DNA from: a phage
Reading direction: 5' to 3' (one strand)
Sequence record: PZ445534.1
DNA length: 64,000 nucleotides
How positions within the stretch are numbered: position 1 is the stretch's first letter; each line of letters starts with the position of its first letter. Position numbers and translations under genes: made by a program. The notes below the pieces were generated by a model. That model did no database searches. It was given only the letters and a program-made list of their open reading frames with translations, and was not told the DNA's origin. Shown one piece after another: positions 1 to 64,000 of this stretch.

Positions 1-4
1 TATT

Positions 5-571
5 GTGACGTGGTTTAACAGTAATGTTAACCCTAATACAGCACTGCCTGGTCTAACTTGGACGTATCTGAACAATGGTGTTGGTAGAACTATCAGAATT
101 GCAGCAGCAAACGGTTCAGATGTTGCTACAACTGGTGGTTCAGACTCTGTGACGTTAGCTGTTGGGAACTTGCCTTCACACACTCACAGTTTTTCTGCGA
201 CTACCTCATCGTTTGACTACGGAACAAAAAACACTAACACGACTGGTGCTCACACACACTCTGTAAGTGGCTCTACTTCATCTGCTGGTAACCACAACCA
301 TTCCATTTCGTGGATTGGTCAGAACTCTACACACTACTCTGGTGGTGGTGGTGGTAAAATCGGTACAGGTCCGGGTTACACTGATGCTGCTGGTGCGCAC
401 ACCCACTCTGTAAGTGGTACTGCTGGTTCTGCTGGTAACCACGCTCACAGTGTTGGTATTGGTGCTCACAGTCATACAGTTAGTGGTAACACTGGTGGTA
501 CAGGTTCTGGTTCCGCATTTAGTGTTACTAACCAGTTCTATAAGTTAATGGCTTGGGTAAGAACTGCTTAA
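5..571 (+). CDS. tail fibre-like protein, C-terminal fragment (5' end probably outside window)
   Basis: Gly/Ser/Thr-rich ORF with repeated G-x-H-x-H-S motifs ([30 protein letters not shown]) like His-rich distal tail fibre tips; ORF runs to window edge. Confidence 0.4.
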
Positions 572-650
572 TCCCTTGTTGACTGATTGTTAAGATGGTG
601 TTAATATTCTTTATGGGTATTCTCACCATCTTGGCTGATGAGGTGATTAA

Positions 651-848
651 ATGCCTACAATCCTAGCAATTCTTCTAAAAAATCTAGGTAGCTTCTTCTG
701 GAAACTCATTTTATCCCTTCTAAGTGAATACATGATTGAGAAAGTGTTCTTTAAGCTTGCAAGATACCTTGCGAGTAAAACAGACACACCTATTGATGAT
801 GAGTTCGTAGATAACTTAGAAAAAGCTTTTAAGGGGGAGAATAAATGA
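651..848 (+). CDS. hypothetical small hydrophobic protein
   Basis: 65-aa ORF with hydrophobic N-terminus; no recognisable motif. Confidence 0.3.
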   Translation: MPTILAILLKNLGSFFWKLILSLLSEYMIEKVFFKLARYLASKTDTPIDDEFVDNLEKAFKGENK

Positions 849-1216
849 AGTGGCTAGAGGAAGCTTTTAAAAACAATATTGGTGCAATTGTTGTTGGTAT
901 TTTTAGTGTTATTGGGATGTATACCACTATGCAAGTTTCAAGTGGTAAGCAAGAAGTGTCTGTCACAACAAAGTTACAGCAGCTAGATAATTATTCCAAA
1001 AGTAACTATTCAGCTATTCGTGATTTACAGTCTGACATGAGACTGATTCAGCTAGGGATGGAGAACCAGAAAGTTCAGTTAGAGAATGTTAAGGGTGAAA
1101 ACGCAAAACTCACCAAAACTCTTGATAAATTCTCTGACAGTGTGAACAATCTGGCTCAATCAGTATCAGCCCTCCAAGCTATTACTGAAAAGAACACAAA
1201 GAATACTGAAAAATAA
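845..1216 (+). CDS. hypothetical membrane-anchored coiled-coil protein
   Basis: N-terminal TM-like segment IGAIVVGIFSVIGMY followed by heptad-like region; start overlaps previous stop. Confidence 0.3.
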   Translation: MKWLEEAFKNNIGAIVVGIFSVIGMYTTMQVSSGKQEVSVTTKLQQLDNYSKSNYSAIRDLQSDMRLIQLGMENQKVQLENVKGENAKLTKTLDKFSDSVNNLAQSVSALQAITEKNTKNTEK

Positions 1217-1222
1217 AGTTTA

Positions 1223-1248
1223 AGGCTCCTTTTTACGGGAGCCTTTTT
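1223..1248 (+). terminator. rho-independent terminator (hairpin GGCTCC/GGAGCC plus T-run), between convergent genes
   Basis: GC stem followed by TTTTTT at 1243-1248. Confidence 0.6.
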
Positions 1249-1252
1249 TGTT

Positions 1253-2152
1253 TTACTTACCTACTGACAAAGGTGCTTCAATCTTTCCTGCATGTTGGTA
1301 GTTGCTAATACCACCAATAAAATCACTTGCGGTAAGGTGTTTTAGGTCACTTAGTGTGTTAAGCTGCACACCAATCTCAAAAGTAGGTGCATGGAACTCT
1401 TTATTGTTCATCAGTTCATAAACCTGCTTCATATGGTTCTGATAAATCTGAGTATCTCCAAAGACACCTATCAAGTATCGTGGAGTATACCCAGTCATCT
1501 TGCAAAGAACTTCCAGAATAAAGCCATAGGATGCAATGTTAAACGGAAGTCCTAAAAAGGTGTCTACAGAACGTTGATACCATTGTAAATCAACTTCACC
1601 CTCATTAGTAATGTAAATCTGAAACAGAACATGACAAGGTGCTAAAGCCATCGAGTTGGCTGCAATATCTGCTGCATTCCAAGCATTAACAAGCATGTAA
1701 CGGTCTGTGATATCACCTTTCATCTTCGTTACTAAGGTCTCTAACTGGTCTACAACACAACCATTATGACCTTCAAAGTTTCTCCACTGAACCCCGTAGA
1801 TTCTTCCACCTGCATCTTCTAACCAGTCTTGCTCAGAGGAATAGCTAGAGCTTAACCAGCGTTTAAAATCATCTGACCAGATAGTCCAACGTTCCCCATC
1901 ATTTTCACCCCAAGTACGGTAACGGAGTTCACCAAGTTTATTCTCACCGTTCAGGAACCATAAAGCTTCCCCAATAACTTGCCGTGTAAACACCTGTTTA
2001 GATGTTAAGAGTGGGAAACCAGTACGCATATCAAAACGAAATTTTGGTGGAGCAAAAGCAGAGATAACATCTCCAGTTCGTGTAGTACGCAGTTCACCAA
2101 CTGATAAAACATGGTTCAGGATATTTTTGTAGCTTGTATCTGCTTGTGACAT
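1253..2152 (-). CDS. thyA: thymidylate synthase
   Basis: ThyA-like sequence including active-site Cys motif APCHVLFQ and overall length about 300 aa. Confidence 0.9.
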   Translation of the reverse strand: MSQADTSYKNILNHVLSVGELRTTRTGDVISAFAPPKFRFDMRTGFPLLTSKQVFTRQVIGEALWFLNGENKLGELRYRTWGENDGERWTIWSDDFKRWLSSSYSSEQDWLEDAGGRIYGVQWRNFEGHNGCVVDQLETLVTKMKGDITDRYMLVNAWNAADIAANSMALAPCHVLFQIYITNEGEVDLQWYQRSVDTFLGLPFNIASYGFILEVLCKMTGYTPRYLIGVFGDTQIYQNHMKQVYELMNNKEFHAPTFEIGVQLNTLSDLKHLTASDFIGGISNYQHAGKIEAPLSVGK

Positions 2153-2153
2153 A

Positions 2154-2699
2154 TTAAAAGTGCCCTTTTACTTGTGGAACATAAATTTCAAAGGTTGCTT
2201 TACCATCCTCTGATGGTTTTGACTGTACCTTTGTAAATACACGGTTATCATACAGCTTCTCAAAGAAGTTTTCAAAAGGTAAATGCACAGTGGCCTCTTC
2301 AGTAACTTTATGGAAAACAGTATGGAACACCACACTAGCATATGGTAAAGCGTTGACAAGGATACCTGCACCACCAATTACAAAGATATCTTCATCAATA
2401 GAGCTATCAAGATACTTCAAAAATGCTCCAAATGACTCTTTACTGGCTTTAGCATACATTACATCATCTTTGCCAAAGTCTATGCCTAAGTATGGTACAG
2501 AATTTGTTAAGATGAGGTTTGCACGTTCTGGTAAAGGTTTACTACCCAGAGTCTTAAAAGTCTCATTACCCATGACTACTAAGTTATTTTTAGTGAGTCT
2601 CTTAAACTCTTGCATGTCCTGTTTATGTCGAGGCCACGGCATACCAGTCGGTGTACCAAATTCACCGTTTTCACCACTTGCAAATATTAGTTTAATCAT
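2154..2699 (-). CDS. folA: dihydrofolate reductase
   Basis: DHFR-like N-terminus MIKLIFA...GMPWPRHKQDMQEFKRLT...NLVVMGNETFKTLG; adjacent to thyA. Confidence 0.85.
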   Translation of the reverse strand: MIKLIFASGENGEFGTPTGMPWPRHKQDMQEFKRLTKNNLVVMGNETFKTLGSKPLPERANLILTNSVPYLGIDFGKDDVMYAKASKESFGAFLKYLDSSIDEDIFVIGGAGILVNALPYASVVFHTVFHKVTEEATVHLPFENFFEKLYDNRVFTKVQSKPSEDGKATFEIYVPQVKGHF

Positions 2700-2956
2700 T
2701 TTGTAAACCCTTTCTTAATGAACCAGTTGATGACACTCTTCACAAATTTACTACGATGGTAGATAAAATGTGGAGAGGGTTGGTATGAACCATAAGCCCA
2801 GAAAGCGATAATTTCATTACACCCTGTGCATCGGGTACTTTCTTCAGCAATATGACCGTTGACTATTTCATTTACCTCACCTTGTAAGTCTGTACACCCA
2901 CAATGTGGACAACGGATAGGTGTTCCATCAGACTCATAGCAGTGTTCAATTTTCAT
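2696..2956 (-). CDS. small zinc-ribbon protein
   Basis: CPHCGC ... CTGCN paired CxxC motifs in 86-aa ORF. Confidence 0.4.
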   Translation of the reverse strand: MKIEHCYESDGTPIRCPHCGCTDLQGEVNEIVNGHIAEESTRCTGCNEIIAFWAYGSYQPSPHFIYHRSKFVKSVINWFIKKGFTK

Positions 2957-3472
2957 CTATTTAACCTCAAAAACTGGCTCAAGAACCAATATAAAGTCTA
3001 CACAGTCATCTTCTTCATCCAGAACACCATCAAAGTTCTTAGGAACGAAGTCGAAGAGGCTCATAACAAAACAGTCAGAAGTGACCCTGATAGTTCCTCC
3101 CATGTTCTCTACAGTTAACACTGTACGACTTTCTTTTACCTCCCTCAGAAGATTACCCACAAAGTCATCCAAGAAGTGCTTCATCAGTGACTTAAAACCT
3201 TTAGGGTAATCTGTACCAGAGTATGTTTCAATCTGGGGAACAAGCTTAACATTTATACTAGTCTTTGTTAAGAATGTATTAGAGAACATACTATCAGGTA
3301 ACTTACAAACAGTCTTTCCAGTACCTTCATGTTCAATCTCAACAAAACCAGCTTCATCGCCACATGTAACTATTTTAAAAGATGCTTCATTCTCATACTG
3401 TGAAGCCATAAACTTTTTAAGCATCACTTTAAGGAAGTCTGCATGAGCATCTTGTAAGAAGATATCAATCAT
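2957..3472 (-). CDS. hypothetical protein
   Basis: 171-aa ORF in operon-like arrangement, no motif recognised. Confidence 0.35.
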   Translation of the reverse strand: MIDIFLQDAHADFLKVMLKKFMASQYENEASFKIVTCGDEAGFVEIEHEGTGKTVCKLPDSMFSNTFLTKTSINVKLVPQIETYSGTDYPKGFKSLMKHFLDDFVGNLLREVKESRTVLTVENMGGTIRVTSDCFVMSLFDFVPKNFDGVLDEEDDCVDFILVLEPVFEVK

Positions 3473-3485
3473 AGTTAATCACCTA

Positions 3486-3845
3486 TTATGGGAACAAGCA
3501 CTTAATGTCATCGTTTTTGAAAACAAAACTTGTGTAGTTATGACCATCAACATCCAGCCAAACAGCCTGAACATCTACACCATCAAGATTCTGGTAAAGT
3601 TCTTTGATGAAGTGGTCTTTCACAATCTGACTGCTAGTTGTTTCCAGCTTAATGTTCGAGATTGCTGAACCTACAGCCATATAGCCCATGACACGTTTCT
3701 TCTCAGTATGCTTAATCTTACCATCTTTGTAAGCCATAATGAGATTGGAAAGAATCTTTACACCATAATACTTTTCAAGGTGAGTAGGTACACCATAAAA
3801 GCCTAATGCGAAGTTTTCAGAGTGGATAATGTTTTCACGTTTCAT
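3486..3845 (-). CDS. hypothetical protein
   Basis: 119-aa ORF, no motif recognised. Confidence 0.35.
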   Translation of the reverse strand: MKRENIIHSENFALGFYGVPTHLEKYYGVKILSNLIMAYKDGKIKHTEKKRVMGYMAVGSAISNIKLETTSSQIVKDHFIKELYQNLDGVDVQAVWLDVDGHNYTSFVFKNDDIKCLFP

Positions 3846-3846
3846 A

Positions 3847-4176
3847 TTAATCTGCCAGCCTTAAATTAAAATTAACACCAAATTTTTCGCATACTTCCAA
3901 CATATACTCAAGCGAGACATTACCAGTGAGGTGGACTATGTTGGATACACGAGCTTGAGAGATACCACAAATTTTAGCAACTTGCTCTTGAGAAAGACCT
4001 CTGGATTTAATCTCTCTCTTAAAACGATGTGCAACGAAATCTCTCATTTCGTCTACATCCATTGGACAAATATAACTCTCCATTTCAGCCTCTCTGTCAG
4101 CCTCCCAATCATCTTGTGGAGCATAAGGGTCAAAAACCTCATTCATCTTTCTTCTTCCGTTTGCGTGAAGTGTCAA
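3847..4176 (-). CDS. helix-turn-helix DNA-binding protein (XRE-like)
   Basis: C-terminal segment LSQEQVAKICGISQARVSNIV resembles XRE-family HTH. Confidence 0.5.
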   Translation of the reverse strand: MTLHANGRRKMNEVFDPYAPQDDWEADREAEMESYICPMDVDEMRDFVAHRFKREIKSRGLSQEQVAKICGISQARVSNIVHLTGNVSLEYMLEVCEKFGVNFNLRLAD

Positions 4177-4352
4177 TCAATGAATCTATGTTTGTAGCCC
4201 TAACCTTTTCACGTTCATCATTAAGATAATCGTCAAGAGCCTTTTCAATCTGTGAATCATCTTGACAGATAACTGTAAAGACTGTAAAGCCATCTGTATC
4301 GTCAATTATCTTGCCATAACCACTTCTGGGATGTAACTTTTTAAGAGCCATA

Positions 4353-4736
4353 TCAAATACCTGTGCAGCTTCTGTTTTCTAAGAAATACTCAACACCATA
4401 CATAGCTTTTTGCATCAAATCCTCTTTAAACTGGATACGATGATTTAGCATAGCCTGTACATCAATATTATCAGGGTGCTTCTCTTTAATGTTTGCAGAT
4501 TGCAAGAAATACTCTGCAAGAACACGATACTGATAGTCAGTTACTTTATCAGTCATCTCTGTTAAAGACTCTTCAGAGATTGGTTTAAGTAACTCACCAT
4601 TAGCCAGAGCAACACCTTTAACAATCTGACAAGTATCTTCTGGAACACCTGATAAGTCCACATTTGGGAGTTCTGTTGCATTGACTGGTAAATTCATTGC
4701 CATAACCATTGCAGCAGCTAATAAAATCTTTTTCAT
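4353..4736 (-). CDS. secreted/periplasmic hypothetical protein
   Basis: N-terminal signal peptide MKKILLAAAMVMAMNLPVNA. Confidence 0.4.
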   Translation of the reverse strand: MKKILLAAAMVMAMNLPVNATELPNVDLSGVPEDTCQIVKGVALANGELLKPISEESLTEMTDKVTDYQYRVLAEYFLQSANIKEKHPDNIDVQAMLNHRIQFKEDLMQKAMYGVEYFLENRSCTGI

Positions 4737-5169
4737 AATGACCTCAAAGTTATATTAAATTTTGTATTACATTGAGTATAAAAATAAGCTATAATACCTG
4801 ACTTGTCAACAGATTTTATAGCTTATTTGGCAGATTTTTTATAAGGCTACTGCCATCCTTCCATACCAGACCACACCATGCCAAACCAGACTTCACATCA
4901 CCTTACCGTGCAATACATTACTTAAAAACCCTCTTAAAAGGGTCTTAAGTGATGCTGGTGAGTACCCGTTGGTTTATGCTGCTCAGTATACTCACCAAAT
5001 TTTCTATGTCAACAACTTTTTATATAAAAGTCCTGATAGCTATATGTGTTACAAAACAGAAGATTGTGAACAAGACACCCATTGCAAAGGATGTGTTCAA
5101 AAGCTTACTTGTGATGTAAGACAACACAAAGATAACTAATGCAAATAGTATGATTATGCTTAGCATAGT

Positions 5170-6273
5170 TTACTCATAATCCCTAATAACTAGCCCGACA
5201 GGGAACTGTAAAGAACCCTTACGAGTCATCTTCTGGAACTGAACCGTTAGAGGCTTCCCGATAAACTCTTCAGGATGCTCAGCAAGATACTGTTTCTTCT
5301 CATGAGTAGTCTTCCATGAGACATCTACAAAGACGTTAGGAAGAGTCTCTACAACGAACTTACCATGACCACGTTTATCAGTCTTTACACCAGTAACTTT
5401 AAACTCTTCAGTGTGCATCTTCTTGTGCTTAATCAAGAAGTATGAACGGTGACCACACTCATAGAAAGATTCTTCAGAGATTGAACGGTACATTGCACCT
5501 TCAAACTTAGCTTCAACCCACTTATCATGAGCTTCATCAAATTCTTCCCAAGAATTTACACGACGAGACTTAACAGGAACAACTTTACAGCCATCTCTAA
5601 AGTCATTCAATGGTGAAGTCTCAATAATATCTCTACGCTCAGGCCACGTCTTAGTGCTGTCACAGATATCGTACCAGTAAAACTTGAGTAAATGTCGGTC
5701 AGGATTGTCTTCATTTTTAATCATGGAGACAATATCTTCTAAGTCCCACCCATGAGCATAAATCTCACCATCAAATTCATCAACATCTTTATGGAGCCTC
5801 AACATTGCCATAATGTCAGGTATTAGCTCAGTAGGAATTTTATAAATAGTGTTCTCACGAGAATATGCTGTAAATACACTGCCAATACTCAAGTGTCTTG
5901 AAATTCTACAACGGACACCATCAAGTTTTGGTTGAGCATCAGCAGGGAACTTCAGATACTTTGCATGGCTAACCTTTGCAGCATCATGAGCAAGCTGTAC
6001 ACCTACCTTCTCAGTATTCTGTGCAGACTCTTTTGTGTAAGCATAACCTTTGCGGTCTACTTGCTTTTTATACTTAGCAGCAACTTCAAAGAGAGCTTGC
6101 TGTTCAGCATTACGCTCATTCTTTTTACCGATGTTCTTAGGCTCTGCTGTGTACTCTTCAAACATCATCTTGCCATTTTCTTTACCATAGGTTGTAATAA
6201 CTTTGTTACCTATAGCACCGCATGACCAGATGTTGAAGGAACCGTCTTTATTTTGTTTGTATAGTGTTGTCAT
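5170..6273 (-). CDS. ATP-dependent DNA ligase (nucleotidyltransferase, T7 gp1.3-like size)
   Basis: Motif I lysine in PKLDGVRCRI (KxDGxR) within a 367-aa ORF; could alternatively be an RNA ligase. Confidence 0.6.
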   Translation of the reverse strand: MTTLYKQNKDGSFNIWSCGAIGNKVITTYGKENGKMMFEEYTAEPKNIGKKNERNAEQQALFEVAAKYKKQVDRKGYAYTKESAQNTEKVGVQLAHDAAKVSHAKYLKFPADAQPKLDGVRCRISRHLSIGSVFTAYSRENTIYKIPTELIPDIMAMLRLHKDVDEFDGEIYAHGWDLEDIVSMIKNEDNPDRHLLKFYWYDICDSTKTWPERRDIIETSPLNDFRDGCKVVPVKSRRVNSWEEFDEAHDKWVEAKFEGAMYRSISEESFYECGHRSYFLIKHKKMHTEEFKVTGVKTDKRGHGKFVVETLPNVFVDVSWKTTHEKKQYLAEHPEEFIGKPLTVQFQKMTRKGSLQFPVGLVIRDYE

Positions 6274-6575
6274 TTTCTCTTACCACCAATCTCTACGTCG
6301 ATAACCTGAACATCACCAGCAACATCAAACTTATGAATGATGCTTTCCACAGTGTAAGTCCAACCATCAATGCGAACCAACTCACCTTCTCGTGGGACGA
6401 TTGGATTACGTTGAGCTATGGTTGTAGTGGAGTGAACAACATCATAACGATAGATATAGTTTACTAATACTTCCATCGTGAAAACCTCACTCAATAACCG
6501 TAGTATGTGATTGACCATTTTTGCCATAGCTATAAGATGTTGTTGTTTGAGAGTTTGGGCATCTGACAACAACAA
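6270..6575 (-). CDS. hypothetical protein
   Basis: 101-aa ORF; 5' part overlaps the lipoprotein ORF so true start may be internal. Confidence 0.3.
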   Translation of the reverse strand: MLLSDAQTLKQQHLIAMAKMVNHILRLLSEVFTMEVLVNYIYRYDVVHSTTTIAQRNPIVPREGELVRIDGWTYTVESIIHKFDVAGDVQVIDVEIGGKRK

Positions 6576-6744
6576 TATCTCTGCTTATAGCATCACCATT
6601 GAGTTTGTAGATTTTGCAGTCTTGCATCTCTGGAGGGAGGCTGTAAGAAGCATCTTTGTTTTCATAAGATGGGTTGCAGCCAGCCAGAAAAATTACTCCA
6701 AGTGCAACCATTGCTTTCACACAACTCTTAACCTTATTGTTCAC
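6487..6744 (-). CDS. putative lipoprotein
   Basis: Signal peptide with lipobox FLAGC. Confidence 0.4.
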   Translation of the reverse strand: MNNKVKSCVKAMVALGVIFLAGCNPSYENKDASYSLPPEMQDCKIYKLNGDAISRDIVVVRCPNSQTTTSYSYGKNGQSHTTVIE

Positions 6745-6876
6745 GATAGTCTACCTCTCTGTATGTTTTTAAATAGTGAGTGATGAGTTCTGGTAATTCA
6801 CTACGTTTAACGTTTGAACGAAGAAGTGTCCAGTCAAAACCCTTACCAACCCTTCCCCAGAGACTGTACATTTTCT

Positions 6877-7110
6877 TCATAGCAACTCCAGAATATCAAT
6901 ACGTTCGCCTTTGAGTACTCCAGTACGGTCTTTTGCAATCTTACCGTCAACGATAAGGATGTGTGTAGACCTTAAAGCGTCGTTGTTAAAGGTTTTTACG
7001 AACTTGCTAGGCATGACTACAATGGACATCTCCTGAATTAACTCTGGAGTGTAGCAGTTATCATGAAGTTGCTGAATAACGTCTGCAAGTGTCATTTTTG
7101 ATGTCTCCAA
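6877..7110 (-). CDS. hypothetical protein
   Basis: 77-aa ORF. Confidence 0.3.
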   Translation of the reverse strand: METSKMTLADVIQQLHDNCYTPELIQEMSIVVMPSKFVKTFNNDALRSTHILIVDGKIAKDRTGVLKGERIDILELL

Positions 7111-7301
7111 TATTCAATATCTACAAGTTCTTGTGCAATGCTTTTCAGATTACCTTTCAAGAAAACCTTCTCAGAACCTGAAAGAGATGAATTGTCAATT
7201 AACCTGTTCATTCTCTCAAACAACTTCTGCTTACGATTTTTGATAGTCTCCTTTGAAGCACCTTTCATCATCGCTGCATGGGTTCTTCCACGATGGCTCA
7301 T
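7092..7301 (-). CDS. hypothetical protein
   Basis: 69-aa ORF. Confidence 0.3.
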   Translation of the reverse strand: MSHRGRTHAAMMKGASKETIKNRKQKLFERMNRLIDNSSLSGSEKVFLKGNLKSIAQELVDIEYWRHQK

Positions 7302-7352
7302 AAGCCCTCCTATATAAGATATAGTATAAGGTACTCTTCCATGAGCACCTTG

Positions 7353-7886
7353 TCAACTTAGTTTTGCAAACTCTCCGTGGAGTTTAATAGCAGCTTCACA
7401 GTAAGCTTTATGGGCTTCTTCAGGTGTGTCATGGTGACCTAAAAACATCTTCTTACCTTTATAACTTATCTGTGCGACCCACTTACCAGACTTCTTCTTA
7501 AGACTTACACCCTTGTACCCAGATTTATTGGTGACCGGTTTACCTTTATTCCAAGCACTTTGAAAATCATCTGCTTCCCTTAAGTTTACAATCCTGTTGT
7601 CAAGTGAGTCTCCGTTGATATGGTCAATGATACCTTTTGGCATCTTGCCATACACGTAAAGCCATGCGAGTCTGTGTGCTTTATGTGCTTTCTTGTCAAA
7701 ATAGATACTAACCTGTTTATGACCACTTGAATCAGTCTGGATATTACCTGCCACCTTTCCTGCATAATTACTGTTAAAAACACTAACAGCTCTTGATTTA
7801 CCTTCTCTACGAAGCCAAGTAAAGACCCCTGTTTCGGGGTCATAGTGCAGCAGCTCCTTTAAACGTTTTTGTAAAATTAAATCCAT
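7353..7886 (-). CDS. HNH homing endonuclease with AP2-like DNA-binding domain
   Basis: HNH_3-like core DHINGDSLDNRIVNLR and AP2-like SGYKGVS...GKWVAQI...EEAHKAY; N-terminus LHYDPETGVFTW shared with ORF 17725-18240. Confidence 0.7.
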   Translation of the reverse strand: MDLILQKRLKELLHYDPETGVFTWLRREGKSRAVSVFNSNYAGKVAGNIQTDSSGHKQVSIYFDKKAHKAHRLAWLYVYGKMPKGIIDHINGDSLDNRIVNLREADDFQSAWNKGKPVTNKSGYKGVSLKKKSGKWVAQISYKGKKMFLGHHDTPEEAHKAYCEAAIKLHGEFAKLS

Positions 7887-7889
7887 TAA

Positions 7890-8444
7890 TCAATGTACCT
7901 CATACCAGCTCTTACCAACCTTTGCTGTACCAGTTACAAGTGTTTCTTTCCTCAAACCTAAGTTTTTTGAAGCTTGTCCATACATCCAGTCAGCAATTGC
8001 TTTCATATCATGTGTCATACCCTCTGGACATTCCCAACTATTTTCATCGTGATATGCCAGAAGTAACCTTGCTCCGATAGCTGGTTTTCGAGCATTCAGT
8101 TTTGTCAGGCCATCTTCACAGGCTTTTCTTGCTGCTAGGTTGATGGCCTCATTCTGAATCTGTGCTTCCGAACTCATCAGGAGGTAGTTCAGTAGTTTAT
8201 GTGGAGATTTGCACCATATCCATGCTCCAGCGACCCTGATATAACCACCTTTAGCAATTGAAGAATTCTTCCCAAAAACCTCTTCCAGAGCCTTTTTAGA
8301 CGCCTTAAAATCGGCTTCTAAGCTATCAAGTAACTTCTTAATCTTTGGCAGACGCATATAGTAAGTTTGTTTAGTCAATGCACCTTCTTCCGTAGATGAT
8401 GCCTTGATAGTTTTTGCAAACTTCTCGTCTCCAGCCCCGAACAA
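7890..8444 (-). CDS. DNA polymerase (family A), downstream exon/fragment (motif B second half to motif C)
   Basis: FGAGDEK, KSPHKLLNYLL and AYHDENSWEC align with T7 gp5 YGAGDEK, RSPHAALNTLL, AWVHDEIQVGC; ORF track start is a TTG preceded by stop, no good RBS. Confidence 0.75.
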   Translation of the reverse strand: MFGAGDEKFAKTIKASSTEEGALTKQTYYMRLPKIKKLLDSLEADFKASKKALEEVFGKNSSIAKGGYIRVAGAWIWCKSPHKLLNYLLMSSEAQIQNEAINLAARKACEDGLTKLNARKPAIGARLLLAYHDENSWECPEGMTHDMKAIADWMYGQASKNLGLRKETLVTGTAKVGKSWYEVH

Positions 8445-8705
8445 TACATCTGGTCAATACACTCGCAAGGTGTACCAGTTCTCTTATGAACTTCTCCGCA
8501 TTTCTACGGAGTGTCGGACTATATCACGTAGCAGTGGTGCTACCGTTGCACTTGGGATGGTCATTAGCTTACCACCCTACTCTACTCAGTTCATACGTTA
8601 AGTATGCTTTTCGATAGTCTCTGAACGTTCCTCTTAAGAGGCTTCGCTGCTGATTACCATATCTTTACAGACTTAGGCTTCCAGCAATTCACAACGTTTT
8701 ACATG
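8445..8705 (-). ncRNA. putative ORF-less group I intron interrupting DNA polymerase motif B
   Basis: Intervening sequence with stop codons; coding strand has R-like GTTCAGAGACTA and S-like GATATAGTCC elements, ends in G; exact splice sites not resolved. Confidence 0.6.
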
Positions 8706-10886
8706 CGCCACTGACGCATAAATGCCATTTTTGGCTTTCTTACGACCTTTTGTAATCTCGTGGAGAAGTTCCTCATCCTGTGTCTCCCTACAACGAACAA
8801 TGTCTTCTTCCTTGTTCAGACCAAAGTAAATACTATTCAGTGTATGTGCATCAGTACCTGTGTAGACTTCATAGAGGTCATTCTCAGCATCATAACGCAG
8901 ATACTTGTCAGTTTCTGGGTTAAGATACTTGTCAAGATGCTTGCAGTAGTATCTACCATCATCTTGCTTAGTGAACTCAACTGACTCTTTACCCTCAGTT
9001 ACCGCTTTAGTGAAGTCTTCATCACCCATAAAGTTACAAAGAAGAACTAGCTGGGCTGAGTTTTGGTCTACAGAGACAACGTTAGTACCTTCTTCACAAA
9101 TCCACACCTCCCTCATAGGTGCTCCATAGACAGCAGCACCAGACGGTACGTTTACAATACCATATTGTGTCATACGTCCAGTTGAAGTACCAAACACCAT
9201 TGCACCAGCACTAAGGCGACCATCAGGACGAATCTGGTTCAACCAACCTTTTTCATCATCTTTTGAGTTCTCAATAGTTCTACGTCGGTGCATCAAAGTA
9301 TAGTACTTAGCAATCTTCTGTCCAAGCTCACCTTCAATCGTATCATAAGATGATTCAGTAAGTTTTGGTGAAGTACGGATTAAGCAAGGCTCAAGCAAAT
9401 CTGTGTATTTCTTCACAGACCAGTTATGCTCAATGTACTGGACACCTTCATGCTCAACATAGCTCAAACCACACCGCTCAACCATTTCCTGCCACTTAGG
9501 ATGCTTTGTAATCATCTTTTTATTGTCTTTGAAACGACAAACTTTGATAGGGCGACCATCTGAGTCTTTCTTGTAATTCCAGTCATCTGGAATCCAACCA
9601 ACTGATTTCAAGTAGTCTTTAACAACTGCTACCTGAGTCATACGAGAAACTTCAAACTCAATTGGTGTATATGGTGCATCAATCAAACCTGTGTAGCGAC
9701 TTGACTCAAGTTCAAAGTGGTTAACAACGTGGCTGTTATAGTACTTCACAGTTTTGACTGTTTTTACTGGCTTCCAGTCTTTGCATTTCTTACCAATCTT
9801 TGCGTTCAACTCATTGCAAATTGCACGAGCATCCTTCATTGCTACAAAACCTTCCTTGTACTCTTCACCAGTTACAGAGTTGGTTGGTGTATAGCAATTC
9901 CTTTTTTCAATGTTAAAAATCTTTGTAGTTGGCTTACCAAATGGTTTGATTTCGTATGTCTGCATCTCACCATTACGTACCTGCTGACGATACTTTGTCT
10001 TAGGGTACTTGGTAATTCTTTTCAGTCCATCTGCATGACCAAATGTTTCAACATACTCATTCCAAGCTTTTGCAAACTCTTCTCCAGTGACTTTACCTTT
10101 GGTCTTAATAGTTGGAGGAAGATGTGGTTCAACCTCTGAAGCAAGCTCATTAGTCAACTTGTCAAGTTCCTTTACATGGAACTCCATAAGCTCTTTATCA
10201 GCTTTCCAACCATTAATAGCTTGTTGACTCATCCAGAAAGATGTTTCTTTAGCTCGCATGTAGGTTTCATAAGTGTCTATGCCACACTTCTTAAGCTTGA
10301 GATACTCATTATCAAGTGCCCGTTTAGTTTTGGCGTTAATACGGATATCTTCTACAACACGAGTGAAGATTTCTGCATTCCACACACCCCAATGTTCAAT
10401 CTCTGGTTTACGAACACCAACACGAGCACCCCATGCAGCCAAGCCATGAGCACCTTTATAACCCTTTGGAGTTGGTCTATCCATCCACTGAACACGAGAC
10501 TGGATAAGAGAATCCTGAAAGAAATTACTCCACGGCTTACACTTTGGATTATCAAAGTTCCATAAATCCGGTGCAATGTGATTGAAAACCCACCAGTCAT
10601 AACCTAGACCATTATGAATGCAAAGACGTTTTGCCTTTAACGCAAACTCAACACCTTCACGTAAGCCACCCTTAATGTACTTGGTATACTTGTGACCGAG
10701 GATAGGCTCATCTGTAAAGACCCATACAGGCGGCTCTTTATCGTCAGATTTATAGTCTGCGAAAGCCATTACGTGCACTTTAGTGAACTCAAGGAGTAAA
10801 CCATCAGTTTCTGTATCACCAACTAAATGTAAGTTTTTAAAATCTACGTTTTCCATTTTTACTCCCTCTAAAATCATTAACCTCAT
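8673..10886 (-). CDS. DNA polymerase (family A, T7 gp5-like) upstream exon/fragment with 3'-5' exonuclease domain
   Basis: Exo motif VGDTETDG near N-terminus; ORF ends inside motif B (RKKAKNGIY...) shortly before an in-frame stop. Confidence 0.85.
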   Translation of the reverse strand: MRLMILEGVKMENVDFKNLHLVGDTETDGLLLEFTKVHVMAFADYKSDDKEPPVWVFTDEPILGHKYTKYIKGGLREGVEFALKAKRLCIHNGLGYDWWVFNHIAPDLWNFDNPKCKPWSNFFQDSLIQSRVQWMDRPTPKGYKGAHGLAAWGARVGVRKPEIEHWGVWNAEIFTRVVEDIRINAKTKRALDNEYLKLKKCGIDTYETYMRAKETSFWMSQQAINGWKADKELMEFHVKELDKLTNELASEVEPHLPPTIKTKGKVTGEEFAKAWNEYVETFGHADGLKRITKYPKTKYRQQVRNGEMQTYEIKPFGKPTTKIFNIEKRNCYTPTNSVTGEEYKEGFVAMKDARAICNELNAKIGKKCKDWKPVKTVKTVKYYNSHVVNHFELESSRYTGLIDAPYTPIEFEVSRMTQVAVVKDYLKSVGWIPDDWNYKKDSDGRPIKVCRFKDNKKMITKHPKWQEMVERCGLSYVEHEGVQYIEHNWSVKKYTDLLEPCLIRTSPKLTESSYDTIEGELGQKIAKYYTLMHRRRTIENSKDDEKGWLNQIRPDGRLSAGAMVFGTSTGRMTQYGIVNVPSGAAVYGAPMREVWICEEGTNVVSVDQNSAQLVLLCNFMGDEDFTKAVTEGKESVEFTKQDDGRYYCKHLDKYLNPETDKYLRYDAENDLYEVYTGTDAHTLNSIYFGLNKEEDIVRCRETQDEELLHEITKGRKKAKNGIYASVAHVKRCELLEA

Positions 10887-11113
10887 ACATTACTGCAAAA
10901 AATTATAAAAAGCAAGTTGACAATGCACTTGACAAGGTGTTAATCTTTGCGAAGTGGGTTTTTACTTAAAAGGTTACTTAACAGTTTAACTATACAGATA
11001 CTTTAAAACTCTTAAAAGATTATTTAATAGCTTTTAAAAAGCTTTAAAATATAACGTATAGAATACGTTAAGATAAAAGATTAAAACTTAATAGTTACTT
11101 AAAAGAGGCTTAC

Positions 11114-11536
11114 ATGCAGAAAATGTTTGTTCACCCAGACATAGCTGACTTTGTTAGAGCTTTGCAGAAGTTGGAAGAACTTGACATTGCTGCTCAACGG
11201 GAATATGCTCACCATCACAGGAGAATGGTTGATATACAACATGAAATAGAGTTGTCTGAAAACTATGAAGATGACTTAAAATGCTCTGTATTTGAGCATA
11301 TGAAAGATGTTGCTACAGCTAGACGTAAAGCTAAAGACACAGTTGCTTTACTAGATTCTCTTAAAAAGAGGTTGCAAAGTGGTACAGACCTGTGTAATCT
11401 AGCGTCACTGATTAACGATGTTGAAACTTCTTGGGATAGGCACTATTATCCACGTTCTGAAAAGACACTTGACTTTTCTTCATCAGAAAACTTAAAATGT
11501 TCTAGAAAGAAACTTAACCAACTGAGAGAGAAATAA
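11114..11536 (+). CDS. hypothetical protein
   Basis: 140-aa ORF, first gene of plus-strand block. Confidence 0.35.
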   Translation: MQKMFVHPDIADFVRALQKLEELDIAAQREYAHHHRRMVDIQHEIELSENYEDDLKCSVFEHMKDVATARRKAKDTVALLDSLKKRLQSGTDLCNLASLINDVETSWDRHYYPRSEKTLDFSSSENLKCSRKKLNQLREK

Positions 11537-11537
11537 T

Positions 11538-12338
11538 ATGAATATCGATGTAGAAAAGATGCTTGAAGAGAAAGGTATTGATGAAGCATTTTTAATCAAT
11601 GCCGTAGAAAGCATGGCTATGATTCTTCGTGGCAACAACTACACAGAAAAGTTTATGCCTGCAAGCTATAACTTGCCTGAAGACAAGTCTGATAACGGTG
11701 CTTTTGCAGAACAGGTTAATATGATGTTGACAGACACTACACTTGCTCTGGCATCTATTGCGGTTGGTGTTGATGCACTTGCTGAGTTCATTTTTTATGA
11801 AATGCAAAAGAATGACTATATCAGGATGTCAGACGAAGATAAGGAACTGTTGCTGACTAAGGACACTGATTTCATTATTGATACGCTTATCTCATCAACG
11901 AGTGCTGTTATGGCTGTTCTTGAGAAGCGTATGGAAGAGAAACTTTCACGATATGAAAAACTTGATTGGGGCGTAGAAGAATTAAACCCACGAATCAAAG
12001 AGATTATCCAGCAAACTAAAGAGTCTTTGGAAGAAGCTGTTGAAAATGACTCTGTAGCTGACATTGAACCACTTCAGGTGAAAGTTGCACTGATGATTCC
12101 AGCTATATCTACGATGATGAATATCGTTGCACTAATCCAACTGTCACAGATGATGGGTGTGAGTATTGAGTTCATTGAGGAAATGACTGGTGGCGTTAGT
12201 ATGCAAGCAATCAATGATGTTTTGGTGAACATTGGTGCTTCAATCATTGAAGAGAAACTACGCATTAACTTCGGTGATGATTTTGTGAAGCAAATCTCAG
12301 CTATGGCTGAAAAAGAGTCTGCTGAGCAACTGCACTAA
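11538..12338 (+). CDS. hypothetical acidic protein
   Basis: 266-aa ORF, tightly coupled to upstream gene. Confidence 0.4.
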   Translation: MNIDVEKMLEEKGIDEAFLINAVESMAMILRGNNYTEKFMPASYNLPEDKSDNGAFAEQVNMMLTDTTLALASIAVGVDALAEFIFYEMQKNDYIRMSDEDKELLLTKDTDFIIDTLISSTSAVMAVLEKRMEEKLSRYEKLDWGVEELNPRIKEIIQQTKESLEEAVENDSVADIEPLQVKVALMIPAISTMMNIVALIQLSQMMGVSIEFIEEMTGGVSMQAINDVLVNIGASIIEEKLRINFGDDFVKQISAMAEKESAEQLH

Positions 12339-12356
12339 GTCTTTATAAATCTTACA

Positions 12357-12381
12357 AGCCTCCTTAGTTGGGGGCTTTTTA
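12357..12381 (+). terminator. rho-independent terminator
   Basis: AGCCTCC/GGGGGCT stem followed by TTTTT. Confidence 0.55.
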
Positions 12382-12399
12382 GTAATTAAGGGAGATAAA

Positions 12400-13143
12400 A
12401 TGAGTAATATTATCGCATTTACTGGAAAGGCACGTTCTGGAAAAGACACCTCATGTTCTATTGTGAAGAACATCTTAGAGGATGAGTATGGCTACAATGT
12501 TGCTGTAATGGCCTTTGCAGACAACCTTAAACTATCTGCATCAAAGATATTTGACTTGACTTGGAATGACCTGTACGGTGAAACTAAAGAGACTCCGCAG
12601 GTATTTGACTTATCATATCATGAACTGATGTTTAAAGTTACGGAAGCTATGGAGTTCACCTTCAGGGATGAACGTTACCATATGGACTTCAAGCTTATGT
12701 CAGAGTTAACCGGACGATTAATCATGGAGCTTAAGAAGGTTGCTAAACCGACTCTATTGACACGTCTGGGGTTTAGTAAAAAGTATAAATTCTCATCAAG
12801 ACAAATTCAACAGATTTGGGGTACTGAAGTTGTCCGTAAAGTAATGGGCGACAAGTTCTGGTCTAAAGACCTTGAAAAAAGAATGGTTAGATTCCATGAA
12901 ATGTGCTCACTTAGAAACCAATATGGTTTTGTCTTAATCAGTGATTTAAGATTTGACTCTGAAGCTGAATGGCTGAGTAGATTTGCACACCAAACTATTG
13001 AAGTAAAAAGAGACAATGTGGACAAAGTTTCATCACATGTTTCAGAAAATGGGATTTCTACAAAATATGAGCGTGACATTATTCATAATAATGGTACTCT
13101 TGCAGACCTTGAGAACAAGCTAAGAGCCATCATTAAAGTTTAA
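12400..13143 (+). CDS. deoxynucleoside monophosphate kinase (T4 gp1-like)
   Basis: P-loop FTGKARSGKDT near N-terminus, length 247 aa. Confidence 0.6.
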   Translation: MSNIIAFTGKARSGKDTSCSIVKNILEDEYGYNVAVMAFADNLKLSASKIFDLTWNDLYGETKETPQVFDLSYHELMFKVTEAMEFTFRDERYHMDFKLMSELTGRLIMELKKVAKPTLLTRLGFSKKYKFSSRQIQQIWGTEVVRKVMGDKFWSKDLEKRMVRFHEMCSLRNQYGFVLISDLRFDSEAEWLSRFAHQTIEVKRDNVDKVSSHVSENGISTKYERDIIHNNGTLADLENKLRAIIKV

Positions 13144-13151
13144 AAGAGAGA

Positions 13152-13352
13152 ATGAAGATGAGAGTAAAAGACAATTTTAAAGTTATTGACCACCGTTTAG
13201 TGGAACTCTCATCTCTTTCCAATGAGGTAATGATTGAACGTCTTAAGAGAGTTGAATCACGAAGGAAAGAGATTGCAGATGAAATTCATGAACTGGACAA
13301 GATTGAAAATGGATTGAAGGCAGAACTACAACGAAGAGGTGCTAATGTCTAA
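13152..13352 (+). CDS. hypothetical small protein
   Basis: 66-aa ORF. Confidence 0.3.
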   Translation: MKMRVKDNFKVIDHRLVELSSLSNEVMIERLKRVESRRKEIADEIHELDKIENGLKAELQRRGANV

Positions 13353-15330
13353 AGGTCGTAAATTGAAAGAGGCTGGTCAGTTTGTTGGTCATTGCGCATG
13401 TCCACGTTGTGGTTCATCAGATGCTGGTTCAATCTATCATCATGACGATGATTCTTATTCAATGACTTGCTTTAGTTGTAACAAAGGTTTCCCAGAGTGG
13501 GATTTTGATAAAGGACAAATCGTGAGCACTTATTCTACTGGTTCAGACAATAAAAACCGTACTTTCCGTGGAATGGATTTAGACGATGTAAAAGAAAACC
13601 TTGAAGCAATGGACTTAAAGGATAGGAAGATTCCTGCAAAAGTCCTTGAACGCTTAGGTATCAAGGTTGACATTGACAGTGACGGTGAAATTGATGCGCA
13701 CTTCTATCCAACTTACAAACGTAATGAAGATGGTAAGCTAGAACATGTTGGCTACCGTGTTCGTCACCGTTACCCAGAAGACCATCCAAAAGAGCACCTA
13801 CGTGGTAAGCTAAAAGACTTTTCTGGTGGTGTTGGAGACATTAAAGGTGAACTAGCAATGTTCGGTTCATGGATTGCTCCAGAAGGTGGTAACCGTCTAT
13901 TCATCTGGGAAGGTGAGATGGAATGTGCGACAGCAATCTATATGACTTCTCTTGCGATTAAGGACAAGTCTCGTCGTAAGAATTACTGTCACGTATCTGT
14001 TCCATCAGGTGCAAACATTAAGTCTATCAAAGACAACTATCAGTACATCACATCATTTGATGAGATTTACTTGTGCTTTGATAACGATGAAGCAGGTGCT
14101 AAAGCTACCAAAGAGGCTGCTGGTATCCTACCTATTGAGAAGGTTCGCTTATTCCAGTATCCAGAAGGCGTAAAAGACCTTAACGAGTGGTGGACAAAGT
14201 TCTATAAAGAGAAAGATACAGTTCTGGAAGGATTTAAGCAGCGTATCTACAATGCACCTCGTTACTGTCCTGCTGGTATCAAGAACTTTGCAGATGGTTT
14301 TGAGGCAATGAAGAATCGTGGTCAGATTCCATTGATTCCTTTCCCAGAATCTTTCGGAGATTTGAACAGGCTGACTTATGGTGGTTATGGTCTAGGTGAG
14401 ATTACAACTATTGCAGCCCCATCTTCAGTAGGTAAGTCAGCTTACACTCGTGAGATGATTTACTCAGCTTGGAAAGAAACTGATTATAATATCGGTGTAA
14501 TTCCTGTAGAAGATACCTATGAAGAGTTGATGGAGATGCTCTGTGCAATCCACTTAAGCAAGCAGATTTCTGAGATTCCTTATGATGAACGAGATTGGGA
14601 TGAATTAAAGGGAGCACACGCCGAGCTTTCAAAAGGTCGTCGCATCAATATCGTTGACCATCAAGGGGCAATTGACCAAGATAACCTGCTGGAGTTTGTT
14701 GACTATCTTGTTAATAGCTTAGACTGTAAGATTATCATTCTTGACCCTATTACGTTGGCTCTGTCACGTTCAGATACGGATGAAGAGGAAGTTTTATCTG
14801 AGCTATTGCGTCGTTGCAAACGCTACCAGTATGCACAGGTAAACGTCTGTCACGTTCGTAAGAGTGCAGGTGGTCAGAAAGCTAACTCTGAAGGTGGAGA
14901 TATCTCTGAAGAGGACATTAAAGGTTCTGGTGCGTATTTCCAGATTTCCATGAACAACATTCTGTTAATGCGTAACAAGGTTGACCCAGACCCTGTTAAG
15001 AAAAACTTGACAAAAATTAAGTTAACTAAGTGTCGTCGTCATGGCAAGTCAACAGGTATTGCTGGTCATACTTGGTACAATCCAGACACAGGACGTCTTA
15101 TCAAAGCTTCTGGATGTGGTGTTGACATTGATGGTGCAGCAGAAAATATTCGTCAACAGTTTGGTATTGGTGAAGCCGAAGACCATTATGACGACTCTTT
15201 GCCTCATTATGAGGATGAAGTGTTTGACCGTGAGACTGGTGAAGTCTATACTGAAGAACAGCGTCAAAGCTCAACGATTCCACCTGTATTAAGTGAGGAT
15301 GCAGATGACTGCCCGTTTGAAACTGAGTGA
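13339..15330 (+). CDS. DNA primase/helicase (T7 gp4-like)
   Basis: N-terminal zinc finger CPRCGS...CFSCNKG, TOPRIM-like FDNDEAGAKA, DnaB-like Walker A AAPSSVGKSAY. Confidence 0.9.
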   Translation: MLMSKGRKLKEAGQFVGHCACPRCGSSDAGSIYHHDDDSYSMTCFSCNKGFPEWDFDKGQIVSTYSTGSDNKNRTFRGMDLDDVKENLEAMDLKDRKIPAKVLERLGIKVDIDSDGEIDAHFYPTYKRNEDGKLEHVGYRVRHRYPEDHPKEHLRGKLKDFSGGVGDIKGELAMFGSWIAPEGGNRLFIWEGEMECATAIYMTSLAIKDKSRRKNYCHVSVPSGANIKSIKDNYQYITSFDEIYLCFDNDEAGAKATKEAAGILPIEKVRLFQYPEGVKDLNEWWTKFYKEKDTVLEGFKQRIYNAPRYCPAGIKNFADGFEAMKNRGQIPLIPFPESFGDLNRLTYGGYGLGEITTIAAPSSVGKSAYTREMIYSAWKETDYNIGVIPVEDTYEELMEMLCAIHLSKQISEIPYDERDWDELKGAHAELSKGRRINIVDHQGAIDQDNLLEFVDYLVNSLDCKIIILDPITLALSRSDTDEEEVLSELLRRCKRYQYAQVNVCHVRKSAGGQKANSEGGDISEEDIKGSGAYFQISMNNILLMRNKVDPDPVKKNLTKIKLTKCRRHGKSTGIAGHTWYNPDTGRLIKASGCGVDIDGAAENIRQQFGIGEAEDHYDDSLPHYEDEVFDRETGEVYTEEQRQSSTIPPVLSEDADDCPFETE

Positions 15331-15804
15331 TAGTTATAAAAGAGAGGGATTCATACCCTTCTTTCAAGAAAAAAGTTTAAATGAATTTCAGGAAGAGTGT
15401 TTGACAAAGATTGATAGGTTCTATAGAATGCTCTACATGAAATGTGATGGAGGTGTTGAGGTAGAAGAAAAGTTCCATCATAGTATTATCACAGTCACTA
15501 TTACTATACCTGAACATAATATTGGTTGGCTGTTTATAATGAAAGAAAATGTGTTTGAATATCAAGTATATCGGAGAATATCATGAAACACTCTAAAGCA
15601 TTTGAAAAAGTTTTTGGGGATTCCTTAAAAGCCACTGCTGGAAAACCAGCAAAATACTATGAAGAGAAGCGTGTAAGAACTGGAAAAACTGCACGTAAAG
15701 CAGCTTCTAAAGATAAGCACAACTTCCAGTAATTAGTATTTGACAATAGAGTATCAACAAATTAGAATTGGTACTCTTCATAAATTGAGATAGAGGTTTA
15801 AATA

Positions 15805-16662
15805 ATGTCTAAAGTTGTTAAAATGAAAGCTCCGGTAGAGAAGTACAACGGTACTGAACGTCAAACTCTGCGTTACCTGCTGAAAGATGTCTGGTTTTAT
15901 TACCTGAACACTTCACCACGTCCGGGAAAAGGTAAGTCTATTGATAAGAAATTCCCAGGAAAAGATTGTAACTACAGCGTATCAATTCTGGCAGAAGACG
16001 GTAACAAACTGTTTAAAGAGTTTACTAAGTCTAAGAAAAATCCAGAAGGCTGGGATAAAGTTACTACTGAAGCAGTTGATGCAGATGACTTCGAAGAGAA
16101 GTTTGGTTGTAAACCACCTTTTGAAGCAGACACTTACTACATCTTGAAAGTAAGTCGTGCAGCAGCTTATAAAGATGGTGCTGTATGGACAGCTAAACAG
16201 TCATTCCCTGTAATGCTGATTGAAGAAGTAAATGGTAAGCGTGTAGCTGTTAAGCAGCCGATGAAGAAAATCAAAGCTCAAGCATCTGATAAACATGAAG
16301 ATGACAAGAACTATGATGTAATTCATCCAGATATTGCAGTTGGCAACGGTTCTTTTGGTAGTGTGATTCTTTCTACTCACTTCTACACTTTTGAGAACAA
16401 TGTTCTGACAAAACCTATTCAGGAACAGTTTATCATTGACACTCTTGTACCTTACACTGGTGGTAACGGTGCTAATGGTGAGCCTGAACTGGATGAAGAT
16501 GAACTGGCTATGCTTGGTCTTGATGGTGTTGAAGATAACGGTGAAATCACTGAAGAAGACGCAACAGACCATAAACCTTCGAATGCTTCTGATGATGGTG
16601 ATGATGAAGATTTACCAGACCCAGATGACGAAGAAGATGAAGACTTCGATACAGAAGACTAA
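15805..16662 (+). CDS. putative ssDNA-binding protein (gp2.5-like, acidic C-terminal tail)
   Basis: Position between primase-helicase and exonuclease; C-terminus DDGDDEDLPDPDDEEDEDFDTED. Confidence 0.4.
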   Translation: MSKVVKMKAPVEKYNGTERQTLRYLLKDVWFYYLNTSPRPGKGKSIDKKFPGKDCNYSVSILAEDGNKLFKEFTKSKKNPEGWDKVTTEAVDADDFEEKFGCKPPFEADTYYILKVSRAAAYKDGAVWTAKQSFPVMLIEEVNGKRVAVKQPMKKIKAQASDKHEDDKNYDVIHPDIAVGNGSFGSVILSTHFYTFENNVLTKPIQEQFIIDTLVPYTGGNGANGEPELDEDELAMLGLDGVEDNGEITEEDATDHKPSNASDDGDDEDLPDPDDEEDEDFDTED

Positions 16663-16681
16663 TCTCTAAAAGTTACTTTAA

Positions 16682-16708
16682 AGCCCTGTACTTAGTATGG
16701 GGCTTTTT
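16682..16708 (+). terminator. rho-independent terminator
   Basis: AGCCC/GGGCT stem plus TTTTT. Confidence 0.5.
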
Positions 16709-16724
16709 CATATGGAGAGCCATA

Positions 16725-17771
16725 ATGGAGAAGTACACATTAACAAAACTTCCCGATTCAGTTACACATGTTTTTATTGACTCTGACAGTATTGCCTATA
16801 AAGGTGCTTGTGTAGTTGAGAAAGCAAAGTATAAATATGTCAATAAACTCACAGCAGAAGAATCTGAACCATTTGATAATGCGAAAGATGCTGCAAGATG
16901 GTTAGCAGACCAGAGAATCCTTGTGGAAGAACTTGGCCTGACATTTGATGAAGATGAATGGGAAAGACAGACTTGGAAAGAAGCTAAGAGTGAAAAAGAA
17001 GCTATCATGGCTACTCAACAGGTTCTTCAGGAATGGCTTAAGGTTGTTGGTAAAGAGAGAATTTGGGTAGGTTATCTAACAGAGAAAGGTGTGCATAAGC
17101 ATAAAGACATTAAAGGTCTTGAGCACCAATATCAAGGTAACCGTAAAGATGCTGTCACACCAACACACTTAGTTGCTTGTCGTGAGTATCTTCTGTCAAG
17201 ACCAGAGTTCAAACTAATTCTTGATGGATTTGAAGCCGATTCTATCGTTATTGCTAAAGCTGAAAAGATGGGTAAAAAGGCTGCCTTGATGAGTATTGAT
17301 AAAGACCTTCGTCAAGCTGAAGGGACTTACTGCATTGATATGACCTATGAAAAGTCACCTTTGATTTTCATTGCTGACAACAACGTAGGTGAAATTTGGG
17401 ATTGCCCAATAAAATCGACACCAAAAGCTAAGAAGACAGTTGGGGTAGGTTTTAAATTTCTTTGTTACCAAGCTGTGGCTGGTGATAATGCTGATAATTA
17501 TTTTGGTTTAAAGGGCGTTGGTAAGGCTACTGTAATGAAAGCACTTGAAGGTAAAACCACCTACAAAGAGTGTCTTGATGCAATTTATGAGCTTTATGCT
17601 AAGAAAGAGTCATACACTTATGTCTCGTGGGATGGTCAAACAATTACCAGAACACCTTTAGAGTTAATGCAGCAACACTTTTTCTTAGCTTATCAGGAAA
17701 GAAACAAGAAAGACGATTTTACTTTTGATAAGTATGGGTGGACACCAAATGTTAACTCAACAAACTCTTAA
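16725..17771 (+). CDS. 5'-3' exonuclease / flap endonuclease (FEN family, T7 gp6-like)
   Basis: Acidic cluster FIDSDSIAY near N-terminus, AGDNADNYFG and H3TH-like LKGVGKATVMKAL. Confidence 0.65.
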   Translation: MEKYTLTKLPDSVTHVFIDSDSIAYKGACVVEKAKYKYVNKLTAEESEPFDNAKDAARWLADQRILVEELGLTFDEDEWERQTWKEAKSEKEAIMATQQVLQEWLKVVGKERIWVGYLTEKGVHKHKDIKGLEHQYQGNRKDAVTPTHLVACREYLLSRPEFKLILDGFEADSIVIAKAEKMGKKAALMSIDKDLRQAEGTYCIDMTYEKSPLIFIADNNVGEIWDCPIKSTPKAKKTVGVGFKFLCYQAVAGDNADNYFGLKGVGKATVMKALEGKTTYKECLDAIYELYAKKESYTYVSWDGQTITRTPLELMQQHFFLAYQERNKKDDFTFDKYGWTPNVNSTNS

Positions 17772-18240
17772 AGAGTACCTACATTATGACCCCGAAACAG
17801 GGGTCTTTACTTGGATTAAGAAATCTGCTAGACACACAAAAATTGGCTCTGTTGCAGGTACAAACTTAAGAGGGTATACCAGAATTTATTTGTTTGGTAA
17901 GGGCTATTATGCACATACCCTAGCCGTTCTGTATATGGATGGATACCTACCTGAGTGTGTTGACCATAAAAATCATGTAACACTAGACAATCGCTGGGTA
18001 AATCTTAGGGCATGTACGTTATCAGAGAACCAATGTAATAGGTTGCTCAATAAGAACAATAAATCAGGTGTTAAAGGTGTGTACTACAAAAAACAGTATG
18101 GTAAGTGGTCTACACAGATAACTTTTAAGAAGAGGGTTTACTTCTTCGGCAACTATGACACTATTGATGAAGCAGCAGAGGTTGTAAATAGGGAACGTCA
18201 ACGTTTACACAAAGAGTTTGCTAATAAAGGTGATGAATGA
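17725..18240 (+). CDS. HNH homing endonuclease with AP2-like domain (paralog of 7353-7886)
   Basis: LHYDPETGVFTW N-terminus, VDHKNHVTLDNRWVNLR HNH core, SGVKGVYY...GKWSTQI AP2-like. Confidence 0.7.
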   Translation: MISMGGHQMLTQQTLKEYLHYDPETGVFTWIKKSARHTKIGSVAGTNLRGYTRIYLFGKGYYAHTLAVLYMDGYLPECVDHKNHVTLDNRWVNLRACTLSENQCNRLLNKNNKSGVKGVYYKKQYGKWSTQITFKKRVYFFGNYDTIDEAAEVVNRERQRLHKEFANKGDE

Positions 18241-18737
18241 GAAAAATAAAAGGTTTTGGCAATTGCCCTGAATATGGACATTGGGTTTCACTATGTGGTG
18301 AAGTTGACCCAGCAAAGCACTTTGGTTTTGTCTACCTAGTGTACTGCAAAAAGACTGGACAGTACTATTTGGGTAAAAAACAGCTTAACAGTGTGACCAA
18401 AAGAAAAGTTGCTGGGAAGACTCGGAAGAAGATAGTCACTAAGGAAAGTGATTGGATGACTTATGAGACTTCTTCTGAGTATATTAAAAAAGATATTGAA
18501 AGCTTTGGAAAAGAATTTTTTGACTTTTACATTATTCAGACCTACTACACAAAAGGTGGCCTAGTCTATGGTGAAGCAAACCTTCAACATAAATTCGATG
18601 TAATGACAAAAAGGATTGACTCGAAGCTCAGACTCTTCTACAATGCCAATATTGCAGCAATTAAGTTTATTACTAAAGAAACTTATGAAGATGCTGAAAA
18701 AAGAATCCATAAGGTAATGAAAGCAAACTGTGCTTGA
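18237..18737 (+). CDS. putative GIY-YIG homing endonuclease
   Basis: GFVYLVYCKKTGQYYLGKK matches GIY-(10 aa)-YIG spacing. Confidence 0.5.
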   Translation: MRKIKGFGNCPEYGHWVSLCGEVDPAKHFGFVYLVYCKKTGQYYLGKKQLNSVTKRKVAGKTRKKIVTKESDWMTYETSSEYIKKDIESFGKEFFDFYIIQTYYTKGGLVYGEANLQHKFDVMTKRIDSKLRLFYNANIAAIKFITKETYEDAEKRIHKVMKANCA

Positions 18738-18743
18738 TAACTA

Positions 18744-18989
18744 TTGAGAGAGAATAAAATGTTTAACAAAAGTAAAGCTGTGAGTCATGTAGCAAAGGTT
18801 GACAGCAAGATTGAAGAACTTGAGCGCATTCTTGCAAATGCCAGAGAGTCAATAATTAAAGAAGTTGAAGCTGTTGAATCTCAAATGCAACACCTAATGC
18901 TTAAACGTCAAGAGTTACGTGAGCATCTGGAATATATTGAAACACGAGAGCTAAAGGTTAACAGATTTTTAAGGAGTCCAAATGTTTAA
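18744..18989 (+). CDS. hypothetical coiled-coil protein
   Basis: 81-aa ORF. Confidence 0.3.
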   Translation: MRENKMFNKSKAVSHVAKVDSKIEELERILANARESIIKEVEAVESQMQHLMLKRQELREHLEYIETRELKVNRFLRSPNV

Positions 18990-19737
18990 CTCAAGAGAAG
19001 CAGTAAAAAACTGGAATCTTCGTTGTGGAAACACTCAAAAGCAACCTTACAGTGATGAGTATTGGGAATCTTTAAAATCCCAGTCTCTGTGTATGCTTGA
19101 AGAAGCAAAAGAGCTTGTAAAAGCAATTGAAGAGAAAGACCCCATTGAGACACTGGATGCTCAGGCAGATTTGCAATATGTTCTTGATGGTCTGATTTAT
19201 CTGTCACAACATGACCATAACGGTGCTATGAAAGCTGTTTGCCATAATAATGACCTGAAATACACAGATAACTATGAAGAAGCTTTAAAACGTCTTGCAG
19301 ATATTGAAAAGCGTACTGGTCAAGAGTGTATTATCAGAATGTCAGTAGTTGATGGTAAAGAGTGGTATGCAATTGTTCGTGCAGCAGATGGGAAGATTAT
19401 GAAGCAATCAAATCTCCCTAAAGTACAGCTTGGTGAATACATTGTAGAACTTGAAAGCCAAGAACTTTTTGTGGTAGTATCTGAGACATGCGTTATCTGC
19501 AAAGGTATTGTATGTAGCTTAAAGGATTTGGGTGTAGATGGTTTTGTAGAAGTTAATCCAATTACCTCTAAAGCAGATAAAGATTTCTGTAAAGAGAATG
19601 GACTATGGATTGCAGATATTGTCTACTATGATGGTGAGCAGTTCCATGTAACCTCATACCCGAAACTGAATTATGATGCTAATAACCTGAAGTGCTGGTT
19701 AAAAGGGGTTGGTTATAATGGATTCACAGAACATTAA
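18982..19737 (+). CDS. hypothetical protein
   Basis: 251-aa ORF. Confidence 0.4.
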   Translation: MFNSREAVKNWNLRCGNTQKQPYSDEYWESLKSQSLCMLEEAKELVKAIEEKDPIETLDAQADLQYVLDGLIYLSQHDHNGAMKAVCHNNDLKYTDNYEEALKRLADIEKRTGQECIIRMSVVDGKEWYAIVRAADGKIMKQSNLPKVQLGEYIVELESQELFVVVSETCVICKGIVCSLKDLGVDGFVEVNPITSKADKDFCKENGLWIADIVYYDGEQFHVTSYPKLNYDANNLKCWLKGVGYNGFTEH

Positions 19738-20041
19738 TAAAGAGGGTGTGGCTCAGAAGAGCCACTTCTCAAACTACAATATTTCTATGACGGTGTTTAT
19801 GAATGACCCGTTACTAGAAAAATATGGTGAGACTCCAGATACACTTCTGGACAATGAACAAGTTTTAAAAGCAGTCCTGTACAAATATGGGATTGATATT
19901 GAGAAAGAGTATTCTTTTGAAATCTGCCAACACAGAAATACTTTTGGGAAAGTTGTAATGGCTCCACTCTTCATGGGTGTAGAAAGGACTGACTATGGTT
20001 GGTTATATCTAAAAAGAAACTTGGAGAAATACCGTGTCTAA
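19709..20041 (+). CDS. hypothetical protein
   Basis: 110-aa ORF. Confidence 0.35.
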   Translation: MVIMDSQNINKEGVAQKSHFSNYNISMTVFMNDPLLEKYGETPDTLLDNEQVLKAVLYKYGIDIEKEYSFEICQHRNTFGKVVMAPLFMGVERTDYGWLYLKRNLEKYRV

Positions 20042-20369
20042 AACAAAAAAGCTATCTTATGATGACATTATCTCAGGTGCTAAGTTAGGTGTTGACAGTA
20101 TCGGACAAGATATCAAGCACGGAGACACAGTCATGTACTGTGATGACCGAAGAGGAAGAAGTGCAATCTTGTTTGGAAGGATTGTTTGCAAGATGCGAGG
20201 TAATTACGTTGTTGCAGACATGGATGTGAACGTTACACAAAAACTTGAAACAATTATGGATGATAATACACCATCATGGTTCCTAAATTGTATGCACACC
20301 TCGTCAGTCACAAAAGTAAGTGATAAGTTTTACGATATGTGGCAGAATGAGCAAATTTTCAAGATTTAA
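20034..20369 (+). CDS. hypothetical protein
   Basis: 111-aa ORF. Confidence 0.35.
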   Translation: MSKTKKLSYDDIISGAKLGVDSIGQDIKHGDTVMYCDDRRGRSAILFGRIVCKMRGNYVVADMDVNVTQKLETIMDDNTPSWFLNCMHTSSVTKVSDKFYDMWQNEQIFKI

Positions 20370-20374
20370 ACTAT

Positions 20375-20398
20375 GGAGCCTCTTCGGAGGCTCTTTTC
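20375..20398 (+). terminator. rho-independent terminator
   Basis: GGAGCCTC-TTCG-GAGGCTC stem-loop plus TTTT. Confidence 0.65.
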
Positions 20399-20415
20399 AT
20401 CTGTAGGATTCAAAA

Positions 20416-22650
20416 ATGATTAAGACAATTAAAAAATCAAACGGTACAGTAGTAAGCTTTGACCCAGAAAGACTGAATAAGTGGGCATCATGGGCAGATA
20501 AACGTGGGATTATCTGGTCAGAAGTCACTATGGAAGCCATGAAACGTGTCTATGAGGGTTGCACTACAAAAGAGATGCACCAAGCCATGATTGATGTTTG
20601 TGTTGATAAACAAACTCAAGAGTACTCAGATATGGCTGGACGACTGCTTTTGGGTATTATCTACAAAGAAGCCTTTGGAGGCTTTACTAAGGTTCCTACG
20701 CTGGTTACCTTCGTTAAAAATATGGAGAGAGCAGGACTTTGGGAGAAGATGGACTATTCACAGGAAGAGCTTGAATATCTGCAAGGTTACATCGTACACT
20801 CAAAAGATATCTCTTACGGCTATGCAGTCTTGAAACAGTTCAGAGACAAGTATGGTATCCGTGATATTAAAACTGGAAGACTTTTTGAGTCACCACAATT
20901 TATGTTTATGGGTATGGCTATGAAAGCCTTTGAGAAGCAACCAAAGCACCGTAGACTGCAAGATGTTATCAAGCTGTACACTTACCTATCCGACCTGAAG
21001 ATTAACGCTCCTACGCCTTATTTAAATGGTTTAAGAGCAACTAAATCAGGTTATGCGTCATGCTGTTTGATTAAGGCAAATGATACTGCTGAGTCTCTCG
21101 GTATTGCTGCAAAGGTTGCTTATGATATGACCACAAAGCAAGCTGGTATTGGTATGCTGATGGAGACACGTACTATTGGTGATGGTATCCGTCAAAACAC
21201 TATTGAGCACATGGGTAAACTACCTTATTACAAGCTTGTACGTTCATCTGTAGAGGCAAACAAACAGAAGAGCCGTGGTGGTTCAGCTAATAACTTCTAC
21301 ACCGCTCTAGACCCGCAGATTGAAGACTTACTGCGTTTGAAGCACCCTACAACGGTTCCTTCTAAACGTATTAATGAGATGGACTACTCATTCGGCACAA
21401 ACGATTATTTCTGGCAGTGTGTTCAGTATGATACAGATTGGTTGCTATTCTCGTACAAAGATGCACCAAAACTCTATGACATGTTCTACACAGCATCTGC
21501 TGATGAGTTTGCTATGGCAGTTGGTCACGCAGTACACTCAGGAGTTAAGCACAGACGAGTTAAGGCTCGTGAAATTGCTAAGCTGTTTATTCAACAGCGT
21601 TATGCTACAGGACGTGTGTATCCATTCTTCACTAACAATGCAAACACACATACACCATTTAAAGAGCCTTTGAAGATGTCAAATCTTTGTATGGAAATTG
21701 TGTTGCCAGTGTATGGTTTTGAGAAAGAGACAGACCTTTACAGAGACGATGCTGTGAAAGAGGATGGTGAGGTGGCTCTTTGCTTCCTAGCTAGTTTGGT
21801 TGCAGGGAGAATTTCAGAAGATGAATACGCTGACGTTGCTTATTATGCTCTTGCAATGGTTGACTCCGTTATTGACCTTATGGATTATCCGTATCCGTCG
21901 ATGCGTAACCATGTTCAGAAGCGTCGTTCTGTTGGGATTGGCCTTACAAATGTGGCTCATTACCTTGCGAAGAACTACGTGAACTACTCTTCACGAGCAG
22001 GTAAAACGAAACTTCATGAACTTGCAGAGATGCACTCTTACTATCTGCATGAAGCTTCTCTGAGACTTGCTAAAGAGCGTGGTGTTCCAGAGTACATGAA
22101 GTTCACTAAGTATCCTGAAGGCTGGGTTCCTCCAAAGACAGCTAACAAGAAGATTGATGAAAAGCATGATGCAAAACTACGATATGATTGGGATGACTTA
22201 GCACAACGTATCAAAGAAAATGGTGGAATCCGAAACTCTGTATTAGAAGCTTACATGCCTAATGAGAGTTCTTCACTAGCAACTAATACGACAAACGGCT
22301 TGTACCCAATTCGTGACTTTATTTTAACTAAAAAGTCTGCAACTGGTAACGTACTGTTTATTGTTCCAGATTATGAAGAGTTGAAGTATGTCTATGAAAT
22401 TGCTTGGAATATTGACACCTTTGATATGATTGATTGTTATGCAATTGTTCAAAAGTTCACTGGTCAAGCTATCTCTTCAGACTTCTATGTTGACTATGCA
22501 AAGTCTAAGAAGGTATCATTGGCTCAAGCTCTGAAGTACATGATTTATGCCAACTCGGTAGGTATGAAAACAATGTACTACCTTAACAGTCGCATTGGTG
22601 TAGGTAAATCTGCACTGCAAGATGCTTATTGCGAGGGTTGTGGTGTTTAG
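20416..22650 (+). CDS. nrdA: ribonucleoside-diphosphate reductase class Ia large subunit
   Basis: N-terminal ATP-cone-like segment, 744 aa, C-terminal CEGCGV cysteine pair. Confidence 0.85.
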   Translation: MIKTIKKSNGTVVSFDPERLNKWASWADKRGIIWSEVTMEAMKRVYEGCTTKEMHQAMIDVCVDKQTQEYSDMAGRLLLGIIYKEAFGGFTKVPTLVTFVKNMERAGLWEKMDYSQEELEYLQGYIVHSKDISYGYAVLKQFRDKYGIRDIKTGRLFESPQFMFMGMAMKAFEKQPKHRRLQDVIKLYTYLSDLKINAPTPYLNGLRATKSGYASCCLIKANDTAESLGIAAKVAYDMTTKQAGIGMLMETRTIGDGIRQNTIEHMGKLPYYKLVRSSVEANKQKSRGGSANNFYTALDPQIEDLLRLKHPTTVPSKRINEMDYSFGTNDYFWQCVQYDTDWLLFSYKDAPKLYDMFYTASADEFAMAVGHAVHSGVKHRRVKAREIAKLFIQQRYATGRVYPFFTNNANTHTPFKEPLKMSNLCMEIVLPVYGFEKETDLYRDDAVKEDGEVALCFLASLVAGRISEDEYADVAYYALAMVDSVIDLMDYPYPSMRNHVQKRRSVGIGLTNVAHYLAKNYVNYSSRAGKTKLHELAEMHSYYLHEASLRLAKERGVPEYMKFTKYPEGWVPPKTANKKIDEKHDAKLRYDWDDLAQRIKENGGIRNSVLEAYMPNESSSLATNTTNGLYPIRDFILTKKSATGNVLFIVPDYEELKYVYEIAWNIDTFDMIDCYAIVQKFTGQAISSDFYVDYAKSKKVSLAQALKYMIYANSVGMKTMYYLNSRIGVGKSALQDAYCEGCGV

Positions 22651-22705
22651 TTTTAACAACTATGAGGGTCGTAAAAGACCCTCTAAAAATAACTTTGGAG
22701 AGACC

Positions 22706-22963
22706 ATGAAAGATTTAATAGAAAAACATGAGCGACCTATATACTTGCTCCACAAGCCTCGGAAAACGATGTACTATGTGAGTAGCACAGACATGATGAT
22801 AAAACAAAATGATGACTCATGGGTTGCTGGTATCTCTTACATCTCTACAGCAGATGGTAAAATCTATGCAAGACCTTATGAGATGTTTAACAAAGAAAAT
22901 TGGGAAGTTTTAGACAGAAAACAAGCCTTAGAAATGATAAAGAAAGGAGAAATCACACTATGA
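22706..22963 (+). CDS. hypothetical protein between nrdA and nrdB
   Basis: ATG at 22706 with GGAGA RBS; ORF track gives longer version from 22622. Confidence 0.35.
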   Translation: MKDLIEKHERPIYLLHKPRKTMYYVSSTDMMIKQNDDSWVAGISYISTADGKIYARPYEMFNKENWEVLDRKQALEMIKKGEITL

Positions 22964-24033
22964 TTAACCAGCACCCAATCTTTTTAGGTGGTGAGAGAAA
23001 AACTTTTGACTCACTTAATAAACACTACCCAAAAATCTTTGAGCTTTATAAGCAACAAAAAGCACAAGACTGGTCAGAAGATGAGTTCCCTTTTGAACAA
23101 TCACGTCTTGATTTTGAGAGTGTCCCAGCATCAATGTCAGGTGTAATGCTTGAGATTCTTAAGTGGCAGTGGGAAGCAGATACCCAAGTTGCTAAGAGCT
23201 TGGCATTTGCCTTTGCACCATTTATCTCTGATGACATCTATGCAACTGCAATTATGAAGCAGTCTGAGATTGAAAACCTACATGCTCTTACTTACTCAGA
23301 GATTGTAAGGCAATGTATTAAAAACCCTGAAACAATCTTAGATGAGATTAACCAGAATGTTGCTGTGCAAGACCGATTAAAAACTGTGAATCGTGTTCTT
23401 GAAGAATTACTGGATGAAGGTATAAACTATCGTCTGAATTATGTTCGTGATTCACTTCTGGACAAAGACCCTTTACACTTCCATAAAGTGATTCTGAAAG
23501 GGCTGTTTGCAGTGACTGCACTTGAAGGTATATCTTTTATGGCATCATTTGCATGTACTTTTGCACTTGATGCTCAAGATAAATTTCAGGGTATTGCTCA
23601 AGCTGTCCAGAAAATTATGCTTGATGAAATCCTTCACACTAAAATTGATATTGAAGTTTTAAAAGAAACTTTAAGAGATGATGAGTGGCAGAAAGCTTTT
23701 CAACAGATTCTTCCAGAGATTAAAGTAATCTTAGATGAAGTAGTTGAAAGTGAAGAGAAATGGTCGTATTATATCTTCTCCGAAGGACGTGCTGTAGTTG
23801 GCTTAAATACAAAGCTTCTTCATGAGTGGGTTTACTATAATGCTGCCCCACTGTATGATATGTTTGGCATTCCCAGAGATTTTGTAGCTCCTAAAGAACC
23901 ACCTTTGAAGTACATGATTAAGAAGATGGAAATTGATAAAGAGCAGAATGCTAATCAGGAGCAACAGAACGGTGCGTACCTATTGAATACTGTTGTAGAT
24001 GATTTGAATAGTGGATTTTTAGAGGTTCCTTAA
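22960..24033 (+). CDS. nrdB: ribonucleoside-diphosphate reductase small subunit
   Basis: R2-like iron-ligand region ...ENLHALTYSEIV...; start at internal ATG 22960 with AAGGAGA RBS (ORF track start 22900). Confidence 0.8.
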   Translation: MINQHPIFLGGERKTFDSLNKHYPKIFELYKQQKAQDWSEDEFPFEQSRLDFESVPASMSGVMLEILKWQWEADTQVAKSLAFAFAPFISDDIYATAIMKQSEIENLHALTYSEIVRQCIKNPETILDEINQNVAVQDRLKTVNRVLEELLDEGINYRLNYVRDSLLDKDPLHFHKVILKGLFAVTALEGISFMASFACTFALDAQDKFQGIAQAVQKIMLDEILHTKIDIEVLKETLRDDEWQKAFQQILPEIKVILDEVVESEEKWSYYIFSEGRAVVGLNTKLLHEWVYYNAAPLYDMFGIPRDFVAPKEPPLKYMIKKMEIDKEQNANQEQQNGAYLLNTVVDDLNSGFLEVP

Positions 24034-24275
24034 TGACTTATGTAATTTACTCCAAAACTGGATGCCCTCAGTGTGAGACTGCAAAGAATTTTGCAAAAGC
24101 TCGTGGTATTGACCATGTTGTGAGAATGTTAGGGCAGGATTATGAACTGTCAGACCTGATGGATATTGCACAGATGCCAGTCCGTCAGATGCCATTCATC
24201 ATGAAAACCGATGGACAAAACCTAAAACCTGTTGGGACGCTACAGAATTTTATGGCAGAGGTGAATAATGCTTAA
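24033..24275 (+). CDS. glutaredoxin-like protein (NrdH/NrdC-like)
   Basis: CPQC redox motif near N-terminus of 80-aa ORF directly after nrdB. Confidence 0.7.
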   Translation: MTYVIYSKTGCPQCETAKNFAKARGIDHVVRMLGQDYELSDLMDIAQMPVRQMPFIMKTDGQNLKPVGTLQNFMAEVNNA

Positions 24276-24474
24276 ACGCATTTGGGAAGGTTTGGTTGTT
24301 GATGCACCAGCTATTGTGATTGGTATGCTTATTGTTAACCTATTTACTGACTTTGAACAAGGTTCATTGTTTGGAGCCATGTTACTATGGGTTATCTTCG
24401 AAATATTAGAGATACAGCTAGGCATCACTGAAAAACTAAGAGAAATCTTTGCGAAGTTTTCTAAAAAGATTTAA
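24268..24474 (+). CDS. hypothetical small membrane protein
   Basis: 68-aa hydrophobic ORF. Confidence 0.3.
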   Translation: MLKRIWEGLVVDAPAIVIGMLIVNLFTDFEQGSLFGAMLLWVIFEILEIQLGITEKLREIFAKFSKKI

Positions 24475-24481
24475 AATGAAA

Positions 24482-24504
24482 GGGTCTCTTCGGAGACCTT
24501 TTTA
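24482..24504 (+). terminator. rho-independent terminator
   Basis: GGGTCTC-TTCG-GAGACC plus TTTTT. Confidence 0.65.
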
Positions 24505-24522
24505 GCATGTAAAGGGGCAATA

Positions 24523-25722
24523 ATGAACAAAGTACAGATTATTAAAAAGAATGGCTCACTTGAAGAACCTGATATCAAAAAAGTTTTAGCAGCAGTCACA
24601 AAGTCAGCTAACAGAGTTGGTTATAAAGAGCTTCCACCAGATGTTACTCAAGCTCTTGAGTCAGCATTTATGAGGATTCTGGTAAAGTCCACTAAGCAGA
24701 ATAATTTGCTAATTTCGGTAAATGATATTCACAGTATTGTTGAGGGTGCTTTGGCAGAAGTCAATCACGAGATTTATGAGTCTTACTCAACATATAGAAA
24801 TTACCGTAAAGAGGTTGCTCAAAATTGGGATGAACTCTACCAGAAGACCAAAGATACACTCTTCTTAGGCGACCGAGAAAACGCTAATTTTGACAGCAGT
24901 TTAATTTCTACAAAAGGCTCAATTATTCGTGGTTACCTGACTAAAGAAATCTTTAAACAGTACCATTTAACACCAGAGGAACTTGAAGCCATTGAAAAAG
25001 GATTTATCTATATCCATGATTTAAGAGACCTAATTTTTGGTGGTATCAACTGTTGCCTGTTTGACATTGGTAAAGTCCTGAAAGGTGGCTTTGAAATGTC
25101 TGGCATTGAATATTGTGAACCGAAGTCTGTGCTGTCAGCCTTACAGGTTATTGGTGATGTAGTTCTTTCAGCAACTGCACAGCAATTTGGTGGCTTTACT
25201 TTAGCAGAGATTGATAAGGTACTTGTACCGTATGCTAAGAAGTCTCTACGTTACCATGCTGAAAAAGCAACAGCTTATGGTATTCCTAAAGAACATTACC
25301 ACAACTATGTCATGGAGCAGCTACAGATTGAATTAACTCAAGGTTTTCAGTCTCTTGAAATGAAGCTCAATACTGTGCCTTGTAGCCGTGGTGATTTTGC
25401 ATTCACAACTTTGACATTCGGGTTACTTGACTCAGATATGTCTAATGAAGATAACCGACTGCAATACATGATTGCGAGCACTCTCCTAGATGTTCGTATG
25501 AATGGACAAGGTAAGAGCAAGAAACCTGTTGTATTCCCTAAACTGGTTTATATTTATGACCAGAAGAGACACAATGAGAATATCTGTCAAGGCCACCTGT
25601 ACAGTAAAGCTATTGAGTGTTGCTCTAAAGCTATGTATCCAGATTTCTTAAGTGTATCTGGACATGGTGCTGTAGCAGAGGCTTTTGAGCGTTCTGGCAA
25701 GGTAATTTCCCCGATGGGTTAA
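24523..25722 (+). CDS. nrdD: anaerobic ribonucleoside-triphosphate reductase, exon 1
   Basis: ATP-cone-like N-terminus; ORF ends at TAA 25720-25722 which lies at start of intron-like sequence. Confidence 0.75.
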   Translation: MNKVQIIKKNGSLEEPDIKKVLAAVTKSANRVGYKELPPDVTQALESAFMRILVKSTKQNNLLISVNDIHSIVEGALAEVNHEIYESYSTYRNYRKEVAQNWDELYQKTKDTLFLGDRENANFDSSLISTKGSIIRGYLTKEIFKQYHLTPEELEAIEKGFIYIHDLRDLIFGGINCCLFDIGKVLKGGFEMSGIEYCEPKSVLSALQVIGDVVLSATAQQFGGFTLAEIDKVLVPYAKKSLRYHAEKATAYGIPKEHYHNYVMEQLQIELTQGFQSLEMKLNTVPCSRGDFAFTTLTFGLLDSDMSNEDNRLQYMIASTLLDVRMNGQGKSKKPVVFPKLVYIYDQKRHNENICQGHLYSKAIECCSKAMYPDFLSVSGHGAVAEAFERSGKVISPMG

Positions 25723-26023
25723 CAAGCTCTATAGCTCATCTAAAACGTGCCTAAACAGGGAAACTCTACAGATGTAGACAATCCTGTGCTAAATGATGTA
25801 CGATGTAAGAAACTATACAACATAGGAGTCTTACATGCCAAATAACTTCGAATATGAGTTTGAATACATCTAAATGCCGAACGACTAACCGTGATGAATG
25901 TAGCGGTGTAGGGTCAAGCGACTCGAAATGGTACGCTACTTAGAAATAAGTAGAAGATATAGTCTGGACTTACTGGCGACAGTAAGCAGCTTGAATAAAG
26001 CGGGGTAAGCTTAGCGAACTTAC
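25720..26023 (+). ncRNA. putative ORF-less group I intron in nrdD
   Basis: AAACAGGGAAACTCTACAGATGTAGACAATCCTGTGCTAAAT closely resembles the T4 td intron core as recalled; S-like AAGATATAGTC element present; 3' boundary uncertain (26014-26038). Confidence 0.7.
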
Positions 26024-26983
26024 TTGAACAACAAGTGTAGAGCATTTTTATCACCATACCATAACGAACATGGTGAAGAGTTTTATGTAGGTCGTGCTAA
26101 CATTGGTGCTGTATCTTTGAACTTACCAATGATTTATCAGTACACCAAAGAGAATGGCTTAGATTTCTGGAAAGAGCTTGATAAGTACCTAGAAATGATT
26201 CGCAGCTTCCACAAGAAACGTTACGAAATGATTGCTAATATGCCAGCAAGTTCTAACCCTCTTGCATTCACACAGGGTGGTCTGTACAAAGGGAATAAGA
26301 AACCTACTGACAAGGTTGGCTGGGATATCGTGAAGTCCTTCACAGCTTCTTTTGGGGTTACTGCGCTTGATGAGCTATCTGTTCTTGCTGAAGGTAAACG
26401 ACTCCATGAAGTTGGAAGCTGTAGTTTTGCATATGATGTTCTGGCATACATTAACATGAAAACTGAAGAGTTTAAGAACGAAGATGGCTTCTTGTATGCG
26501 GTATATGGCACTCCAGCAGAATCACTTTGTGGAACTCAGTTAAAACAGTTCAGAGATATGTTTGGCGTTATTAAAGGTGTCTCTGACAAGGAATACTTTA
26601 CAAACAGTTTCCATATGAATGTTGCAGCAGACATCTCACCATTTGAGAAGCAGGACTTAGAAGAGCCATTCTTCCATATCTGTAGAGGTGGTAGAATCCA
26701 GTATGTAAGGGTAGCTAACCCAGAAAACTTAACAGCACTTAAAAGTTGTATTACAAGAGGGATGTTGAAAGGTTTCTATCAGGGGCTTAACTTTGACTTA
26801 GCAATCTGTGAACATTGTGGTAACAGACCAAAGGCTGATGTTGAAGAATGTGAGGTTTGCCATTCACATGATATCTCTGTGATTAACAGGGTGTGCGGGT
26901 ACTTGTCATTCACAAAAATTAAAGGTCAGTCTCGAATGAATGACGCTAAGATGGCAGAAATTAAGGATAGGGTTTCTATGTAA
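26024..26983 (+). CDS. nrdD: anaerobic ribonucleoside-triphosphate reductase, exon 2
   Basis: C-terminal CEHCGN...CEVCH zinc site and glycyl-radical motif RVCGYL; true exon start probably slightly upstream of ORF-track start. Confidence 0.75.
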   Translation: MNNKCRAFLSPYHNEHGEEFYVGRANIGAVSLNLPMIYQYTKENGLDFWKELDKYLEMIRSFHKKRYEMIANMPASSNPLAFTQGGLYKGNKKPTDKVGWDIVKSFTASFGVTALDELSVLAEGKRLHEVGSCSFAYDVLAYINMKTEEFKNEDGFLYAVYGTPAESLCGTQLKQFRDMFGVIKGVSDKEYFTNSFHMNVAADISPFEKQDLEEPFFHICRGGRIQYVRVANPENLTALKSCITRGMLKGFYQGLNFDLAICEHCGNRPKADVEECEVCHSHDISVINRVCGYLSFTKIKGQSRMNDAKMAEIKDRVSM

Positions 26984-26994
26984 AACTTGACAAG

Positions 26995-27381
26995 GTGGTG
27001 TGGGTCTTGATAGGCTTACATCACCTTTTTATTTGGAGTTACATTATGGACTTGTGGCTTTATGTAGCAGTTTGTGGGATTGTATGTCTGATAATCTTAT
27101 TTATTCTTGGAATAATGCGATTTAGAGACATCATACAGTCAGATTTTTTGCCTGAGTTTACCATGATAGTTGGAGTTATTACACTTTGTGTCTTGGCTGT
27201 GTTCTATTCATACAAAACTGTGATATGGATGGAGGCAAACAATTGTGTAAAAACTCATCAGCATCGTGAGGTTACTCATTCTGTGAGTGTACTTAGTGGT
27301 AGCACCACTATACTTGTCCCACAAACTTCTGTAGAGTATCTTTACACATGTGATAATGGTAAAACTATATGGTGGAATTAA
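26995..27381 (+). CDS. hypothetical membrane protein
   Basis: TM-like segments. Confidence 0.35.
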   Translation: MVWVLIGLHHLFIWSYIMDLWLYVAVCGIVCLIILFILGIMRFRDIIQSDFLPEFTMIVGVITLCVLAVFYSYKTVIWMEANNCVKTHQHREVTHSVSVLSGSTTILVPQTSVEYLYTCDNGKTIWWN

Positions 27382-27584
27382 CAATGACAACACTCTTAAA
27401 AGTATTGATACCCATACTACATATAGCAGTCTTCTTTTTTGGTGTTAGTGTTATGGTATGGGGATTTTCAGACCCACAATGGAGTTTCTCATATCATGGT
27501 CAGATGGATTTATGGTCATGCTTCAAACCATTTTTAGGGTTAGCTATAGCATTCAGTGCATTACCAACTAAGGTGAAATTATGA
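27369..27584 (+). CDS. hypothetical membrane protein
   Basis: 71-aa hydrophobic ORF. Confidence 0.3.
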   Translation: MVELTMTTLLKVLIPILHIAVFFFGVSVMVWGFSDPQWSFSYHGQMDLWSCFKPFLGLAIAFSALPTKVKL

Positions 27585-27976
27585 TTAAGTTGAACCAAAA
27601 ACAGTTAGAGTGGCTTAAAGATTACGCCTCAGAGTGTGGCTCTTGCGAAAAGAATCACGTAAAATACTCAACATTCCATACAACCTTCACATTGTATATT
27701 GGCGACAACGTTCTAAGTGATTCCGTAGAAGATGGTGTACCGTTGCCTAATGAATTGCTTGACAAATTAGCTGTAGTCACTGGAACTTGGTCTGAAGAAG
27801 ACGGTCATGAATTATCTGACAATGTTGTCTTCTACAGTCTTGAAAATATTATGAATCCAGAGTACATTATGCTAATGACTTGTGCACAAGATTGTGTGCC
27901 ATTGCAAAACTTCATTAAAGAGCACTGTGAAGAATTTATTACTAAACAGGTTCCCTGTCAGGTAGTGTTTGAATGA
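27581..27976 (+). CDS. hypothetical protein
   Basis: 131-aa ORF. Confidence 0.35.
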   Translation: MIKLNQKQLEWLKDYASECGSCEKNHVKYSTFHTTFTLYIGDNVLSDSVEDGVPLPNELLDKLAVVTGTWSEEDGHELSDNVVFYSLENIMNPEYIMLMTCAQDCVPLQNFIKEHCEEFITKQVPCQVVFE

Positions 27977-28035
27977 GTAAAACAATTCGAAGAAAAGGTT
28001 TAAAGAGCGATTAAATAAATTGGTGAGGTAACTAG

Positions 28036-28521
28036 ATGAATTACATGGAGATTAGACCATTCGATACATCTAATGGTGAAGGGGTTCGTGTAAGCCTCTT
28101 CGTAGCTGGTTGTAAGCATCACTGTGAAGGCTGCTTTAACAGGGAGTCTTGGAAGTTTAATGCTGGTAAAGTATTTACTTATGCAAACTTCTACGGCATC
28201 ATTAAGTTAATGGATGATGATGCTGTCAGTGGGCTGTCAATACTTGGTGGAGAACCTCTGGATGATAGAAATATTCAAGAGGTTACCAACATATGCAAAC
28301 GTATTAAAACCGTTTACCCAGAAAAATCTATCTGGCTCTGGACAGGTTTTCAGTTACACGAAAAAATTCACCTAGATGTGATGAAATATGTTGACGTGGT
28401 GATTGATGGTAAGTATGATTCATCTAAACCAACAGTTAAACCATATCGTGGTTCTGATAACCAAAACCTCTGGAGAAAAGAGTATGGATGGCAAGGCGAT
28501 TGTCAATGGCGAGCAGAGTGA
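28036..28521 (+). CDS. nrdG: anaerobic ribonucleotide reductase activating protein (radical SAM)
   Basis: CxxxCxxC cluster GCKHHCEGCFN near N-terminus, about 160 aa. Confidence 0.8.
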   Translation: MNYMEIRPFDTSNGEGVRVSLFVAGCKHHCEGCFNRESWKFNAGKVFTYANFYGIIKLMDDDAVSGLSILGGEPLDDRNIQEVTNICKRIKTVYPEKSIWLWTGFQLHEKIHLDVMKYVDVVIDGKYDSSKPTVKPYRGSDNQNLWRKEYGWQGDCQWRAE

Positions 28522-28759
28522 TTATTCTGGCAAATGGACTTACGACATCAACAAGTTAGATGCTTGGATGATTTATACGAGAGAAAAATTTGGTGCAAGT
28601 TCATTATGTGCTCTTGCAACGATGGTGAAGAACGTTACCTTTGACATTCATGACTCAGATAAGTTTGGAGACTTCTACAGGATTCAAAACATCAGAGAAG
28701 GCATGACTCCAATTGGTATCACTGAAGAAGAACTTCATAAGTTCTGTATTAAACTTTAA
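28484..28759 (+). CDS. hypothetical protein
   Basis: ATG at 28484 with GGAGAAAAG RBS; overlaps nrdG 3' end in another frame. Confidence 0.3.
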   Translation: MDGKAIVNGEQSDYSGKWTYDINKLDAWMIYTREKFGASSLCALATMVKNVTFDIHDSDKFGDFYRIQNIREGMTPIGITEEELHKFCIKL

Positions 28760-29040
28760 TGAGAGAGACTAAAATGGGAATTTTAGGTAATATGAAAGCT
28801 GGCTTCTTGAAGGCACTGGCAAAAGCAGCAGCAATCATTTCTATGACTGGAAAGCAGGTTGGTGTAGATGCTTCAGCAGTTGCACAAGTTCTTACAAGCC
28901 AAATTGAACAGCAACCTTACATCTACGTAGGCCGTGGCAAAGGTGGTAAAAAACAAGCACATCGACCAACTGGTGCAGCAGCAATTAAACGTGCAGCTAA
29001 AAAAGCTCGTAACCGTAAACGTAATAAGAAGGCTAAATAA
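28759..29040 (+). CDS. hypothetical small basic protein
   Basis: Lys/Arg-rich C-terminus. Confidence 0.35.
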   Translation: MRETKMGILGNMKAGFLKALAKAAAIISMTGKQVGVDASAVAQVLTSQIEQQPYIYVGRGKGGKKQAHRPTGAAAIKRAAKKARNRKRNKKAK

Positions 29041-29042
29041 TC

Positions 29043-29363
29043 ATGAGCAAAGTTTATAACACTCGCAAATTACAGATTTTCGTACTGTGCCAGTTTATGG
29101 CTAAAGAATACAACTTCTACTATTGCGGCACAGGTTTTATTAGCGACGATGATGGTTCATACCTACCATTCAAAGAAGCTGTAAAACTCTTTAATGAAGA
29201 GAAAAGCTCTAAGAAAGATATTGAAAAGGTTAAGCTAACTTACAGTAAGAAAGATAAGAAGATTATCTGCCTAGATAACTTTGTAAAAGTTACTGGAGAA
29301 GCAAAAGAGTTTATGGATGAGAGTGAGATTTCATTCACAAGCATCTTGAAAGTAGCTCAGTAA
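29043..29363 (+). CDS. hypothetical protein
   Basis: 106-aa ORF. Confidence 0.35.
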   Translation: MSKVYNTRKLQIFVLCQFMAKEYNFYYCGTGFISDDDGSYLPFKEAVKLFNEEKSSKKDIEKVKLTYSKKDKKIICLDNFVKVTGEAKEFMDESEISFTSILKVAQ

Positions 29364-29376
29364 ACAGATACTATAA

Positions 29377-29405
29377 GGGAACTGTAAAGGTTCCCTTTTT
29401 ATTTT
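29377..29405 (+). terminator. rho-independent terminator
   Basis: GGGAAC/GTTCCC stem plus TTTTTATTTT. Confidence 0.65.
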
Positions 29406-29527
29406 GGAGATGATATGTATCTGTCAAACCTAAAACGTTCTGCTGCAATGTCAGTGTTAAGACTTAGCTTTGAGGAACGTCAAGAGTTCATTGACTCCAC
29501 CAATACGACCCCTCAAACTCCAATCAC

Positions 29528-29800
29528 ATGATTCTCTGGAATCGTGAAAGTACTCGTGAAAGAGTACTATTCCGTTATTACCCACACTACACTATAGATA
29601 ACCTGTATGAATGTTTTGTTGTGAAGAACACCATTGCAGTGCTCAATAAGCTTTGTAGATACACAGGTAGTCAATCCTTCACATTAGGCCACCACAAACC
29701 TGTTACAAAAGGTGGTGAACATCACTGTGCAAACTGGTTTATTCAGACTAAAGCTGATAACCAGAAGCAAGGAGATAACCTTTTAAGTGCCCTAAGATGA
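29528..29800 (+). CDS. putative small HNH endonuclease
   Basis: LGHHKPVTKGGEHHCANW...QTKADNQKQ resembles HNH His/Asn core. Confidence 0.35.
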   Translation: MILWNRESTRERVLFRYYPHYTIDNLYECFVVKNTIAVLNKLCRYTGSQSFTLGHHKPVTKGGEHHCANWFIQTKADNQKQGDNLLSALR

Positions 29801-29920
29801 CCTATGAAGAGCAAGAGAGATATATCAAAAATAATATGCCAGATGTGCTTGACAACAACTATACAGATTTGGCAATATCTCTCCTGTTGAAGTTCGAGAC
29901 AGTTTATAGGGCAACTTATA

Positions 29921-30199
29921 ATGGCTAAAGAAAAGTGGGAGATTTTACCATTAGTCAGTGAAGGAGGTAATGGTTGTGAAATGTACATGATACGTGGTCA
30001 TGTTCCAGAGCCAATTGCACTTGAGATGGTAAACAACTTTACAGATGGTTCTTACAAAGACTTAGGCGAACCAACTGTCAAGCAACAATGGGTTAAACCT
30101 GTACCAGACAGCACAGGTAACTGTAGTGTACTTTATCACGTTGTAGACCCTGCAAAATGCAAATCTGCAATGGCAGTAACAAACGTAACTTTTGATTGA
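29921..30199 (+). CDS. hypothetical protein
   Basis: 92-aa ORF. Confidence 0.3.
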   Translation: MAKEKWEILPLVSEGGNGCEMYMIRGHVPEPIALEMVNNFTDGSYKDLGEPTVKQQWVKPVPDSTGNCSVLYHVVDPAKCKSAMAVTNVTFD

Positions 30200-31092
30200 G
30201 AGAGAAAACTATGAAAACTGTTATTGAAGCCGTCATCACCGCTCAAGAGAAATTCTTCCACACAGAAAAATTTAATATCATTCAATTCCCATCTGGAGAA
30301 ATTGGTGGAAACTTCTCTGAAGATTTTGTTAAGTTTACTGAGCGTAATGCCGGTAAGATTGATAATGTTATAATTACTGTACAGGGATATGACAAAGATA
30401 CACTGTTTGCATTAGCTTTGGCTAAGGATGCCGTTGACAGTCTTGTTCCCCAGAAATCAGCGATGAAAACCGTTGTTTTCGGGTTCTTACCAAATGCTCG
30501 ATATGACCGCCACATGTTCAAAGGTGATGCAGCAGCACTGAAAGTCTTTGCCAACCTAGTTAATGCAATGGGTTTTGATGCAGTATGTGCTCTTGACCCT
30601 CATAGTAATGTTGCAGAAAACTTATTTAAGTGCTTTCAAAGCATGAAGCAAAAAGATGTGGCAGTACACTTTGCAAGTGACCCACGCATTGATTTCTTGG
30701 TAGCCCCAGATGCAGGTGCAGCTAAGAAGACTGAAGATACCGCTAAAGAGGTGGATAAACCGTATATCACAATGTCTAAGGTGCGCAATCTTAAGACTGG
30801 AGAAATCACTGGTATGCGAATCCTAGACGATGTTGATTTGACCGATAAAACTGTCATGATTCTTGATGATATCTGTGATGGTGGTCGAACCTTCGTAGAG
30901 GCAGCTAAACACCTACGTGAAGCAGGTGCAAAACGTGTGGAACTCTATGTAACTCATGGTATTTTCTCTAAAGGTGTTGAAAACTTACTTGACAACGGTA
31001 TTGACCATATCTACACTACAAACACCTTAGGTGAAGCTAAAGACCGTGGCTTAACACATTACGCCCAAGTTACTGTAGCAACCATTGATTGA
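30196..31092 (+). CDS. ribose-phosphate pyrophosphokinase (Prs)-family protein; candidate ADP-ribose pyrophosphate synthetase (Adps-like)
   Basis: PRTase-type motif VMILDDICDGGRT and NARYDR (cf. Prs GYARQDR); adjacent to NAMPT-like gene. Confidence 0.7.
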   Translation: MREKTMKTVIEAVITAQEKFFHTEKFNIIQFPSGEIGGNFSEDFVKFTERNAGKIDNVIITVQGYDKDTLFALALAKDAVDSLVPQKSAMKTVVFGFLPNARYDRHMFKGDAAALKVFANLVNAMGFDAVCALDPHSNVAENLFKCFQSMKQKDVAVHFASDPRIDFLVAPDAGAAKKTEDTAKEVDKPYITMSKVRNLKTGEITGMRILDDVDLTDKTVMILDDICDGGRTFVEAAKHLREAGAKRVELYVTHGIFSKGVENLLDNGIDHIYTTNTLGEAKDRGLTHYAQVTVATID

Positions 31093-31141
31093 AACTTTAT
31101 ATGGGCTTGAAAGCCCCACTTTGAGAGAGAGAGATTAAAAG

Positions 31142-32923
31142 ATGACTAAATCACTTTACGCAGTACCAGCAGGTCTTAATGCAGATGCTTACAAGGCATC
31201 ACATATATATCAGTATCCAGATGCTACGCAATATCTTATGTTGAACCTGACACCACGTAGTGATAAATGGTTTAACAGCCCTTTGGCAATTGACGGTGTA
31301 GTGGCTTTTGGTATTCAACGTTTCGTTAAAGATTACTTGATAGACCACTGGAACGCCACTTTCTTTGAACGTGATAAAAAAGAAGCCATTGATGAAATCT
31401 TAGAAGTCATGAATGGTGTTCTGGGTAAAGATGCTATCGGTCGAGAGCACTGGGAAGCACTTCACGACTTAGGTTATCTACCAGTTGAAGTATACGCTGT
31501 AGAAGAAGGTACAGTTGTCCCTATGCGCGTCCCAATGATTGTCTTCCAGAACACTGTTTCAGGCTTCCATTGGGTAGCGGGGTATCTGGAAGATGCTTTC
31601 TCTGCTGAGATTTGGAAGGCTTGTACCATTGCAACTATTGCATTGCACTACAAACGTATCTGTAAGAAGTGGGCTGACCTTACTTGTGACAACGACTTGC
31701 ATTTGCCTTATCAGTGCCATGACTTTGCTATGCGTGGTATGTCCGGCTTTACTGATGACGCATTTAACGCTGTAGGCCACTTAACCAGCTTTAAAGGAAC
31801 TGATAGCTTCCCTGCTGTGTATACGGCTAAACGAATCTATGGACAGTCCTACCCAATCTCTGATATTGGTAGCTCTGTACCAGCCACTGAGCACTCTGTA
31901 ATGTGTGCAAACATTGCTTGGGAAGGTGGTAATGAGTTGATTGAAGAAGAAAGACGCTTTAAAGGTGAGTTACAAACCTTCCGTCGTTTCTTAACAGAAA
32001 CTTACCCAACTGGTATTGCAAGTGTTGTTTCAGACACTTATAACTTCTGGAGAACTGTGTCAGAAATTTTACCAGCACTTCGTAAAGAAATTATGGAACG
32101 TGATGGCAAACTGGTAATTCGTCCTGACTCTGGAGACCCTGTACATATTGTCACAGGTTATAAAGCAATCCACTTAGAATGTGCTAAAAAGGCTTATTAC
32201 GAGCACCTAAGCAAGCTGGAAGCCAGTGACACAATGTTGAATGCTGTTCTGAACATGAAGCTTGAAAATATCAACTATGGTATTGCTGGATGGCTACTGT
32301 CAGAAGGCTACGAAATGGTTGTTGACAGAGAAGACTTTGAAGTTGCTGATACAGTGATGTTGAAAAATGCTTATATGGTTGGTTCTGCAAACGTTGTAAC
32401 ACGTCCTGTAGCTGAGATTGATGGAGCTATTAAGACACTGTACAACATCTTCGGAGGGACTATTAACTCTAAAGGGTTTAAGGTACTGGATGAGCACATC
32501 GGCCTTATCTATGGTGACTCTATCACGCTGGAACGTGCAAACGAAATCCTGAAGCGTCTGTATGAAATGGGTTTTGCAAGCTCTAACGTAGTGTTTGGTG
32601 TAGGCTCTTACACTTACCAGTACATGACTCGTGACACCTTTGCATTTGCTGTCAAAGCAACTCTTGCAAGCATTGGTGGTAAAGAGATTATGCTTGCAAA
32701 AGACCCTAAAACAGATAGTGGTGTTAAGAAATCTGCCTTTGGTGGTGTAGCACCTATGTGGGATGGTGATAAGCTGAAAGCTGTAGATGGCTATGGATTC
32801 CAGAGTTTTGCAGATGTACTTGACCACCAAGCTTGTGCTTTACGTTTAGTCTTTAGCGACTCTGAGCAGTTCGGTTATACAACTCTTGGAGATATTCGAA
32901 ATAATATTGACAAGCAGCTTTAA
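31142..32923 (+). CDS. nicotinamide phosphoribosyltransferase-family protein (NAMPT/NadV-like; candidate Namat)
   Basis: 593-aa ORF with NadV-like N-terminus ...NADAYKASHIYQYP... Confidence 0.75.
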   Translation: MTKSLYAVPAGLNADAYKASHIYQYPDATQYLMLNLTPRSDKWFNSPLAIDGVVAFGIQRFVKDYLIDHWNATFFERDKKEAIDEILEVMNGVLGKDAIGREHWEALHDLGYLPVEVYAVEEGTVVPMRVPMIVFQNTVSGFHWVAGYLEDAFSAEIWKACTIATIALHYKRICKKWADLTCDNDLHLPYQCHDFAMRGMSGFTDDAFNAVGHLTSFKGTDSFPAVYTAKRIYGQSYPISDIGSSVPATEHSVMCANIAWEGGNELIEEERRFKGELQTFRRFLTETYPTGIASVVSDTYNFWRTVSEILPALRKEIMERDGKLVIRPDSGDPVHIVTGYKAIHLECAKKAYYEHLSKLEASDTMLNAVLNMKLENINYGIAGWLLSEGYEMVVDREDFEVADTVMLKNAYMVGSANVVTRPVAEIDGAIKTLYNIFGGTINSKGFKVLDEHIGLIYGDSITLERANEILKRLYEMGFASSNVVFGVGSYTYQYMTRDTFAFAVKATLASIGGKEIMLAKDPKTDSGVKKSAFGGVAPMWDGDKLKAVDGYGFQSFADVLDHQACALRLVFSDSEQFGYTTLGDIRNNIDKQL

Positions 32924-32937
32924 AAGTATATGATAAG

Positions 32938-32959
32938 AGGCTCCTACGGGAGCCTTTTT
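32938..32959 (+). terminator. rho-independent terminator
   Basis: GGCTCC-TAC-GGGAGCC plus TTTTT. Confidence 0.65.
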
Positions 32960-32976
32960 AATTTCTGGAGAAGACT

Positions 32977-33312
32977 ATGAAAATCAAAGAAATGAACATC
33001 AACATTGTCTTAGAAGAACGTTGGGAGAACATCAAGAAGCCTGAAGATGGTAAAAAGTTCCTTAACAAAATTTTAGTAGCAGCTAAAGAAGAACTGACTG
33101 GCAAGATTGCAGCAGCAATCACAATAAAAATCTGTGTAAAAGGTCTTCCACAACATCACCAATTTGCACTTGACGAGTTTAAAGAAAGCTTCTACAATCC
33201 AAACAAACAGATGCTTGAAAGTAACTTTGCAGTGTCTACAAGTATCGTCCATGACAGAAGCTTTATCCTTTACAAGAATATGAGAGGTGAGTCATGCAAG
33301 CATATTGGATAG
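32977..33312 (+). CDS. hypothetical protein
   Basis: 111-aa ORF. Confidence 0.35.
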   Translation: MKIKEMNINIVLEERWENIKKPEDGKKFLNKILVAAKEELTGKIAAAITIKICVKGLPQHHQFALDEFKESFYNPNKQMLESNFAVSTSIVHDRSFILYKNMRGESCKHIG

Positions 33313-33498
33313 AAATTTTACTGTCACTTGGTAGTGTAGCAGTATTTGTTTACCTTCTTTGCAAGTACTATGCAGAGCACAAGAAGTGTGATTACTGCAA
33401 CGGGGAAGGGTACACAAGAGCAGGCTGTTGCCCTATGTGTGGTGGTTCTGGTAAAATGTTTAATAAGTAATTTAACAGTAAACTAAGAGGAAAGTATT

Positions 33499-35865
33499 AT
33501 GCGCATGGTAAATGACCACGCAGAAGTGATTAAGAGTTCAACTTCTTTAGAGACGTCTCAAGCACAGATTACAATGACACCTGAGATGTTCAGCCTTTTG
33601 AGTTCTGGTGTATACACCTTTAAAGAAAGGGCAGTGATTCGCGAACTGTCATGTAACGCAGTAGATGCTCAGAAAGAAGCTGGAAAAGAGAACATCCCAT
33701 TCCATGTGCATTTACCTACTCGTTTTGAGCCTTACTTCGAAGTTCGTGATTTTGGAACTGGATTGACTCATGATAAAGTTATGAGTTTGTACCTAAACTA
33801 TGGAGCTTCTACGAAGAATGACTCTAATGACTACATTGGTGCAATGGGTATCGGCTCAAAGTCACCATTTGCAATTGCTCAGTCATTCACAGTATCTAGC
33901 TATGTTGACGGTGTTGTTAATAAATACTCTGTTTATCTTGAGAATGGTATCCCTCAAGTAACTAAGCTGACAACTAACCCAACAAAAGAACCTAATGGTT
34001 TGGCTGTACGTGTGGCAGTTGCTGACCACCGTATCTCAAAGTTCTTTGAAGAAGCTGGAAATGTGTACTCATACTTCACTGTAAAACCAGAAAGTAATAT
34101 TGAGTACGACGATGTATTAGCAGATATGAACGTCATTGCCCGTGAAGAAGGTGTTTATGATGCCATGATTCATAAGCAAAGCTGGCGTTCTAGTGGTAAC
34201 AGGACAGAGTTTAATGTGGTGATGGGTAATATTGCCTATCCAGTGAACATGGAAGCATTACTTGGTGATGATTTCTTCAAAGTCTTGCCAGAGTTTTTCC
34301 GTAGGAGCGTAGACCTTGTAAACATCTACATGCCTATTGGTTCAGTTGCTATAGCAGCTTCTCGTGAAGCATTGCAGATGAATGATACGACAAAAAATGT
34401 TATCATCGAGGCTACCAAAAAGATAACTGAAGCAATTACAAAGGATGTTATCAAGAAAGTTAATAGTCAACCTACACTTATGGATGCTGCACAGGCTTAT
34501 GCTGAGTTACGTTTGAACTCACGAGAGATGTTTAATGCTGTGTGTCCAAAGCTAGAGTGGGGAGGCGTTAAGCTTGATTCTCTGGAAGAAGAATTACTAA
34601 ACATTCGTCGTGGAATTATCTACGCAGAAGACGGCTCAGTCATTTATGAACGTGACGGCAAAGGTAATATTAAGGTTGATAGGAATGGGAACAATATCCC
34701 TAAAGTAGATTATCTTTATGACCCAGTTGCTTATGTCAAGTTCAACTCTTTAGAGAGTAAGATTCGTGCAACATCACTTTCCTACACTCAAGAGGCAAGT
34801 ATGTTCAATATCTTTGGCGCAATGCGTAAAAGCCAAATTGAACAGTTTTTGTTTGTTATAAATGACCGTCGAAATAAAAACGGTACTGAGAAGACTGTAG
34901 GACGCAACCAAATCTTGCGTGGTGCATGTCGAGACTATGCCAGTGAATCAAGTCTGTTTCACAGATACAATGGTATTGTCTTTGTATTCTCTACAGAGAA
35001 AGAGCTAGACGACTTAATCAATCTGCACAAACTTGATAAAAGCTTGTTAAAGATTGTGAAGATGTCTGATAAGGAACATCATTATCAGCGTAAAGAAGCT
35101 GTAAGAGGCGTTGTAAAACTTTGGAAAGCTGTTCCAGCAGAAGGTGTAGCTTCCTATAAAGAGGTTTCAGAGGACTTTGATACAATTGAAGAACCTCAGC
35201 TTTACATTAAGGCAGTCGGTGACACAGTTGATGGTGAATGTTTTTGCTCATCTCCAGAAGATGTAGCTAAGTCAGTTGCTAATGTTACAGGTAAGACAGT
35301 CTATGTTTTCCGAAAAGCAAATTGGAAAAAGATACCAGAAGACTGGATTGAAGTAGATGAGAAACTCTTGAACGACAGCTTAACTGATGTTCATTGGATT
35401 AATCATAACAGGTATATGACACGTATCTATATGAATGGTGTCCTCGACCTTACAAGCAGTTGGATTATTGCCAGAAACTTTACGTTCAATAACAGGAAGA
35501 TTTCTCGTGGCTATTGTTATTCACGGGATACAAACAAAACTATCTTCTTAGAAGGTAATGAAGATGCTGTAGAGGCAATGTTTGGTAAAATCCAATACGT
35601 TGCTGCGCCTTTTGCATACACTTACACTATTAGTGTGTTGCAAGATTTAAAAAGCTGTCTTGATAATGATACAAAGCTGTACAAGAAAATTAAGAAAGCT
35701 GGTGACCGTATGGTCATCAAGGTGACAAACTACCTTTCAAAAAGAAAACAAGAAAACTTCTTGCTTTCTCATTTAGATTGGAATAAAGTGTCACCCATCG
35801 AAGTGAGTAAGTTCTTAGGCTTTGATGTGAAGTGTGTTCCAGAAGGGACTACAATTTACGATTAA
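33499..35865 (+). CDS. GHKL-type ATPase domain protein (rIIA-like)
   Basis: Bergerat-fold motifs: N-box ELSCNAVDA, G1 box VRDFGTGL, G2 box GAMGIGSKS; 788 aa. Confidence 0.45.
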   Translation: MRMVNDHAEVIKSSTSLETSQAQITMTPEMFSLLSSGVYTFKERAVIRELSCNAVDAQKEAGKENIPFHVHLPTRFEPYFEVRDFGTGLTHDKVMSLYLNYGASTKNDSNDYIGAMGIGSKSPFAIAQSFTVSSYVDGVVNKYSVYLENGIPQVTKLTTNPTKEPNGLAVRVAVADHRISKFFEEAGNVYSYFTVKPESNIEYDDVLADMNVIAREEGVYDAMIHKQSWRSSGNRTEFNVVMGNIAYPVNMEALLGDDFFKVLPEFFRRSVDLVNIYMPIGSVAIAASREALQMNDTTKNVIIEATKKITEAITKDVIKKVNSQPTLMDAAQAYAELRLNSREMFNAVCPKLEWGGVKLDSLEEELLNIRRGIIYAEDGSVIYERDGKGNIKVDRNGNNIPKVDYLYDPVAYVKFNSLESKIRATSLSYTQEASMFNIFGAMRKSQIEQFLFVINDRRNKNGTEKTVGRNQILRGACRDYASESSLFHRYNGIVFVFSTEKELDDLINLHKLDKSLLKIVKMSDKEHHYQRKEAVRGVVKLWKAVPAEGVASYKEVSEDFDTIEEPQLYIKAVGDTVDGECFCSSPEDVAKSVANVTGKTVYVFRKANWKKIPEDWIEVDEKLLNDSLTDVHWINHNRYMTRIYMNGVLDLTSSWIIARNFTFNNRKISRGYCYSRDTNKTIFLEGNEDAVEAMFGKIQYVAAPFAYTYTISVLQDLKSCLDNDTKLYKKIKKAGDRMVIKVTNYLSKRKQENFLLSHLDWNKVSPIEVSKFLGFDVKCVPEGTTIYD

Positions 35866-35944
35866 AGTGTTTGACAAGGGGCTTCAAAGCCCCTTAGAAT
35901 AGCCTTACAAAATGATTTATTAACTAACAAGAGAGAGTAATAAG

Positions 35945-37054
35945 ATGACTACTAAAACTAAAGCACAGATTGACGCAGAAATTTACGAACTGGTTAAAGA
36001 AGGTAAGCTGACTAAAACAGCTATTGCACAGAAGTTCAATACTTCAACCCGTTCAGTTGGTCGTGCTGTAGAGCGTCATGAAGCAACCTTAAAAGGTAAG
36101 AAGAAGGTGACTTCTACACCAGCTAAGAAGACCCTAAAGCAAGTTGCTAAGTCAGTTAAAAAGAAAGCTGGCAAACCAGTTGAAAAGGCCGTTAAAGATG
36201 CTGTACAGAAAGCCCCAGTAAATAAACTGCATGAAGCTATGCAGAAAGATGACAAGATTGAGTACATGATTACTGGTGACTCTGTAATTATGACTTACGG
36301 TTCAGAATCTGAAATTGTTGAGTCTACTCATCCGAACTATCAAGAAATTGTAGTCCATGTTGTGAAAGGTGAGTTCAAGAAAGCATTTGAACTAATGAAC
36401 ATTCGTAAGTCTATCGAAAACTTCACTCAGGGTGCTATCACAATCAAAGGCGATAAGCTCTTCTACGGTGCTGTTGAGATGCGTTCTACTCTGGTTGACC
36501 GTATTCTTCACATGATGAAGACTGGAGATAAGGGTTTTGAACGCCTTGTGATGTTCTTCGAAAAACTGATGGAAAACCCATCTAAAGATTCTGTAGAACA
36601 ACTTTGGGGATTCGTATCTCACCTTGATGTTGAAATTGATGAAGAAGGCTACATCATTGGTTGGAAGAAAGTCTCTACTCATGAAGGCAAGCTGGTTGAC
36701 TCCCACACCTACAGAGTACCTAATGATTTGGGTAACATTGTAGAAATGCCACGTTGGATGGTTGATAATAACCGTAACGTGACTTGCTCTCAGGGTCTTC
36801 ACGTTGGTGCTTGGGATTATGTTCGTTGCTTCTCAGGTGATACAATCCTGAAGGTTCGTGTCCATCCACGAGATGTTGTATCTGTTCCAACTGATTACAA
36901 CGATATGAAGATGCGTTCGTCTCGTTATGAAGTTGCAGCAATCGTTGATAATCAACGTAAAGTGCTGAAAGAATGGGATGGCAAGACTGAAGCTTTGCAT
37001 GTCATCGTTGGCACTGCTGGTGAACTAATCTCCCAACGTAAACGTGAAATCTAA
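35945..37054 (+). CDS. hypothetical protein (possible rIIB-like partner)
   Basis: Immediately downstream of GHKL ATPase gene; call by context only. Confidence 0.25.
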   Translation: MTTKTKAQIDAEIYELVKEGKLTKTAIAQKFNTSTRSVGRAVERHEATLKGKKKVTSTPAKKTLKQVAKSVKKKAGKPVEKAVKDAVQKAPVNKLHEAMQKDDKIEYMITGDSVIMTYGSESEIVESTHPNYQEIVVHVVKGEFKKAFELMNIRKSIENFTQGAITIKGDKLFYGAVEMRSTLVDRILHMMKTGDKGFERLVMFFEKLMENPSKDSVEQLWGFVSHLDVEIDEEGYIIGWKKVSTHEGKLVDSHTYRVPNDLGNIVEMPRWMVDNNRNVTCSQGLHVGAWDYVRCFSGDTILKVRVHPRDVVSVPTDYNDMKMRSSRYEVAAIVDNQRKVLKEWDGKTEALHVIVGTAGELISQRKREI

Positions 37055-37071
37055 TAAGTAATTTCTTAAAA

Positions 37072-37093
37072 GGCTGCTTCGGCGGCCTTTTTT
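37072..37093 (+). terminator. rho-independent terminator
   Basis: GGCTGC-TTCG-GCGGCC plus TTTTTT. Confidence 0.65.
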
Positions 37094-37154
37094 ATTTGTA
37101 TTTTGTGCAGAGTGCTGTATAATTGTTGTCACGATAAACTAAACAGGAGAACCA

Positions 37155-37703
37155 ATGAAGAAATTGATTCTAGGTTTGTGCTTAATGTTTACAGCACACT
37201 TATCTTATGCAGTTGACTGCCCAGAGCTATCAATTAGCCAAAAAGTAAACATGTTAAAAGCTTACCAGTATGGTGAGAATAACATGGGTAAAGGTTGGGG
37301 TATCACTCTAGCTGCTATAGCCTTACAAGAGTCAGAGTTAGGTCTGAAGGTAGAGAATAAAAAGACACATGACTATGGTATTTTCCAGAATCACTTGAAG
37401 ACTGTTGTAAAGCGTAACAAAATCAGTCCTAATGTGGCTAAAAAGAAACTCTTAAAAGATTTTGATTATGCTGCGAAGGAAACGCACAAAGAACTTGAGT
37501 TTTGGACAAAGGTGCATGGTCAGCCAAAGTCAAAGAAGGCTTTACAAAAAGTTTTAGCATCTTATAATGCTGGGTATTCGTACAGAATCCCTAAAGCTAA
37601 GAAATATTCTCAAGATGTCTATAACAATATGAAAGTAATTGCTCAATGTGAATTTGCAACAAACATTTCTAAGGTAAACCATGAAAAAATTAAGAAAGTC
37701 TGA
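37155..37703 (+). CDS. secreted lytic transglycosylase-like protein
   Basis: Signal peptide MKKLILGLCLMFTAHLSYA; ALQESELG ... DYGIFQ resembles SLT domain ES / GLMQ motifs. Confidence 0.35.
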   Translation: MKKLILGLCLMFTAHLSYAVDCPELSISQKVNMLKAYQYGENNMGKGWGITLAAIALQESELGLKVENKKTHDYGIFQNHLKTVVKRNKISPNVAKKKLLKDFDYAAKETHKELEFWTKVHGQPKSKKALQKVLASYNAGYSYRIPKAKKYSQDVYNNMKVIAQCEFATNISKVNHEKIKKV

Positions 37704-38376
37704 TGAAGTACTGTGTCATGCTTATGACTTACATCCTCATGAGTTGGGTCTTGATTCCTGTGTATGGACTCCAGAACAGTGTAGAGACTTTGAAGACACC
37801 GCAAGAGAAGTTGTATGTTCACTTGAAGAGTTCCACACATCAGAACCAATTGTGAACGTTGTGGACAAAGAGACTGGGCAATCCATAGGTGTAAAACGTG
37901 ATAGCTTAGTCATAGTCAACAAAGACCTTGTAGAGAAAGGTAATCTTATCTTAGCAGATATTGATGGAGTTCTTACAAATTTTAATCACGAAGATTGTTC
38001 AACGGAATTGACTGATGGTTCATTTTCACAGTACACTAATCTTCTTGATTCTGTAAGAGCAAAACCAACGTATGTTTTCAATATCATTGATGCAATTGCT
38101 AATCATGCTGCCGTTGGACTCTTGACAGCGAGAGGCGAATCTCAGAGAATACCCACTGAGATGTTTTTAAGGCATAACACAGAGCATAACTACATGCTTT
38201 TTATGCGTGGTTTTGGTACTAACTCTATAAGTGCAGAAAGTTTGAAAGTGAGGATGATTCAGTCTTGCATTCTGCCTTACTTTAATATAGTATGTTTTAT
38301 AGAAGATACAGAGAAGAATGTGCAGAAGGTGAACAGAATCCTTCCACACATCAAAACCATGTTAGTTAAACATTGA
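37681..38376 (+). CDS. hypothetical protein
   Basis: 231-aa ORF. Confidence 0.35.
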   Translation: MKKLRKSDEVLCHAYDLHPHELGLDSCVWTPEQCRDFEDTAREVVCSLEEFHTSEPIVNVVDKETGQSIGVKRDSLVIVNKDLVEKGNLILADIDGVLTNFNHEDCSTELTDGSFSQYTNLLDSVRAKPTYVFNIIDAIANHAAVGLLTARGESQRIPTEMFLRHNTEHNYMLFMRGFGTNSISAESLKVRMIQSCILPYFNIVCFIEDTEKNVQKVNRILPHIKTMLVKH

Positions 38377-38386
38377 GAGAAAACTT

Positions 38387-38851
38387 ATGAACAATATCAT
38401 TACGGTAGCACTGGACGTTACGGCAAACAAATCTGAAGTAGTTCGTAACATTATCAAGAGCAACTTTGAGGGTAAAATCTTCCGTGCTGTCAATGTAAAA
38501 GCAGACGGCAACATCCGAGAGTATCGTGCTCTTTTGAATGTTAAGAAACACGTAAAAGGTTCTGGTTCAACGACAGCACACAAAGAAAACCTGATGACCA
38601 TCTATGATATGGGGATGGCTTCAGAATTAGGTGCTGAAGGTATCGTTAAAGAAGGTGCTCCGTATCGCTCTTTCAATCTGGAAACTGCTCTCATGCTTTC
38701 CTTTACAAGTGGTTCTAAAACAACTACTTATCTCTTTACTGATGCTGCAACGGTATCTGCTATCAAGGATAGCACTGTCAAAGCTGGGGTAGCTGCTGCT
38801 GCAAAAGCTTCTTCGATGGCTGCAAATGTCCTTGCTAAAGTCCTCGGTTAA
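38387..38851 (+). CDS. hypothetical protein
   Basis: 154-aa ORF followed by terminator. Confidence 0.4.
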   Translation: MNNIITVALDVTANKSEVVRNIIKSNFEGKIFRAVNVKADGNIREYRALLNVKKHVKGSGSTTAHKENLMTIYDMGMASELGAEGIVKEGAPYRSFNLETALMLSFTSGSKTTTYLFTDAATVSAIKDSTVKAGVAAAAKASSMAANVLAKVLG

Positions 38852-38862
38852 GGTTAAGATAC

Positions 38863-38885
38863 AGGCTCCTTCGGGAGCCTTTTTC
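38863..38885 (+). terminator. rho-independent terminator
   Basis: GGCTCC-TTC-GGGAGCC plus TTTTT. Confidence 0.65.
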
Positions 38886-38903
38886 ATTTCAGGAGATTGT
38901 TAA

Positions 38904-39251
38904 ATGACATTTAAAGAGTTCTGTCAAGCTACTTTCATAATTGTTTTCTTAGTTGGGGCAGGTGTCTGGGGAGGATACTCTTACAGAGACTACCAAGTTG
39001 CTGAAGCTGAGTTAAGCAATGAGAAACTAATAAGTGTTGCTAAAGATGCTTATCAGGAAGGTTTAGCCACACTCAGCACCAATTACAAAAATGATTTGAA
39101 AGATGTGCTTGCTAAGAATAAGCATACAAAAGAGGTACTAACATATGAAAAAACTAAGCCAGAGTTTTATAATGTTTGTGTTACTGATAATTATGTCAGG
39201 GTGTTCAACCAACAAAGTGAACAGTACATTCAAAAACTCCCAAGTAAGTGA
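38904..39251 (+). CDS. membrane-anchored periplasmic protein (i-spanin-like architecture)
   Basis: N-terminal TM FIIVFLVGAGVWGGY then helical region; 3' end overlapped by lipoprotein ORF. Confidence 0.3.
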   Translation: MTFKEFCQATFIIVFLVGAGVWGGYSYRDYQVAEAELSNEKLISVAKDAYQEGLATLSTNYKNDLKDVLAKNKHTKEVLTYEKTKPEFYNVCVTDNYVRVFNQQSEQYIQKLPSK

Positions 39252-39414
39252 GAGTGACAAGTACACTCAAGATGAGTCAAGATTCACTGTCAAAGGTAAT
39301 ACCGGTAGTGATGTGGCAGCAGCCCTTGAGTTTTACCGTGATGGATTCTACCAGTGTACAATCAAAGCTAATAACCTTATTGATATGATTTTATTAGGAA
39401 ACAAACAGCAATGA
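39145..39414 (+). CDS. lipoprotein (o-spanin-like position, not proline-rich)
   Basis: Signal peptide with lipobox IMSGC; overlaps previous gene out of frame. Confidence 0.3.
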   Translation: MKKLSQSFIMFVLLIIMSGCSTNKVNSTFKNSQVSESDKYTQDESRFTVKGNTGSDVAAALEFYRDGFYQCTIKANNLIDMILLGNKQQ

Positions 39415-39680
39415 CAGAGAATGAAGATACTTTTTACGTAGAAGGTTACTTACTGTTACCACGACCAAAAGAAACTTATATGCGGGTTGATTTCTCACCA
39501 ACCATTATGGATAACGTGATGTGTCATATCTTTATGCAAGGTGTCACAGCACAGCTTAAGCACGTTGATAAAGAGTGCAAAATAAAGGTTGACACTCATC
39601 CAGAAATCAAAGAGAATCACTACACATGGTTCTTACCAGACTCTAAAGAAATCTTAGCAGTTCTTAAAACGAGGAAGTAA
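39411..39680 (+). CDS. hypothetical protein
   Basis: 89-aa ORF. Confidence 0.3.
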   Translation: MTENEDTFYVEGYLLLPRPKETYMRVDFSPTIMDNVMCHIFMQGVTAQLKHVDKECKIKVDTHPEIKENHYTWFLPDSKEILAVLKTRK

Positions 39681-39682
39681 CT

Positions 39683-40009
39683 ATGCAGATTAATGGAAGA
39701 GATTTTGTAGCCGTTTACTACGAGAAAGATAAAGAGGTTGGTGTAGCACAAGTAACTTACGGCAATGGTAAGTGGCTATATGGAACAATCGCAGTAGTAG
39801 GAACAAGAAGTGATACAAAAACTTTTAAAGATTGTGTTGACCTTCTTGAAGAATCCATCCACAATCATTGGTGTCTGATATGGATGACTGACAATGAAGT
39901 GATGGAACGTTTCAAAAAGATTGATATCAACATAGACAGCATTGAGCATGTTGACTTGTATGAACTGACTGAGAAGGTAAATTATGAAAGTAATTCTAGC
40001 CAGAGATAA
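39683..40009 (+). CDS. hypothetical protein
   Basis: 108-aa ORF. Confidence 0.3.
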   Translation: MQINGRDFVAVYYEKDKEVGVAQVTYGNGKWLYGTIAVVGTRSDTKTFKDCVDLLEESIHNHWCLIWMTDNEVMERFKKIDINIDSIEHVDLYELTEKVNYESNSSQR

Positions 40010-40211
40010 AAAGACACGGAAAATTATCCGGTCAGCAGTATTTATTGGAAGAAATGAAGTGATTCCTTTTACAGCAAATGATGTGATAGTCTACAGGAAA
40101 AAATTAGCATTCAGTTATTGCTTACGTGGCTTTATCTCCCAGCCATTAGAAGATTTTAAAAATCGTTGTGGTAAAGGCATCATCATTCAAGAGGCAATTA
40201 TTCATGGCTGA
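39984..40211 (+). CDS. hypothetical protein
   Basis: 75-aa ORF. Confidence 0.25.
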   Translation: MKVILARDKKTRKIIRSAVFIGRNEVIPFTANDVIVYRKKLAFSYCLRGFISQPLEDFKNRCGKGIIIQEAIIHG

Positions 40212-40404
40212 CTTCTGTAAAGATTGTTCTATCGAAATGTTCGGACGTGATACAGGTGACTTAAAAGGTCTTATCACTGAAGATGACTTTAAAGCTGGTT
40301 ATGCAATGCCAGTAATCTGTGAAGGTTGTGGGTGCATCTGGGTAGACCACGAAGGGCAGCGTGTAAAACCTTCAGAAGATAAAGAATCTTGGGAGAGATG
40401 TTAA
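40168..40404 (+). CDS. hypothetical Cys-rich small protein
   Basis: CxxC...CxxC pattern; start may be internal ATG at 40204. Confidence 0.3.
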   Translation: MVKASSFKRQLFMADFCKDCSIEMFGRDTGDLKGLITEDDFKAGYAMPVICEGCGCIWVDHEGQRVKPSEDKESWERC

Positions 40405-41190
40405 ATGGGTATTGTAAAAATCATCAATGGCGATATCTTTGCCGCATTTGATAAAGGTAAGTTTGACATTATTGGTCACGGTTGCAACTGTATGAATTTA
40501 ATGGGTGCAGGTATCGCTGACAAGATTTCTAAACTTTACCCAAAAGCATATGAGACAGATACAGAAGTCTATCTATATGCAGGTGGCATAGGTCACAAAC
40601 CCTGTGAAAATTTACTGGGTAATTTCTCTGTAGCACGTTTAAAACAAGGTCGTATAGCTAACCTTTACACTCAGCTTAAGACTGGTAAAGATGCCCGATA
40701 CAGTGCTTTAGAGTCATCTTTGAAGCAACTTAACAGATACTGTGAAGTTAATCAGTTGAAGAAAGTTGGTTTACCTATGATTGGTGCAGGTATCGGTGGA
40801 CTTGACCCTCAAGCCGTCACAGTTATCATCAATCAGGTGATGAAGAGCGTAGATGTTTATCTATATGTCTATGAAGGAGAGATGTACCATAAGTTACTCT
40901 CAGGTTGGAAGAACTACTGTGAACCAGAATACTTTGCAGGTGTAGCAGTGTTCACAGATAACGCAGTTACCCTCTTCAGACGAAGAAAAGGTAAGATACA
41001 TCAAAGTAACCCTCCGGTTGAAAAGATGTCTCTAAGTAACGCTCTAGTTACCCACCTGTCAAAGAGCAATCACAGAATTGCTGTAACATTTGGTAGTGAT
41101 GCAGAAGCTTATATCTATGCAAGAACTGATGAGGATATTGAGGCAATCTTCTCTTCACCAGAAGTTACCTTCTTAGACGCAAAGAACTAA
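40405..41190 (+). CDS. macrodomain protein (TARG1/OARD1-like ADP-ribose hydrolase fold) with C-terminal extension
   Basis: INGDIFAA...IIGHGCNCMNLMGAGIA and GLPMIGAGIGGLD match TARG1 motifs as recalled (GDLFAC...HCISEDCRMGAGIA and MPRIGCGLDRL). Confidence 0.6.
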   Translation: MGIVKIINGDIFAAFDKGKFDIIGHGCNCMNLMGAGIADKISKLYPKAYETDTEVYLYAGGIGHKPCENLLGNFSVARLKQGRIANLYTQLKTGKDARYSALESSLKQLNRYCEVNQLKKVGLPMIGAGIGGLDPQAVTVIINQVMKSVDVYLYVYEGEMYHKLLSGWKNYCEPEYFAGVAVFTDNAVTLFRRRKGKIHQSNPPVEKMSLSNALVTHLSKSNHRIAVTFGSDAEAYIYARTDEDIEAIFSSPEVTFLDAKN

Positions 41191-41254
41191 GAAACTCTGT
41201 AGGATATTCACAATAGACTAAGCCTTTCTTATCTGGTAAATTTTTCAGGTAAGG

Positions 41255-41500
41255 AGGGCTTTTTCATTTCAGATTTGTGCAGGTAGAGTTCTGTAGAGAA
41301 ATCTATAGAGAAAATTTTGAACTCCAAAGAGAAAATTCATTCTCAAACTGTGCAGGTAATCTCCAAAGAGCTTTTTCATTTTCAAAACGTGCAGACCCCG
41401 CTCAGGTCGGGCAAGAAAAATCATTTTAGAATTGTGCAGGTAGGTTTTTATAGACAGCCAGCCCAACCCCTCTCCCCCTCTTACTCCCCCTCTCCCCAAA
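41255..41500. repeat. four tandem imperfect direct repeats (TTCATTTTCA-N4-6-GTGCAGGTA core) followed by a C-rich tract
   Basis: Repeat copies near 41257, 41330, 41368, 41413; C-rich run CCCAACCCCTCTCCCCCTCTTACTCCCCCTCTCCCC at 41461-41497. Confidence 0.6.
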
Positions 41501-41618
41501 AGTCAAGAGAAAAATTTGTAGCGGATTGAAAAATAATTCTTGATTTGCGTTCTGTTTTGTGGTAGTCGTGCGCACCCGTTTCATTACAGTTTTGCCAAAA
41601 ATATTTTTAAAATTTTTA

Positions 41619-41647
41619 TTGACTCTTTGAACGTGGTTATCTAATAT
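41619..41647 (+). promoter_or_regulatory. sigma70-like promoter, type B cassette (TTGACT-17-TAATAT) followed by 5' leader hairpin
   Basis: -35 41619-41624, -10 41642-41647; hairpin GGAGAGGGAATAACCTTCCCC just downstream. Confidence 0.55.
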
Positions 41648-41713
41648 TTGCATCAACGGAGAGGGAATAACCTTCCCCACTAAATAACTAACCTTAAACT
41701 AGGAGACTCTAAA

Positions 41714-42094
41714 ATGGCATATCGTGCACCTAAATTCATCAATAAAGACAACTTTCGCAACGCACTGGAGAAGGCACTTGATGAGAATTTCAAAGGTAAC
41801 GTTATCGTTGTTCACTCGTTCAATTTCAAGTATGATATCAACGGGAACAAAATCAACCACTACACTGCAACCATGCTAGATGGTACACTATCAAGTGAAA
41901 AAGCCGTACTGAATGCACTAGCAGGACGCGGAAAAGTATTAGTAAGATGTGATAAGAGACGTTATCAAGGCGGCGCATATGGTTACGACGATGCTATTTA
42001 TCATCTTGAAAATATGGGCTATCAAGTAGAAAAAGCTGGGGTATCACAAATCATCGGTAGTGATGGCTACGTGACAATCTTCAAAATTAAATAA
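41714..42094 (+). CDS. early-array small protein 1, hypothetical
   Basis: 126-aa ORF with strong SD (AACTAGGAGACTCTAAAATG). Confidence 0.5.
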   Translation: MAYRAPKFINKDNFRNALEKALDENFKGNVIVVHSFNFKYDINGNKINHYTATMLDGTLSSEKAVLNALAGRGKVLVRCDKRRYQGGAYGYDDAIYHLENMGYQVEKAGVSQIIGSDGYVTIFKIK

Positions 42095-42101
42095 AAAGTA
42101 C

Positions 42102-42130
42102 TTTACAAGGGGCTTATAGTTCGATAAAGT
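42102..42130 (+). promoter_or_regulatory. sigma70-like promoter, type A cassette (TTTACA-17-TAAAGT) overlapping hairpin GGGGCTTA...TAAGCCCC
   Basis: -35 42102-42107, -10 42125-42130; hairpin 42109-42137. Confidence 0.5.
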
Positions 42131-42182
42131 AAGCCCCAGATAAAGAGCTTTACCACTAAATCCTAAATTGGAGAACTTAAAA

Positions 42183-42473
42183 ATGGCTACTATCAAAAAC
42201 GTTGTAATTCCTGCAAAAACTCGTGATGACGCTCGCATTATGGCTAAAAAGTTAGGCGGGAAAGTGGTTGACAACGGAAAACAATCTGCTGTAAGATGGG
42301 GCGTGAAGACTGATAGACAGTTGAAGTTAAAAAATTCACCAATAAACCTTTTTACATGTGTAAACACTATCGGGAAGACAAATGTATACACGAAAAAGGC
42401 ATATATTAGACGCGTAGCCTTAACATCCCCCATTCGTACAATGAGAGGTTATGCAAAACTGAAAATTAACTGA
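42183..42473 (+). CDS. early-array small protein 2, hypothetical basic protein
   Basis: ATG 42183 after GGAGA SD; ORF track starts at upstream TTG. Confidence 0.5.
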   Translation: MATIKNVVIPAKTRDDARIMAKKLGGKVVDNGKQSAVRWGVKTDRQLKLKNSPINLFTCVNTIGKTNVYTKKAYIRRVALTSPIRTMRGYAKLKIN

Positions 42474-42482
42474 TAAAGTACT

Positions 42483-42511
42483 TTACAGGGGGCTTAAAAG
42501 TTGGTATCTTA
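42483..42511 (+). promoter_or_regulatory. sigma70-like promoter, type A cassette (TTTACA-17-TATCTT) overlapping hairpin
   Basis: Hairpin GGGGCTTAA...TTAAGCCCC between -35 and -10. Confidence 0.5.
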
Positions 42512-42561
42512 AGCCCCAGATAAAGAGCTTTACCACTAAATCCTAAACTGGAGATTCAAAA

Positions 42562-43074
42562 ATGAAAACTGTAGACGCTACCTTTGAAGTTGTAAAAGAA
42601 AAATTCACCATTATCTATGAAGCGGTAAATTGCTACGAAGCAAGCCATAACCTTGATAATTGGAAGTTTACAGATGACCATCAAGGCGGCGTGACTGTTA
42701 AAAATCCTAACTATCAGCATAATGCATTTAAATATGCAATCCCTTTGCATTACAGCCTTAAACAGCTTTCAAGTGACTATGCAAAACAAGGCCGGGAAAA
42801 TCCATCGAAAGAGGCTTACACCAGCTTACAGAAAGAACTAGAAAGAGATTTAGAGGCTTCAGAATACAACCTTGCCGCGAAAGTTGTGGATGCAAACGGT
42901 AACACGGTTTTAGAAAGTTTTTATCTTGGTTATGCTTTCGATTGGTGCTATCGTGACGGCGATGATTTAGAGGATAGACTAAAAGAAGAGGTGAACAATT
43001 CAGACGCAGAAACTGAAGTATTAGAACGTTTGGAATCGTTGAAAGACTCAGTGATGAATATCTTTAAGAACTAA
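42562..43074 (+). CDS. early-array small protein 3, hypothetical
   Basis: 170-aa ORF with conserved leader and SD. Confidence 0.5.
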   Translation: MKTVDATFEVVKEKFTIIYEAVNCYEASHNLDNWKFTDDHQGGVTVKNPNYQHNAFKYAIPLHYSLKQLSSDYAKQGRENPSKEAYTSLQKELERDLEASEYNLAAKVVDANGNTVLESFYLGYAFDWCYRDGDDLEDRLKEEVNNSDAETEVLERLESLKDSVMNIFKN

Positions 43075-43084
43075 ATAGCTTTCT

Positions 43085-43113
43085 TTACACGGGGTTATCA
43101 AGCTGGTAGGATA
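43085..43113 (+). promoter_or_regulatory. sigma70-like promoter, type A cassette (TTTACA-17-TAGGAT) overlapping hairpin
   Basis: Hairpin GGGGTTATC...GATAGCCCC keeps pairing via U.G wobble. Confidence 0.45.
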
Positions 43114-43166
43114 GCCCCAGATAAAGAGATTTATCAAATAAAGCCCTTAAACTAGGAGATTCTAAA

Positions 43167-43463
43167 ATGAAATTATCAAATCAAGTGCGTGAAAATCTGA
43201 GCAAATTACTCAACAAAATTGATTTCATTGAAACATCAAGGAATAGTCATGATGTTATGGAATGGTTACACGGCAAAATAAAAGGCCGTCGTGTAGTGAT
43301 TTGCTTATGGAATAGTTGCAGGGAATATAAAAAACCTGTATTGCAAGTTAATATTTATGATGATACTTTTAAAAGTCCTGTAAAGTCTAAAAGCGATTTA
43401 TTAGAATCCTATGAGATAACTGTAAATGGCAAAGTATCACGTAAAGAGGAAACACCATGTTAA
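43167..43463 (+). CDS. early-array small protein 4, hypothetical
   Basis: 98-aa ORF. Confidence 0.5.
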   Translation: MKLSNQVRENLSKLLNKIDFIETSRNSHDVMEWLHGKIKGRRVVICLWNSCREYKKPVLQVNIYDDTFKSPVKSKSDLLESYEITVNGKVSRKEETPC

Positions 43464-43789
43464 TGACTGGTATCACTGCAATCATTGCCATTTTCGCGCT
43501 ATATAAGGCATATAAAGCCTATAATCTAGCAAATAAGGCAATCACACAGCAGGTCAGCAATAACCTTGTAGAGAGCTTTCTAGGGCGTCTCAGTGATGAG
43601 CAAATAAAGCGGCTAGAGATGAGCTTCAGATACAAAGCGAAAACCTATCAGATAAGTGACATCTTCAAAGATGATTTTCAGTTAATCGATGATTATAATT
43701 CACTAATAAATGCTTTAAATATCAGTGACTTAAAAGACTACTACGCTGTAATTGTTCAAGAATTGAGCAAACGAAAACAAAACTGTTGA
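43457..43789 (+). CDS. early-array small protein 5, membrane-anchored hypothetical
   Basis: N-terminal TM ITAIIAIFALY; start overlaps previous stop (ATGTTAATGA). Confidence 0.45.
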   Translation: MLMTGITAIIAIFALYKAYKAYNLANKAITQQVSNNLVESFLGRLSDEQIKRLEMSFRYKAKTYQISDIFKDDFQLIDDYNSLINALNISDLKDYYAVIVQELSKRKQNC

Positions 43790-43814
43790 CACTGGTTTTT
43801 AGATAGATTAAATT
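43786..43814 (+). promoter_or_regulatory. sigma70-like promoter, type B cassette (TTGACA-17-TAAATT)
   Basis: -35 43786-43791, -10 43809-43814, hairpin GGGGAGGGAATGACCTTCCCC at 43825-43845. Confidence 0.6.
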
Positions 43815-43879
43815 ACACATCAACGGGGAGGGAATGACCTTCCCCACTAAATAAAGTCCTTAAACTAGGAGATTCTAAA

Positions 43880-44152
43880 ATGTATACTACTAACAACGGT
43901 CGCACTTTAAATGTCACACTACGTCACTATGTAGATGGTGTCATGCACTTTGAAGACTTACAAGCTGAGCAACATATCTTAGATTGGCAAGTAGCAGGAC
44001 TCCAAAAAACTGCTACGGGATACGGTAAAAAGATTCCAACCAGTTGGAAAGTACACTACGAAGGACGTTTGCGCAGAATTTATCAGGATGTGCAAAGCAA
44101 TAGCGCATCGAGTTACATTATAGTAAAAGGCAAAAAACTGCATTTAATGTAA
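43880..44152 (+). CDS. early-array small protein 6, hypothetical
   Basis: 90-aa ORF. Confidence 0.5.
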   Translation: MYTTNNGRTLNVTLRHYVDGVMHFEDLQAEQHILDWQVAGLQKTATGYGKKIPTSWKVHYEGRLRRIYQDVQSNSASSYIIVKGKKLHLM

Positions 44153-44157
44153 AGTAC

Positions 44158-44186
44158 TTTACATGGGGCTTGGAAGTTGATATCTT
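44158..44186 (+). promoter_or_regulatory. sigma70-like promoter, type A cassette (TTTACA-17-TATCTT) overlapping hairpin
   Basis: Hairpin GGGGCTTGG...TTAAGCCCC with two G.U pairs. Confidence 0.45.
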
Positions 44187-44238
44187 AAGCCCCAGATAAA
44201 GAGCTTTACCACTCAATCCTAAATTGGAGAACTTAAAA

Positions 44239-44643
44239 ATGGCTATTAATAACCGTGAATTATCAATGTTAAAAGCACGTTTGACCGTTAATCGAATCAA
44301 CATTATGACATCATCAGCGCCTGATGAGACATTGCACAACATTATCGGAAAGATTCAAAGCGTTATTTTAGACGTTGAAAACGTAAAAAGTTCATTGGCT
44401 GACGTTGCAGCAGGTATCACGCTAGACGGTGCGCAATATGAAATGTCCGACATGTTAGGCAAATCAAAGGTAATGAATAAAGAGCTTGATTTAAAGATGT
44501 TCCGATTTGCTGTTAAAGTATGGCTATCCGTCGAGTATGACGCTAATTTTGCAATCGCTGATTTCTTTGCCACTTGGTTACAACGTAATTTGACAAATCA
44601 CGATTTTCGTGATGTCTGTGATGCAATTTATGCAGAACTCTAA
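44239..44643 (+). CDS. early-array small protein 7, hypothetical
   Basis: ATG 44239 after GGAGA SD. Confidence 0.5.
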   Translation: MAINNRELSMLKARLTVNRINIMTSSAPDETLHNIIGKIQSVILDVENVKSSLADVAAGITLDGAQYEMSDMLGKSKVMNKELDLKMFRFAVKVWLSVEYDANFAIADFFATWLQRNLTNHDFRDVCDAIYAEL

Positions 44644-44652
44644 AAAATTTTG

Positions 44653-44681
44653 TTGACACTGGTTTTTAGATAGATTAAATT
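44653..44681 (+). promoter_or_regulatory. sigma70-like promoter, type B cassette (TTGACA-17-TAAATT)
   Basis: Near-identical copy of 43786-43845 element. Confidence 0.6.
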
Positions 44682-44744
44682 ACACATCAACGGGGAGGGA
44701 ATGACCTTCCCCACTAAATAAAGTCCTAAACTGGAGATTCTAAA

Positions 44745-44948
44745 ATGGCTATTATTAACGGTTTAACCATTGAAACTACACACATCAAAGATATCAAAGT
44801 TGGCGATATAGTCCTTTCCCACGGCGTAGAAAAAACTGTCACTGCAAAGGATATCAAAGAGGATTCTTTCATGGGTAGGACTCTTTTCGGTGATTCTTAT
44901 TGCTTAGGTTACCTTGCAGTTTTAAAAGTTGTCAAAAATAACAAATAA
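44745..44948 (+). CDS. early-array small protein 8, hypothetical
   Basis: 67-aa ORF. Confidence 0.45.
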   Translation: MAIINGLTIETTHIKDIKVGDIVLSHGVEKTVTAKDIKEDSFMGRTLFGDSYCLGYLAVLKVVKNNK

Positions 44949-44953
44949 AGTAC

Positions 44954-44982
44954 TTTACATGGGGCTTATAGTTCGATAAAGT
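44954..44982 (+). promoter_or_regulatory. sigma70-like promoter, type A cassette (TTTACA-17-TAAAGT) overlapping hairpin
   Basis: Same element as 42102-42137. Confidence 0.5.
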
Positions 44983-45032
44983 AAGCCCCAGATAAAGAGC
45001 TTTACACAATCCTTAAACTAGGAGATTAAAAA

Positions 45033-45281
45033 ATGATGAATTATTTCAATATCCCTGATACCTGCCGACTGTTGACACGAGAAGAAAACTTGGGTAAACC
45101 TTTTCTTTACCACATGCCAGATAACACACCAAAAACTTATAGTTACAATGTCAACCGTTTTACCGCATACGCTGCAAAGAACGGTTATAAGTTGGTCACT
45201 CAAAAAGTAATGCTGGTTACAATCGCTGACGAGGTTCCTACGGTTGCAGTTAAACTAATTTTCTCAAAGAAAGTTAAATAA
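45033..45281 (+). CDS. early-array small protein 9, hypothetical
   Basis: 82-aa ORF. Confidence 0.45.
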   Translation: MMNYFNIPDTCRLLTREENLGKPFLYHMPDNTPKTYSYNVNRFTAYAAKNGYKLVTQKVMLVTIADEVPTVAVKLIFSKKVK

Positions 45282-45286
45282 AGTAC

Positions 45287-45315
45287 TTTACAAGGGGCTT
45301 ATAGTTCGATAAAGT
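45287..45315 (+). promoter_or_regulatory. sigma70-like promoter, type A cassette (TTTACA-17-TAAAGT) overlapping hairpin
   Basis: Same element as 42102-42137. Confidence 0.5.
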
Positions 45316-45365
45316 AAGCCCCAGATAAAGAGCTTTACACAATCCTTAAACTAGGAGATTCAAAA

Positions 45366-45908
45366 ATGAAATGCTATCACGGAACTACTCAAGAAAATTT
45401 CCTCAACCTGATTAATAACGGTGATAAACCATCAGGCGCATGGAATTGTTCGGATATGGACGGCAATTTTTACGTGTATCCAGAAAATAAAATCTATGGC
45501 GACGATGAGGAAGAAATAGCATCAGAGGGCATTCAGCAAGCTCTAGGCAATGCCACTATCACCGCAGCTTTTCAGATGAAGACTCAAAATATTGTTATCT
45601 TAGAACTCGATATTCCAGAGGATGAGCTAAATGATGATTATTCTTGTGATAATATGTCGAGTGTAGCAAGTTTTACAGAGTACTTTGATGTAAATTGGAT
45701 TAAAAAGGTCTATACAACAGAGTTTAACGCTATGTATTCACCTTTTTGTCTTCCTTCATTGGATAACCCAAATTTAAACTATCTTGATGAGCCTCTGGAG
45801 CTTCTTGCTAAAAGTGTCCAACAGTCGGACAGTATTCAGGTTTTTTGTGACATCATGGACACACTAACGGGAAACATCGCAGAAGAGGATTTAAAGAGCT
45901 TTTTCTAA
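45366..45908 (+). CDS. early-array protein 10; possible ADP-ribosyltransferase-like fold (tentative)
   Basis: N-terminal CYHGTT resembles the YHGT NAD-binding motif of H-Y-E class ADP-ribosyltransferases; otherwise unassigned. Confidence 0.25.
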   Translation: MKCYHGTTQENFLNLINNGDKPSGAWNCSDMDGNFYVYPENKIYGDDEEEIASEGIQQALGNATITAAFQMKTQNIVILELDIPEDELNDDYSCDNMSSVASFTEYFDVNWIKKVYTTEFNAMYSPFCLPSLDNPNLNYLDEPLELLAKSVQQSDSIQVFCDIMDTLTGNIAEEDLKSFF

Positions 45909-45940
45909 AAACCTATGCAATCGCCTTATAAACACTGATT

Positions 45941-45961
45941 AGCCCCTCACAGGGGCTTTTA
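45941..45961 (+). terminator. weak terminator-like hairpin
   Basis: AGCCCCT-CAC-AGGGGCT then TTTT. Confidence 0.4.
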
Positions 45962-45974
45962 AGAGGCTTAAATC

Positions 45975-46208
45975 ATGCTTACAACCGTTTATCTTATCCT
46001 TTCTATTTGTAATGGTCATTCATGTGATTTTAAAGGGCTTGATGAGTTTACAGGAAGTAAAGAAAATGCTGTTCAGGTCTGTCAGATAGCAAGGCAAGAC
46101 TACCCCGCCAGTGATGACATACAATGTTACTTTAAGACAGAAGATGAAGATGGTATCTATTTCGATAGTGTAGACGGTCAATATGAAATAATTATAGAAA
46201 AAGACTAG
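45975..46208 (+). CDS. early-array small protein 11, Cys-containing, signal-peptide-like N-terminus
   Basis: 77-aa ORF, N-terminal hydrophobic segment. Confidence 0.4.
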   Translation: MLTTVYLILSICNGHSCDFKGLDEFTGSKENAVQVCQIARQDYPASDDIQCYFKTEDEDGIYFDSVDGQYEIIIEKD

Positions 46209-46234
46209 ACAAGCCTGATAAAAATCTGTAAATT
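46206..46234 (+). promoter_or_regulatory. sigma70-like promoter, type B cassette (TAGACA-17-TAAATT)
   Basis: -10 TAAATT 46229-46234 followed by GGGGAGGGAATGACCTTCCCC hairpin. Confidence 0.5.
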
Positions 46235-46297
46235 ACTAATCAACGGGGAGGGAATGACCTTCCCCACTAAACAAAATCCTAAACTGGAGATTCAAAA

Positions 46298-46639
46298 ATG
46301 GCTTATGTAACCGTAATTACCGATAAAGCTGGCGCATCTTGGTCAACTCAGGTTAGTGATAAGATGTCGCCTATGCAGTGCCTAAAATACTTTGAACAGT
46401 GGAACAAAGGCGAGGACACAAGCCCCTTTCACGTAATGCAGATTATTCATGTAGACAATGAAGGGAAGAAAACAACCCTGAATAGTGAGTACTACGCAAG
46501 CCGTTTTGAAACGAGAAGTAAAGCAATGAAGCTCTTACGTGAGGCCGGATATGGTCACATTGCCGCGATAATCTGGGATGACCTTCTAAAAAGTCAACGT
46601 ATCAGCTATGTAAAGCCTGAAAAAATATTCATCAGTTAA
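46298..46639 (+). CDS. early-array small protein 12, hypothetical
   Basis: 113-aa ORF. Confidence 0.5.
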   Translation: MAYVTVITDKAGASWSTQVSDKMSPMQCLKYFEQWNKGEDTSPFHVMQIIHVDNEGKKTTLNSEYYASRFETRSKAMKLLREAGYGHIAAIIWDDLLKSQRISYVKPEKIFIS

Positions 46640-46768
46640 TCAATAACTTACAAAAAACTTTTAAAAAAGTGTTGACAATACCCCTTGACATTGGTAACTT
46701 TGTTCGAGGGGGTTTATCTAAAAGGGATTCACTTAAAAGATTCTTTATAGATAAGCTTAAAAAATTGC

Positions 46769-46797
46769 TTGCAATCAGCTATCAAAACAAGTAAATT
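46769..46797 (+). promoter_or_regulatory. sigma70-like promoter, type B cassette (TTGCAA-17-TAAATT)
   Basis: Followed by variant hairpin GGGAGGGATGACCTCCCC. Confidence 0.5.
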
Positions 46798-46858
46798 ACT
46801 AATCAACGGGAGGGATGACCTCCCCACTAAATAAAATCCTTAAACTAGGAGAGTCAAA

Positions 46859-47389
46859 ATGAACAAGTTTAAAGCTATCAACTTCATTCGTTCAAATGCT
46901 GTAATGTCAAAACCTGTAAAAGACACATACGAATTTCGCTGCAATGGGGTACACTTTGCAACCATCACTAAGTCAGAAAACGGGGCTTATTACGTACATC
47001 GTCGTAATGTTGCAACCGTTGTAGTCTCTCACTTTATGCAAGCTGTAGCGGAGTTATTACCGTTATTCTTAGAGATTTATCTAGGTGAGTGTAAAAACGT
47101 TCGTAACCACGTTAAAAACCTTTTAAACGGTTATAAAATGGCTTATGAACGTTCTATCAAGTCCTTGAACAAGTTCTATAAAGCCCCTGTAAATACTGTT
47201 TCAATGGCTTACAGTGTAAGCGGTGAGTTGGTTAGCCTCTTCGAAGTAGAAGAAATTGAACTATATGACTCACGTCCTAGCGGTTACTCTAAGACACTGG
47301 GAGAAGGATTATCTTTCAATATCAAGAACTTAGAAAAAACTTTAAAAGATATTGAAAAAGATATTGACGAAACAATAAAAAGTCTGTAA
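46859..47389 (+). CDS. early-array protein 13, hypothetical
   Basis: 176-aa ORF. Confidence 0.5.
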   Translation: MNKFKAINFIRSNAVMSKPVKDTYEFRCNGVHFATITKSENGAYYVHRRNVATVVVSHFMQAVAELLPLFLEIYLGECKNVRNHVKNLLNGYKMAYERSIKSLNKFYKAPVNTVSMAYSVSGELVSLFEVEEIELYDSRPSGYSKTLGEGLSFNIKNLEKTLKDIEKDIDETIKSL

Positions 47390-47392
47390 ATT
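47364..47392 (+). promoter_or_regulatory. sigma70-like promoter, type B cassette (TTGACG-17-TAAATT), overlapping 3' end of previous gene
   Basis: -35 47364-47369, -10 47387-47392. Confidence 0.5.
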
Positions 47393-47457
47393 ACTAATCA
47401 ACGGGGAGGGAATGACCTTCCCCACTAAATAAAACCCTTAAACTAGGAGATTCAAAA

Positions 47458-47706
47458 ATGGCAACTATCCGCGCTACTGTTAACGAGTTCGGTTTTTCCT
47501 CTCTGGATGTTAAATTTGACATTGTAGGCACTGATAACGCCTTTGAAATGGTGAAAGGTCTTATCAGTCAGACCATCAAAGGCTATAATCCTTCTAATGA
47601 GTTCTGGGAGGAAACAAAACAGGAAGTTCTTAAAGAGGGTTATTCTTTTCACTATTGGGGTGAAAAAATTGTCTCCCTGTACTACGACAAAGAAGGCACT
47701 AACTAA
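47458..47706 (+). CDS. early-array small protein 14, hypothetical
   Basis: 82-aa ORF, last gene before non-coding region. Confidence 0.5.
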   Translation: MATIRATVNEFGFSSLDVKFDIVGTDNAFEMVKGLISQTIKGYNPSNEFWEETKQEVLKEGYSFHYWGEKIVSLYYDKEGTN

Positions 47707-47744
47707 TCGACGCAGCGGGGCTAAATAGCCCCAGATACCTTTAC

Positions 47745-47770
47745 AGCCCCTTTCCCATAGGGGCTTTTTT
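47745..47770 (+). terminator. rho-independent terminator
   Basis: AGCCCC...GGGGCT stem plus TTTTTT. Confidence 0.6.
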
Positions 47771-49360
47771 ACGTCTATCCAATCCTCATACAACCCCTTT
47801 CCCTTTCCTTTCCAGAATCTTATCAGACCTTAAAAAGCAATAACTTTACAGCCTTTTACTAAGTCAATTAATTGGCCTTATTAATAAGCCCTTAAACATA
47901 AGCCAATAACCCCAGAAAGGGGGCAACCCATTTAAACGCCATATAAAGCCCTATAACGGCCTTTTTAACCTAACTTAAGGGATTGCATTACCTCACCCTT
48001 AAAAGCCCTTTATAAAGCTTCACAGAGCCTTAAAAGAATCTTATAAGGGTGTAAGCTTTATTATCTCGTTAGCTATCTTGTGAACTACTAAACAACCCCC
48101 TTGATAGTAACTGAAAAGTATGTTATAGGGGCTTTAAAGTTACTTTGAAGTAGCTTAAAAGTTACGTAAATGCTAGCCCCCTTAACATTTTCTTAACAAT
48201 TTCTTAACAATCCCTACATAGTTATGCTTTTAAGGCACTTGTTAGCAACTTGTTAGCCCCTTGTTAAATCTCTGTTAAGACCACGTAAAAGCCTTGTAAG
48301 AGTCTTTGACATAGCCTTAAAAGCTCCTGTAAAGCCCTATAAAGAGCTTTCTGTATAGTTGGGGTGTAACTACTAGGAAGAGACTTAAAAGAGCTTACAA
48401 GGAGCTATAGAGAGCTTTTAAGAGGTATGTTTAAAGAATCACTAGGGATTGGTAACAATACCAATTAAGAAGTAAAGGGAACGATAAGAAAAGAGTAGTG
48501 ACCATGTTAATAGCTTGTTAAAAAGATTAAACACTTGTTAGGAACTTGTTAATTATCTTAACAAAATAACTCTTTAAAATTAACTTCTTAGCTCTTGTTA
48601 GTCATCTGTTAAGATTCTGTAAAGCCTATTCAGCACTTGTTAATTGGTATTGTTACCAATCCCTAGAAAACTGTTAAGCCCTTGTTAGTTCTGTTAAGAA
48701 ACTGTTAAGACTTTTGAAGATTTGTTAAGAGCTTGAGAGAGTTGTTAAGAAATTGTTAAGGATATTTTAAAATTTTGCAAAGTACTTGTAAGGGAGCTGT
48801 TAAGGGCTACCAAGCAGATATACATCTTCTACAGATATTTTTCAGTTCCTTCAAAGACCCTAAAAAATGACTTGATAGTCCTATTTTATAAAAATTTTAA
48901 GATTCTGAATAATTACCTAGACAGTCTTTTAAAAATACAGGTAATAACAGGCTTATAAGATACCTTGTTAGTACCGTGTTAGACCTTGTGAGATAAGGTC
49001 TGTAAAGATATTCCTGTTAAGTTTGTTAAAACAGTCTATATAGAGGCTTAGTAATACCTAGTGAACACCTATAGAGGGTATCATAGCTAACCTAGAGATT
49101 AAGAGGTGTATAGGAGCTTCTAAGAGGGTATAGAGAGATGGTTAAGGTGATTGTATAGGTTGTTAAGAAGGCTTGTTAGAGGGCTTGTTAGAAGGGTTAT
49201 ACAGAGGGCTATTAAGACCACTAGATAGTTACTAAGATACTATATAGTACTATATAACTATATAGAGAGTAAGATTAAGAGGGTTGTTAAGAAGGATAGA
49301 TATTTTGTTCACATATGCTGGTGACCCAGAGGTTGGGACAACCGATGGAATTTTATAAAA
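47771..49360. repeat. 1.6 kb non-coding region dense in short (C/T)TGTTA(A/G)(G/C) repeats with a 24-bp perfect inverted repeat pair
   Basis: No ORF over 60 aa; more than 30 TTGTTAAG/CTGTTAAG/TTGTTAGC copies; GGGATTGGTAACAATACCAATTAA at 48445-48468 and its reverse complement at 48640-48663. Confidence 0.7.
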
Positions 49361-49398
49361 ATTAAAAAGCCCCCAATTAAGGAGGCTCTTAAGATATT

Positions 49399-50004
49399 TT
49401 AAATCAGACTTTCTAAAACTGTTTTTAGTGATGACTTGGTTGTCTGATAAAAATGAGTGAATCCGTTGTTGTTATCGAATATCTGCATCATAACAGCATC
49501 TCCCTTGATTGGGTACACTCGGATATCATAGTGAAACCCATTAAAGACAGCAGAACCATTACAGAATACACTAAAATCACTTGCTGAGATATACTCTTCA
49601 TGACCTGTGATTTTTATACAGACACCTTTACTCGGTCTCTTAGGGTTGATATCTTCCATAATAGACATACTCTGTCCACCAAGAGATACCATAGTGACCA
49701 CTTTACGGTTCTTCTGTCTGAAGTACATTTTAACCTTCTGCAAGGTGTCTTCATAGAACGGATAAGACTTCTCTACAAAGATTCCTTCAAGTGGCTCTTT
49801 ACCGTTTACAATACCTCTGGTATGGCGTACTGAGAAGATAAGTTGCTCTAGCAGGTCAAGGCTTTCTTCGGATAGTGCTTCCCGAATATCGCTCCAGTCA
49901 AGTACTAGGTAGTTACCTTCAACTTCTTTTAAGTTATCTTTTTCCATAGCTATCACACCATTATCGTAAAACTTGGTAGGCTGGTACTGCAAACTTGTTG
50001 CCAT
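49399..50004 (-). CDS. hypothetical protein
   Basis: 201-aa ORF. Confidence 0.4.
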   Translation of the reverse strand: MATSLQYQPTKFYDNGVIAMEKDNLKEVEGNYLVLDWSDIREALSEESLDLLEQLIFSVRHTRGIVNGKEPLEGIFVEKSYPFYEDTLQKVKMYFRQKNRKVVTMVSLGGQSMSIMEDINPKRPSKGVCIKITGHEEYISASDFSVFCNGSAVFNGFHYDIRVYPIKGDAVMMQIFDNNNGFTHFYQTTKSSLKTVLESLI

Positions 50005-50425
50005 TGTTCTTAATAAGGTCTTCTTCTGTTACTAAGAATGTAATCCCACATAAGTGCGTATAGTGGCTATCATACTCAAATATTTTAAGTAAGTATTTAC
50101 CATCATGATAAACAGATTCTACTACACCTTTTGCAACAATCTTTCCAGTCTTGAAATCTTTAAGAGGGTATGTATTACCGACTCTAGGGACTGTTTTCAT
50201 CTCAGGCTCTTTTAGCTTATCACCAGCTTCTACATCACCTAGCAAGTGAGAACTTTCAAAAGCTACATATTGCATATAAGCCTCTGAGCATTCCCAGATA
50301 AAACAATGTACAAGAGCCTTAGCAGCATGTCTTGAACAATTCAACTTATCACAAATCTCTTTGTACATTTCATCTTTAGTTGAGTTGTCAAGCATTGCTT
50401 TTTGAACGACTTCTTTAATTTTCAT
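49961..50425 (-). CDS. hypothetical protein
   Basis: 154-aa ORF. Confidence 0.4.
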   Translation of the reverse strand: MKIKEVVQKAMLDNSTKDEMYKEICDKLNCSRHAAKALVHCFIWECSEAYMQYVAFESSHLLGDVEAGDKLKEPEMKTVPRVGNTYPLKDFKTGKIVAKGVVESVYHDGKYLLKIFEYDSHYTHLCGITFLVTEEDLIKNNGNKFAVPAYQVLR

Positions 50426-50477
50426 TTCGCTACCTTCTAAGTTTCTACAAAGGGGCTATCAAGTAACCCCTAAGTTA

Positions 50478-50702
50478 TTACTCAGACTTTTCAGTCTTCT
50501 TGTCGGATTTCTTACTAGTCTTCTTCTCAGCTTTCTGTTCAGGCTCCTTCTCAGAAGTTGCCTTAATAACCATATCAAGAAGCTCTGATAAGTCACTCTT
50601 CAGCAAAGTAACAGGCTGCTCGTTGTAGAAGTTTTTGTCAAGATAAACTTTGAACTCTTCTATAGAAGGAAATCCAAAAATTGGTACAGGTGTCTTAATC
50701 AT
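50478..50702 (-). CDS. hypothetical protein with Lys/Glu-rich tail
   Basis: 74-aa ORF. Confidence 0.3.
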   Translation of the reverse strand: MIKTPVPIFGFPSIEEFKVYLDKNFYNEQPVTLLKSDLSELLDMVIKATSEKEPEQKAEKKTSKKSDKKTEKSE

Positions 50703-50778
50703 TGTTTAGTCTCTCCATAGGCATCTTTTAAGATTGCCTTGTTAATCATTTCAGCGATTGCAAAACGAACACATACAG

Positions 50779-51312
50779 CTATAATTGTAGGTTGCATTCT
50801 TTACTTACCTCTTCAAGTTTAACTTCAGAGTCCTTAAGTCGTTTCTTATGAACTCTGAATCTTAGTAGTGAGATTATGATACCAGCTAAAGGAACAGCAT
50901 ACAAGTACCAAACATCATATACCTTTGCAGTAATCTGTGTAATAGTCAAGTCTTGAGCTATGTAGCTGATTGCTGATACGGCTAGTAATGTTGCTAAGAA
51001 GAAAACCAGTATCATGGCAATATTCAGACAACCTCTGGCATGGTATTCATGCTTAATGCACTTATTCTTCTCTTCAACAACACTGTTGTAGTCATTTGTA
51101 AAGTCTCTGTAGAAAGCTTTCAAGTATTCTTGAGTGTAGCCTTCAAAGCAACCTGTACCGTACCAGTAATCACCACCAAAATGTGCTATGATACCGGTAT
51201 CTCCATTTGGTTTTGTTACTCTTAGGGAGACATGATGACCAGTCTTCTGGTAATCTATTTTGTATCTTTCTTCGTAAATCATTTCCCAACCCCTCTCAAT
51301 CGTTTGTTCCAT
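50779..51312 (-). CDS. hypothetical membrane protein
   Basis: Two C-terminal TM-like segments. Confidence 0.4.
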   Translation of the reverse strand: MEQTIERGWEMIYEERYKIDYQKTGHHVSLRVTKPNGDTGIIAHFGGDYWYGTGCFEGYTQEYLKAFYRDFTNDYNSVVEEKNKCIKHEYHARGCLNIAMILVFFLATLLAVSAISYIAQDLTITQITAKVYDVWYLYAVPLAGIIISLLRFRVHKKRLKDSEVKLEEVSKECNLQL

Positions 51313-51497
51313 TCAAGGTCAACAAATCTTTGCAGAACTTTCCCTCTAGGTGTTACGCCTTTTAAATCTGCATCATAGCAATGGTAAAAATCGCCTTCAG
51401 CGTACTTACCATAGCATTTTCTGATATTCTGGCTTCTGCGATACTGTTCTAACAGGGAAAGTTTGTAGTAATCTTCAACTGTAGTTAACTTTTTCAT
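51279..51497 (-). CDS. hypothetical protein
   Basis: 72-aa ORF. Confidence 0.3.
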   Translation of the reverse strand: MKKLTTVEDYYKLSLLEQYRRSQNIRKCYGKYAEGDFYHCYDADLKGVTPRGKVLQRFVDLEWNKRLRGVGK

Positions 51498-51580
51498 TCT
51501 TTTACCATGTCTCTTCTCTAGAAACTAAAAAGGGAACTACCTCTCGATAGCTCCCATCATAATCAGTTTTGTATACTCGG

Positions 51581-52162
51581 TCAAGAGTATTTTTTAGGCA
51601 GTAATGCACTGCGCTTGTTACTCTCTTCACTCAATAGTGCAATGAAATCATCACTTTTACCTTTCCACGGGCTGAATGAAGGGATGTGTTCACGGATAGC
51701 ATCAATCACTGTTTTAAGTGCTGTGTTCTTCATCCACCAATCAGAATCTGCTGATGCTACCACGTAGTATCCACCATCATCAGTTAAAATTGGCTCTGAA
51801 ATACATGGTGAAATCAAAGTGGTGATGATTGAACCATTGTTCATGTAATATGTGCGCTTAATAACCTTTTCAAGAAGCTTGTGAAGGTCACCAAACAGTG
51901 TTACAAGTTCTTTGTGGTCGATGTCTTTTTCTAGGCTTGCTCGGTACTTCAATAGTGCAGCATCAACCTCTCTGTCATTAAACTTGAAGTACTGGACTTC
52001 ATCAACAAGGCAGACACTAATGTTATTAACATTCATAGTCAACTTGCAAACTTTTGCAGGGGAATTGATACTCGGTTGAAAAAGTGCAACACACCCTTCA
52101 ATGTTTCCAAAATGTTGGACTAATGTTACTTGTGGAATGATATCCTGTTGCTCTTCGGACAT
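51581..52162 (-). CDS. hypothetical protein
   Basis: 193-aa ORF. Confidence 0.4.
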   Translation of the reverse strand: MSEEQQDIIPQVTLVQHFGNIEGCVALFQPSINSPAKVCKLTMNVNNISVCLVDEVQYFKFNDREVDAALLKYRASLEKDIDHKELVTLFGDLHKLLEKVIKRTYYMNNGSIITTLISPCISEPILTDDGGYYVVASADSDWWMKNTALKTVIDAIREHIPSFSPWKGKSDDFIALLSEESNKRSALLPKKYS

Positions 52163-52506
52163 TACAGTTTCCTCATTAAATACTTTTTAAGTTGTGTGTT
52201 AGGTTTCTCAAAAACTTCTATAGAAGATATCTTGACAGCTTCACCACGCATACCTGTATGTTTGAATATGTAATACTCTAACATCCCTATGTACTTTGCT
52301 GGTAAGTCATATTTGACATACACCGTCACAGAATCTTCAAACTCAACAACCTTTGTACCATCTTTGTAGTTGAACTCTTTAGGATGGTTGTAGTTGTCTA
52401 TATCGTACATTAAAAAGAGTCTTTTACGTTGTAAGTCAAGCTTATTTGTTAAAGACTCTTTGATATCTGAGAAGTTTTTGTACACTGTGACATGGAGCTT
52501 ACTCAT
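52162..52506 (-). CDS. hypothetical protein
   Basis: 114-aa ORF. Confidence 0.35.
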   Translation of the reverse strand: MSKLHVTVYKNFSDIKESLTNKLDLQRKRLFLMYDIDNYNHPKEFNYKDGTKVVEFEDSVTVYVKYDLPAKYIGMLEYYIFKHTGMRGEAVKISSIEVFEKPNTQLKKYLMRKL

Positions 52507-52792
52507 CGTTAAACTCTCTGACGAAGAAATAGTTGACTTTATTATTACCTACCATAAGGTCAAAGCAGGTATTTTCAAAAGGCTTGTTGTAGGCATCGTA
52601 TGCAGTGTACGTATCAGCTACTTGTTTAGTGTTGAGCTTTTTACTTGATGGGTTTAAGAGGCCACCATACAGCTTCTTGATAGCCTCTTCTACAACAGAC
52701 CAGATGATTTCGTCAGTAATTTCTTCGTACAGGTCAAGTTCACGCTCTAGTGAGAAGTCACAAATAGGGAAAACAACCTGTACTTTACTCAT
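52499..52792 (-). CDS. hypothetical protein
   Basis: 97-aa ORF. Confidence 0.35.
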   Translation of the reverse strand: MSKVQVVFPICDFSLERELDLYEEITDEIIWSVVEEAIKKLYGGLLNPSSKKLNTKQVADTYTAYDAYNKPFENTCFDLMVGNNKVNYFFVREFNDE

Positions 52793-53181
52793 TAACGAAT
52801 AACCTGTGAGACTTGAATTGCTTCAGTTACAGACAAATCACCAACTTTCTCTTCTTTGATAAAAGTGAAGGTGAGTTCAACAGGCTCTTGCTCTTCTTGC
52901 TCAACTGGAATACCGTTAAGCTCATCACGGATTGATTGAGTTGTCCAATCTTCCCCACCATCTGGATAATGGATTGCATAAAGTGGGAACTCCATGTCAT
53001 ACCAACCAAATACAGGGCAGCCATCTGCATCATCTCGCATCCTACGTAGTGTGCTACCTGAGCCTGTAAAACGAAGGCTGATATTACCATTACACTCAAA
53101 AATTACTGCATCAGCAAGACCAGCGTCTTCACGGCCATCATGGCCAAAAGTGTCAACTTTTACTTGAATCTCTTTATTCAT
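52792..53181 (-). CDS. hypothetical protein
   Basis: 129-aa ORF. Confidence 0.35.
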   Translation of the reverse strand: MNKEIQVKVDTFGHDGREDAGLADAVIFECNGNISLRFTGSGSTLRRMRDDADGCPVFGWYDMEFPLYAIHYPDGGEDWTTQSIRDELNGIPVEQEEQEPVELTFTFIKEEKVGDLSVTEAIQVSQVIR

Positions 53182-53572
53182 AGAAACCTCTCTCTGCTTG
53201 TTCGATTTTTGCTCTTAAAGCTTCGCAATGTTGTAAATGATAGTTAGCTTCTTGTTCATGTGTTGCTAACTGCCTTTCCAGAACAGTTTTATAATAACTT
53301 GCAAGTTGCTCTTTTGTCAATGGGTGCTCTGAAATAATATCAAGTCCACTTTCACCGAGAGGGTTGAATTGTCCATGTTCGTTGACATTGTAAGTCTCAA
53401 ACTTGAACAGGCCATTGTTCACAGACTCAATAGGTGACAGTTCAACAAGCTCTACAGTAAACCGTGTATATACCTTGTCACCTCTTGAAACCACATTGTT
53501 CCCGACAATGCGTACAAGCGAGCCATTACGAGTGTACTTAAAAGTCCCAAAGTCACTAGCCCAAAGTTTCAT
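53174..53572 (-). CDS. hypothetical protein
   Basis: 132-aa ORF. Confidence 0.35.
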   Translation of the reverse strand: MKLWASDFGTFKYTRNGSLVRIVGNNVVSRGDKVYTRFTVELVELSPIESVNNGLFKFETYNVNEHGQFNPLGESGLDIISEHPLTKEQLASYYKTVLERQLATHEQEANYHLQHCEALRAKIEQAERGFYE

Positions 53573-53589
53573 AGTTTTCTCCTTAGAAA

Positions 53590-53616
53590 ATAAAAAAGGC
53601 TCCAGAAGGAGCCTAT
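53590..53616 (-). terminator. rho-independent terminator (minus strand)
   Basis: AGGCTCC-AGAA-GGAGCCT hairpin with A-run on plus strand (T-run on minus). Confidence 0.55.
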
Positions 53617-53623
53617 GAAGATA

Positions 53624-54088
53624 TTACTTTGGGTATACACTGTCAAGATAAATGTCAGCTTCCATTCTACGTCTGTTTTTCAGTCCGTTTGAAGTGACCT
53701 TCTTACCTTTGACTGTAACCTTGTTCCACCACTGCATAGCTTCTGCACAACCCACCTTATTACCAGCATTGTGGCGCTTGATAAATGTGGAATCCTGCAT
53801 AGCTGTGATACCAATGTTGTATGTTTCACTTACAAGTGCGTCAAACTCATTCTGAGAAGTTGGAACATTGACGGCTTTGTTCACTGCTGCAACAAACTTT
53901 TCAACATCTGCGAGAAGATACTGTTCAGCTTGTTCAGCGGTAATCTTCATACCCATCTTAACAGGTTTTCCGTCAATACGGATTGTCCCATACCCGATTG
54001 TTGGGATTCCGGCAGAATCTTCGTAAGCCTCTAACTTCAGACCTTCAAAGAACTTAATAGCTTCTAAACCTTTTCTTGAGAGTTGCAT
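53624..54088 (-). CDS. endolysin (T4 lysozyme-like glycoside hydrolase)
   Basis: LEAIKFFEGLKLEAYEDSAGIPTIGYGT matches the phage lysozyme catalytic region (E...D...TIGYG). Confidence 0.85.
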   Translation of the reverse strand: MQLSRKGLEAIKFFEGLKLEAYEDSAGIPTIGYGTIRIDGKPVKMGMKITAEQAEQYLLADVEKFVAAVNKAVNVPTSQNEFDALVSETYNIGITAMQDSTFIKRHNAGNKVGCAEAMQWWNKVTVKGKKVTSNGLKNRRRMEADIYLDSVYPK

Positions 54089-54972
54089 TATGCCTCCCCT
54101 GCTGGATTAACTGTAACTGTTGCTGCATTAGATGTTACAGAGCCACCTGCGCCAGTAACTACACAGGTGTAGCTTCCTGAATCAGCAGCGGTTGCTCCTT
54201 CTTTGGTGTAGGTTGCAGTAGTTGCATCGAGGATGTCTTCCTCATCTTTCTTCCACTGATAACCTGTTGCACCTGTTGCCACAACATTCAACGTTAAGGT
54301 CTCACCTTCATTGATTTCTTGATTGGTTGGCTGTTGAGTGATGACAGGAAGTGCATTCACAGTCACTGTTGCTGCATCTGAGGTAACACTTGTTCCACCC
54401 TCTCCAGATACAACACAAGTGTATGAACCAGCATCAGAAGGTGCTACTGACTGTTTTGTGTAAGTTGCAGAATTGGCACTAGGGATGTCCTCACCATCCT
54501 TCTTCCACTGATATCCAGTGGCGTTAGTTGCTAGAATGCTTAGAGTAAGTGTGCCACCCTCATTGACTGTTTGACCTGTCGGTTGCTGAGTAATTGCTGG
54601 TGGCTTAATAGCATCCTTCAACTTAGCATTCAACATTGAGAACGGCTTAACTCTTGCCAACCATTCACAGTAAATTGTGTCAACATCTTTACCATTGATG
54701 ATTGCATACTGCAAATCCATGAAGAAATCAGCAGTTCTCATCTGTGCACCAACACTGTAAAGCAATTCATCACTAAATGGAACTTTGTAGTCTGGTTTGT
54801 AGTCAAACTTCTCAACTTCTGCAATATCAGCTTCAGGCCAATATGAACTATAGGTAAGTGGTAAAATAGCCTCTTGATATGTTCTAAAATCATACCTCTT
54901 ACCAGCCTTTACATTTGCAATGAAACCCTTCACAAACTCTTTGAAGTCTGGGTAAGTCTTTGCTTTAATCAT
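54088..54972 (-). CDS. protein with N-terminal domain paralogous to 54969-55340 and two Ig-like (Big-type) repeats
   Basis: Duplicated ITQQPT-N-QxxNEGxTLTLxxxATxATGYQWKKD...SYTCVV repeats. Confidence 0.5.
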   Translation of the reverse strand: MIKAKTYPDFKEFVKGFIANVKAGKRYDFRTYQEAILPLTYSSYWPEADIAEVEKFDYKPDYKVPFSDELLYSVGAQMRTADFFMDLQYAIINGKDVDTIYCEWLARVKPFSMLNAKLKDAIKPPAITQQPTGQTVNEGGTLTLSILATNATGYQWKKDGEDIPSANSATYTKQSVAPSDAGSYTCVVSGEGGTSVTSDAATVTVNALPVITQQPTNQEINEGETLTLNVVATGATGYQWKKDEEDILDATTATYTKEGATAADSGSYTCVVTGAGGSVTSNAATVTVNPAGEA

Positions 54973-55340
54973 TTCTTTTTAGCCTCTAAATGTGCGTTTA
55001 GTCTAAAATAACCTTTGTGATGCGGAGATACATCACCAACAACAATACCTTTAACCTTATAGCCTTTACCAATTACATACTGGATATCCATAAGGAATCT
55101 TCCAAGTCCAACAATATGGAACATTGGATATAATAGGTTCTCAGAATCTGGAATATTGATTTCAGGTTTGTAGGTGCATTGTTCGATTGTTGGTGTAATA
55201 TCTTCTTCAGGCCATTTGCTGAGTCTCCATGTCAAAGGTGTTGGGATAACATCATTAAGGTTGTACCTTTCACCATTTTGCACGGAATTGATATAGGATT
55301 GTAGGAAGCAATAAAAGTCTTTTGCACTCTTAGCTTTCAT
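54969..55340 (-). CDS. hypothetical protein, paralog of N-terminal domain of 54088-54972
   Basis: Shared pattern K-A-K...F...Y...GxRY...WPExDI...YKP...LLY...FxMDxQYxI. Confidence 0.45.
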   Translation of the reverse strand: MKAKSAKDFYCFLQSYINSVQNGERYNLNDVIPTPLTWRLSKWPEEDITPTIEQCTYKPEINIPDSENLLYPMFHIVGLGRFLMDIQYVIGKGYKVKGIVVGDVSPHHKGYFRLNAHLEAKKK

Positions 55341-55387
55341 TAAATATCCTTATAAATAGTTAAAGGGGCATCAGCCCCTATTCACAC

Positions 55388-55978
55388 TTAAGCTTTGGTC
55401 TTAAGTAGGTTCTTAAGTTTTTTAAGATTCATACTCTCATCAAACTTAAAACCAAATCCATTGACATAATCAATGAACTCGGATTTCTTACTAAGTGACA
55501 ATGCGTAACTCATATCAAAGTTCTTACTTGTTTCTGCGTCTGGACTAGAGTTCACATCAAATGAAATTTCTGTAGGCTCTTGCTTACTTTTTCTCATATT
55601 ATCAACCAACAAACATGTATAGTTTGCTGGATAGAAGTTTACACTACCATCAACGTAGCTGTACTTATTATTATGGATAAGGTTGGAAAATACCTTAAGG
55701 AATGTTTCTGAGTCGTGGCAAACAAGTTTGAATTGGCTGCTCTCTCCAAGCGCAACTAATGAGTACGGACTTTCACTATCAAAGTCATAATTTAGATTCG
55801 ATGCCGTCACTGTTACACGCATCAAGTTATTAGCAATAGTCTTCTGTTTAAAAGAATTTTGAACATAGTGAAGACCTCTATCACACTGATTGACTAGCTC
55901 TTTAAGCAGGTCATTTGCATATGGTGAATTAATTGATACAGAGCCATCACTATTGTAATTAAAACTTACTGTTAACAT
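55388..55978 (-). CDS. hypothetical protein
   Basis: 196-aa ORF. Confidence 0.4.
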   Translation of the reverse strand: MLTVSFNYNSDGSVSINSPYANDLLKELVNQCDRGLHYVQNSFKQKTIANNLMRVTVTASNLNYDFDSESPYSLVALGESSQFKLVCHDSETFLKVFSNLIHNNKYSYVDGSVNFYPANYTCLLVDNMRKSKQEPTEISFDVNSSPDAETSKNFDMSYALSLSKKSEFIDYVNGFGFKFDESMNLKKLKNLLKTKA

Positions 55979-56205
55979 TTTTCAGTTCTCCTGCGATTTA
56001 TAATTTTGCTGCAATAGAGAAACGAAGTAAACTCACTGGAAGAAACTACTAAGTGTTGTTCACTAGATTGAGCCATTGCCCTGAAATACATTCCAGTCAA
56101 AGCATCATAGTGACTATTCTTTCCAATTGAGGTTATATAGCCATGACTCTTTGCAGTTTGATATAAATCTATAATATCTGCGATTTCTAATTGGGAACTA
56201 CACAT
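55972..56205 (-). CDS. hypothetical protein
   Basis: 77-aa ORF. Confidence 0.3.
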   Translation of the reverse strand: MCSSQLEIADIIDLYQTAKSHGYITSIGKNSHYDALTGMYFRAMAQSSEQHLVVSSSEFTSFLYCSKIINRRRTEKC

Positions 56206-56597
56206 AGATAATCCTCTTGTCTTCTGTAATTTTGAAAGAACAGGTACAGACCAATTTCAGAGGATGAATAGTAGAGTAACTCTACCCTTTTTGATTCCTT
56301 ACAGTGATTGGTATTTTTACCTTTCTTCGGGTTGTTTGATTTTCTCATTAAGTCTCCTTTGTAGAACAAGGCAGACCTACAGCTTTAAGTAAGATGGTAC
56401 AGTAATCCATACAACAAGTCAAGAACTATTGCAAGTTAAAAAAGTTGTTGACAAAGTACTTGACAAGGTGTAGGCTTATAAATACTTAGAAGATAACTTA
56501 AAAGGTTCCTCTAAAAAGGCTATTTAAACAGATATCTTTCTGGATATCTATCTTTTATCTTAAAAGCCTTTTAAGAGGTCTTATAAGAGGCATACCA

Positions 56598-56969
56598 ATG
56601 AAAAACAGAACAAACAAAGGCCAGTTTAAAAAAGGCCAGTCTGGAAACCCATCTGGAAGACCAAAAGGCTCTCGTAACAAAAGTTCACTCGTAAAAGCTC
56701 AACTGACCATTGATAATTCTGCTGAGTTCGCTGCAAAGCTGTTTGAGGCGATTGTTACAAGGGACGCGGCTAAGCTTGCAGAGTTCGGGTTAAACACAGA
56801 TGACGTAACCATCAAGAGTATGATTGAGGTCGGTAAAACTATCTTTACTCACTCAGCAGGTGAGATGAAAGCACTTGCAGCAGACACTAAGAAGACTCCT
56901 GATAATGGTGGTCAACAACAGACAGATAACAAACCAACGTTCTCTGCTGTAGCGACTCTCAAAAAATAA
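56598..56969 (+). CDS. hypothetical protein with N-terminal GNPSGRPKG motif
   Basis: KKGQSGNPSGRPKGSRN motif at N-terminus; function unknown. Confidence 0.4.
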   Translation: MKNRTNKGQFKKGQSGNPSGRPKGSRNKSSLVKAQLTIDNSAEFAAKLFEAIVTRDAAKLAEFGLNTDDVTIKSMIEVGKTIFTHSAGEMKALAADTKKTPDNGGQQQTDNKPTFSAVATLKK

Positions 56970-56981
56970 TCTTAAAAGATG

Positions 56982-57011
56982 TTGACAGACTCTACAAAGT
57001 TGCTCTAAAGT
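56982..57011 (+). promoter_or_regulatory. sigma70-like promoter (TTGACA ... TAAAGT) embedded in inverted repeat GACAGACT/AGTCTGTC
   Basis: -35 56982-56987; -10 near 57006-57011. Confidence 0.4.
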
Positions 57012-57050
57012 CTGTCACATCAAACAACAAATGAGAGAAGAGAGTAAAAT

Positions 57051-58466
57051 ATGAGCGAGTTATTTAAACATGCGCACCTTCATGCAGGTCGAACTGAAAA
57101 TGGTGCTGTAAACCATACTTCATCAATGTCTGCTCTGGTAGACTTCTACAAAGCCGCTGGCTCAAGCCGTAGCAATGTAGAAGTCTTACCAGACCTGTTC
57201 TACAAAGCTTTGCGTGAGGATGTTGATGTTGCAGTTCGTATTTTACTGCATATGCGAGATGTACGAGAGGGTATGGGTGAGCGTAAAGCCTTCCGAACTG
57301 TTTTACTTCAAGCAATTGAAGATAAGGTTTTAGAACCTACACAGGTTCTTCGCATTATGGATAAGATTGCAGAACTTGGTCGTTTTGATGACTTCAAAAT
57401 CTTCGTAGGTACTCGTTTTGAGACAGATGCCTTCAAACATTTAGAAGCAGCATTACTAGACCCTGCAACAGCAGGTTTGGCAGCTAAGTGGTTACCACGA
57501 GTCAAACCACGTCATAAGCAGTTTGTAAAACGTTTCTGCAAGTTTGCCAACTTGAGTGAGAAAGAGTACCGCACACTGTTGTCTGCACTATCTGATACAG
57601 TTGAGCAAAAAATCTCTGCTAATGAGTTTGGTAAGATTGACTACAGTAAGATTCCTTCACTTGCTGCTGCACGTTACCAAAAACTGTTTAACCGTAAAGA
57701 TGGAGAGCGTTACAAAGCTTACATCGAGTCCTTATCAAAAGGTGAGACTAAGATTAACGCTGGTGCTGTTTACCCATACGATGTGATTAAATCTGTCAAG
57801 TATGGTAATGCAGATGTTGCTAATGAGCAGTGGAAAGCACTACCAAACTGGATGGCAGAAGGTGAAAACATCTTGTGTATGTCTGATGTATCAAGTTCAA
57901 TGTCTTGGGTGAATTTTGGCTCCATTACTGCTCTGGATATTGGTGTATCACTTGCCTTGTATGTAGCAGAACGCAATACAGGTTGCTTTAAGAATGAGTT
58001 AATGGTTTATTCAACAAACCCTCACTTCATCGAACTGAGTGGTGATTTACGAAACCGTCATCGTCAGGTGATGCGACACGTTGAATATGGCTCAACTAAC
58101 TTACAAGCAGCTTTTGACCGCATTCTTGAAACAGGTAAAAGAAACAACTTGACTCAGAAAGATATGCCAAGTAAGCTTATCATCTTCTCCGATATGGAGT
58201 TCAATCAGGTTGATGGAGCTAACGGTCGTACAAACTTTGAAGCAATTCAGAGTAAGTACAAAAAAGCTGGATATGAGATGCCACAACTGGTATTCTGGTA
58301 CTTAGCAAACCGTAATGGTACTTGCGAAGTATCTGTTAAGGATAACGGTGTAGCAATGTTATCAGGGTTCTCTCCAGCCACTTTAAAAGCTCTGCTTGGT
58401 GGTGAGAAGTTTGACCCAATCAGTGTAATGCTCAAAGCAGTAATGATTGACCGTTATATCTGGTAA
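57051..58466 (+). CDS. von Willebrand factor A domain protein (DUF2828/TROVE-like?)
   Basis: MIDAS-like CMSDVSSSMSW (DxSxS); N-terminal TENGAVNHTSS segment. Confidence 0.45.
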   Translation: MSELFKHAHLHAGRTENGAVNHTSSMSALVDFYKAAGSSRSNVEVLPDLFYKALREDVDVAVRILLHMRDVREGMGERKAFRTVLLQAIEDKVLEPTQVLRIMDKIAELGRFDDFKIFVGTRFETDAFKHLEAALLDPATAGLAAKWLPRVKPRHKQFVKRFCKFANLSEKEYRTLLSALSDTVEQKISANEFGKIDYSKIPSLAAARYQKLFNRKDGERYKAYIESLSKGETKINAGAVYPYDVIKSVKYGNADVANEQWKALPNWMAEGENILCMSDVSSSMSWVNFGSITALDIGVSLALYVAERNTGCFKNELMVYSTNPHFIELSGDLRNRHRQVMRHVEYGSTNLQAAFDRILETGKRNNLTQKDMPSKLIIFSDMEFNQVDGANGRTNFEAIQSKYKKAGYEMPQLVFWYLANRNGTCEVSVKDNGVAMLSGFSPATLKALLGGEKFDPISVMLKAVMIDRYIW

Positions 58467-58484
58467 AAAGTTTTAAAAAGGGTA

Positions 58485-58513
58485 TTGACAATGTGTTTAA
58501 TACCCTTTAATAT
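58485..58513 (+). promoter_or_regulatory. sigma70-like promoter (TTGACA-17-TAATAT) embedded in palindrome AAGGGTATT/AATACCCTT
   Basis: -35 58485-58490, -10 58508-58513. Confidence 0.5.
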
Positions 58514-58575
58514 GTTCTACATAGTAGCGAAATGAGAGCTTTTCTAAGATACTGAAAAATATTTTAAAAAAGTTC

Positions 58576-58605
58576 TTGACAATCACTAAAAAATAATGTT
58601 AAAGT
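58576..58605 (+). promoter_or_regulatory. sigma70-like promoter upstream of tRNA array (TTGACA-18-TAAAGT)
   Basis: -35 58576-58581, -10 58600-58605. Confidence 0.45.
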
Positions 58606-58622
58606 GGTTACATAGAGTTTGA

Positions 58623-58699
58623 AAAGTTTATCTCTGTTTAGCTCAGCTTGGTAGAGCGTTCCGTTTGGGGCGGTAAGGCCGGAGGTTCAAGTCCTCCAA
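58623..58699 (+). tRNA. tRNA-Pro (anticodon TGG)
   Basis: Acceptor CTCTGTT/AACAGAG, D-arm AGCTCAGCTTGGTAGAGC, T-arm GGAGGTTCAAGTCCTCC, encoded CCA; one anticodon-stem mismatch. Confidence 0.7.
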
Positions 58700-58706
58700 C
58701 AGAGAC

Positions 58707-58784
58707 CAAATTAATGTTCCAGTAGACAAAATGGTATAGTCACCACTCTTTCAAAGTGGATATCTGAGGGTTCAAATCCCTTCT
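58707..58784 (+). tRNA. tRNA-Glu (anticodon TTC)
   Basis: Acceptor GTTCCAG/CTGGAAC, anticodon arm CCACT-CTTTCAA-AGTGG, T-loop TTCAAAT, CCA. Confidence 0.7.
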
Positions 58785-58786
58785 GG

Positions 58787-58866
58787 AACGCCAGTTTTGA
58801 CAGAAGACCAATTACAGCAAACTTAATCTACTCATCTGAAAGTTAATCGGACAAAGAAGATATTTG
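58787..58866 (+). repeat. inter-tRNA repeat element copy 1 (ACAGAAGACC-N4-TACAGCAA ... GGTCTGG)
   Basis: Conserved 5' and 3' motifs shared with copies at 58953, 59347, 59437. Confidence 0.6.
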
Positions 58867-58875
58867 GTCTGGTCA

Positions 58876-58951
58876 TTAAGAATTGCGGGTATAGAGAAAG
58901 GGCGTCTCACATGTCTCATTAGCATGGTATCGGCAGGTTCGACTCCTGCAC
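58876..58951 (+). tRNA. tRNA with CAT anticodon (Met/fMet/Ile2), irregular acceptor pairing
   Basis: D-arm GAGA-AAGGGCG-TCTC, anticodon arm CATGT-CTCATTA-GCATG, T-arm GCAGGTTCGACTCCTGC; acceptor 6 of 7 pairs. Confidence 0.5.
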
Positions 58952-58952
58952 C

Positions 58953-59025
58953 CGCCTCCAAATTTACAGAAGACCGTTTACAGCAATATTTATTAAATTT
59001 TTAGCGGAAAAATTGAAAGATACGG
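58953..59025 (+). repeat. inter-tRNA repeat element copy 2
   Basis: ACAGAAGACCGTTTACAGCAA ... ACGGTCTGGT. Confidence 0.6.
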
Positions 59026-59034
59026 TCTGGTAAT

Positions 59035-59108
59035 ACTAAATATGGTTAGGAAGCACATAAGGTATGTGCGGTCGCCTGTTAAGCGAATGGCACAGGGTTC
59101 GAATCCCT
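59035..59108 (+). tRNA. tRNA-Asn (anticodon GTT)
   Basis: Acceptor GGTTAGG/ACTAACC, D-arm GCAC-ATAAGGTAT-GTGC, anticodon loop CTGTTAA, T-arm CAGGGTTCGAATCCCTG; no encoded CCA. Confidence 0.6.
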
Positions 59109-59119
59109 GACTAACCGCA

Positions 59120-59207
59120 AAATTAAATGTGTCGTTATCCCGTAGATGGTAGCGGTGGGGACTGTAAATCCCTTGTCATTGAGACTCGGTAGGTTCGACT
59201 CCTACAC
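59120..59207 (+). tRNA. tRNA-Tyr (anticodon GTA), long variable arm
   Basis: Acceptor GTGTCGT/ACGGCAC, anticodon arm GGGGA-CTGTAAA-TCCCT, T-arm GTAGGTTCGACTCCTAC, CCA. Confidence 0.65.
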
Positions 59208-59212
59208 GGCAC

Positions 59213-59289
59213 ACCAATAAAGGCTATGTAGTTTAACTGGAGAAAATACTCCCCTGTCACGGGAGATGATGTGAGTTCAAGTCTCATCG
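59213..59289 (+). tRNA. tRNA-Asp (anticodon GTC)
   Basis: Acceptor GGCTATG/CGTAGCC, anticodon arm CTCCC-CTGTCAC-GGGAG, T-loop TTCAAGT, CCA. Confidence 0.7.
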
Positions 59290-59346
59290 TAGCCGCCAAT
59301 TTTGAGAGGGCTATTTAGCCCCTCCCTTAAAGAGTTCTTACGAGTA

Positions 59347-59428
59347 TTCTTTAAAGGAGCAGAAGACCAAATACAGCAAGAATGTATGATATTTTCAAGC
59401 CAATTCAATTTTGAAAAATTTAAAACTT
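59347..59428 (+). repeat. inter-tRNA repeat element copy 3
   Basis: CAGAAGACCAAATACAGCAA ... CTTGGTCTGGC. Confidence 0.55.
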
Positions 59429-59436
59429 GGTCTGGC

Positions 59437-59572
59437 TCAACAAATTTACAGAAGACCGTTTACAGCAAAACTTAAACAATCTATTTCTCGGTAAAGAAAA
59501 GGCGAAGGTTCGATTCCTTCACTCGGCAGAGGTCGAGTTGGTGTAATGGTAGCACTTAAGATGATAAACAAC
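59437..59572 (+). repeat. inter-tRNA repeat element copy 4 enclosing tRNA halves in permuted order
   Basis: ACAGAAGACCGTTTACAGCAA ... [anticodon-arm-like + T-arm GAAGGTTCGATTCCTTC + 3' acceptor ACTCGGC] GAG [5' acceptor GTCGAGT + D-arm GTGTAATGGTAGCAC] ... ACGGTCTGGT. Confidence 0.5.
59474..59547 (+). other. tRNA-like segments in 3'-half then 5'-half order (permuted tRNA or recombinant tRNA fragments)
   Basis: 3' acceptor ACTCGGC (59512-59518) is complementary, with one G.U, to GTCGAGT (59523-59529) located 4 nt downstream. Confidence 0.4.
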
Positions 59573-59721
59573 GGTCTGGTAATTATCTTTGCAGTAGCTT
59601 ATGTGGCTAATTATGTCGTCCCATGAGTGCCGATGAATTTCCTTAGCATGATTCTAGATTAGCTTAATAGGAAATGACTCTACAGACCCTTTAGCAAGGT
59701 CTGCGTAGGTTACTGCAAAGA

Positions 59722-59797
59722 TGATTTAATGGAAGTGTAGCAGAATGGTGATGCGGCAGACTTTTAATCTGACAGGCGATGGGTTCGAATCCCTCCA
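59722..59797 (+). tRNA. tRNA-Lys (anticodon TTT)
   Basis: Acceptor GGAAGTG/CACTTCT, anticodon loop CTTTTAA, T-loop TTCGAAT with weak T-stem, CCA; homologous to tRNA at 60957. Confidence 0.55.
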
Positions 59798-59802
59798 CTT
59801 CT

Positions 59803-59879
59803 ACCAAAAATGGTTCAGTCGCAGATAAGGTAATGCAAGGGTTTCATAAGCCCTATGAATGTGGGTTCGATTCCCATCT
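59803..59879 (+). tRNA. tRNA with CAT anticodon (Met/fMet/Ile2)
   Basis: Acceptor GGTTCAG/CTGAACC, anticodon arm AGGGT-TTCATAA-GCCCT, T-loop TTCGATT, CCA. Confidence 0.65.
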
Positions 59880-59881
59880 GA

Positions 59882-59957
59882 ACCTCCAATGCTGTGAAAG
59901 CACATATGGATGTGCATTCGGCTGATAACCGAAAGGCAGAAGGTTCGAATCCTTCTC
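59882..59957 (+). tRNA. tRNA-Ile (anticodon GAT)
   Basis: Acceptor GCTGTGA/TCACAGT, D-arm GCAC-ATATGGAT-GTGC, anticodon arm TTCGG-CTGATAA-CCGAA, T-arm GAAGGTTCGAATCCTTC, CCA. Confidence 0.7.
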
Positions 59958-59972
59958 ACAGTACCAATTTCA

Positions 59973-60001
59973 ATAAAGTTGTTGACATTAAGATGTGACT
60001 A
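59973..60001 (+). promoter_or_regulatory. sigma70-like promoter inside tRNA array (TTGACA-17-TATAGT)
   Basis: -35 59973-59978, -10 59996-60001. Confidence 0.55.
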
Positions 60002-60205
60002 CTTTATAGTAACCTTAGTTTTCGTTGCGTAGCGTCTATTTTGCAAATTTAAAATAAATGCAAACGACAATGTTTTTCTGGCAGTAGCTTGATAGGCTAA
60101 ACACCAGTGAGGTCTTCCAATCCCTCATCAAAGAATTTGGCGTACTCGCCCACGGTATGATTAATAAGGTGGGCATCTTTAAGGGCTTTCTAATAGAGTC
60201 TTTAA

Positions 60206-60287
60206 AGATAATTACGGGGCGTATCTCAGCGGTCTTCTAAACCGCCGTTAACCGAGTAAGTGGAGTATGCGGGTTCGAGTCCTGCCG
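60206..60287 (+). tRNA. atypical tRNA-like gene, possible anticodon TCT (Arg)
   Basis: Acceptor CGGGGCG/CGCCTCG, T-arm GCGGGTTCGAGTCCTGC, CCA; hairpin GCGGT-CTTCTAA-ACCGC; D-arm region not canonical. Confidence 0.4.
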
Positions 60288-60430
60288 CCTCGACCAATTT
60301 AGTTAGCAGATTACTTAGACGACCTAAGCGGGTCTTCCTGTAGGGAGGTGGTCTGTATCTCATGTTTTCCAGAACATGTAAATAATCTGAGAAGGGGCTT
60401 TACAGTGTTGAGATAATACGGTAAGCTTCG

Positions 60431-60513
60431 AATTATAGTATGGGACGATGTTAAGACTCTAAGGCATGAGCAACGGCCTCCAAAACCGTTTCAAAGGGGT
60501 TCAACTCCTCCGT
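60431..60513 (+). tRNA. atypical tRNA-like gene, possible anticodon CCA (Trp)
   Basis: Perfect acceptor ATGGGAC/GTCCCAT, T-loop TTCAACT, CCA; enlarged D region. Confidence 0.4.
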
Positions 60514-60526
60514 CCCATGCCAAAGT

Positions 60527-60614
60527 CTTATTAGGGGTAGGTAGCGGCTAATGGCAGCCAAACAGTCTTGAAAACTGTTGCCACTGTAGAGATACGGTGA
60601 GGGTTCGACTCCTT
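60527..60614 (+). tRNA. tRNA-Ser (anticodon TGA), long variable arm
   Basis: Acceptor GGTAGGT/ACTTACC, anticodon arm ACAGT-CTTGAAA-ACTGT, 20-nt variable arm, T-loop TTCGACT. Confidence 0.6.
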
Positions 60615-60770
60615 TACTTACCGCCTAATAAGATTTTAAAGCCAAGCTTCATTCGGATGTCGCTTTGGTATCCCTCGTGTATTGTCGTACACACTGATAA
60701 AACACCTAGTAGGTGTCACGGAGAAGAGATAATATCAAGCTCTCCAAAGGTTCTAGTCACCGGATTAAAC

Positions 60771-60797
60771 AAGACTATGCAAAGACCTTTTTAGGTC
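60771..60797 (+). terminator. rho-independent terminator inside tRNA array
   Basis: AGACC-TTTTT-AGGTCT plus TTTTT. Confidence 0.5.
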
Positions 60798-60872
60798 TTT
60801 TTAGAGGGCTTCTAAGGTTATTACAGCTTGTTGTGGAACCTTGTTGCTTAGGTTCTTAGAAGTTCTCTAAAA

Positions 60873-60949
60873 AGATTTAATGCACCTATAGCCCAACTGG
60901 TAGAGGCAGCAGACTTAGAATCTGCTCAGTGTGAGTTCGAATCTCTCTA
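60873..60949 (+). tRNA. tRNA with anticodon TAG (Leu by anticodon) but short variable arm
   Basis: Acceptor GCACCTA/TAGGTGT, anticodon arm GCAGA-CTTAGAA-TCTGC, T-loop TTCGAAT, CCA. Confidence 0.55.
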
Positions 60950-60956
60950 GGTGTAC

Positions 60957-61032
60957 CAAATTAATGCAGGTGTAGCAAAATGGTTATGCGGCTGACCCTT
61001 AATCAGTAAGACGATGGGTTCAATTCCCTCCA
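60957..61032 (+). tRNA. tRNA-Lys (anticodon CTT)
   Basis: Acceptor GCAGGTG/CACCTGT, anticodon arm GCTGA-CCCTTAA-TCAGT, T-loop TTCAATT, CCA. Confidence 0.55.
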
Positions 61033-61038
61033 CCTGTA

Positions 61039-61114
61039 CCAAACAATGGGGTCATAGTTTATATGGTTAAAATTCGAGTTTTGCAAACTTGGGAACTGAG
61101 TTCAATTCTCAGTG
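61039..61114 (+). tRNA. tRNA-Ala (anticodon TGC)
   Basis: Acceptor GGGGTCA/TGACTCC, anticodon arm CGAGT-TTTGCAA-ACTTG, T-arm CTGAGTTCAATTCTCAG, CCA. Confidence 0.7.
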
Positions 61115-61120
61115 ACTCCA

Positions 61121-61195
61121 CCAATTAGTGCATCCATAGTTTAAACGGGAAAATTACAGTCTTCCAAACTGAGGTTGAGGGTTCGATTCCCTCTG
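61121..61195 (+). tRNA. tRNA-Gly (anticodon TCC)
   Basis: Acceptor GCATCCA/TGGATGC, anticodon loop CTTCCAA, T-arm GAGGGTTCGATTCCCTC, CCA. Confidence 0.7.
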
Positions 61196-61202
61196 GATGC
61201 TC

Positions 61203-61278
61203 CAAATTAATGCTCCTATCGTATAATTGGTTATTACGGTTGCCTTGTAAGCAACTTATCAGGGTTCGAGTCCTTGTG
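61203..61278 (+). tRNA. tRNA-Thr (anticodon TGT)
   Basis: Acceptor GCTCCTA/TGGGAGC, anticodon arm GTTGC-CTTGTAA-GCAAC, T-loop TTCGAGT, CCA. Confidence 0.7.
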
Positions 61279-61384
61279 GGAGCACCAATTCAGAGGTCAA
61301 GTGAAAGACCGCTTTGAGTCAACTGAAGACCGTAACAAATTCCACGAAGTTGAGTTAGCGGCACAACTTCAGACCTCTTTCATA

Positions 61385-61459
61385 CTCGCTTAGTTTATAT
61401 GGTAAAACATCACCCTTACAAGATGAAGAAAAAGGTTCAAGTCCTTTAGTGAGTACCAT
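61385..61459 (+). tRNA. tRNA-Val (anticodon TAC)
   Basis: Acceptor ACTCGCT/AGTGAGT, anticodon loop CTTACAA, T-arm AAAGGTTCAAGTCCTTT, CCA. Confidence 0.6.
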
Positions 61460-61460
61460 G

Positions 61461-61538
61461 TTCCAGTATCCCAATTGGCAGAGGATGCAAGCTCAAACCT
61501 TGTATTAGTGACGGTTCGAATCCGTCTTGGAACACCAA
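61461..61538 (+). tRNA. tRNA with anticodon CAA (Leu by anticodon) but short variable arm
   Basis: Acceptor GTTCCAG/TTGGAAC, anticodon arm GCAAG-CTCAAAC-CTTGT, T-arm GACGGTTCGAATCCGTC, CCA. Confidence 0.55.
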
Positions 61539-61543
61539 TTTTG

Positions 61544-61619
61544 CAGGATTAGTTCAAATGGATAGAGCAACAGTCTACGAAGCTGCTAATAGGGGTTCGA
61601 ATCCCTTATCCTGCGCCAA
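61544..61619 (+). tRNA. tRNA-Arg (anticodon ACG)
   Basis: Acceptor GCAGGAT/ATCCTGC, D-arm GTTC-AAATGGATA-GAGC, anticodon loop CTACGAA, T-loop TTCGAAT, CCA. Confidence 0.6.
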
Positions 61620-61637
61620 TTTAAAGAGGCTATTTAG

Positions 61638-62195
61638 ATGAGATATTTGAAGTATGCTTCATGGATTTTCTTAGCTTTGTTAGAGCCATTTGCAGCAATC
61701 TTAGCAGTTATCTTAGCACCTTTTGTAGTTCCATTCTACAGTGAGAAGAAAGGGCACTTACCTTTCGGGTTCAGATGGATGGAGACATATGACAACCCAA
61801 TTGATGGTGATGAAGGTCACGTTAAAAGATGGGCTAATATTAGATGGATTGGTAAACTAGGTGTCTACATGCAAAGAGTCGGATGGCTCTGGAGAAACAA
61901 AGCTTATAACTTCTCTTACCATGTATTAGGAAGAGATGTAAGAGATGTTACTAAGTGGAAAGGTAATATCAACGTAAGTTCTGACCCCGAAGATAATCAG
62001 ACAGGTTATCTCCTAATGTGGAACAGTAATGCTTGGGGATTATTCGCTTTTATCCCATCAATTAAAATCTTTGGTAAACAATTTTACTGGAGAATTTATA
62101 TTGGATGGAAACTAAAAAGTGTTGTCCCAGAAGAAAGAGCATTCTCAAGGGAAAGAGTTATGTTGGCATTCTTTATTCATCCACTGAGAAAGTAA
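61638..62195 (+). CDS. hypothetical membrane-anchored protein encoded within tRNA array
   Basis: 185-aa ORF with N-terminal hydrophobic segment WIFLALLEPFAAILAVILAPFVV. Confidence 0.45.
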   Translation: MRYLKYASWIFLALLEPFAAILAVILAPFVVPFYSEKKGHLPFGFRWMETYDNPIDGDEGHVKRWANIRWIGKLGVYMQRVGWLWRNKAYNFSYHVLGRDVRDVTKWKGNINVSSDPEDNQTGYLLMWNSNAWGLFAFIPSIKIFGKQFYWRIYIGWKLKSVVPEERAFSRERVMLAFFIHPLRK

Positions 62196-62203
62196 AGATT
62201 TAA

Positions 62204-62279
62204 AGGGGATTAGTTTACAAGGTTAAAACCTCGGTCTTTGAAATCGAAGAAGTTGGTTCAATTCCAACATCCCCCGCCA
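62204..62279 (+). tRNA. tRNA-Gln (anticodon TTG)
   Basis: Acceptor AGGGGAT/ATCCCCC (1-72 mismatch), D-arm GTTT...AAAC, anticodon arm TCGGT-CTTTGAA-ATCGA, T-arm GTTGGTTCAATTCCAAC, CCA. Confidence 0.6.
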
Positions 62280-62281
62280 AT

Positions 62282-62360
62282 GCTCCATTACTCCAATTGG
62301 CAGAGAGGCCAGACTTAAAATCTGTGTTATGTATCGGTTCGAATCCGATATGGAGTACCA
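62282..62360 (+). tRNA. tRNA with anticodon TAA (Leu by anticodon), 7-nt variable loop
   Basis: Acceptor GCTCCAT/ATGGAGT, anticodon loop CTTAAAA, T-arm ATCGGTTCGAATCCGAT, CCA. Confidence 0.5.
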
Positions 62361-62365
62361 AATTT

Positions 62366-62441
62366 AGCGGTATAGCATAACTGGCAATGCAGCAGCCTCT
62401 GAAGCTGTCCTATTAAGGTTCAAATCCTTATGCCGCTGCCA
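62366..62441 (+). tRNA. tRNA-Gln (anticodon CTG)
   Basis: Acceptor AGCGGTA/TGCCGCT, D-arm GCAT-AACTGGCA-ATGC, anticodon arm GCAGC-CTCTGAA-GCTGT, T-arm TAAGGTTCAAATCCTTA, CCA. Confidence 0.7.
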
Positions 62442-62472
62442 CTTCTAAGGATTCTTGCGAGAGTCCTTAAAT

Positions 62473-62548
62473 GTGGCCTTATCATAAACGGTAATGACCC
62501 ATGCTGTGAACATGGTCTATACGGGTTCAAATCCCGTAGGTCACCCCA
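62473..62548 (+). tRNA. tRNA-His (anticodon GTG)
   Basis: Acceptor GTGGCCT/AGGTCAC, anticodon arm CCATG-CTGTGAA-CATGG, T-arm ACGGGTTCAAATCCCGT, CCA. Confidence 0.7.
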
Positions 62549-62554
62549 ATTTAT

Positions 62555-62630
62555 AGTCCAAGTAGCTTATATGGTTAAAGCGCGTGTCTGAAAAACATGA
62601 GAAGAGAGTTCAAATCCCACTGGACTACCA
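62555..62630 (+). tRNA. tRNA-Phe (anticodon GAA), boundaries approximate
   Basis: Anticodon arm CGTGT-CTGAAAA-ACATG, D-arm GCTT...AAGC, T-loop TTCAAAT; acceptor pairing ambiguous between two registers. Confidence 0.5.
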
Positions 62631-62646
62631 ATTTCAAAGGTGCTTA

Positions 62647-63381
62647 ATGAAAGAGATGACAGAACAAGGTAAGGAGATTTTTAATCTCTTAAAAACTGGT
62701 AAAGGGTTCTCTAACCCGCTTATTACTGGTGCAGCAGTTCTCGGTGGAACCGTAGCTGCCTCTACATCACTTGTAAGCTCTATTAGTTCTGTAACAGACC
62801 CTACAATGAAGGAGAAGCTTGTTGCTGCTGGACTTACAACAGTCCTTCTAAACAGCTTTACAACAAGCCTGACAAGCACTACAGCAACCACTAAGACCCT
62901 AACAGACTATGGTCAAAAGTCTATTGATGAGTTTTCATCACGTATGCAGGTAGCAAAGGGATACTCCAATGTTATGGGTGCAGCAGGAGAACAAGTTGGT
63001 TGTACACCATTCAGTGGTATTATGGGTGTTGCTACAGAATATGGTCAAAAAGCTATTGATACGATTAACAGTACACTAGAGAGTGTTAATGGTGTGTTAA
63101 GTGACTTACAAGATGCTATTGATAAGGGTCTTGATACTGTTTCTGATTTAGCTAATCAGGCTGTTAGTAAGATTAATGAAGGTATTTCAAAGATTACAGC
63201 TTATGCAGATGAAGTTGTGCAGATGATTGAAGAAGAAGCTGCCCTTATTGCAGAGTACCTTAAAACGAATATCAATGGGTTCTTAGCAGGTATCTTACCA
63301 GACTGGTTTGATGATGCTTGTAAAACTGGTGTAATCGACACTATTGCAACACCAGAAATGAAGAACGCATTGCAGAAATAA
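62647..63381 (+). CDS. hypothetical Ser/Thr-rich protein
   Basis: ATG at 62647 with AAGGTG RBS (ORF track start 62584 would overlap tRNA-Phe). Confidence 0.45.
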   Translation: MKEMTEQGKEIFNLLKTGKGFSNPLITGAAVLGGTVAASTSLVSSISSVTDPTMKEKLVAAGLTTVLLNSFTTSLTSTTATTKTLTDYGQKSIDEFSSRMQVAKGYSNVMGAAGEQVGCTPFSGIMGVATEYGQKAIDTINSTLESVNGVLSDLQDAIDKGLDTVSDLANQAVSKINEGISKITAYADEVVQMIEEEAALIAEYLKTNINGFLAGILPDWFDDACKTGVIDTIATPEMKNALQK

Positions 63382-63382
63382 T

Positions 63383-63475
63383 GGAAGATTAACCCTAAAA
63401 GGTAAGGGAGCAGTTTGCTAAACTGCCAGTAGCTGAGAAATCGGTGTACCAGTTCAAGTCTGGTATCTTCCTCCA
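63383..63475 (+). tRNA. tRNA-Ser (anticodon GCT), long variable arm
   Basis: Acceptor GGAAGAT/ATCTTCC, anticodon arm GCAGT-TTGCTAA-ACTGC, T-arm ACCAGTTCAAGTCTGGT, CCA. Confidence 0.6.
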
Positions 63476-63480
63476 ATTTT

Positions 63481-63555
63481 GAATCCGTGACAGAAATGGA
63501 TATGTGCCTGTCTGCAAAACAGGTTTATAAGGGTTCAAGTCCCTTCGGATTCTCC
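63481..63555 (+). tRNA. tRNA-Cys (anticodon GCA)
   Basis: Acceptor GAATCCG/CGGATTC, anticodon arm CCTGT-CTGCAAA-ACAGG, T-arm AAGGGTTCAAGTCCCTT, CCA. Confidence 0.65.
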
Positions 63556-63778
63556 AAGTTATTTTACTCTCTCTCAATTAAAATAATAATAATGCCCTGC
63601 TATAAGTATTCTTCCTTTCGCTACCGAAGAGTATTTTTAGACAGGGCTTTTTTACAGAGTTATACTTTATAAGAAGGCTTATACAGTATGTCTCTGACGT
63701 ACATTGTGGTTTCTCCTTGACGGTCTCTGTGCCGTCTTTTTTAAGGAGAAACATGGTTAATTATTTGGAGAAAACATA

Positions 63779-63979
63779 ATGAGTGAGACCGTTTATAAAG
63801 AACTTTATGAAGCTAACAAAAAGCTAGAATTTATGCAGAACACTATCATGGCAATTGCAGATAGATTATCTGTAGCAACAGGTATTGATATCAAAGAAGC
63901 CTCTATAGATGCACTTCTTGATGCTGTTGATGCAAAGTTCGAAGTTAAGAAAGAAGAGACTGCTACAGACTCTGAATAA
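63779..63979 (+). CDS. hypothetical small protein
   Basis: 66-aa ORF with AGGAGA-like RBS (GGAGAAAACATAATG). Confidence 0.4.
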   Translation: MSETVYKELYEANKKLEFMQNTIMAIADRLSVATGIDIKEASIDALLDAVDAKFEVKKEETATDSE

Positions 63980-64000
63980 TTCTATTTGCGGAGGTGCTTA

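What the first reader, a model, noticed from the sequence alone, without database searches (positions are those of the whole stretch)
58787..59572. Repeated inter-tRNA elements, one enclosing tRNA halves in permuted order
Four spacers share conserved ends ACAGAAGACC-N4-TACAGCAA and (A/T)(C/T)GGTCTGG(T/C) around variable AT-rich cores. The end motifs are partly complementary (AGACC/GGTCT) and could form processing stems bracketing one or more tRNAs; a local CAGACC...GGTCTG hairpin also occurs at 59672-59695. In copy 4 the core is replaced by a tRNA 3' portion (anticodon-arm-like, T-arm, 3' acceptor ACTCGGC) followed 4 nt later by the matching 5' acceptor GTCGAGT and D-arm. That is either a circularly permuted tRNA gene, unprecedented in phages to my knowledge, or the scar of recombination between tandem tRNA genes mediated by these elements.
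Basis: seen in the sequence. Interest (0 to 1): 0.65.

Follow-up and report, generated by a model that had tools for sequence, protein, structure and literature searches.

The report
Phage Y-like RNAs beside Ro60-like gene
The four repeated spacers in this Felix O1-type phage tRNA cluster are most likely small structured RNAs that partner the Ro60-like RNA-binding protein encoded just upstream. One carries a tRNA look-alike body in 'permuted' order, a known design (Y RNA / YrlA) but here with a recognition motif I could not find described.

Summary
Four inter-tRNA spacers share CAGAAGACC-N3-TACAGCAA and GGTCTGG ends (4 matches against 0.18 expected). The fourth holds a T arm, a 3' acceptor strand, a 3-nt linker, a 5' acceptor strand and a D arm.

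The two ends of each element pair with each other, not across the tRNAs. They form an outer 4-bp helix, an AGA/G internal loop and an inner 7-8-bp helix, followed by single-stranded UACAGCAA. The helices covary between copies and between related phages.

The gene just upstream (57051-58466, Pfam DUF2828 + vWA-like) has a Ro60 fold. The same module, a stem followed by CAGCAA, sits on the gene strand beside DUF2828 genes in unrelated phages of Listeria, Staphylococcus, Aeromonas, Campylobacter, Mycobacterium and Yersinia, and in 75 metagenomic loci (61 signature hits on the gene strand, 0 opposite, 2 in a reversed control). Thirteen members have the same T arm / closed acceptor stem / D arm body, with different acceptor-stem sequences that nevertheless pair.

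I conclude these are Y-RNA-like partners of a divergent Ro60 protein, and that copy 4 is a YrlA-type tRNA mimic. It is neither a decoding permuted tRNA nor a recombination scar. RNA expression and protein binding were not tested.

The parts
57051..58466 (+). Gene for a Ro60-like RNA-binding protein (471 aa; Pfam DUF2828 + DUF7788, the latter vWA-like), the proposed protein partner of the RNAs
   Evidence: Pfam hits. AlphaFold2 model with a 64-sequence alignment, pLDDT 90.6. The top 11 Foldseek PDB hits are all full-length Ro60/TROVE proteins: 9l5y (Thermus phage phiLo Ro60), E 1e-8; 2i91 and 1yvp (Xenopus Ro60), TM up to 0.67. It is 97.5% identical to the protein of phage Bas63, whose gp130 was called Ro60-like and a counter to the Ppl defence system (PMC11482910).
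58485..58605 (+). Two strong sigma-70-type promoters (TTGACA-17-TAATAT and TTGACA-18-TAAAGT) that head the tRNA/RNA array. No terminator-like site on the + strand lies between them and the elements.
58798..58875 (+). Element 1, between tRNA-Glu and tRNA-Met. Outer helix UGAC/GUCA, AGA/G internal loop, inner helix AGACCAA/UUGGUCU, linker UUA, CAGCAA at 58815-58820, 43-nt AU-rich core.
   Evidence: Second-best hit in the whole window (27.1 bits, E 1e-4) for a covariance model built only from phages outside Ounavirinae.
58964..59033 (+). Element 2, between tRNA-Met and tRNA-Asn. Outer helix UUAC/GUAA, AGA/G loop, inner helix AGACCGU/ACGGUCU, CAGCAA at 58981-58986, 35-nt core.
   Evidence: Best hit of the covariance model (29.2 bits, E 2.8e-5). 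The outer helix changes to UUGC/GCAA in loci L005, L020 and L024, a compensatory change.
59357..59438 (+). Element 3. Outer helix GAGC/GCUC, AGA/G loop, inner helix AGACCAA/UUGGUCU, CAGCAA at 59374-59379, 47-nt core with a hairpin.
59446..59582 (+). Element 4, the tRNA-like (YrlA-type) member. Outer helix UUAC/GUAA, AGA/G loop, inner helix AGACCGUU/AACGGUCU, CAGCAA 59463-59468, V hairpin 59484-59499, T arm 59504-59520, closed 7-bp acceptor-like stem 59521-59527/59532-59538 (loop AGAG), UG, D arm 59541-59555.
   Evidence: The minimum-free-energy fold gives exactly these modules. Three compensatory acceptor pairs against Mordin/Michonne. Same module order in 13 elements from other phages. ARAGORN finds no tRNA in native order, and calls a tRNA only after un-permuting and only in intron mode.
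59581..59726 (+). A probably related fifth RNA: about 146 nt with a 24-bp closing stem. It holds the hairpin CAGACC-CUU-UAGCAA-GGUCUG (59683-59703), a core-less version of the same module.
   Evidence: MFE -54.9 kcal/mol, z = -6.6. Two very different internal alleles share the closing stem. Six of 33 consensus pairs have both sides changed with pairing kept, including G-C to A-U in the small hairpin in Mooglevirus. A similar hairpin AAGUC-CCU-UAGCAA-GACUU lies upstream of tRNA-Lys in Yersinia phage P778.

Best explanation
The four spacers, and probably a fifth RNA at 59581-59726, are genes for small non-coding RNAs that work like Y RNAs, as partners of the Ro60-like protein encoded at 57051-58466.

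Proposed mechanism, with each step marked as shown or inferred:
1. Inferred from promoter scans: the array is transcribed from the strong early promoters at 58485 and 58576 together with the tRNAs.
2. Inferred from the tight packing, with 3-10 nt between element ends and tRNA ends: the enzymes that mature the flanking tRNAs release each spacer as an RNA of 70-137 nt.
3. Shown in silico by folding and covariation: the 5' and 3' ends of each RNA pair into an outer 4-bp helix, an AGA/G internal loop and an inner helix AGACC(N2-3)/(N2-3)GGUCU. This presents the single-stranded sequence (Y)UACAGCAA.
4. Inferred from the strict association of this module with DUF2828 genes across unrelated phages, and from core-less copies abutting the gene's own ribosome-binding site in other phages: this module is the protein's binding site.
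5. The variable cores act as effector modules. In copy 4 the core is a tRNA-shaped body (V hairpin, T arm, 7-bp acceptor stem closed by a loop, D arm), as in YrlA.
6. Inferred by analogy with Mycobacterium smegmatis YrlA, whose 7-bp acceptor stem is cut by RNase P and receives CCA (PMC4201824): copy 4 is probably cut between 59531 and 59532. That would give a two-piece tRNA-like RNA with no anticodon.
7. Inferred from the literature on Ro60 proteins: the ribonucleoprotein probably redirects host RNA-decay or tRNA-handling enzymes, or counters a host defence system.
For: 1. The repeat is far beyond chance and clustered: 4 matches against 0.18 expected, all within 1.1 kb downstream of the gene on the same strand.

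2. All four copies fold to the same closing architecture. The outer helices differ between copies yet always pair (TGAC/GTCA, TTAC/GTAA, GAGC/GCTC). The inner-helix extensions covary (CAA/TTG against CGT/ACG).

3. Changes between related phages mostly keep pairing. Copy 2 goes from TTAC/GTAA to TTGC/GCAA in three genomes. A-U to G.U changes occur in copies 1 and 3 of Mooglevirus.

4. The upstream protein has the Ro60 fold. Relatives in mycobacteriophages are annotated 'Ro-like RNA binding protein'.

5. The same module lies on the gene strand next to DUF2828 genes in Listeria WIL-1 (3 copies), Staphylococcus S-CoN_Ph16 (3), Aeromonas 4_4572 (7), Campylobacter F370 (2), Enterococcus VRE9_2 (1), Sinorhizobium phiM12 (2), Vibrio ValKK3 (1), Mycobacterium BigCheese (3) and Yersinia P778 (3).

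6. In 75 IMG/VR loci, a stem of at least 7 bp followed by CAGCAA occurs 106 times on the gene strand, 29 times on the opposite strand and 23 times in reversed sequence. Of the 106, 53 lie within 500 nt of the gene, a zone that is 11.7% of the sequence. Adding the AGR...YCU-G signature gives 61, 0 and 2.

7. A covariance model built only from 35 elements of phages outside Ounavirinae ranks window copies 2 and 1 first in the whole window, at E 2.8e-5 and 1e-4. The next hit has E 1.1.

8. Thirteen members from different phages carry a T arm, a closed 5-8-bp acceptor stem and a D arm in the same order, with different stem sequences. In five independent ones the 3' acceptor strand is followed by N-CCA.

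9. A canonical TROVE-type phage locus (mycobacteriophage McGee, Pfam TROVE + vWA_Ro60) has the same layout: 5' stem strand, motif, YUAY, V, T, acceptor stem, D, 3' stem strand. There the motif is GCCGA-type rather than CAGCAA.

10. The elements hold no plausible ORFs, internal promoters or terminators.
Against: - Nothing here shows that the RNAs accumulate or that the protein binds them.
- Rfam 15 gives no Y-RNA or YrlA match, here or in the comparison loci.
- The motif that defines published bacterial Y RNAs, GNCGAAN0-1G, is absent.
- By sequence the protein is DUF2828, not TROVE. A profile search of PDB sequences reaches TROVE proteins only at E 0.18.
- Only 39 of 75 metagenomic loci have a strict-signature element within the 4-kb flanks.
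- The covariance model missed copies 3 and 4, whose cores are longer than the truncated-core model allows.
- One genome (NBSal004) has an A.C mismatch in the inner helix of copy 4.
- Within Felixounavirus the whole region is 93-99% identical, so most covariation evidence comes from paralogues and distant phages rather than close orthologues.
Confidence: 0.75

Rival explanations
1. Copy 4 is a true circularly permuted tRNA gene. Its transcript would be circularised or ligated and re-cut, as in the red alga Cyanidioschyzon merolae, to give a mature decoding tRNA.
For: The 3' and 5' acceptor strands are in permuted order, pair over 7 bp and covary. After un-permuting in silico, ARAGORN in intron mode calls a tRNA scaffold spanning the whole construct.
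Against: There is no 7-nt anticodon loop. The position of the anticodon arm is taken by the helix and CAGCAA module that copy 4 shares with three non-tRNA-like paralogues and with dozens of elements in other phages. ARAGORN's 'anticodon' falls at arbitrary places and needs a 50-nt 'intron'. No bulge-helix-bulge motif is present, and from general knowledge bacteria lack the splicing endonuclease that recognises it. The array already encodes a broad set of ordinary tRNAs, 25 in all.
Confidence: 0.03
2. The elements are non-functional repeats or scars, left by recombination between tandem tRNA genes or by a small mobile DNA element (MITE-like).
For: The repeats do mediate rearrangement: phages warpig and PMBT20 carry a clean deletion between the left motifs of copies 2 and 4. 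The array also holds homing-endonuclease insertions and tRNA fragments in relatives. N-CCA after the 3' acceptor strand in five tRNA-like members fits an origin from head-to-tail tRNA genes.
Against: Compensatory and G.U-tolerant changes indicate selection at the RNA level. The same module is kept next to DUF2828 genes in phages with no detectable DNA similarity and in different hosts, always on the gene strand (61 gene strand, 0 opposite). The terminal inverted repeats are only about 5 bp, and I saw no target-site duplication on reading the flanks.
Confidence: 0.04
3. The end motifs are processing signals for the tRNA precursor: GGTCTGG upstream and CAGAAGACC downstream of a tRNA group pair to form RNase III-type stems that bracket tRNAs.
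For: AGACC and GGTCT are complementary. tRNA-Met lies between right motif 1 and left motif 2, and tRNA-Asn, -Tyr and -Asp lie between right motif 2 and left motif 3.
Against: The variable bases flanking the motifs and the outer 4-bp helices match only within an element. Right motif 1 (UUGGUCU-G-GUCA) against left motif 2 (UUAC-AGA-AGACCGU) would give mismatches, and right motif 3 (GCUC) does not pair with left motif 4 (UUAC). Right motif 3 and left motif 4 would bracket nothing, only 13 nt. In other phages the module occurs with no tRNA nearby, for example BigCheese, which has 0 tRNAs in its locus, and Staphylococcus.
Confidence: 0.04
4. The stem-CAGCAA module is a real RNA signal, but it is recognised by something other than the Ro60-like protein, for example a host or phage endoribonuclease, or it acts only as a cis-regulatory site.
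For: No binding data exist. In several phages a core-less copy abuts the ribosome-binding site or start codon of the DUF2828 gene (ValKK3 L013 2974; L026 3964; L031 1774; L034 2869; Aeromonas L014 2918). That is a cis-regulatory position.
Against: Autoregulatory sites for RNA-binding proteins normally copy the protein's own target, so these leader copies point to the DUF2828 protein rather than away from it. The association is with this gene specifically, on its strand, across very different gene neighbourhoods.
Confidence: 0.1

Closest known systems
YrlA, the tRNA-like Y RNA of bacteria and some phages (Chen, Sim, Wurtmann, Feke, Wolin, RNA 2014; PMC4201824)
   Same: It is encoded within a few kb of a Ro60-type gene, on the same strand. 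Its 5' and 3' ends form the stem, with a conserved short motif just after the 5' strand. A YUAY element (UUAC in copies 1, 2 and 4) is followed by a V hairpin, a T arm, an acceptor-like stem closed by a loop and a D arm, in the same order as copy 4. There is no anticodon. Shorter companion RNAs without the tRNA body (YrlB) sit next to it, as copies 1-3 do here. The 7-bp acceptor stem matches the M. smegmatis form, which RNase P cuts.
   Different: The published motif GNCGAAN0-1G is absent. Here the conserved single-stranded motif is (U)ACAGCAA after a helix that starts AGR and ends YCU-G. By Pfam the partner protein is DUF2828/DUF7788, not TROVE/vWA_Ro60. There are four or five copies interleaved with real tRNA genes. 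Rfam gives no match.
Yrl1/Yrl2 and phiRo60 of Thermus phage phiLo (NAR 2025, PMC12135203; PDB 9L5Y, 9KOP)
   Same: A phage-encoded protein with the Ro60 fold, which is the best structural match to the protein here, has two small Y-like RNAs encoded next to the gene. Binding and complex formation with host PNPase were shown there.
   Different: Those RNAs carry the CGAA motif and lie upstream of the gene. No tRNA-like body is described there (0 occurrences of 'tRNA-like'). The protein is a TROVE-domain protein by sequence.
Circularly permuted tRNA genes of Cyanidioschyzon merolae, and split tRNAs of Nanoarchaeum (from general knowledge, not checked here)
   Same: The 3' part of the tRNA is encoded upstream of the 5' part, with the acceptor strands joined by a short linker.
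   Different: Those genes reconstitute a complete anticodon arm and are processed through bulge-helix-bulge motifs into decoding tRNAs. Copy 4 has no anticodon loop, and its ends form a protein-binding-type helix shared with non-tRNA paralogues.
Two-piece (permuted) tmRNA (from general knowledge; Rfam RF04321)
   Same: A permuted gene gives a tRNA-like acceptor/T-arm domain after internal cleavage.
   Different: No tag reading frame is present. ARAGORN finds no tmRNA. Rfam tmRNA hits in copy 4 are limited to the T arm (9.6 bits).
Small stable RNAs co-transcribed with phage T4 tRNAs (species 1 and 2, rnaC/rnaD; from general knowledge)
   Same: Non-tRNA stable RNAs sit inside a phage tRNA cluster and would be released by the tRNA-processing machinery.
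   Different: I know of no sequence or structural relation, and no Ro60-type partner is known for them.

Membership tests
Y RNA / YrlA class | Encoded close to (within 4 kb) and on the same strand as a Ro60 orthologue | tested here: met
   The elements lie 330-1120 nt downstream of the gene at 57051-58466, on the same strand. The protein has the Ro60 fold: the top 11 PDB hits are all Ro60/TROVE.
Y RNA / YrlA class | The partner protein belongs to the TROVE family by sequence | tested here: not met
   Pfam gives DUF2828 + DUF7788 only, even at E up to 10. The canonical phage protein (McGee gp233) hits TROVE and vWA_Ro60. A profile search against PDB sequences reaches TROVE only at E 0.18.
Y RNA / YrlA class | The 5' and 3' ends pair into a stem with an internal loop or bulge that carries the protein-binding site | tested here: met
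   All four copies show the same closing structure, with covariation between copies and between related phages. Binding itself was not tested.
Y RNA / YrlA class | Conserved motif GNCGAAN0-1G near the 5' end | tested here: not met
   The motif is absent from all copies. The nearest string is ACAGAAG. The conserved motif is UACAGCAA instead. McGee RNAs do carry GCCGA-type motifs.
Y RNA / YrlA class | tRNA-like domain in the order YUAY, V, T arm, closed acceptor stem, D arm | tested here: met
   Copy 4 has UUAC 59460-59463, V 59484-59499, T 59504-59520, acceptor stem 59521-59538 and D 59541-59555. Thirteen members of the family show the same order.
Y RNA / YrlA class | Physically bound by the Ro60 protein; carries tRNA-type modifications; cut by RNase P | not testable with these tools
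   This needs immunoprecipitation, primer-extension or cleavage assays.
Y RNA / YrlA class | Match to a curated covariance model | tested here: inconclusive
   Rfam 15 gives no Y-RNA-type hit in the window. It also gives none in the BigCheese locus, so I cannot tell whether a suitable model is in the library. The McGee locus, which carries the canonical RNAs, was not scanned against Rfam.
Circularly permuted tRNA gene | 3' half upstream of 5' half, with complementary acceptor strands | tested here: met
   ACTCGGC and GTCGAGT form 7 pairs, one of them G.U.
Circularly permuted tRNA gene | A complete anticodon arm is reconstituted from the transcript ends, with a processing motif at the junction | tested here: not met
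   The ends form the AGACCGUU/AACGGUCU helix plus CAGCAA, with no 7-nt anticodon loop. ARAGORN needs a 50-nt 'intron' and assigns arbitrary anticodons.
Permuted / two-piece tmRNA | tRNA-like domain plus a tag-peptide reading frame | tested here: not met
   ARAGORN tmRNA mode finds nothing. Rfam tmRNA scores are far below threshold.
MITE-like mobile element | Terminal inverted repeats of 10 bp or more and target-site duplications | tested here: not met
   Only AGACC/GGTCT (5 bp) is inverted, and reading the flanks shows no duplication. The elements sit at the same positions in all relatives.

The most novel reading that the evidence does not exclude
DUF2828/vWA proteins, present in 710 phage records in the collection searched, may form with the 'AGR-helix + CAGCAA' RNAs a second ribonucleoprotein system of the Ro60/Y-RNA type that I could not find described. 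It would have its own recognition code and be widespread in phages of Gram-negative, Gram-positive and actinobacterial hosts. Under this reading the protein autoregulates through core-less copies of the module at its own ribosome-binding site. The tRNA-shaped members would be cut by RNase P into two-piece, CCA-ended tRNA mimics. These would engage host tRNA- or RNA-decay enzymes as part of an anti-defence function, consistent with Bas63 gp130 countering the Ppl system.
Probability: 0.4. Interest if true: 0.8.

Novelty: new variant of a known kind. Interest (0 to 1): 0.6.

Why it matters
Two recent papers guessed that phages with this protein must have Y RNAs but could not point to them.
- The PhageMaP preprint on Bas63, a Felixounavirus, suggested that some annotated tRNAs might be Y RNAs (PMC11482910).
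- The Listeria phage CKA15 study suggested that abundant unannotated RNAs might be Y RNAs (PMC12282133).

This analysis gives concrete candidates with coordinates and a simple shared module: a helix starting AGR, 0-4 nt, CAGCAA, a variable core, then the 3' strand ending YCU-G. That module can be searched for in any phage carrying a DUF2828 gene. Such phages include widely used therapeutic and biocontrol types (Felix O1-like and P100-like phages, staphylococcal and Campylobacter myoviruses, KVP40-like vibriophages).

It makes three questions directly testable:
- what the Ro60-like protein binds;
- whether the RNAs are needed for its reported anti-defence effect;
- what a tRNA-shaped but anticodon-less RNA does during infection.

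It also warns annotators that these spacers, often annotated as tiny 'hypothetical proteins', are probably RNA genes.

Tried and rejected
- Rfam scans of the array, of the elements alone at permissive thresholds, and of two comparison loci found only tRNAs and chance-level hits.
- Single-sequence AlphaFold2 of the upstream protein was unusable (pLDDT 44). Sequence-only and profile searches of PDB sequences were not significant. Only the alignment-based model followed by Foldseek was decisive.
- ARAGORN found nothing on copy 4 in native order. On constructs with an artificial anticodon loop it gave inconsistent tRNA calls, which I do not take as evidence of a decoding tRNA. One search used wrong coordinates taken from the finding.
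- I rejected a promoter reading of the left motif. Copy 1 has TTGACA and copies 2 and 4 have TTTACA, but the -10 positions are poor and not conserved, and copy 3 lacks it. Only the site at 58963 scores 9 of 12.
- I rejected small ORFs. Only ORFs of 21-57 codons, mostly with TTG starts and overlapping tRNAs, are present.
- MAFFT alignment of natural short elements gave register shifts in the 3' strand. I therefore built the covariance model from 35 elements whose cores were cut to 16 nt. It is not an alignment of whole natural RNAs, and it cannot span the long cores of copies 3 and 4. A search with filters off scored lower and was not informative.
- I tried to match the very abundant RNAs reported for Listeria phage CKA15 to the three CAGCAA elements of the related phage WIL-1. 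The paper's locus tags (059-061) could not be mapped, and they may refer to larger non-coding stretches further upstream. This is inconclusive, and I do not claim it as expression evidence.
- Literature searches for DUF2828 found nothing relevant, and one broad search was wasted on the word 'trove'. The Annual Review on bacterial Ro60 was not available, and the supplementary phage list of Chen et al. 2014 is not held. I therefore cannot exclude that some DUF2828-type phages were included there.
Full report
**What the window is.** The window comes from a Felix O1-type phage. Bases 58450-60100 match 265 phage records at 80-99% identity, almost all Felixounavirus or other Ounavirinae. The finding lies at the start of an array of 25 tRNA genes. 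The array begins 170 nt after a 471-codon gene at 57051-58466.

**Check of the observation.** The pattern CAGAAGACC-NNN-TACAGCAA occurs four times in 64 kb, at 58801, 58967, 59360 and 59449, against 0.18 expected. Each is followed 35-101 nt later by GGTCTGG on the same strand, at 58866, 59024, 59429 and 59573.

Copy 4 contains a T arm (59504-59520), the strand ACTCGGC (59521-59527), four bases AGAG, the complementary strand GTCGAGT (59532-59538) and a D arm (59541-59555). The last right-hand motif lies just outside the stated end. The 'local hairpin' is at 59683-59703.

**Anatomy.** Folded alone, all four elements give the same closing structure:
- a 4-bp outer helix;
- an internal loop with AGA on the 5' side and G on the 3' side;
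- a 7-8-bp inner helix AGACC(N2-3)/(N2-3)GGUCU;
- then single-stranded (N)UA-CAGCAA and a variable core.

The outer helices differ between copies yet always pair: UGAC/GUCA, UUAC/GUAA, GAGC/GCUC, UUAC/GUAA. The bases extending the inner helix covary (CAA/UUG in copies 1 and 3, CGU/ACG in copies 2 and 4). This register holds only within an element. It fails if a right motif is paired with the next left motif across the tRNAs, which rules out the 'bracketing stem' idea.

Among relatives, copy 2's outer helix changes from UUAC/GUAA to UUGC/GCAA in three genomes. Two A-U pairs become G.U in Mooglevirus. One genome has an A.C mismatch.

The elements contain no credible ORFs, promoters or + strand terminators. 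Strong sigma-70-type promoters sit at 58485 and 58576, upstream of the array.

**Copy 4.** Its minimum-free-energy fold gives a V hairpin, a T arm, a 7-bp acceptor-like stem closed by a 4-nt loop, and a D arm, all enclosed by the shared closing helix. In the Citrobacter phages Mordin and Michonne, about 85% identical over this spacer, the acceptor strands are ACCCTTC and GAAGGGT. Three pairs are changed on both sides, and the 3' strand is followed by G-CCA. This is selection for pairing, not a scar.

ARAGORN sees no tRNA in the native order. After un-permuting it calls a tRNA scaffold only in intron mode, with arbitrary anticodons. There is no anticodon loop.

**The neighbouring gene.** Pfam assigns DUF2828 plus DUF7788, the latter corresponding to the vWA-type region. 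A single-sequence model was poor. With 63 homologues the AlphaFold2 model reaches pLDDT 90.6. Its eleven best PDB matches are all full-length Ro60/TROVE proteins: Thermus phage phiLo Ro60 at E 1e-8, and Xenopus Ro60 with TM up to 0.67.

tblastn finds the protein in 710 phage records. These include mycobacteriophages where it is annotated 'Ro-like RNA binding protein', and phage Bas63 (97.5% identity). A preprint reports that Bas63 gp130, a gene directly upstream of the tRNAs, is Ro60-like in structure and counters the Ppl defence system. It only speculates that some annotated tRNAs might be Y RNAs (PMC11482910).

**The same RNA module elsewhere.** The module was obvious on reading the non-coding DNA beside the gene in distant phages:
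- three copies after the gene in mycobacteriophage BigCheese, the middle one with a T arm, closed acceptor stem and D arm;
- three in the tRNA array of Yersinia phage P778;
- seven before the gene in Aeromonas phage 4_4572;
- two in Campylobacter phage F370;
- three directly before the gene in Listeria phage WIL-1;
- three directly after it in a staphylococcal phage;
- one or two in Enterococcus, Sinorhizobium and Vibrio phages.

The consensus is a helix whose 5' strand starts AGR (or UAGG/UUGG), then 0-4 nt (often UUA, AUA or UAA), CAGCAA, a core of 7-147 nt, and a 3' strand ending YCU followed by G.

In 75 IMG/VR loci encoding proteins about 40% identical, I used a neutral descriptor: a stem of at least 7 bp ending 0-4 nt before CAGCAA. 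It hits 106 times on the gene strand, 29 times on the other strand and 23 times in reversed sequence. Half of the gene-strand hits lie within 500 nt of the gene. With the AGR...YCU-G signature the counts are 61, 0 and 2.

A covariance model built only from 35 such elements of phages outside Ounavirinae, with cores shortened to 16 nt, ranks window copies 2 and 1 first in the whole 64-kb window: 29.2 bits (E 2.8e-5) and 27.1 bits (E 1e-4). The next hit has E 1.1. Copies 3 and 4 are missed because their cores are too long for that model.

In the window itself the descriptor finds only these four signature elements. A relaxed scan adds only the core-less hairpin at 59683-59703.

**tRNA-like members.** Thirteen elements from different phages share the order T arm, closed 5-8-bp acceptor stem, UA, D arm, with different acceptor sequences. 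In five independent ones the 3' acceptor strand is followed by N-CCA. This fits processing to a free CCA end and an origin from head-to-tail tRNA genes.

**Comparison with what is known.** Chen et al. 2014 defined YrlA as follows (PMC4201824):
- it is encoded within 4 kb of the Ro60 gene, on the same strand;
- it has the motif GNCGAAN0-1G near the 5' end, then YUAY;
- it has a V, T, closed acceptor and D body;
- shorter companion RNAs lie next to it;
- in M. smegmatis it has a 7-bp acceptor stem that RNase P cuts, after which CCA is added.

I checked a canonical phage case. Mycobacteriophage McGee gp233 is TROVE + vWA_Ro60 by Pfam. The RNAs upstream of it show the same layout, with GCCGA-type motifs and GGUUAC.

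The window's RNAs match in context, architecture and module order, and in UUAC. They lack the GNCGAA motif, and their protein is not a TROVE member by sequence. I therefore file them as working like Y RNAs and as a variant of that kind, not as members of the published YrlA sequence family.

Thermus phage phiLo provides experimental precedent for a phage Ro60 that binds adjacent Y-like RNAs and host PNPase (PMC12135203).

**Mechanism proposed.**
- Shown: the repeat, the shared fold, the covariation, the Ro60 fold of the neighbouring protein, and the association of module and gene across phages.
- Inferred: co-transcription with the tRNAs; release by tRNA-processing enzymes; binding of the module by the protein; RNase P cleavage of copy 4 between 59531 and 59532; and a role in redirecting host RNA enzymes or countering defence.

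Core-less copies of the module sit against the ribosome-binding site or start codon of the DUF2828 gene in several other phages. That suggests autoregulation and supports direct recognition by the protein. The window's own gene has no such leader copy.

**Rivals.** I rate four alternatives as unlikely, for the reasons given under each: a decoding permuted tRNA, a non-functional scar or mobile repeat, tRNA-bracketing processing stems, and recognition by some other factor. Recombination between the repeats is real but looks like a side effect: warpig and PMBT20 have lost tRNA-Asn, -Tyr, -Asp and copy 3 by a deletion between the identical left motifs of copies 2 and 4.

**Limits.**
- No expression or binding data were available.
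- The Listeria transcriptome paper could not be mapped onto the elements.
- Within Felixounavirus the region is too conserved to give much orthologous covariation.
- My descriptor and signature were derived from the data, although the strand and reversal controls are independent of that.
- I could not see the supplementary phage list of Chen et al. or the 2020 review, so prior description of this motif cannot be fully excluded.

Noticed in passing
window 59581-59726: A very stable RNA of about 146 nt (MFE -54.9 kcal/mol, z -6.6) with a 24-bp closing stem lies directly after copy 4 and before tRNA-Lys. It exists as two very different internal alleles (window/bumzen/NBSal004/Mooglevirus type against Felix O1 type). 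They share the closing stem, with compensatory changes, and a small hairpin whose loop reads UAGCAA or AAGCAA.
   Followed up: partly
L006 (warpig) and L007 (PMBT20), aligned to window 58987-59468: These phages lack tRNA-Asn, -Tyr, -Asp and copy 3. The breakpoint lies in the 28-nt identical left motifs of copies 2 and 4, so the repeats act as recombination substrates and change the tRNA repertoire.
   Followed up: yes
L008 (ESCO49), aligned to window about 58730-58765 and 59217-59555: A third deletion variant has lost most of tRNA-Glu and everything from the end of tRNA-Tyr to the 3' part of copy 4. Only the right end of copy 4 remains.
   Followed up: partly
L001 1172-1242 (Felix O1), also garuso, ESCO49, Mordin and Michonne; absent from the window between 59118 and 59129: A 60-nt insert between tRNA-Asn and tRNA-Tyr contains a T-arm-like piece (GGTGCAAGTCCTTAGCC). 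It looks like a tRNA fragment.
   Followed up: no
L001 2014-2499 and L002 2016-2501, against window 59812-59888: In Felix O1 and garuso an HNH endonuclease gene occupies the place of the second tRNA-Met of the window. Its end overlaps the start of tRNA-Ile.
   Followed up: no
L004 (REP9) 1074-1159: The tRNA-Asp orthologue carries an extra 8 nt in the anticodon region and is annotated as an 86-nt tRNA-Thr(CGT). It may be a disrupted or altered tRNA.
   Followed up: no
window 60215-60293 and 60442-60516: tRNA-like sequences that ARAGORN misses. Rfam tRNA scores 31.7 bits at 60215-60293, just above threshold. A weak tRNA-Sec-type hit of 23 bits lies at 60442-60516. Mordin and Michonne annotate a tRNA-Arg in this part of their arrays.
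   Followed up: no
window 60068-60216 and 60296-60440: Other long spacers in the array are also more structured than shuffles (z -3.6 and -2.7) but lack the CAGCAA module. 60081-60100 resembles 59591-59610, and 60204-60215 is a perfect 12-nt complement of 59579-59590.
   Followed up: partly
L013 2960-3010 (Vibrio phage ValKK3); L026 3964; L031 1774; L034 2869; L014 2918: Core-less or short copies of the stem-CAGCAA module end at, or overlap, the ribosome-binding site or start codon of the DUF2828 gene itself. This suggests translational autoregulation.
   Followed up: partly
L017 (Listeria phage WIL-1) 6308-7519: An RtcB-type 'tRNA splicing ligase' gene lies 1.3 kb downstream of the Ro60-like gene, together with HD-domain and NADAR-domain genes. 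From general knowledge this echoes the bacterial rsr-yrlBA-rtcBA operon. The related phage CKA15 has the Ro60-like protein in purified virions by mass spectrometry (PMC12282133).
   Followed up: no
L017 3145-3417, L012 5448-5739 and other annotated records: Tiny 'hypothetical protein' ORFs are annotated over the RNA elements and structured spacers in several public genomes. They are probably mis-annotations.
   Followed up: no

What the first reader, a model, noticed from the sequence alone, without database searches (positions are those of the whole stretch)
59973..60205. Promoter-driven structured non-tRNA sequence inside the tRNA array
A strong sigma70-like promoter (TTGACA-17-TATAGT, 59973-60001) is followed by about 200 nt with no canonical tRNA but several stem-loops (CGCCCAC...GTGGGC at 60138-60170; GAGG-TCTTCCAAT-CCCTC T-arm-like element at 60098-60118) before the next tRNA at 60206. 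A second such gap lies at 60290-60430. These may encode small RNAs (tRNA-like, Y-RNA-like or processing leaders).
Basis: seen in the sequence. Interest (0 to 1): 0.45.

Follow-up and report, generated by a model that had tools for sequence, protein, structure and literature searches.

The report
Phage tmRNA-like tag-template RNA
The promoter-driven "gap" in this Felix O1-like phage's tRNA array encodes a ~200-nt RNA, shared unannotated by many enterobacterial phages including P1, that copies the tag-coding half of the bacterial ribosome-rescue RNA (tmRNA) and has a 5' arm complementary to the host's own tmRNA, which suggests these phages block or reprogram host ribosome rescue.

Summary
The promoter is at 59982-60010 and the next tRNA-like gene starts at 60215.

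The ~198 nt in between (60017-60214) are not tRNA-like. They resemble the template half of tmRNA:
- an A/U-rich linker with A at -4;
- a GCA resume codon with no start codon;
- a 10-codon tag, ANDNVFLAVA (E. coli: ANDENYALAA);
- stop codons in a helix loop;
- two covarying H-type pseudoknots.

There is no tRNA-like domain. ARAGORN finds nothing and Rfam scores 15.8 bits against a cut-off of 47.

The RNA belongs to an unannotated family. It occurs in Felixounavirus, Kolesnikvirus, Ackermannviridae, Klebsiella siphoviruses, lambdoid prophages (Q-holin gap), and SSU5-like and P1 phage-plasmids. 691 of 5,426 complete E. coli genomes have a match.

The conserved 5' arm is complementary to host tmRNA nt ~69/76-106, covering A86, the resume codon and codons 2-5. 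It is much less complementary to the phage RNA's own template.

Best model (inferred, untested): the RNA anneals to host tmRNA, masks the host tag template and offers its own. The main rival is a pure antisense inhibitor or decoy.

I rate it a new variant of a known kind, of high interest.

The parts
59982..60010 (+). Sigma-70-type promoter TTGACA-17-TATAGT. The predicted start is near A60017.
   Evidence: 11 of 12 match, best in region. Promoters are similarly placed in phiEa21-4, SSU5-like and L020-like members. The start site itself is inferred. In Felix O1 proper, about 90 nt are inserted between this promoter and the RNA.
60017..60214 (+). Predicted ~198-nt tmRNA-like RNA. The 3' end is inferred from RNase P cleavage at the next tRNA-like gene.
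   Evidence: Fold z = -3.51. Family covariance model hit of 123.8 bits at 60045-60176. Weak Rfam tmRNA hit at 60024-60213: 15.8 bits, E = 2e-4, cut-off 47.
60017..60045 (+). 5' antisense arm. Block A is GUUUUCG (60018-60024) and block B is GCGUCU (60032-60037). The arm is complementary to E. coli tmRNA nt 76-106.
   Evidence: RNAduplex gives -26.0 kcal/mol against ssrA 76-106 and -13.2 against the RNA's own template. The two-block pattern occurs once in the window and once in the ssrA locus, on the minus strand at ssrA 86-104, with 0 of 200 shuffles matching. nhmmer's best hit is ssrA on the minus strand.
60046..60059 (+). A/U-rich linker with U at -5 (60055) and A at -4 (60056) before the resume codon.
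   Evidence: A at -4 is invariant and U or C at -5 occurs in all 20 aligned subfamily representatives. The equivalent tmRNA A86 is essential, and U85 tolerates C (PMC2481249).
60060..60095 (+). Tag template: GCA resume codon plus nine codons, encoding ANDNVFLAVA, followed by UGA UAG.
   Evidence: alignment to the tmRNA tag region; 20 tag variants AN[DE]xx[FY]LAVA, always 10 codons then a stop. Variable sites by codon position are 2/4/8. There is no in-frame start codon, and an in-frame stop lies 6-17 codons upstream. P1 has ANDDLMMVAA.
60078..60107 (+). Helix 5 analogue: CUGG/CCAG (60078-81 / 60104-07) plus an inner helix (60085-88 / 60096-99). The stop codons lie in its loop.
   Evidence: helix 1 is 99.6% paired and helix 2 is 87.9% paired; present in the minimum-free-energy fold.
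60108..60140 (+). Pseudoknot A (PK2-like). S1 is UGAGG/CCUCA (60108-12 / 60123-27). S2 is CCAA/UUGG (60117-20 / 60137-40).
   Evidence: S1 has five clean pair types with compensatory changes, and P1's CGGGG/CCCCG, read by eye, is a sixth. S2 is a perfect 4 bp in 76 of 76 unique members, with types CCGA:UCGG, CCAA:UUGG, CCAG:CUGG, UUCC:GGGA, CUCC:GGAG and GUCG:CGAC.
60141..60174 (+). Pseudoknot B (PK3-like). S1 is CGUACU/GGUAUG (60141-46 / 60154-59). S2 is GCCCAC/GUGGGC (60148-53 / 60169-74). The loop carries the conserved AUUAAUAA.
   Evidence: S1 is 100% paired, with 9 types and 3 pairs showing double changes. S2 types include GCCC:GGGC, GCCCAC:GUGGGC, GCCCUGA:UCAGGGC, GGCGGGAG:CUCCCGCC and UCCCCG:CGGGGA.
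60174..60208 (+). Terminal 15-bp hairpin. Its sequence and length vary between relatives.
   Evidence: minimum-free-energy fold. Felix O1 has a different, longer hairpin here.
60215..60296 (+). Neighbouring D-armless tRNA-Arg(UCU)-like gene with encoded CCA and, in this copy, G3:U70. It is probably an independent gene that sets the 3' end of the RNA.
   Evidence: Rfam tRNA 31.7 bits. The family occurs without any tmRNA-like RNA upstream in 7t3, KpS8, muut and 14 IMG/VR types. Its anticodon stem covaries, the loop is CUUCUAA in all but three variants, and G3:U70 appears in only some members.

Best explanation
60017-60214 encodes a ~200-nt phage RNA derived from, or converged on, the template half of tmRNA.

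Shown:
- It has the linker with A at -4, an Ala resume codon, a 10-codon ssrA-like tag, stop codons in a helix-5 loop and two pseudoknots.
- It has no alanine-accepting tRNA-like domain.
- Its 5' arm is complementary to the host tmRNA segment that holds A86, the -1 triplet, the resume codon and codons 2-5. In the longer forms this reaches the 3' strand of PK1.

Inferred mechanism:
- The RNA anneals by this arm to host tmRNA.
- The host molecule supplies the tRNA-like domain, alanine charging, SmpB and EF-Tu.
- The duplex masks the host tag template. The phage linker and resume codon emerge next to PK1, where the host linker normally starts.
- Rescued ribosomes would then resume on the phage template and add ...LAVA tags instead of ...ALAA tags. 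In effect this is a host-phage hybrid two-piece tmRNA.

The consequence of the altered tag (changed ClpXP, SspB or ClpAP handling) is unknown.
For: Template features:
- Searches give reciprocal weak hits exactly on the tmRNA tag region. Rfam tmRNA scores 15.8 bits on the window. The family model scores 13.1 bits (E = 0.004) on E. coli ssrA nt 75-134.
- A at -4 is invariant. (PMC2481249): the equivalent A86 is essential.
- 20 tag variants AN[DE]xx[FY]LAVA, always 10 codons then a stop. Variation is concentrated at third codon positions (2/4/8). There is no start codon.
- the P1 form keeps the frame and length (ANDDLMMVAA).

Structure:
- 95.6% of cells paired, 7 pairs with double changes, 0 of 500 shuffles reaching the covariation score, and slid controls at 30-42% paired.
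- both pseudoknot second stems are kept through several pair types.

Family breadth:
-.

Antisense arm:
- in 14 of 15 subfamily representatives, the best duplex site on the 363-nt tmRNA is the same, ending at nt 105/106.
- duplex energy is -22.6 to -35.6 kcal/mol with host nt 61-112, against -7.4 to -20.7 with the RNA's own equivalent region, in 15 of 15.
- a profile of the 5' arms has its best hit in a 512-kb search space on ssrA minus strand nt 105-69.
- the two-block signature GTTTTCG-N2-12-GCGNCT occurs once in the ssrA locus, antisense at nt 86-104, with 0 of 200 shuffles matching.
- the target segment is identical in E. coli and Pantoea tmRNA.
- in four subfamilies a promoter puts the start within 0-2 nt of block A; in lambdoid forms a long covarying hairpin abuts it.
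Against: - Nothing is experimental. Expression, RNA ends, pairing and tagging are all inferred.
- No tmRNA is known to accept a template supplied in trans by another RNA. The hybrid would not close the pseudoknot ring.
- The longer arms would disrupt PK1. A duplex on the host template could simply inactivate tmRNA.
- Duplex energies beat mononucleotide shuffles clearly only in the long-arm forms (z = -3 to -5). Short-arm forms give z = 0 to -2.3, and L020's best site lies elsewhere.
- The 15 representatives are homologous, not independent.
- The Salmonella tag is ANDETYALAA, which implies one mismatch in block A.
- phiEa21-4 has a degenerate block B, although the Erwiniaceae target (represented here by Pantoea) is unchanged.
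- Part of the tag conservation was imposed by the search pattern used (codons 1-3 and 7-9).
Confidence: 0.4

Rival explanations
1. Antisense inhibitor or decoy. The 5' arm anneals to host tmRNA and blocks loading of its template, or triggers its cleavage. The tmRNA-like body only helps it co-localise, or titrates factors that bind this part of tmRNA (S1, RNase R, secondary SmpB sites). The phage template is never translated.
For: The complementarity evidence is the same as for the main model. A duplex over nt 86-106 should not fit the mRNA channel (inference). The long arms also invade the PK1 3' strand. A phage TLD-only tmRNA (DS6A) is already thought to inhibit tmRNA by titrating SmpB (PMC4131195).
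Against: A decoy does not need a fixed 10-codon frame, a stop codon in the helix loop, an invariant A at -4, third-position-biased variation or D/E and F/Y exchanges. The phage template has diverged from the host's exactly where self-pairing would otherwise occur, yet it keeps tag-like coding.
Confidence: 0.3
2. Unconventional cis tmRNA. The template RNA stays joined to the tRNA-like gene immediately downstream (60215-60296; G3:U70, A73, CCA). The whole 60017-60296 transcript would then act as a tmRNA with its template placed 5' of the acceptor domain.
For: The adjacent gene has the AlaRS identity pair G3:U70, A73 and an encoded CCA, and lacks a D-arm, as a tmRNA tRNA-like domain does. The two genes stay adjacent in Felix O1. 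Some lambdoid members have a tRNA-like domain ending in ACCA downstream.
Against: The D-armless tRNA is an independent family. It has a covarying anticodon stem and a near-invariant UCU loop, and it occurs without any template RNA in 7t3, KpS8, muut and others. G3:U70 is absent in many members. Most template-RNA subfamilies have no T-arm within -400 to +1000 nt. RNase P would be expected to separate the two (established tRNA processing; inference here).
Confidence: 0.07
3. Stand-alone translation. The structured element in front of a GCA codon drives initiator-independent translation, comparable to the CrPV IGR IRES starting on Ala. This would yield a free ssrA-like decapeptide that competes for SspB or ClpX.
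For: Peptide-level conservation without a start codon. Retention of N3, D/E4 and an aromatic residue at tag position 7, which are SspB contact positions in the E. coli tag (my knowledge of Flynn et al. 2001).
Against: There is no precedent in bacteria for a natural element of this type. It does not explain the antisense arm. Inhibition by a free peptide would need very high concentrations.
Confidence: 0.05
4. Inert relic or mere spacer. It would be a decaying fragment of a captured ssrA gene, or a processing leader for the downstream tRNA.
For: It lies in a tRNA array rich in homing-endonuclease insertions and degenerate tRNA remnants.
Against: It is conserved as a unit across unrelated phage families, with compensatory changes in four helices. 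It has its own promoters, an intact tag frame in all 100 members examined — 99 plus P1 — and stands alone in non-tRNA contexts.
Confidence: 0.03

Closest known systems
One-piece tmRNA (SsrA; Rfam RF00023)
   Same: A/U-rich linker with A at -4. GCA resume codon with no start codon. A 10-codon tag beginning ANDx, with an aromatic residue in the same place and a hydrophobic/Ala C-terminus. Stop codons in the loop of helix 5. H-type pseudoknots following the template.
   Different: No tRNA-like domain: no acceptor stem, T-arm, CCA or P2 helix. Two pseudoknots downstream instead of three. The PK1 position is taken by an arm antisense to host tmRNA. The tag ends in VA, not the AA seen in every bacterial tag listed. 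It scores 15.8 bits against a 47-bit cut-off, and ARAGORN is negative, although ARAGORN finds the Pantoea tmRNA.
Two-piece (permuted) tmRNA of alpha-proteobacteria, cyanobacteria and some beta-proteobacteria (RF01849, RF04321)
   Same: The template is carried on a separate 'coding piece' held to the acceptor part only by base pairing. This is the closest functional analogy to the proposed host-phage hybrid.
   Different: In known cases both pieces come from one permuted gene, and they pair through the acceptor stem and P2. Here the partner would be the intact host tmRNA, and pairing is to its template region. The RF04321 hit is 14.6-22 bits against a cut-off of 47.
Phage-borne tmRNA genes (mycobacteriophage Bxz1 group, Bacillus phage G; DS6A TLD-only)
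   Same: Phage-encoded derivatives of tmRNA. DS6A shows that a partial tmRNA can be kept by a phage and is thought to interfere with host trans-translation (PMC4131195).
   Different: Those are complete tmRNAs or the tRNA-like half. This is the complementary half plus an antisense arm. That 2014 census of RefSeq viral genomes (November 2012 download) reported no tmRNA in enterobacterial phages. I assume, but did not check, that Felix O1, P1 and phiEa21-4 were among them.
Trans-acting antisense sRNAs and RNA sponges of enterobacterial phages and prophages (e.g. DicF)
   Same: A conserved seed at or near the 5' end, complementary to a host RNA. In P1 the RNA lies directly after a 'dicF-like region' in the C1-controlled ban leader.
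   Different: The target is tmRNA rather than an mRNA. The complementarity is long (20-30 bp in blocks). The RNA also carries a translatable-looking template. Hfq dependence was not tested.

Membership tests
tmRNA (RF00023) | tRNA-like domain: 7-bp acceptor stem with G3:U70, T-arm and 3' CCA, closing the molecule through helix P2 | tested here: not met
   No such element in 60017-60214. ARAGORN finds no tmRNA in the window or in 20 related loci, yet finds the Pantoea tmRNA. Most subfamilies have no T-arm within -400 to +1000 nt. The adjacent 60215-60296 gene belongs to an independent tRNA family.
tmRNA (RF00023) | Resume codon without a start codon, preceded by a single-stranded linker with a near-universal A at -4 (A86) | tested here: met
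   GCA at 60060. A at -4 is invariant and U or C at -5 occurs in all 20 representatives. No in-frame start codon in six of the seven members checked (phiEa21-4 has in-frame AUG and UUG), and an in-frame stop lies 6-17 codons upstream. Requirement taken from PMC2481249.
tmRNA (RF00023) | Short tag reading frame under peptide-level selection, ending in a hydrophobic/Ala C-terminus and a stop codon | tested here: met
   There are 20 variants AN[DE]xx[FY]LAVA plus ANDDLMMVAA, always 10 codons. Variable sites by codon position are 2/4/8. Caveats: part of the frame was fixed by the search pattern, and the tag ends in VA, not AA. A terminal LVA is a ClpX degron (PMC10862746), but AVA is untested.
tmRNA (RF00023) | Stop codon in the loop of helix 5, followed by pseudoknots | tested here: met
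   Helix 5 and two H-type pseudoknots are supported by covariation. There are two pseudoknots rather than three.
tmRNA (RF00023) | Pseudoknot PK1 upstream of the template | tested here: inconclusive
   The 5' region can form hairpins or pseudoknots in some subfamilies (by eye; fold), but no common structure was established. Its conserved blocks are better explained as antisense to host tmRNA.
tmRNA (RF00023) | Reaches the curated Rfam score | tested here: not met
   15.8 bits in the window and 11.7 bits or less in relatives, against a cut-off of 47.
tmRNA (RF00023) | Alanine charging, SmpB and EF-Tu binding | not testable with these tools
   Needs biochemistry. No SmpB homologue is encoded in the 64-kb window.
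Two-piece permuted tmRNA (RF04321, RF01849) | Acceptor piece (T-arm, 3' acceptor strand, CCA) encoded upstream of a coding piece that begins with the 5' acceptor strand | tested here: not met
   A promoter or a hairpin lies directly upstream. The RNA starts with GUUUUCG, and no partner CGAAAAC-N-CCA next to a T-arm exists in the window. RF04321 scores 22 bits or less against a cut-off of 47.
Trans-acting antisense sRNA | Conserved, accessible seed complementary to a defined host RNA, better than chance | tested here: met
   The first 6 nt are unpaired in the minimum-free-energy fold. Significance is modest for the short-arm forms.
Trans-acting antisense sRNA | Demonstrated pairing or regulation in vivo; chaperone dependence | not testable with these tools
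   No transcriptome or interactome data were available to me. Literature searches found no description.
   There is no tRNA hit in 60011-60214, even at E <= 10. The 'T-arm-like' element is pseudoknot stem S1 with a 10-11-nt loop.

The most novel reading that the evidence does not exclude
Enterobacterial phages (Felix O1 group, P1, SSU5-like, lambdoid, Vi1-like and Klebsiella siphoviruses) carry a trans-acting "coding piece". It docks by about 20-30 bp onto the host's tmRNA next to PK1, silences the host tag template and makes stalled ribosomes resume on a phage-specified template. The result would be a host-virus hybrid two-piece tmRNA that rewrites the degradation tag (…ALAA to …LAVA) during infection.
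Probability: 0.4. Interest if true: 0.95.

Novelty: new variant of a known kind. Interest (0 to 1): 0.85.

Why it matters
Trans-translation is the main ribosome-rescue and quality-control pathway of bacteria, and it is known to affect the growth of several phages. Until now, a virus-encoded handle on it was known only as whole or TLD-only tmRNA genes in a few actinobacteriophages and in phage G.

A widespread, unannotated RNA that combines a tmRNA-type tag template with an antisense arm against host tmRNA would have four consequences:
1. It would add a new class of phage-host RNA interaction, present in the model phage P1 and matched in about 13% of complete E. coli genomes.
2. It would show that the template of tmRNA can be supplied or blocked in trans. 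This makes long-standing questions directly testable, such as how the resume codon is positioned and whether the pseudoknot ring must be closed.
3. It would predict a new C-terminal tag (…[F/Y]LAVA) to look for in proteomes of infected cells.
4. It would give annotators a covariance model for a gene now left blank in hundreds of genomes.

Tried and rejected
- Adjacent tRNA-like gene as the missing tRNA-like domain: rejected as the general answer. That gene is an independent D-armless tRNA-Arg(UCU)-like family, found alone in other phages and often without G3:U70.
- Phage-encoded acceptor piece pairing with GUUUUCG: no CGAAAAC next to a T-arm in the window, and no consistent partner within -400 to +1000 nt in 25 representatives.
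- Second, degenerate copy at 59560-59700 (shared GCAGTAGCTT): only a 10-mer is shared, and the family model finds a single copy in the window.
- Whole-length RNAduplex against tmRNA: uninformative, because it forces full-length duplexes. It also timed out once.
- IMG/VR pattern AAACACCAGNNNGGTCNNNNCC: mis-specified, and it returned only chance hits.
- Automated "longest stem" calls for the pseudoknot second stems picked alternative pairings. The swap null was weak (59%), so the S2 evidence rests on the table of pair types.
- Host-phage covariation test through Erwiniaceae: the Pantoea tmRNA has the same target as E. coli, so it is uninformative. The Salmonella contig ended before ssrA.
- SmpB in the window: none.
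- Conventional small ORFs overlapping the region (27 aa on +, 46 aa on -): not pursued. Conservation follows RNA helices and the tag frame.
- Literature: seven searches found no description of this RNA. The P1 record marks only a "dicF-like region" just upstream.

Full report
**Where we are.** The window is a Felix O1-like myovirus (Felixounavirus). Positions 59300-60900 match 270 phage records at 80-99% identity. ARAGORN finds 25 tRNAs between 58.6 and 63.6 kb, and none between 59967 and 60535.

**Checking the observation.**
- The promoter TTGACA-17-TATAGT is real but lies at 59982-60010. It matches 11 of 12 positions and is the best site in the region.
- The "next tRNA" is at 60215-60296. 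It is a D-armless element that only Rfam's tRNA model detects (31.7 bits, cut-off 29).
- The interval folds better than shuffles (z = -3.5).

**What it is.**
- A permissive Rfam scan aligned 60024-60213 to tmRNA at 15.8 bits (E = 2e-4), far below the 47-bit cut-off. The match was carried by AAAAUAAAU-GCAAACGACAA.
- Read in that frame, 60060-60095 is GCA AAC GAC AAU GUU UUU CUG GCA GUA GCU UGA UAG. This encodes ANDNVFLAVA followed by two stops. E. coli tmRNA encodes ANDENYALAA followed by two stops.
- There is no in-frame start codon, and an in-frame stop lies 10 codons upstream.

**It is a family.** The same module occurs, always in unannotated gaps, in very different phages:

| Phage group | Example |
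|---|---|
| Kolesnikvirus | phiEa21-4 |
| Klebsiella siphoviruses | BUCT610, KP13-27 |
| Ackermannviridae | May |
| SSU5-like | SSU5 |
| Lambdoid prophages (between Q and the holin) | L133 |
| P1 and P1-like phage-plasmids (between dmt and tRNA-Asn) | L132, L238 |

- A total of 99 sequences in 24 sequence clusters were collected: the window, seven loci from named phage genomes and 91 IMG/VR loci.
- In P1 the record marks only a "dicF-like region" just upstream.
- 691 of 5,426 complete E. coli genomes have a match, and none of the listed matches has an RNA gene annotated under it (a few lie under hypothetical-protein CDSs).
- In species-representative genomes, the clear hits are Buttiauxella, Kluyvera and Pseudocitrobacter.
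- A covariance model built here (R1) recovers 73 of 73 members at 90-145 bits.
- ARAGORN and Rfam call no tmRNA in any of them. ARAGORN does find the Pantoea tmRNA.
- A 2014 census of ssrA in RefSeq viral genomes found it only in mycobacteriophages; phage G and DS6A were added from outside that dataset (PMC4131195).
- Seven literature searches found nothing on this RNA.

**Anatomy and evidence for function.**
- Tag:
  - It is always 10 codons followed by a stop.
  - There are 20 variants AN[DE]xx[FY]LAVA, and P1 has ANDDLMMVAA.
  - Variable sites by codon position are 2/4/8.
  - Part of this conservation was imposed by my search pattern. The BLAST-found subfamilies and P1 are free of that bias.
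- Frame determinant:
  - A at -4 is invariant, and -5 is U or C.
  - In E. coli tmRNA the equivalent A86 is essential, and U85 tolerates C (PMC2481249).
- Helices:
  - The stops lie in the loop of a helix (60078-60107).
  - Two H-type pseudoknots follow, at 60108-60140 and 60141-60174.
  - On the 62 distinct rows, 95.6% of cells pair, and 7 of 19 pairs show changes on both sides.
  - 0 of 500 shuffles reach the covariation score, and slid controls pair at 30-42%.
- Pseudoknot second stems: both are maintained through six or more pair types.
- Reciprocal test: R1 with filters off hits E. coli ssrA only at nt 75-134 (13.1 bits, E = 0.004).

**What is missing.**
- There is no acceptor stem, T-arm or CCA in the RNA. 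Most subfamilies have none within -400 to +1000 nt. No SmpB gene is in the window.
- The adjacent 60215-60296 gene has G3:U70, A73 and CCA, but it belongs to a separate family:
  - it lacks a D-arm;
  - its anticodon stem covaries;
  - its loop is CUUCUAA in all but three variants;
  - it stands alone in 7t3, KpS8, muut and others;
  - it often lacks G3:U70.

  So it is not the general partner.

**The 5' arm.**
- The RNA starts with an invariant GUUUUCG. It is set at the 5' end by a promoter in four subfamilies and abutted by a long covarying hairpin in lambdoid forms.
- A second block, GCGACU (here GCGUCU), follows 2-12 nt later.
- Both blocks are complementary, in antiparallel order, to E. 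coli tmRNA. Block A pairs with C98-C104 (tag codons 3-5). Block B pairs with A86-C91 (A86, the -1 triplet and the start of the resume codon).
- The signature GTTTTCG-N2-12-GCGNCT occurs once in the ssrA locus, on the minus strand at nt 86-104, with 0 of 200 shuffles matching. It occurs once in the 64-kb window.
- In 14 of 15 subfamily representatives, the best RNAduplex site for the first ~34 nt anywhere on tmRNA ends at nt 105/106 and runs back to nt 52-81, mostly 64-81.
- Duplex energy with the host is -22.6 to -35.6 kcal/mol. With the RNA's own equivalent region it is -7.4 to -20.7, in 15 of 15.
- A profile of the arms has its best hit in a 512-kb space on ssrA minus strand nt 105-69 (E = 0.11).
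- The target is identical in Pantoea.
- Caveats:
  - z-scores against shuffles are strong only for the long arms.
  - The representatives are related, not independent.
  - The Salmonella tag ANDETYALAA implies one mismatch.

**Mechanism (inference).**
- The arm would anneal to the single-stranded resume region of host tmRNA and mask its template.
- In the short-arm forms, including this window, the duplex ends opposite host nt ~76-81, beside PK1.
- A 14-16-nt A/U-rich linker then leads to the phage resume codon. The host's own linker is 11 nt.
- The hybrid therefore resembles a two-piece tmRNA. The host would supply the alanine-charged tRNA-like domain and SmpB, and the phage would supply the template.
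- This accounts for both halves of the molecule. I give it 0.4.
- A pure inhibitor or decoy explains the arm but not the coding-type conservation (0.3).
- The cis-tRNA, free-peptide and relic readings are weaker.
- Whether ...LAVA is a degron is open. A terminal LVA is a strong ClpX tag (PMC10862746), but every bacterial tag listed ends in AA.

**Second gap (60297-60441).** It is structured (z = -2.5). By eye it shares GGAGGUGGUCUGUAUCUC plus a hairpin with phiEa21-4. It has no Rfam match, and I did not resolve it.

**Verdict.** This is a real, conserved, unannotated phage RNA. It fails tmRNA membership because it has no tRNA-like domain, but it works like, or on, the template half of tmRNA. 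I rate it a new variant of a known kind, with a plausible categorically new mechanism.

Noticed in passing
window 60215-60296; also L129-L131, L211-L236: A family of D-armless tRNA-Arg(UCU/CCU)-like genes found in many unrelated phages (jumbo 7t3/PBECO4, Vequintavirinae, Stephanstirmvirinae, Felixounavirus). Features: a conserved GUAUCUCA after the acceptor stem, a covarying anticodon stem, the loop CUUCUAA in all but three variants, and a conserved 22-nt 'variable' segment UUAAYCGAGUAAYUGGAGUAU that may supply the missing D-stem strand. ARAGORN misses it, and the 7t3 record calls it 'tRNA-TERM'. The Felix-type copy has G3:U70 and A73, the alanine identity set.
   Followed up: partly
window 60442-60516: A tRNA-Trp(CCA)-like gene with an oversized D region (about 16 extra nt) and a C-A mismatch closing the anticodon stem. 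ARAGORN misses it, and it scores only 23 bits on Rfam tRNA-Sec. Felix O1 keeps it, with changes in the anticodon loop but the same CCA.
   Followed up: no
It shares a block, GGAGGUGGUCUGUAUCUC plus a hairpin plus UGAGAAG, with Erwinia phage phiEa21-4. In Felix O1, an HNH endonuclease gene is inserted between the D-armless tRNA and this block. Its function is unknown.
   Followed up: partly
window 58800-59590: Four copies of CAGAAGACC-N4-ACAGCAA (58801, 58966, 59360, 59449). Each is followed 50-120 nt later by GGTCTGG (58866, 59027, 59430, 59576). AGACC and GGUCU could pair. These may be repeated spacer units between tRNAs, such as processing sites or endonuclease insertion scars.
   Followed up: no
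window 59500-59530: An orphan T-arm plus 3' acceptor-like strand (GAAGG-TTCGATT-CCTTC-ACTCGGC) with no matching 5' half. It is probably a tRNA remnant. The terminator scan flags its complement.
   Followed up: no
window 8494-8776 (-) and 25605-25986 (+): Two group I introns score above the Rfam cut-off (61.7 and 54.6 bits).
   Followed up: no
L004, L005, L015, L022, L027, L047, L062, L065 (lambdoid and Klebsiella siphovirus forms): The template RNA is flanked by long hairpins with the consensus AGGUAAGAGCAUUG...CAGUGCUCUUUCC. Their stems covary, their tips vary and some contain T-arm-like hairpins. Tandem domains follow, closed by GUUGUGGUG/CACCACAAC. In L047 and L062 these are clearly tRNA-like, with a canonical T-loop and, in L047, a 3' end reading A-CCA. 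They may be RNase III-type processing modules and degenerate tRNA cassettes, and together they would make a 600-900-nt structured RNA region.
   Followed up: partly
L238 (phage P1, NC_005856: 68791-69347): In P1 the RNA lies in the leader of the C1-repressed ban operon. It sits directly after the terminator of the annotated 'dicF-like region' and before tRNA-Asn and tRNA-Thr. It should therefore be made early after induction.
   Followed up: partly
window 60787-60885: A long, imperfect inverted repeat (CUUUUUAGGUCUUUUUAGAGGGCUUCUAAGG...) just before tRNA-Leu. It gives spurious plant-miRNA hits (30 bits against a cut-off of 52).
   Followed up: no
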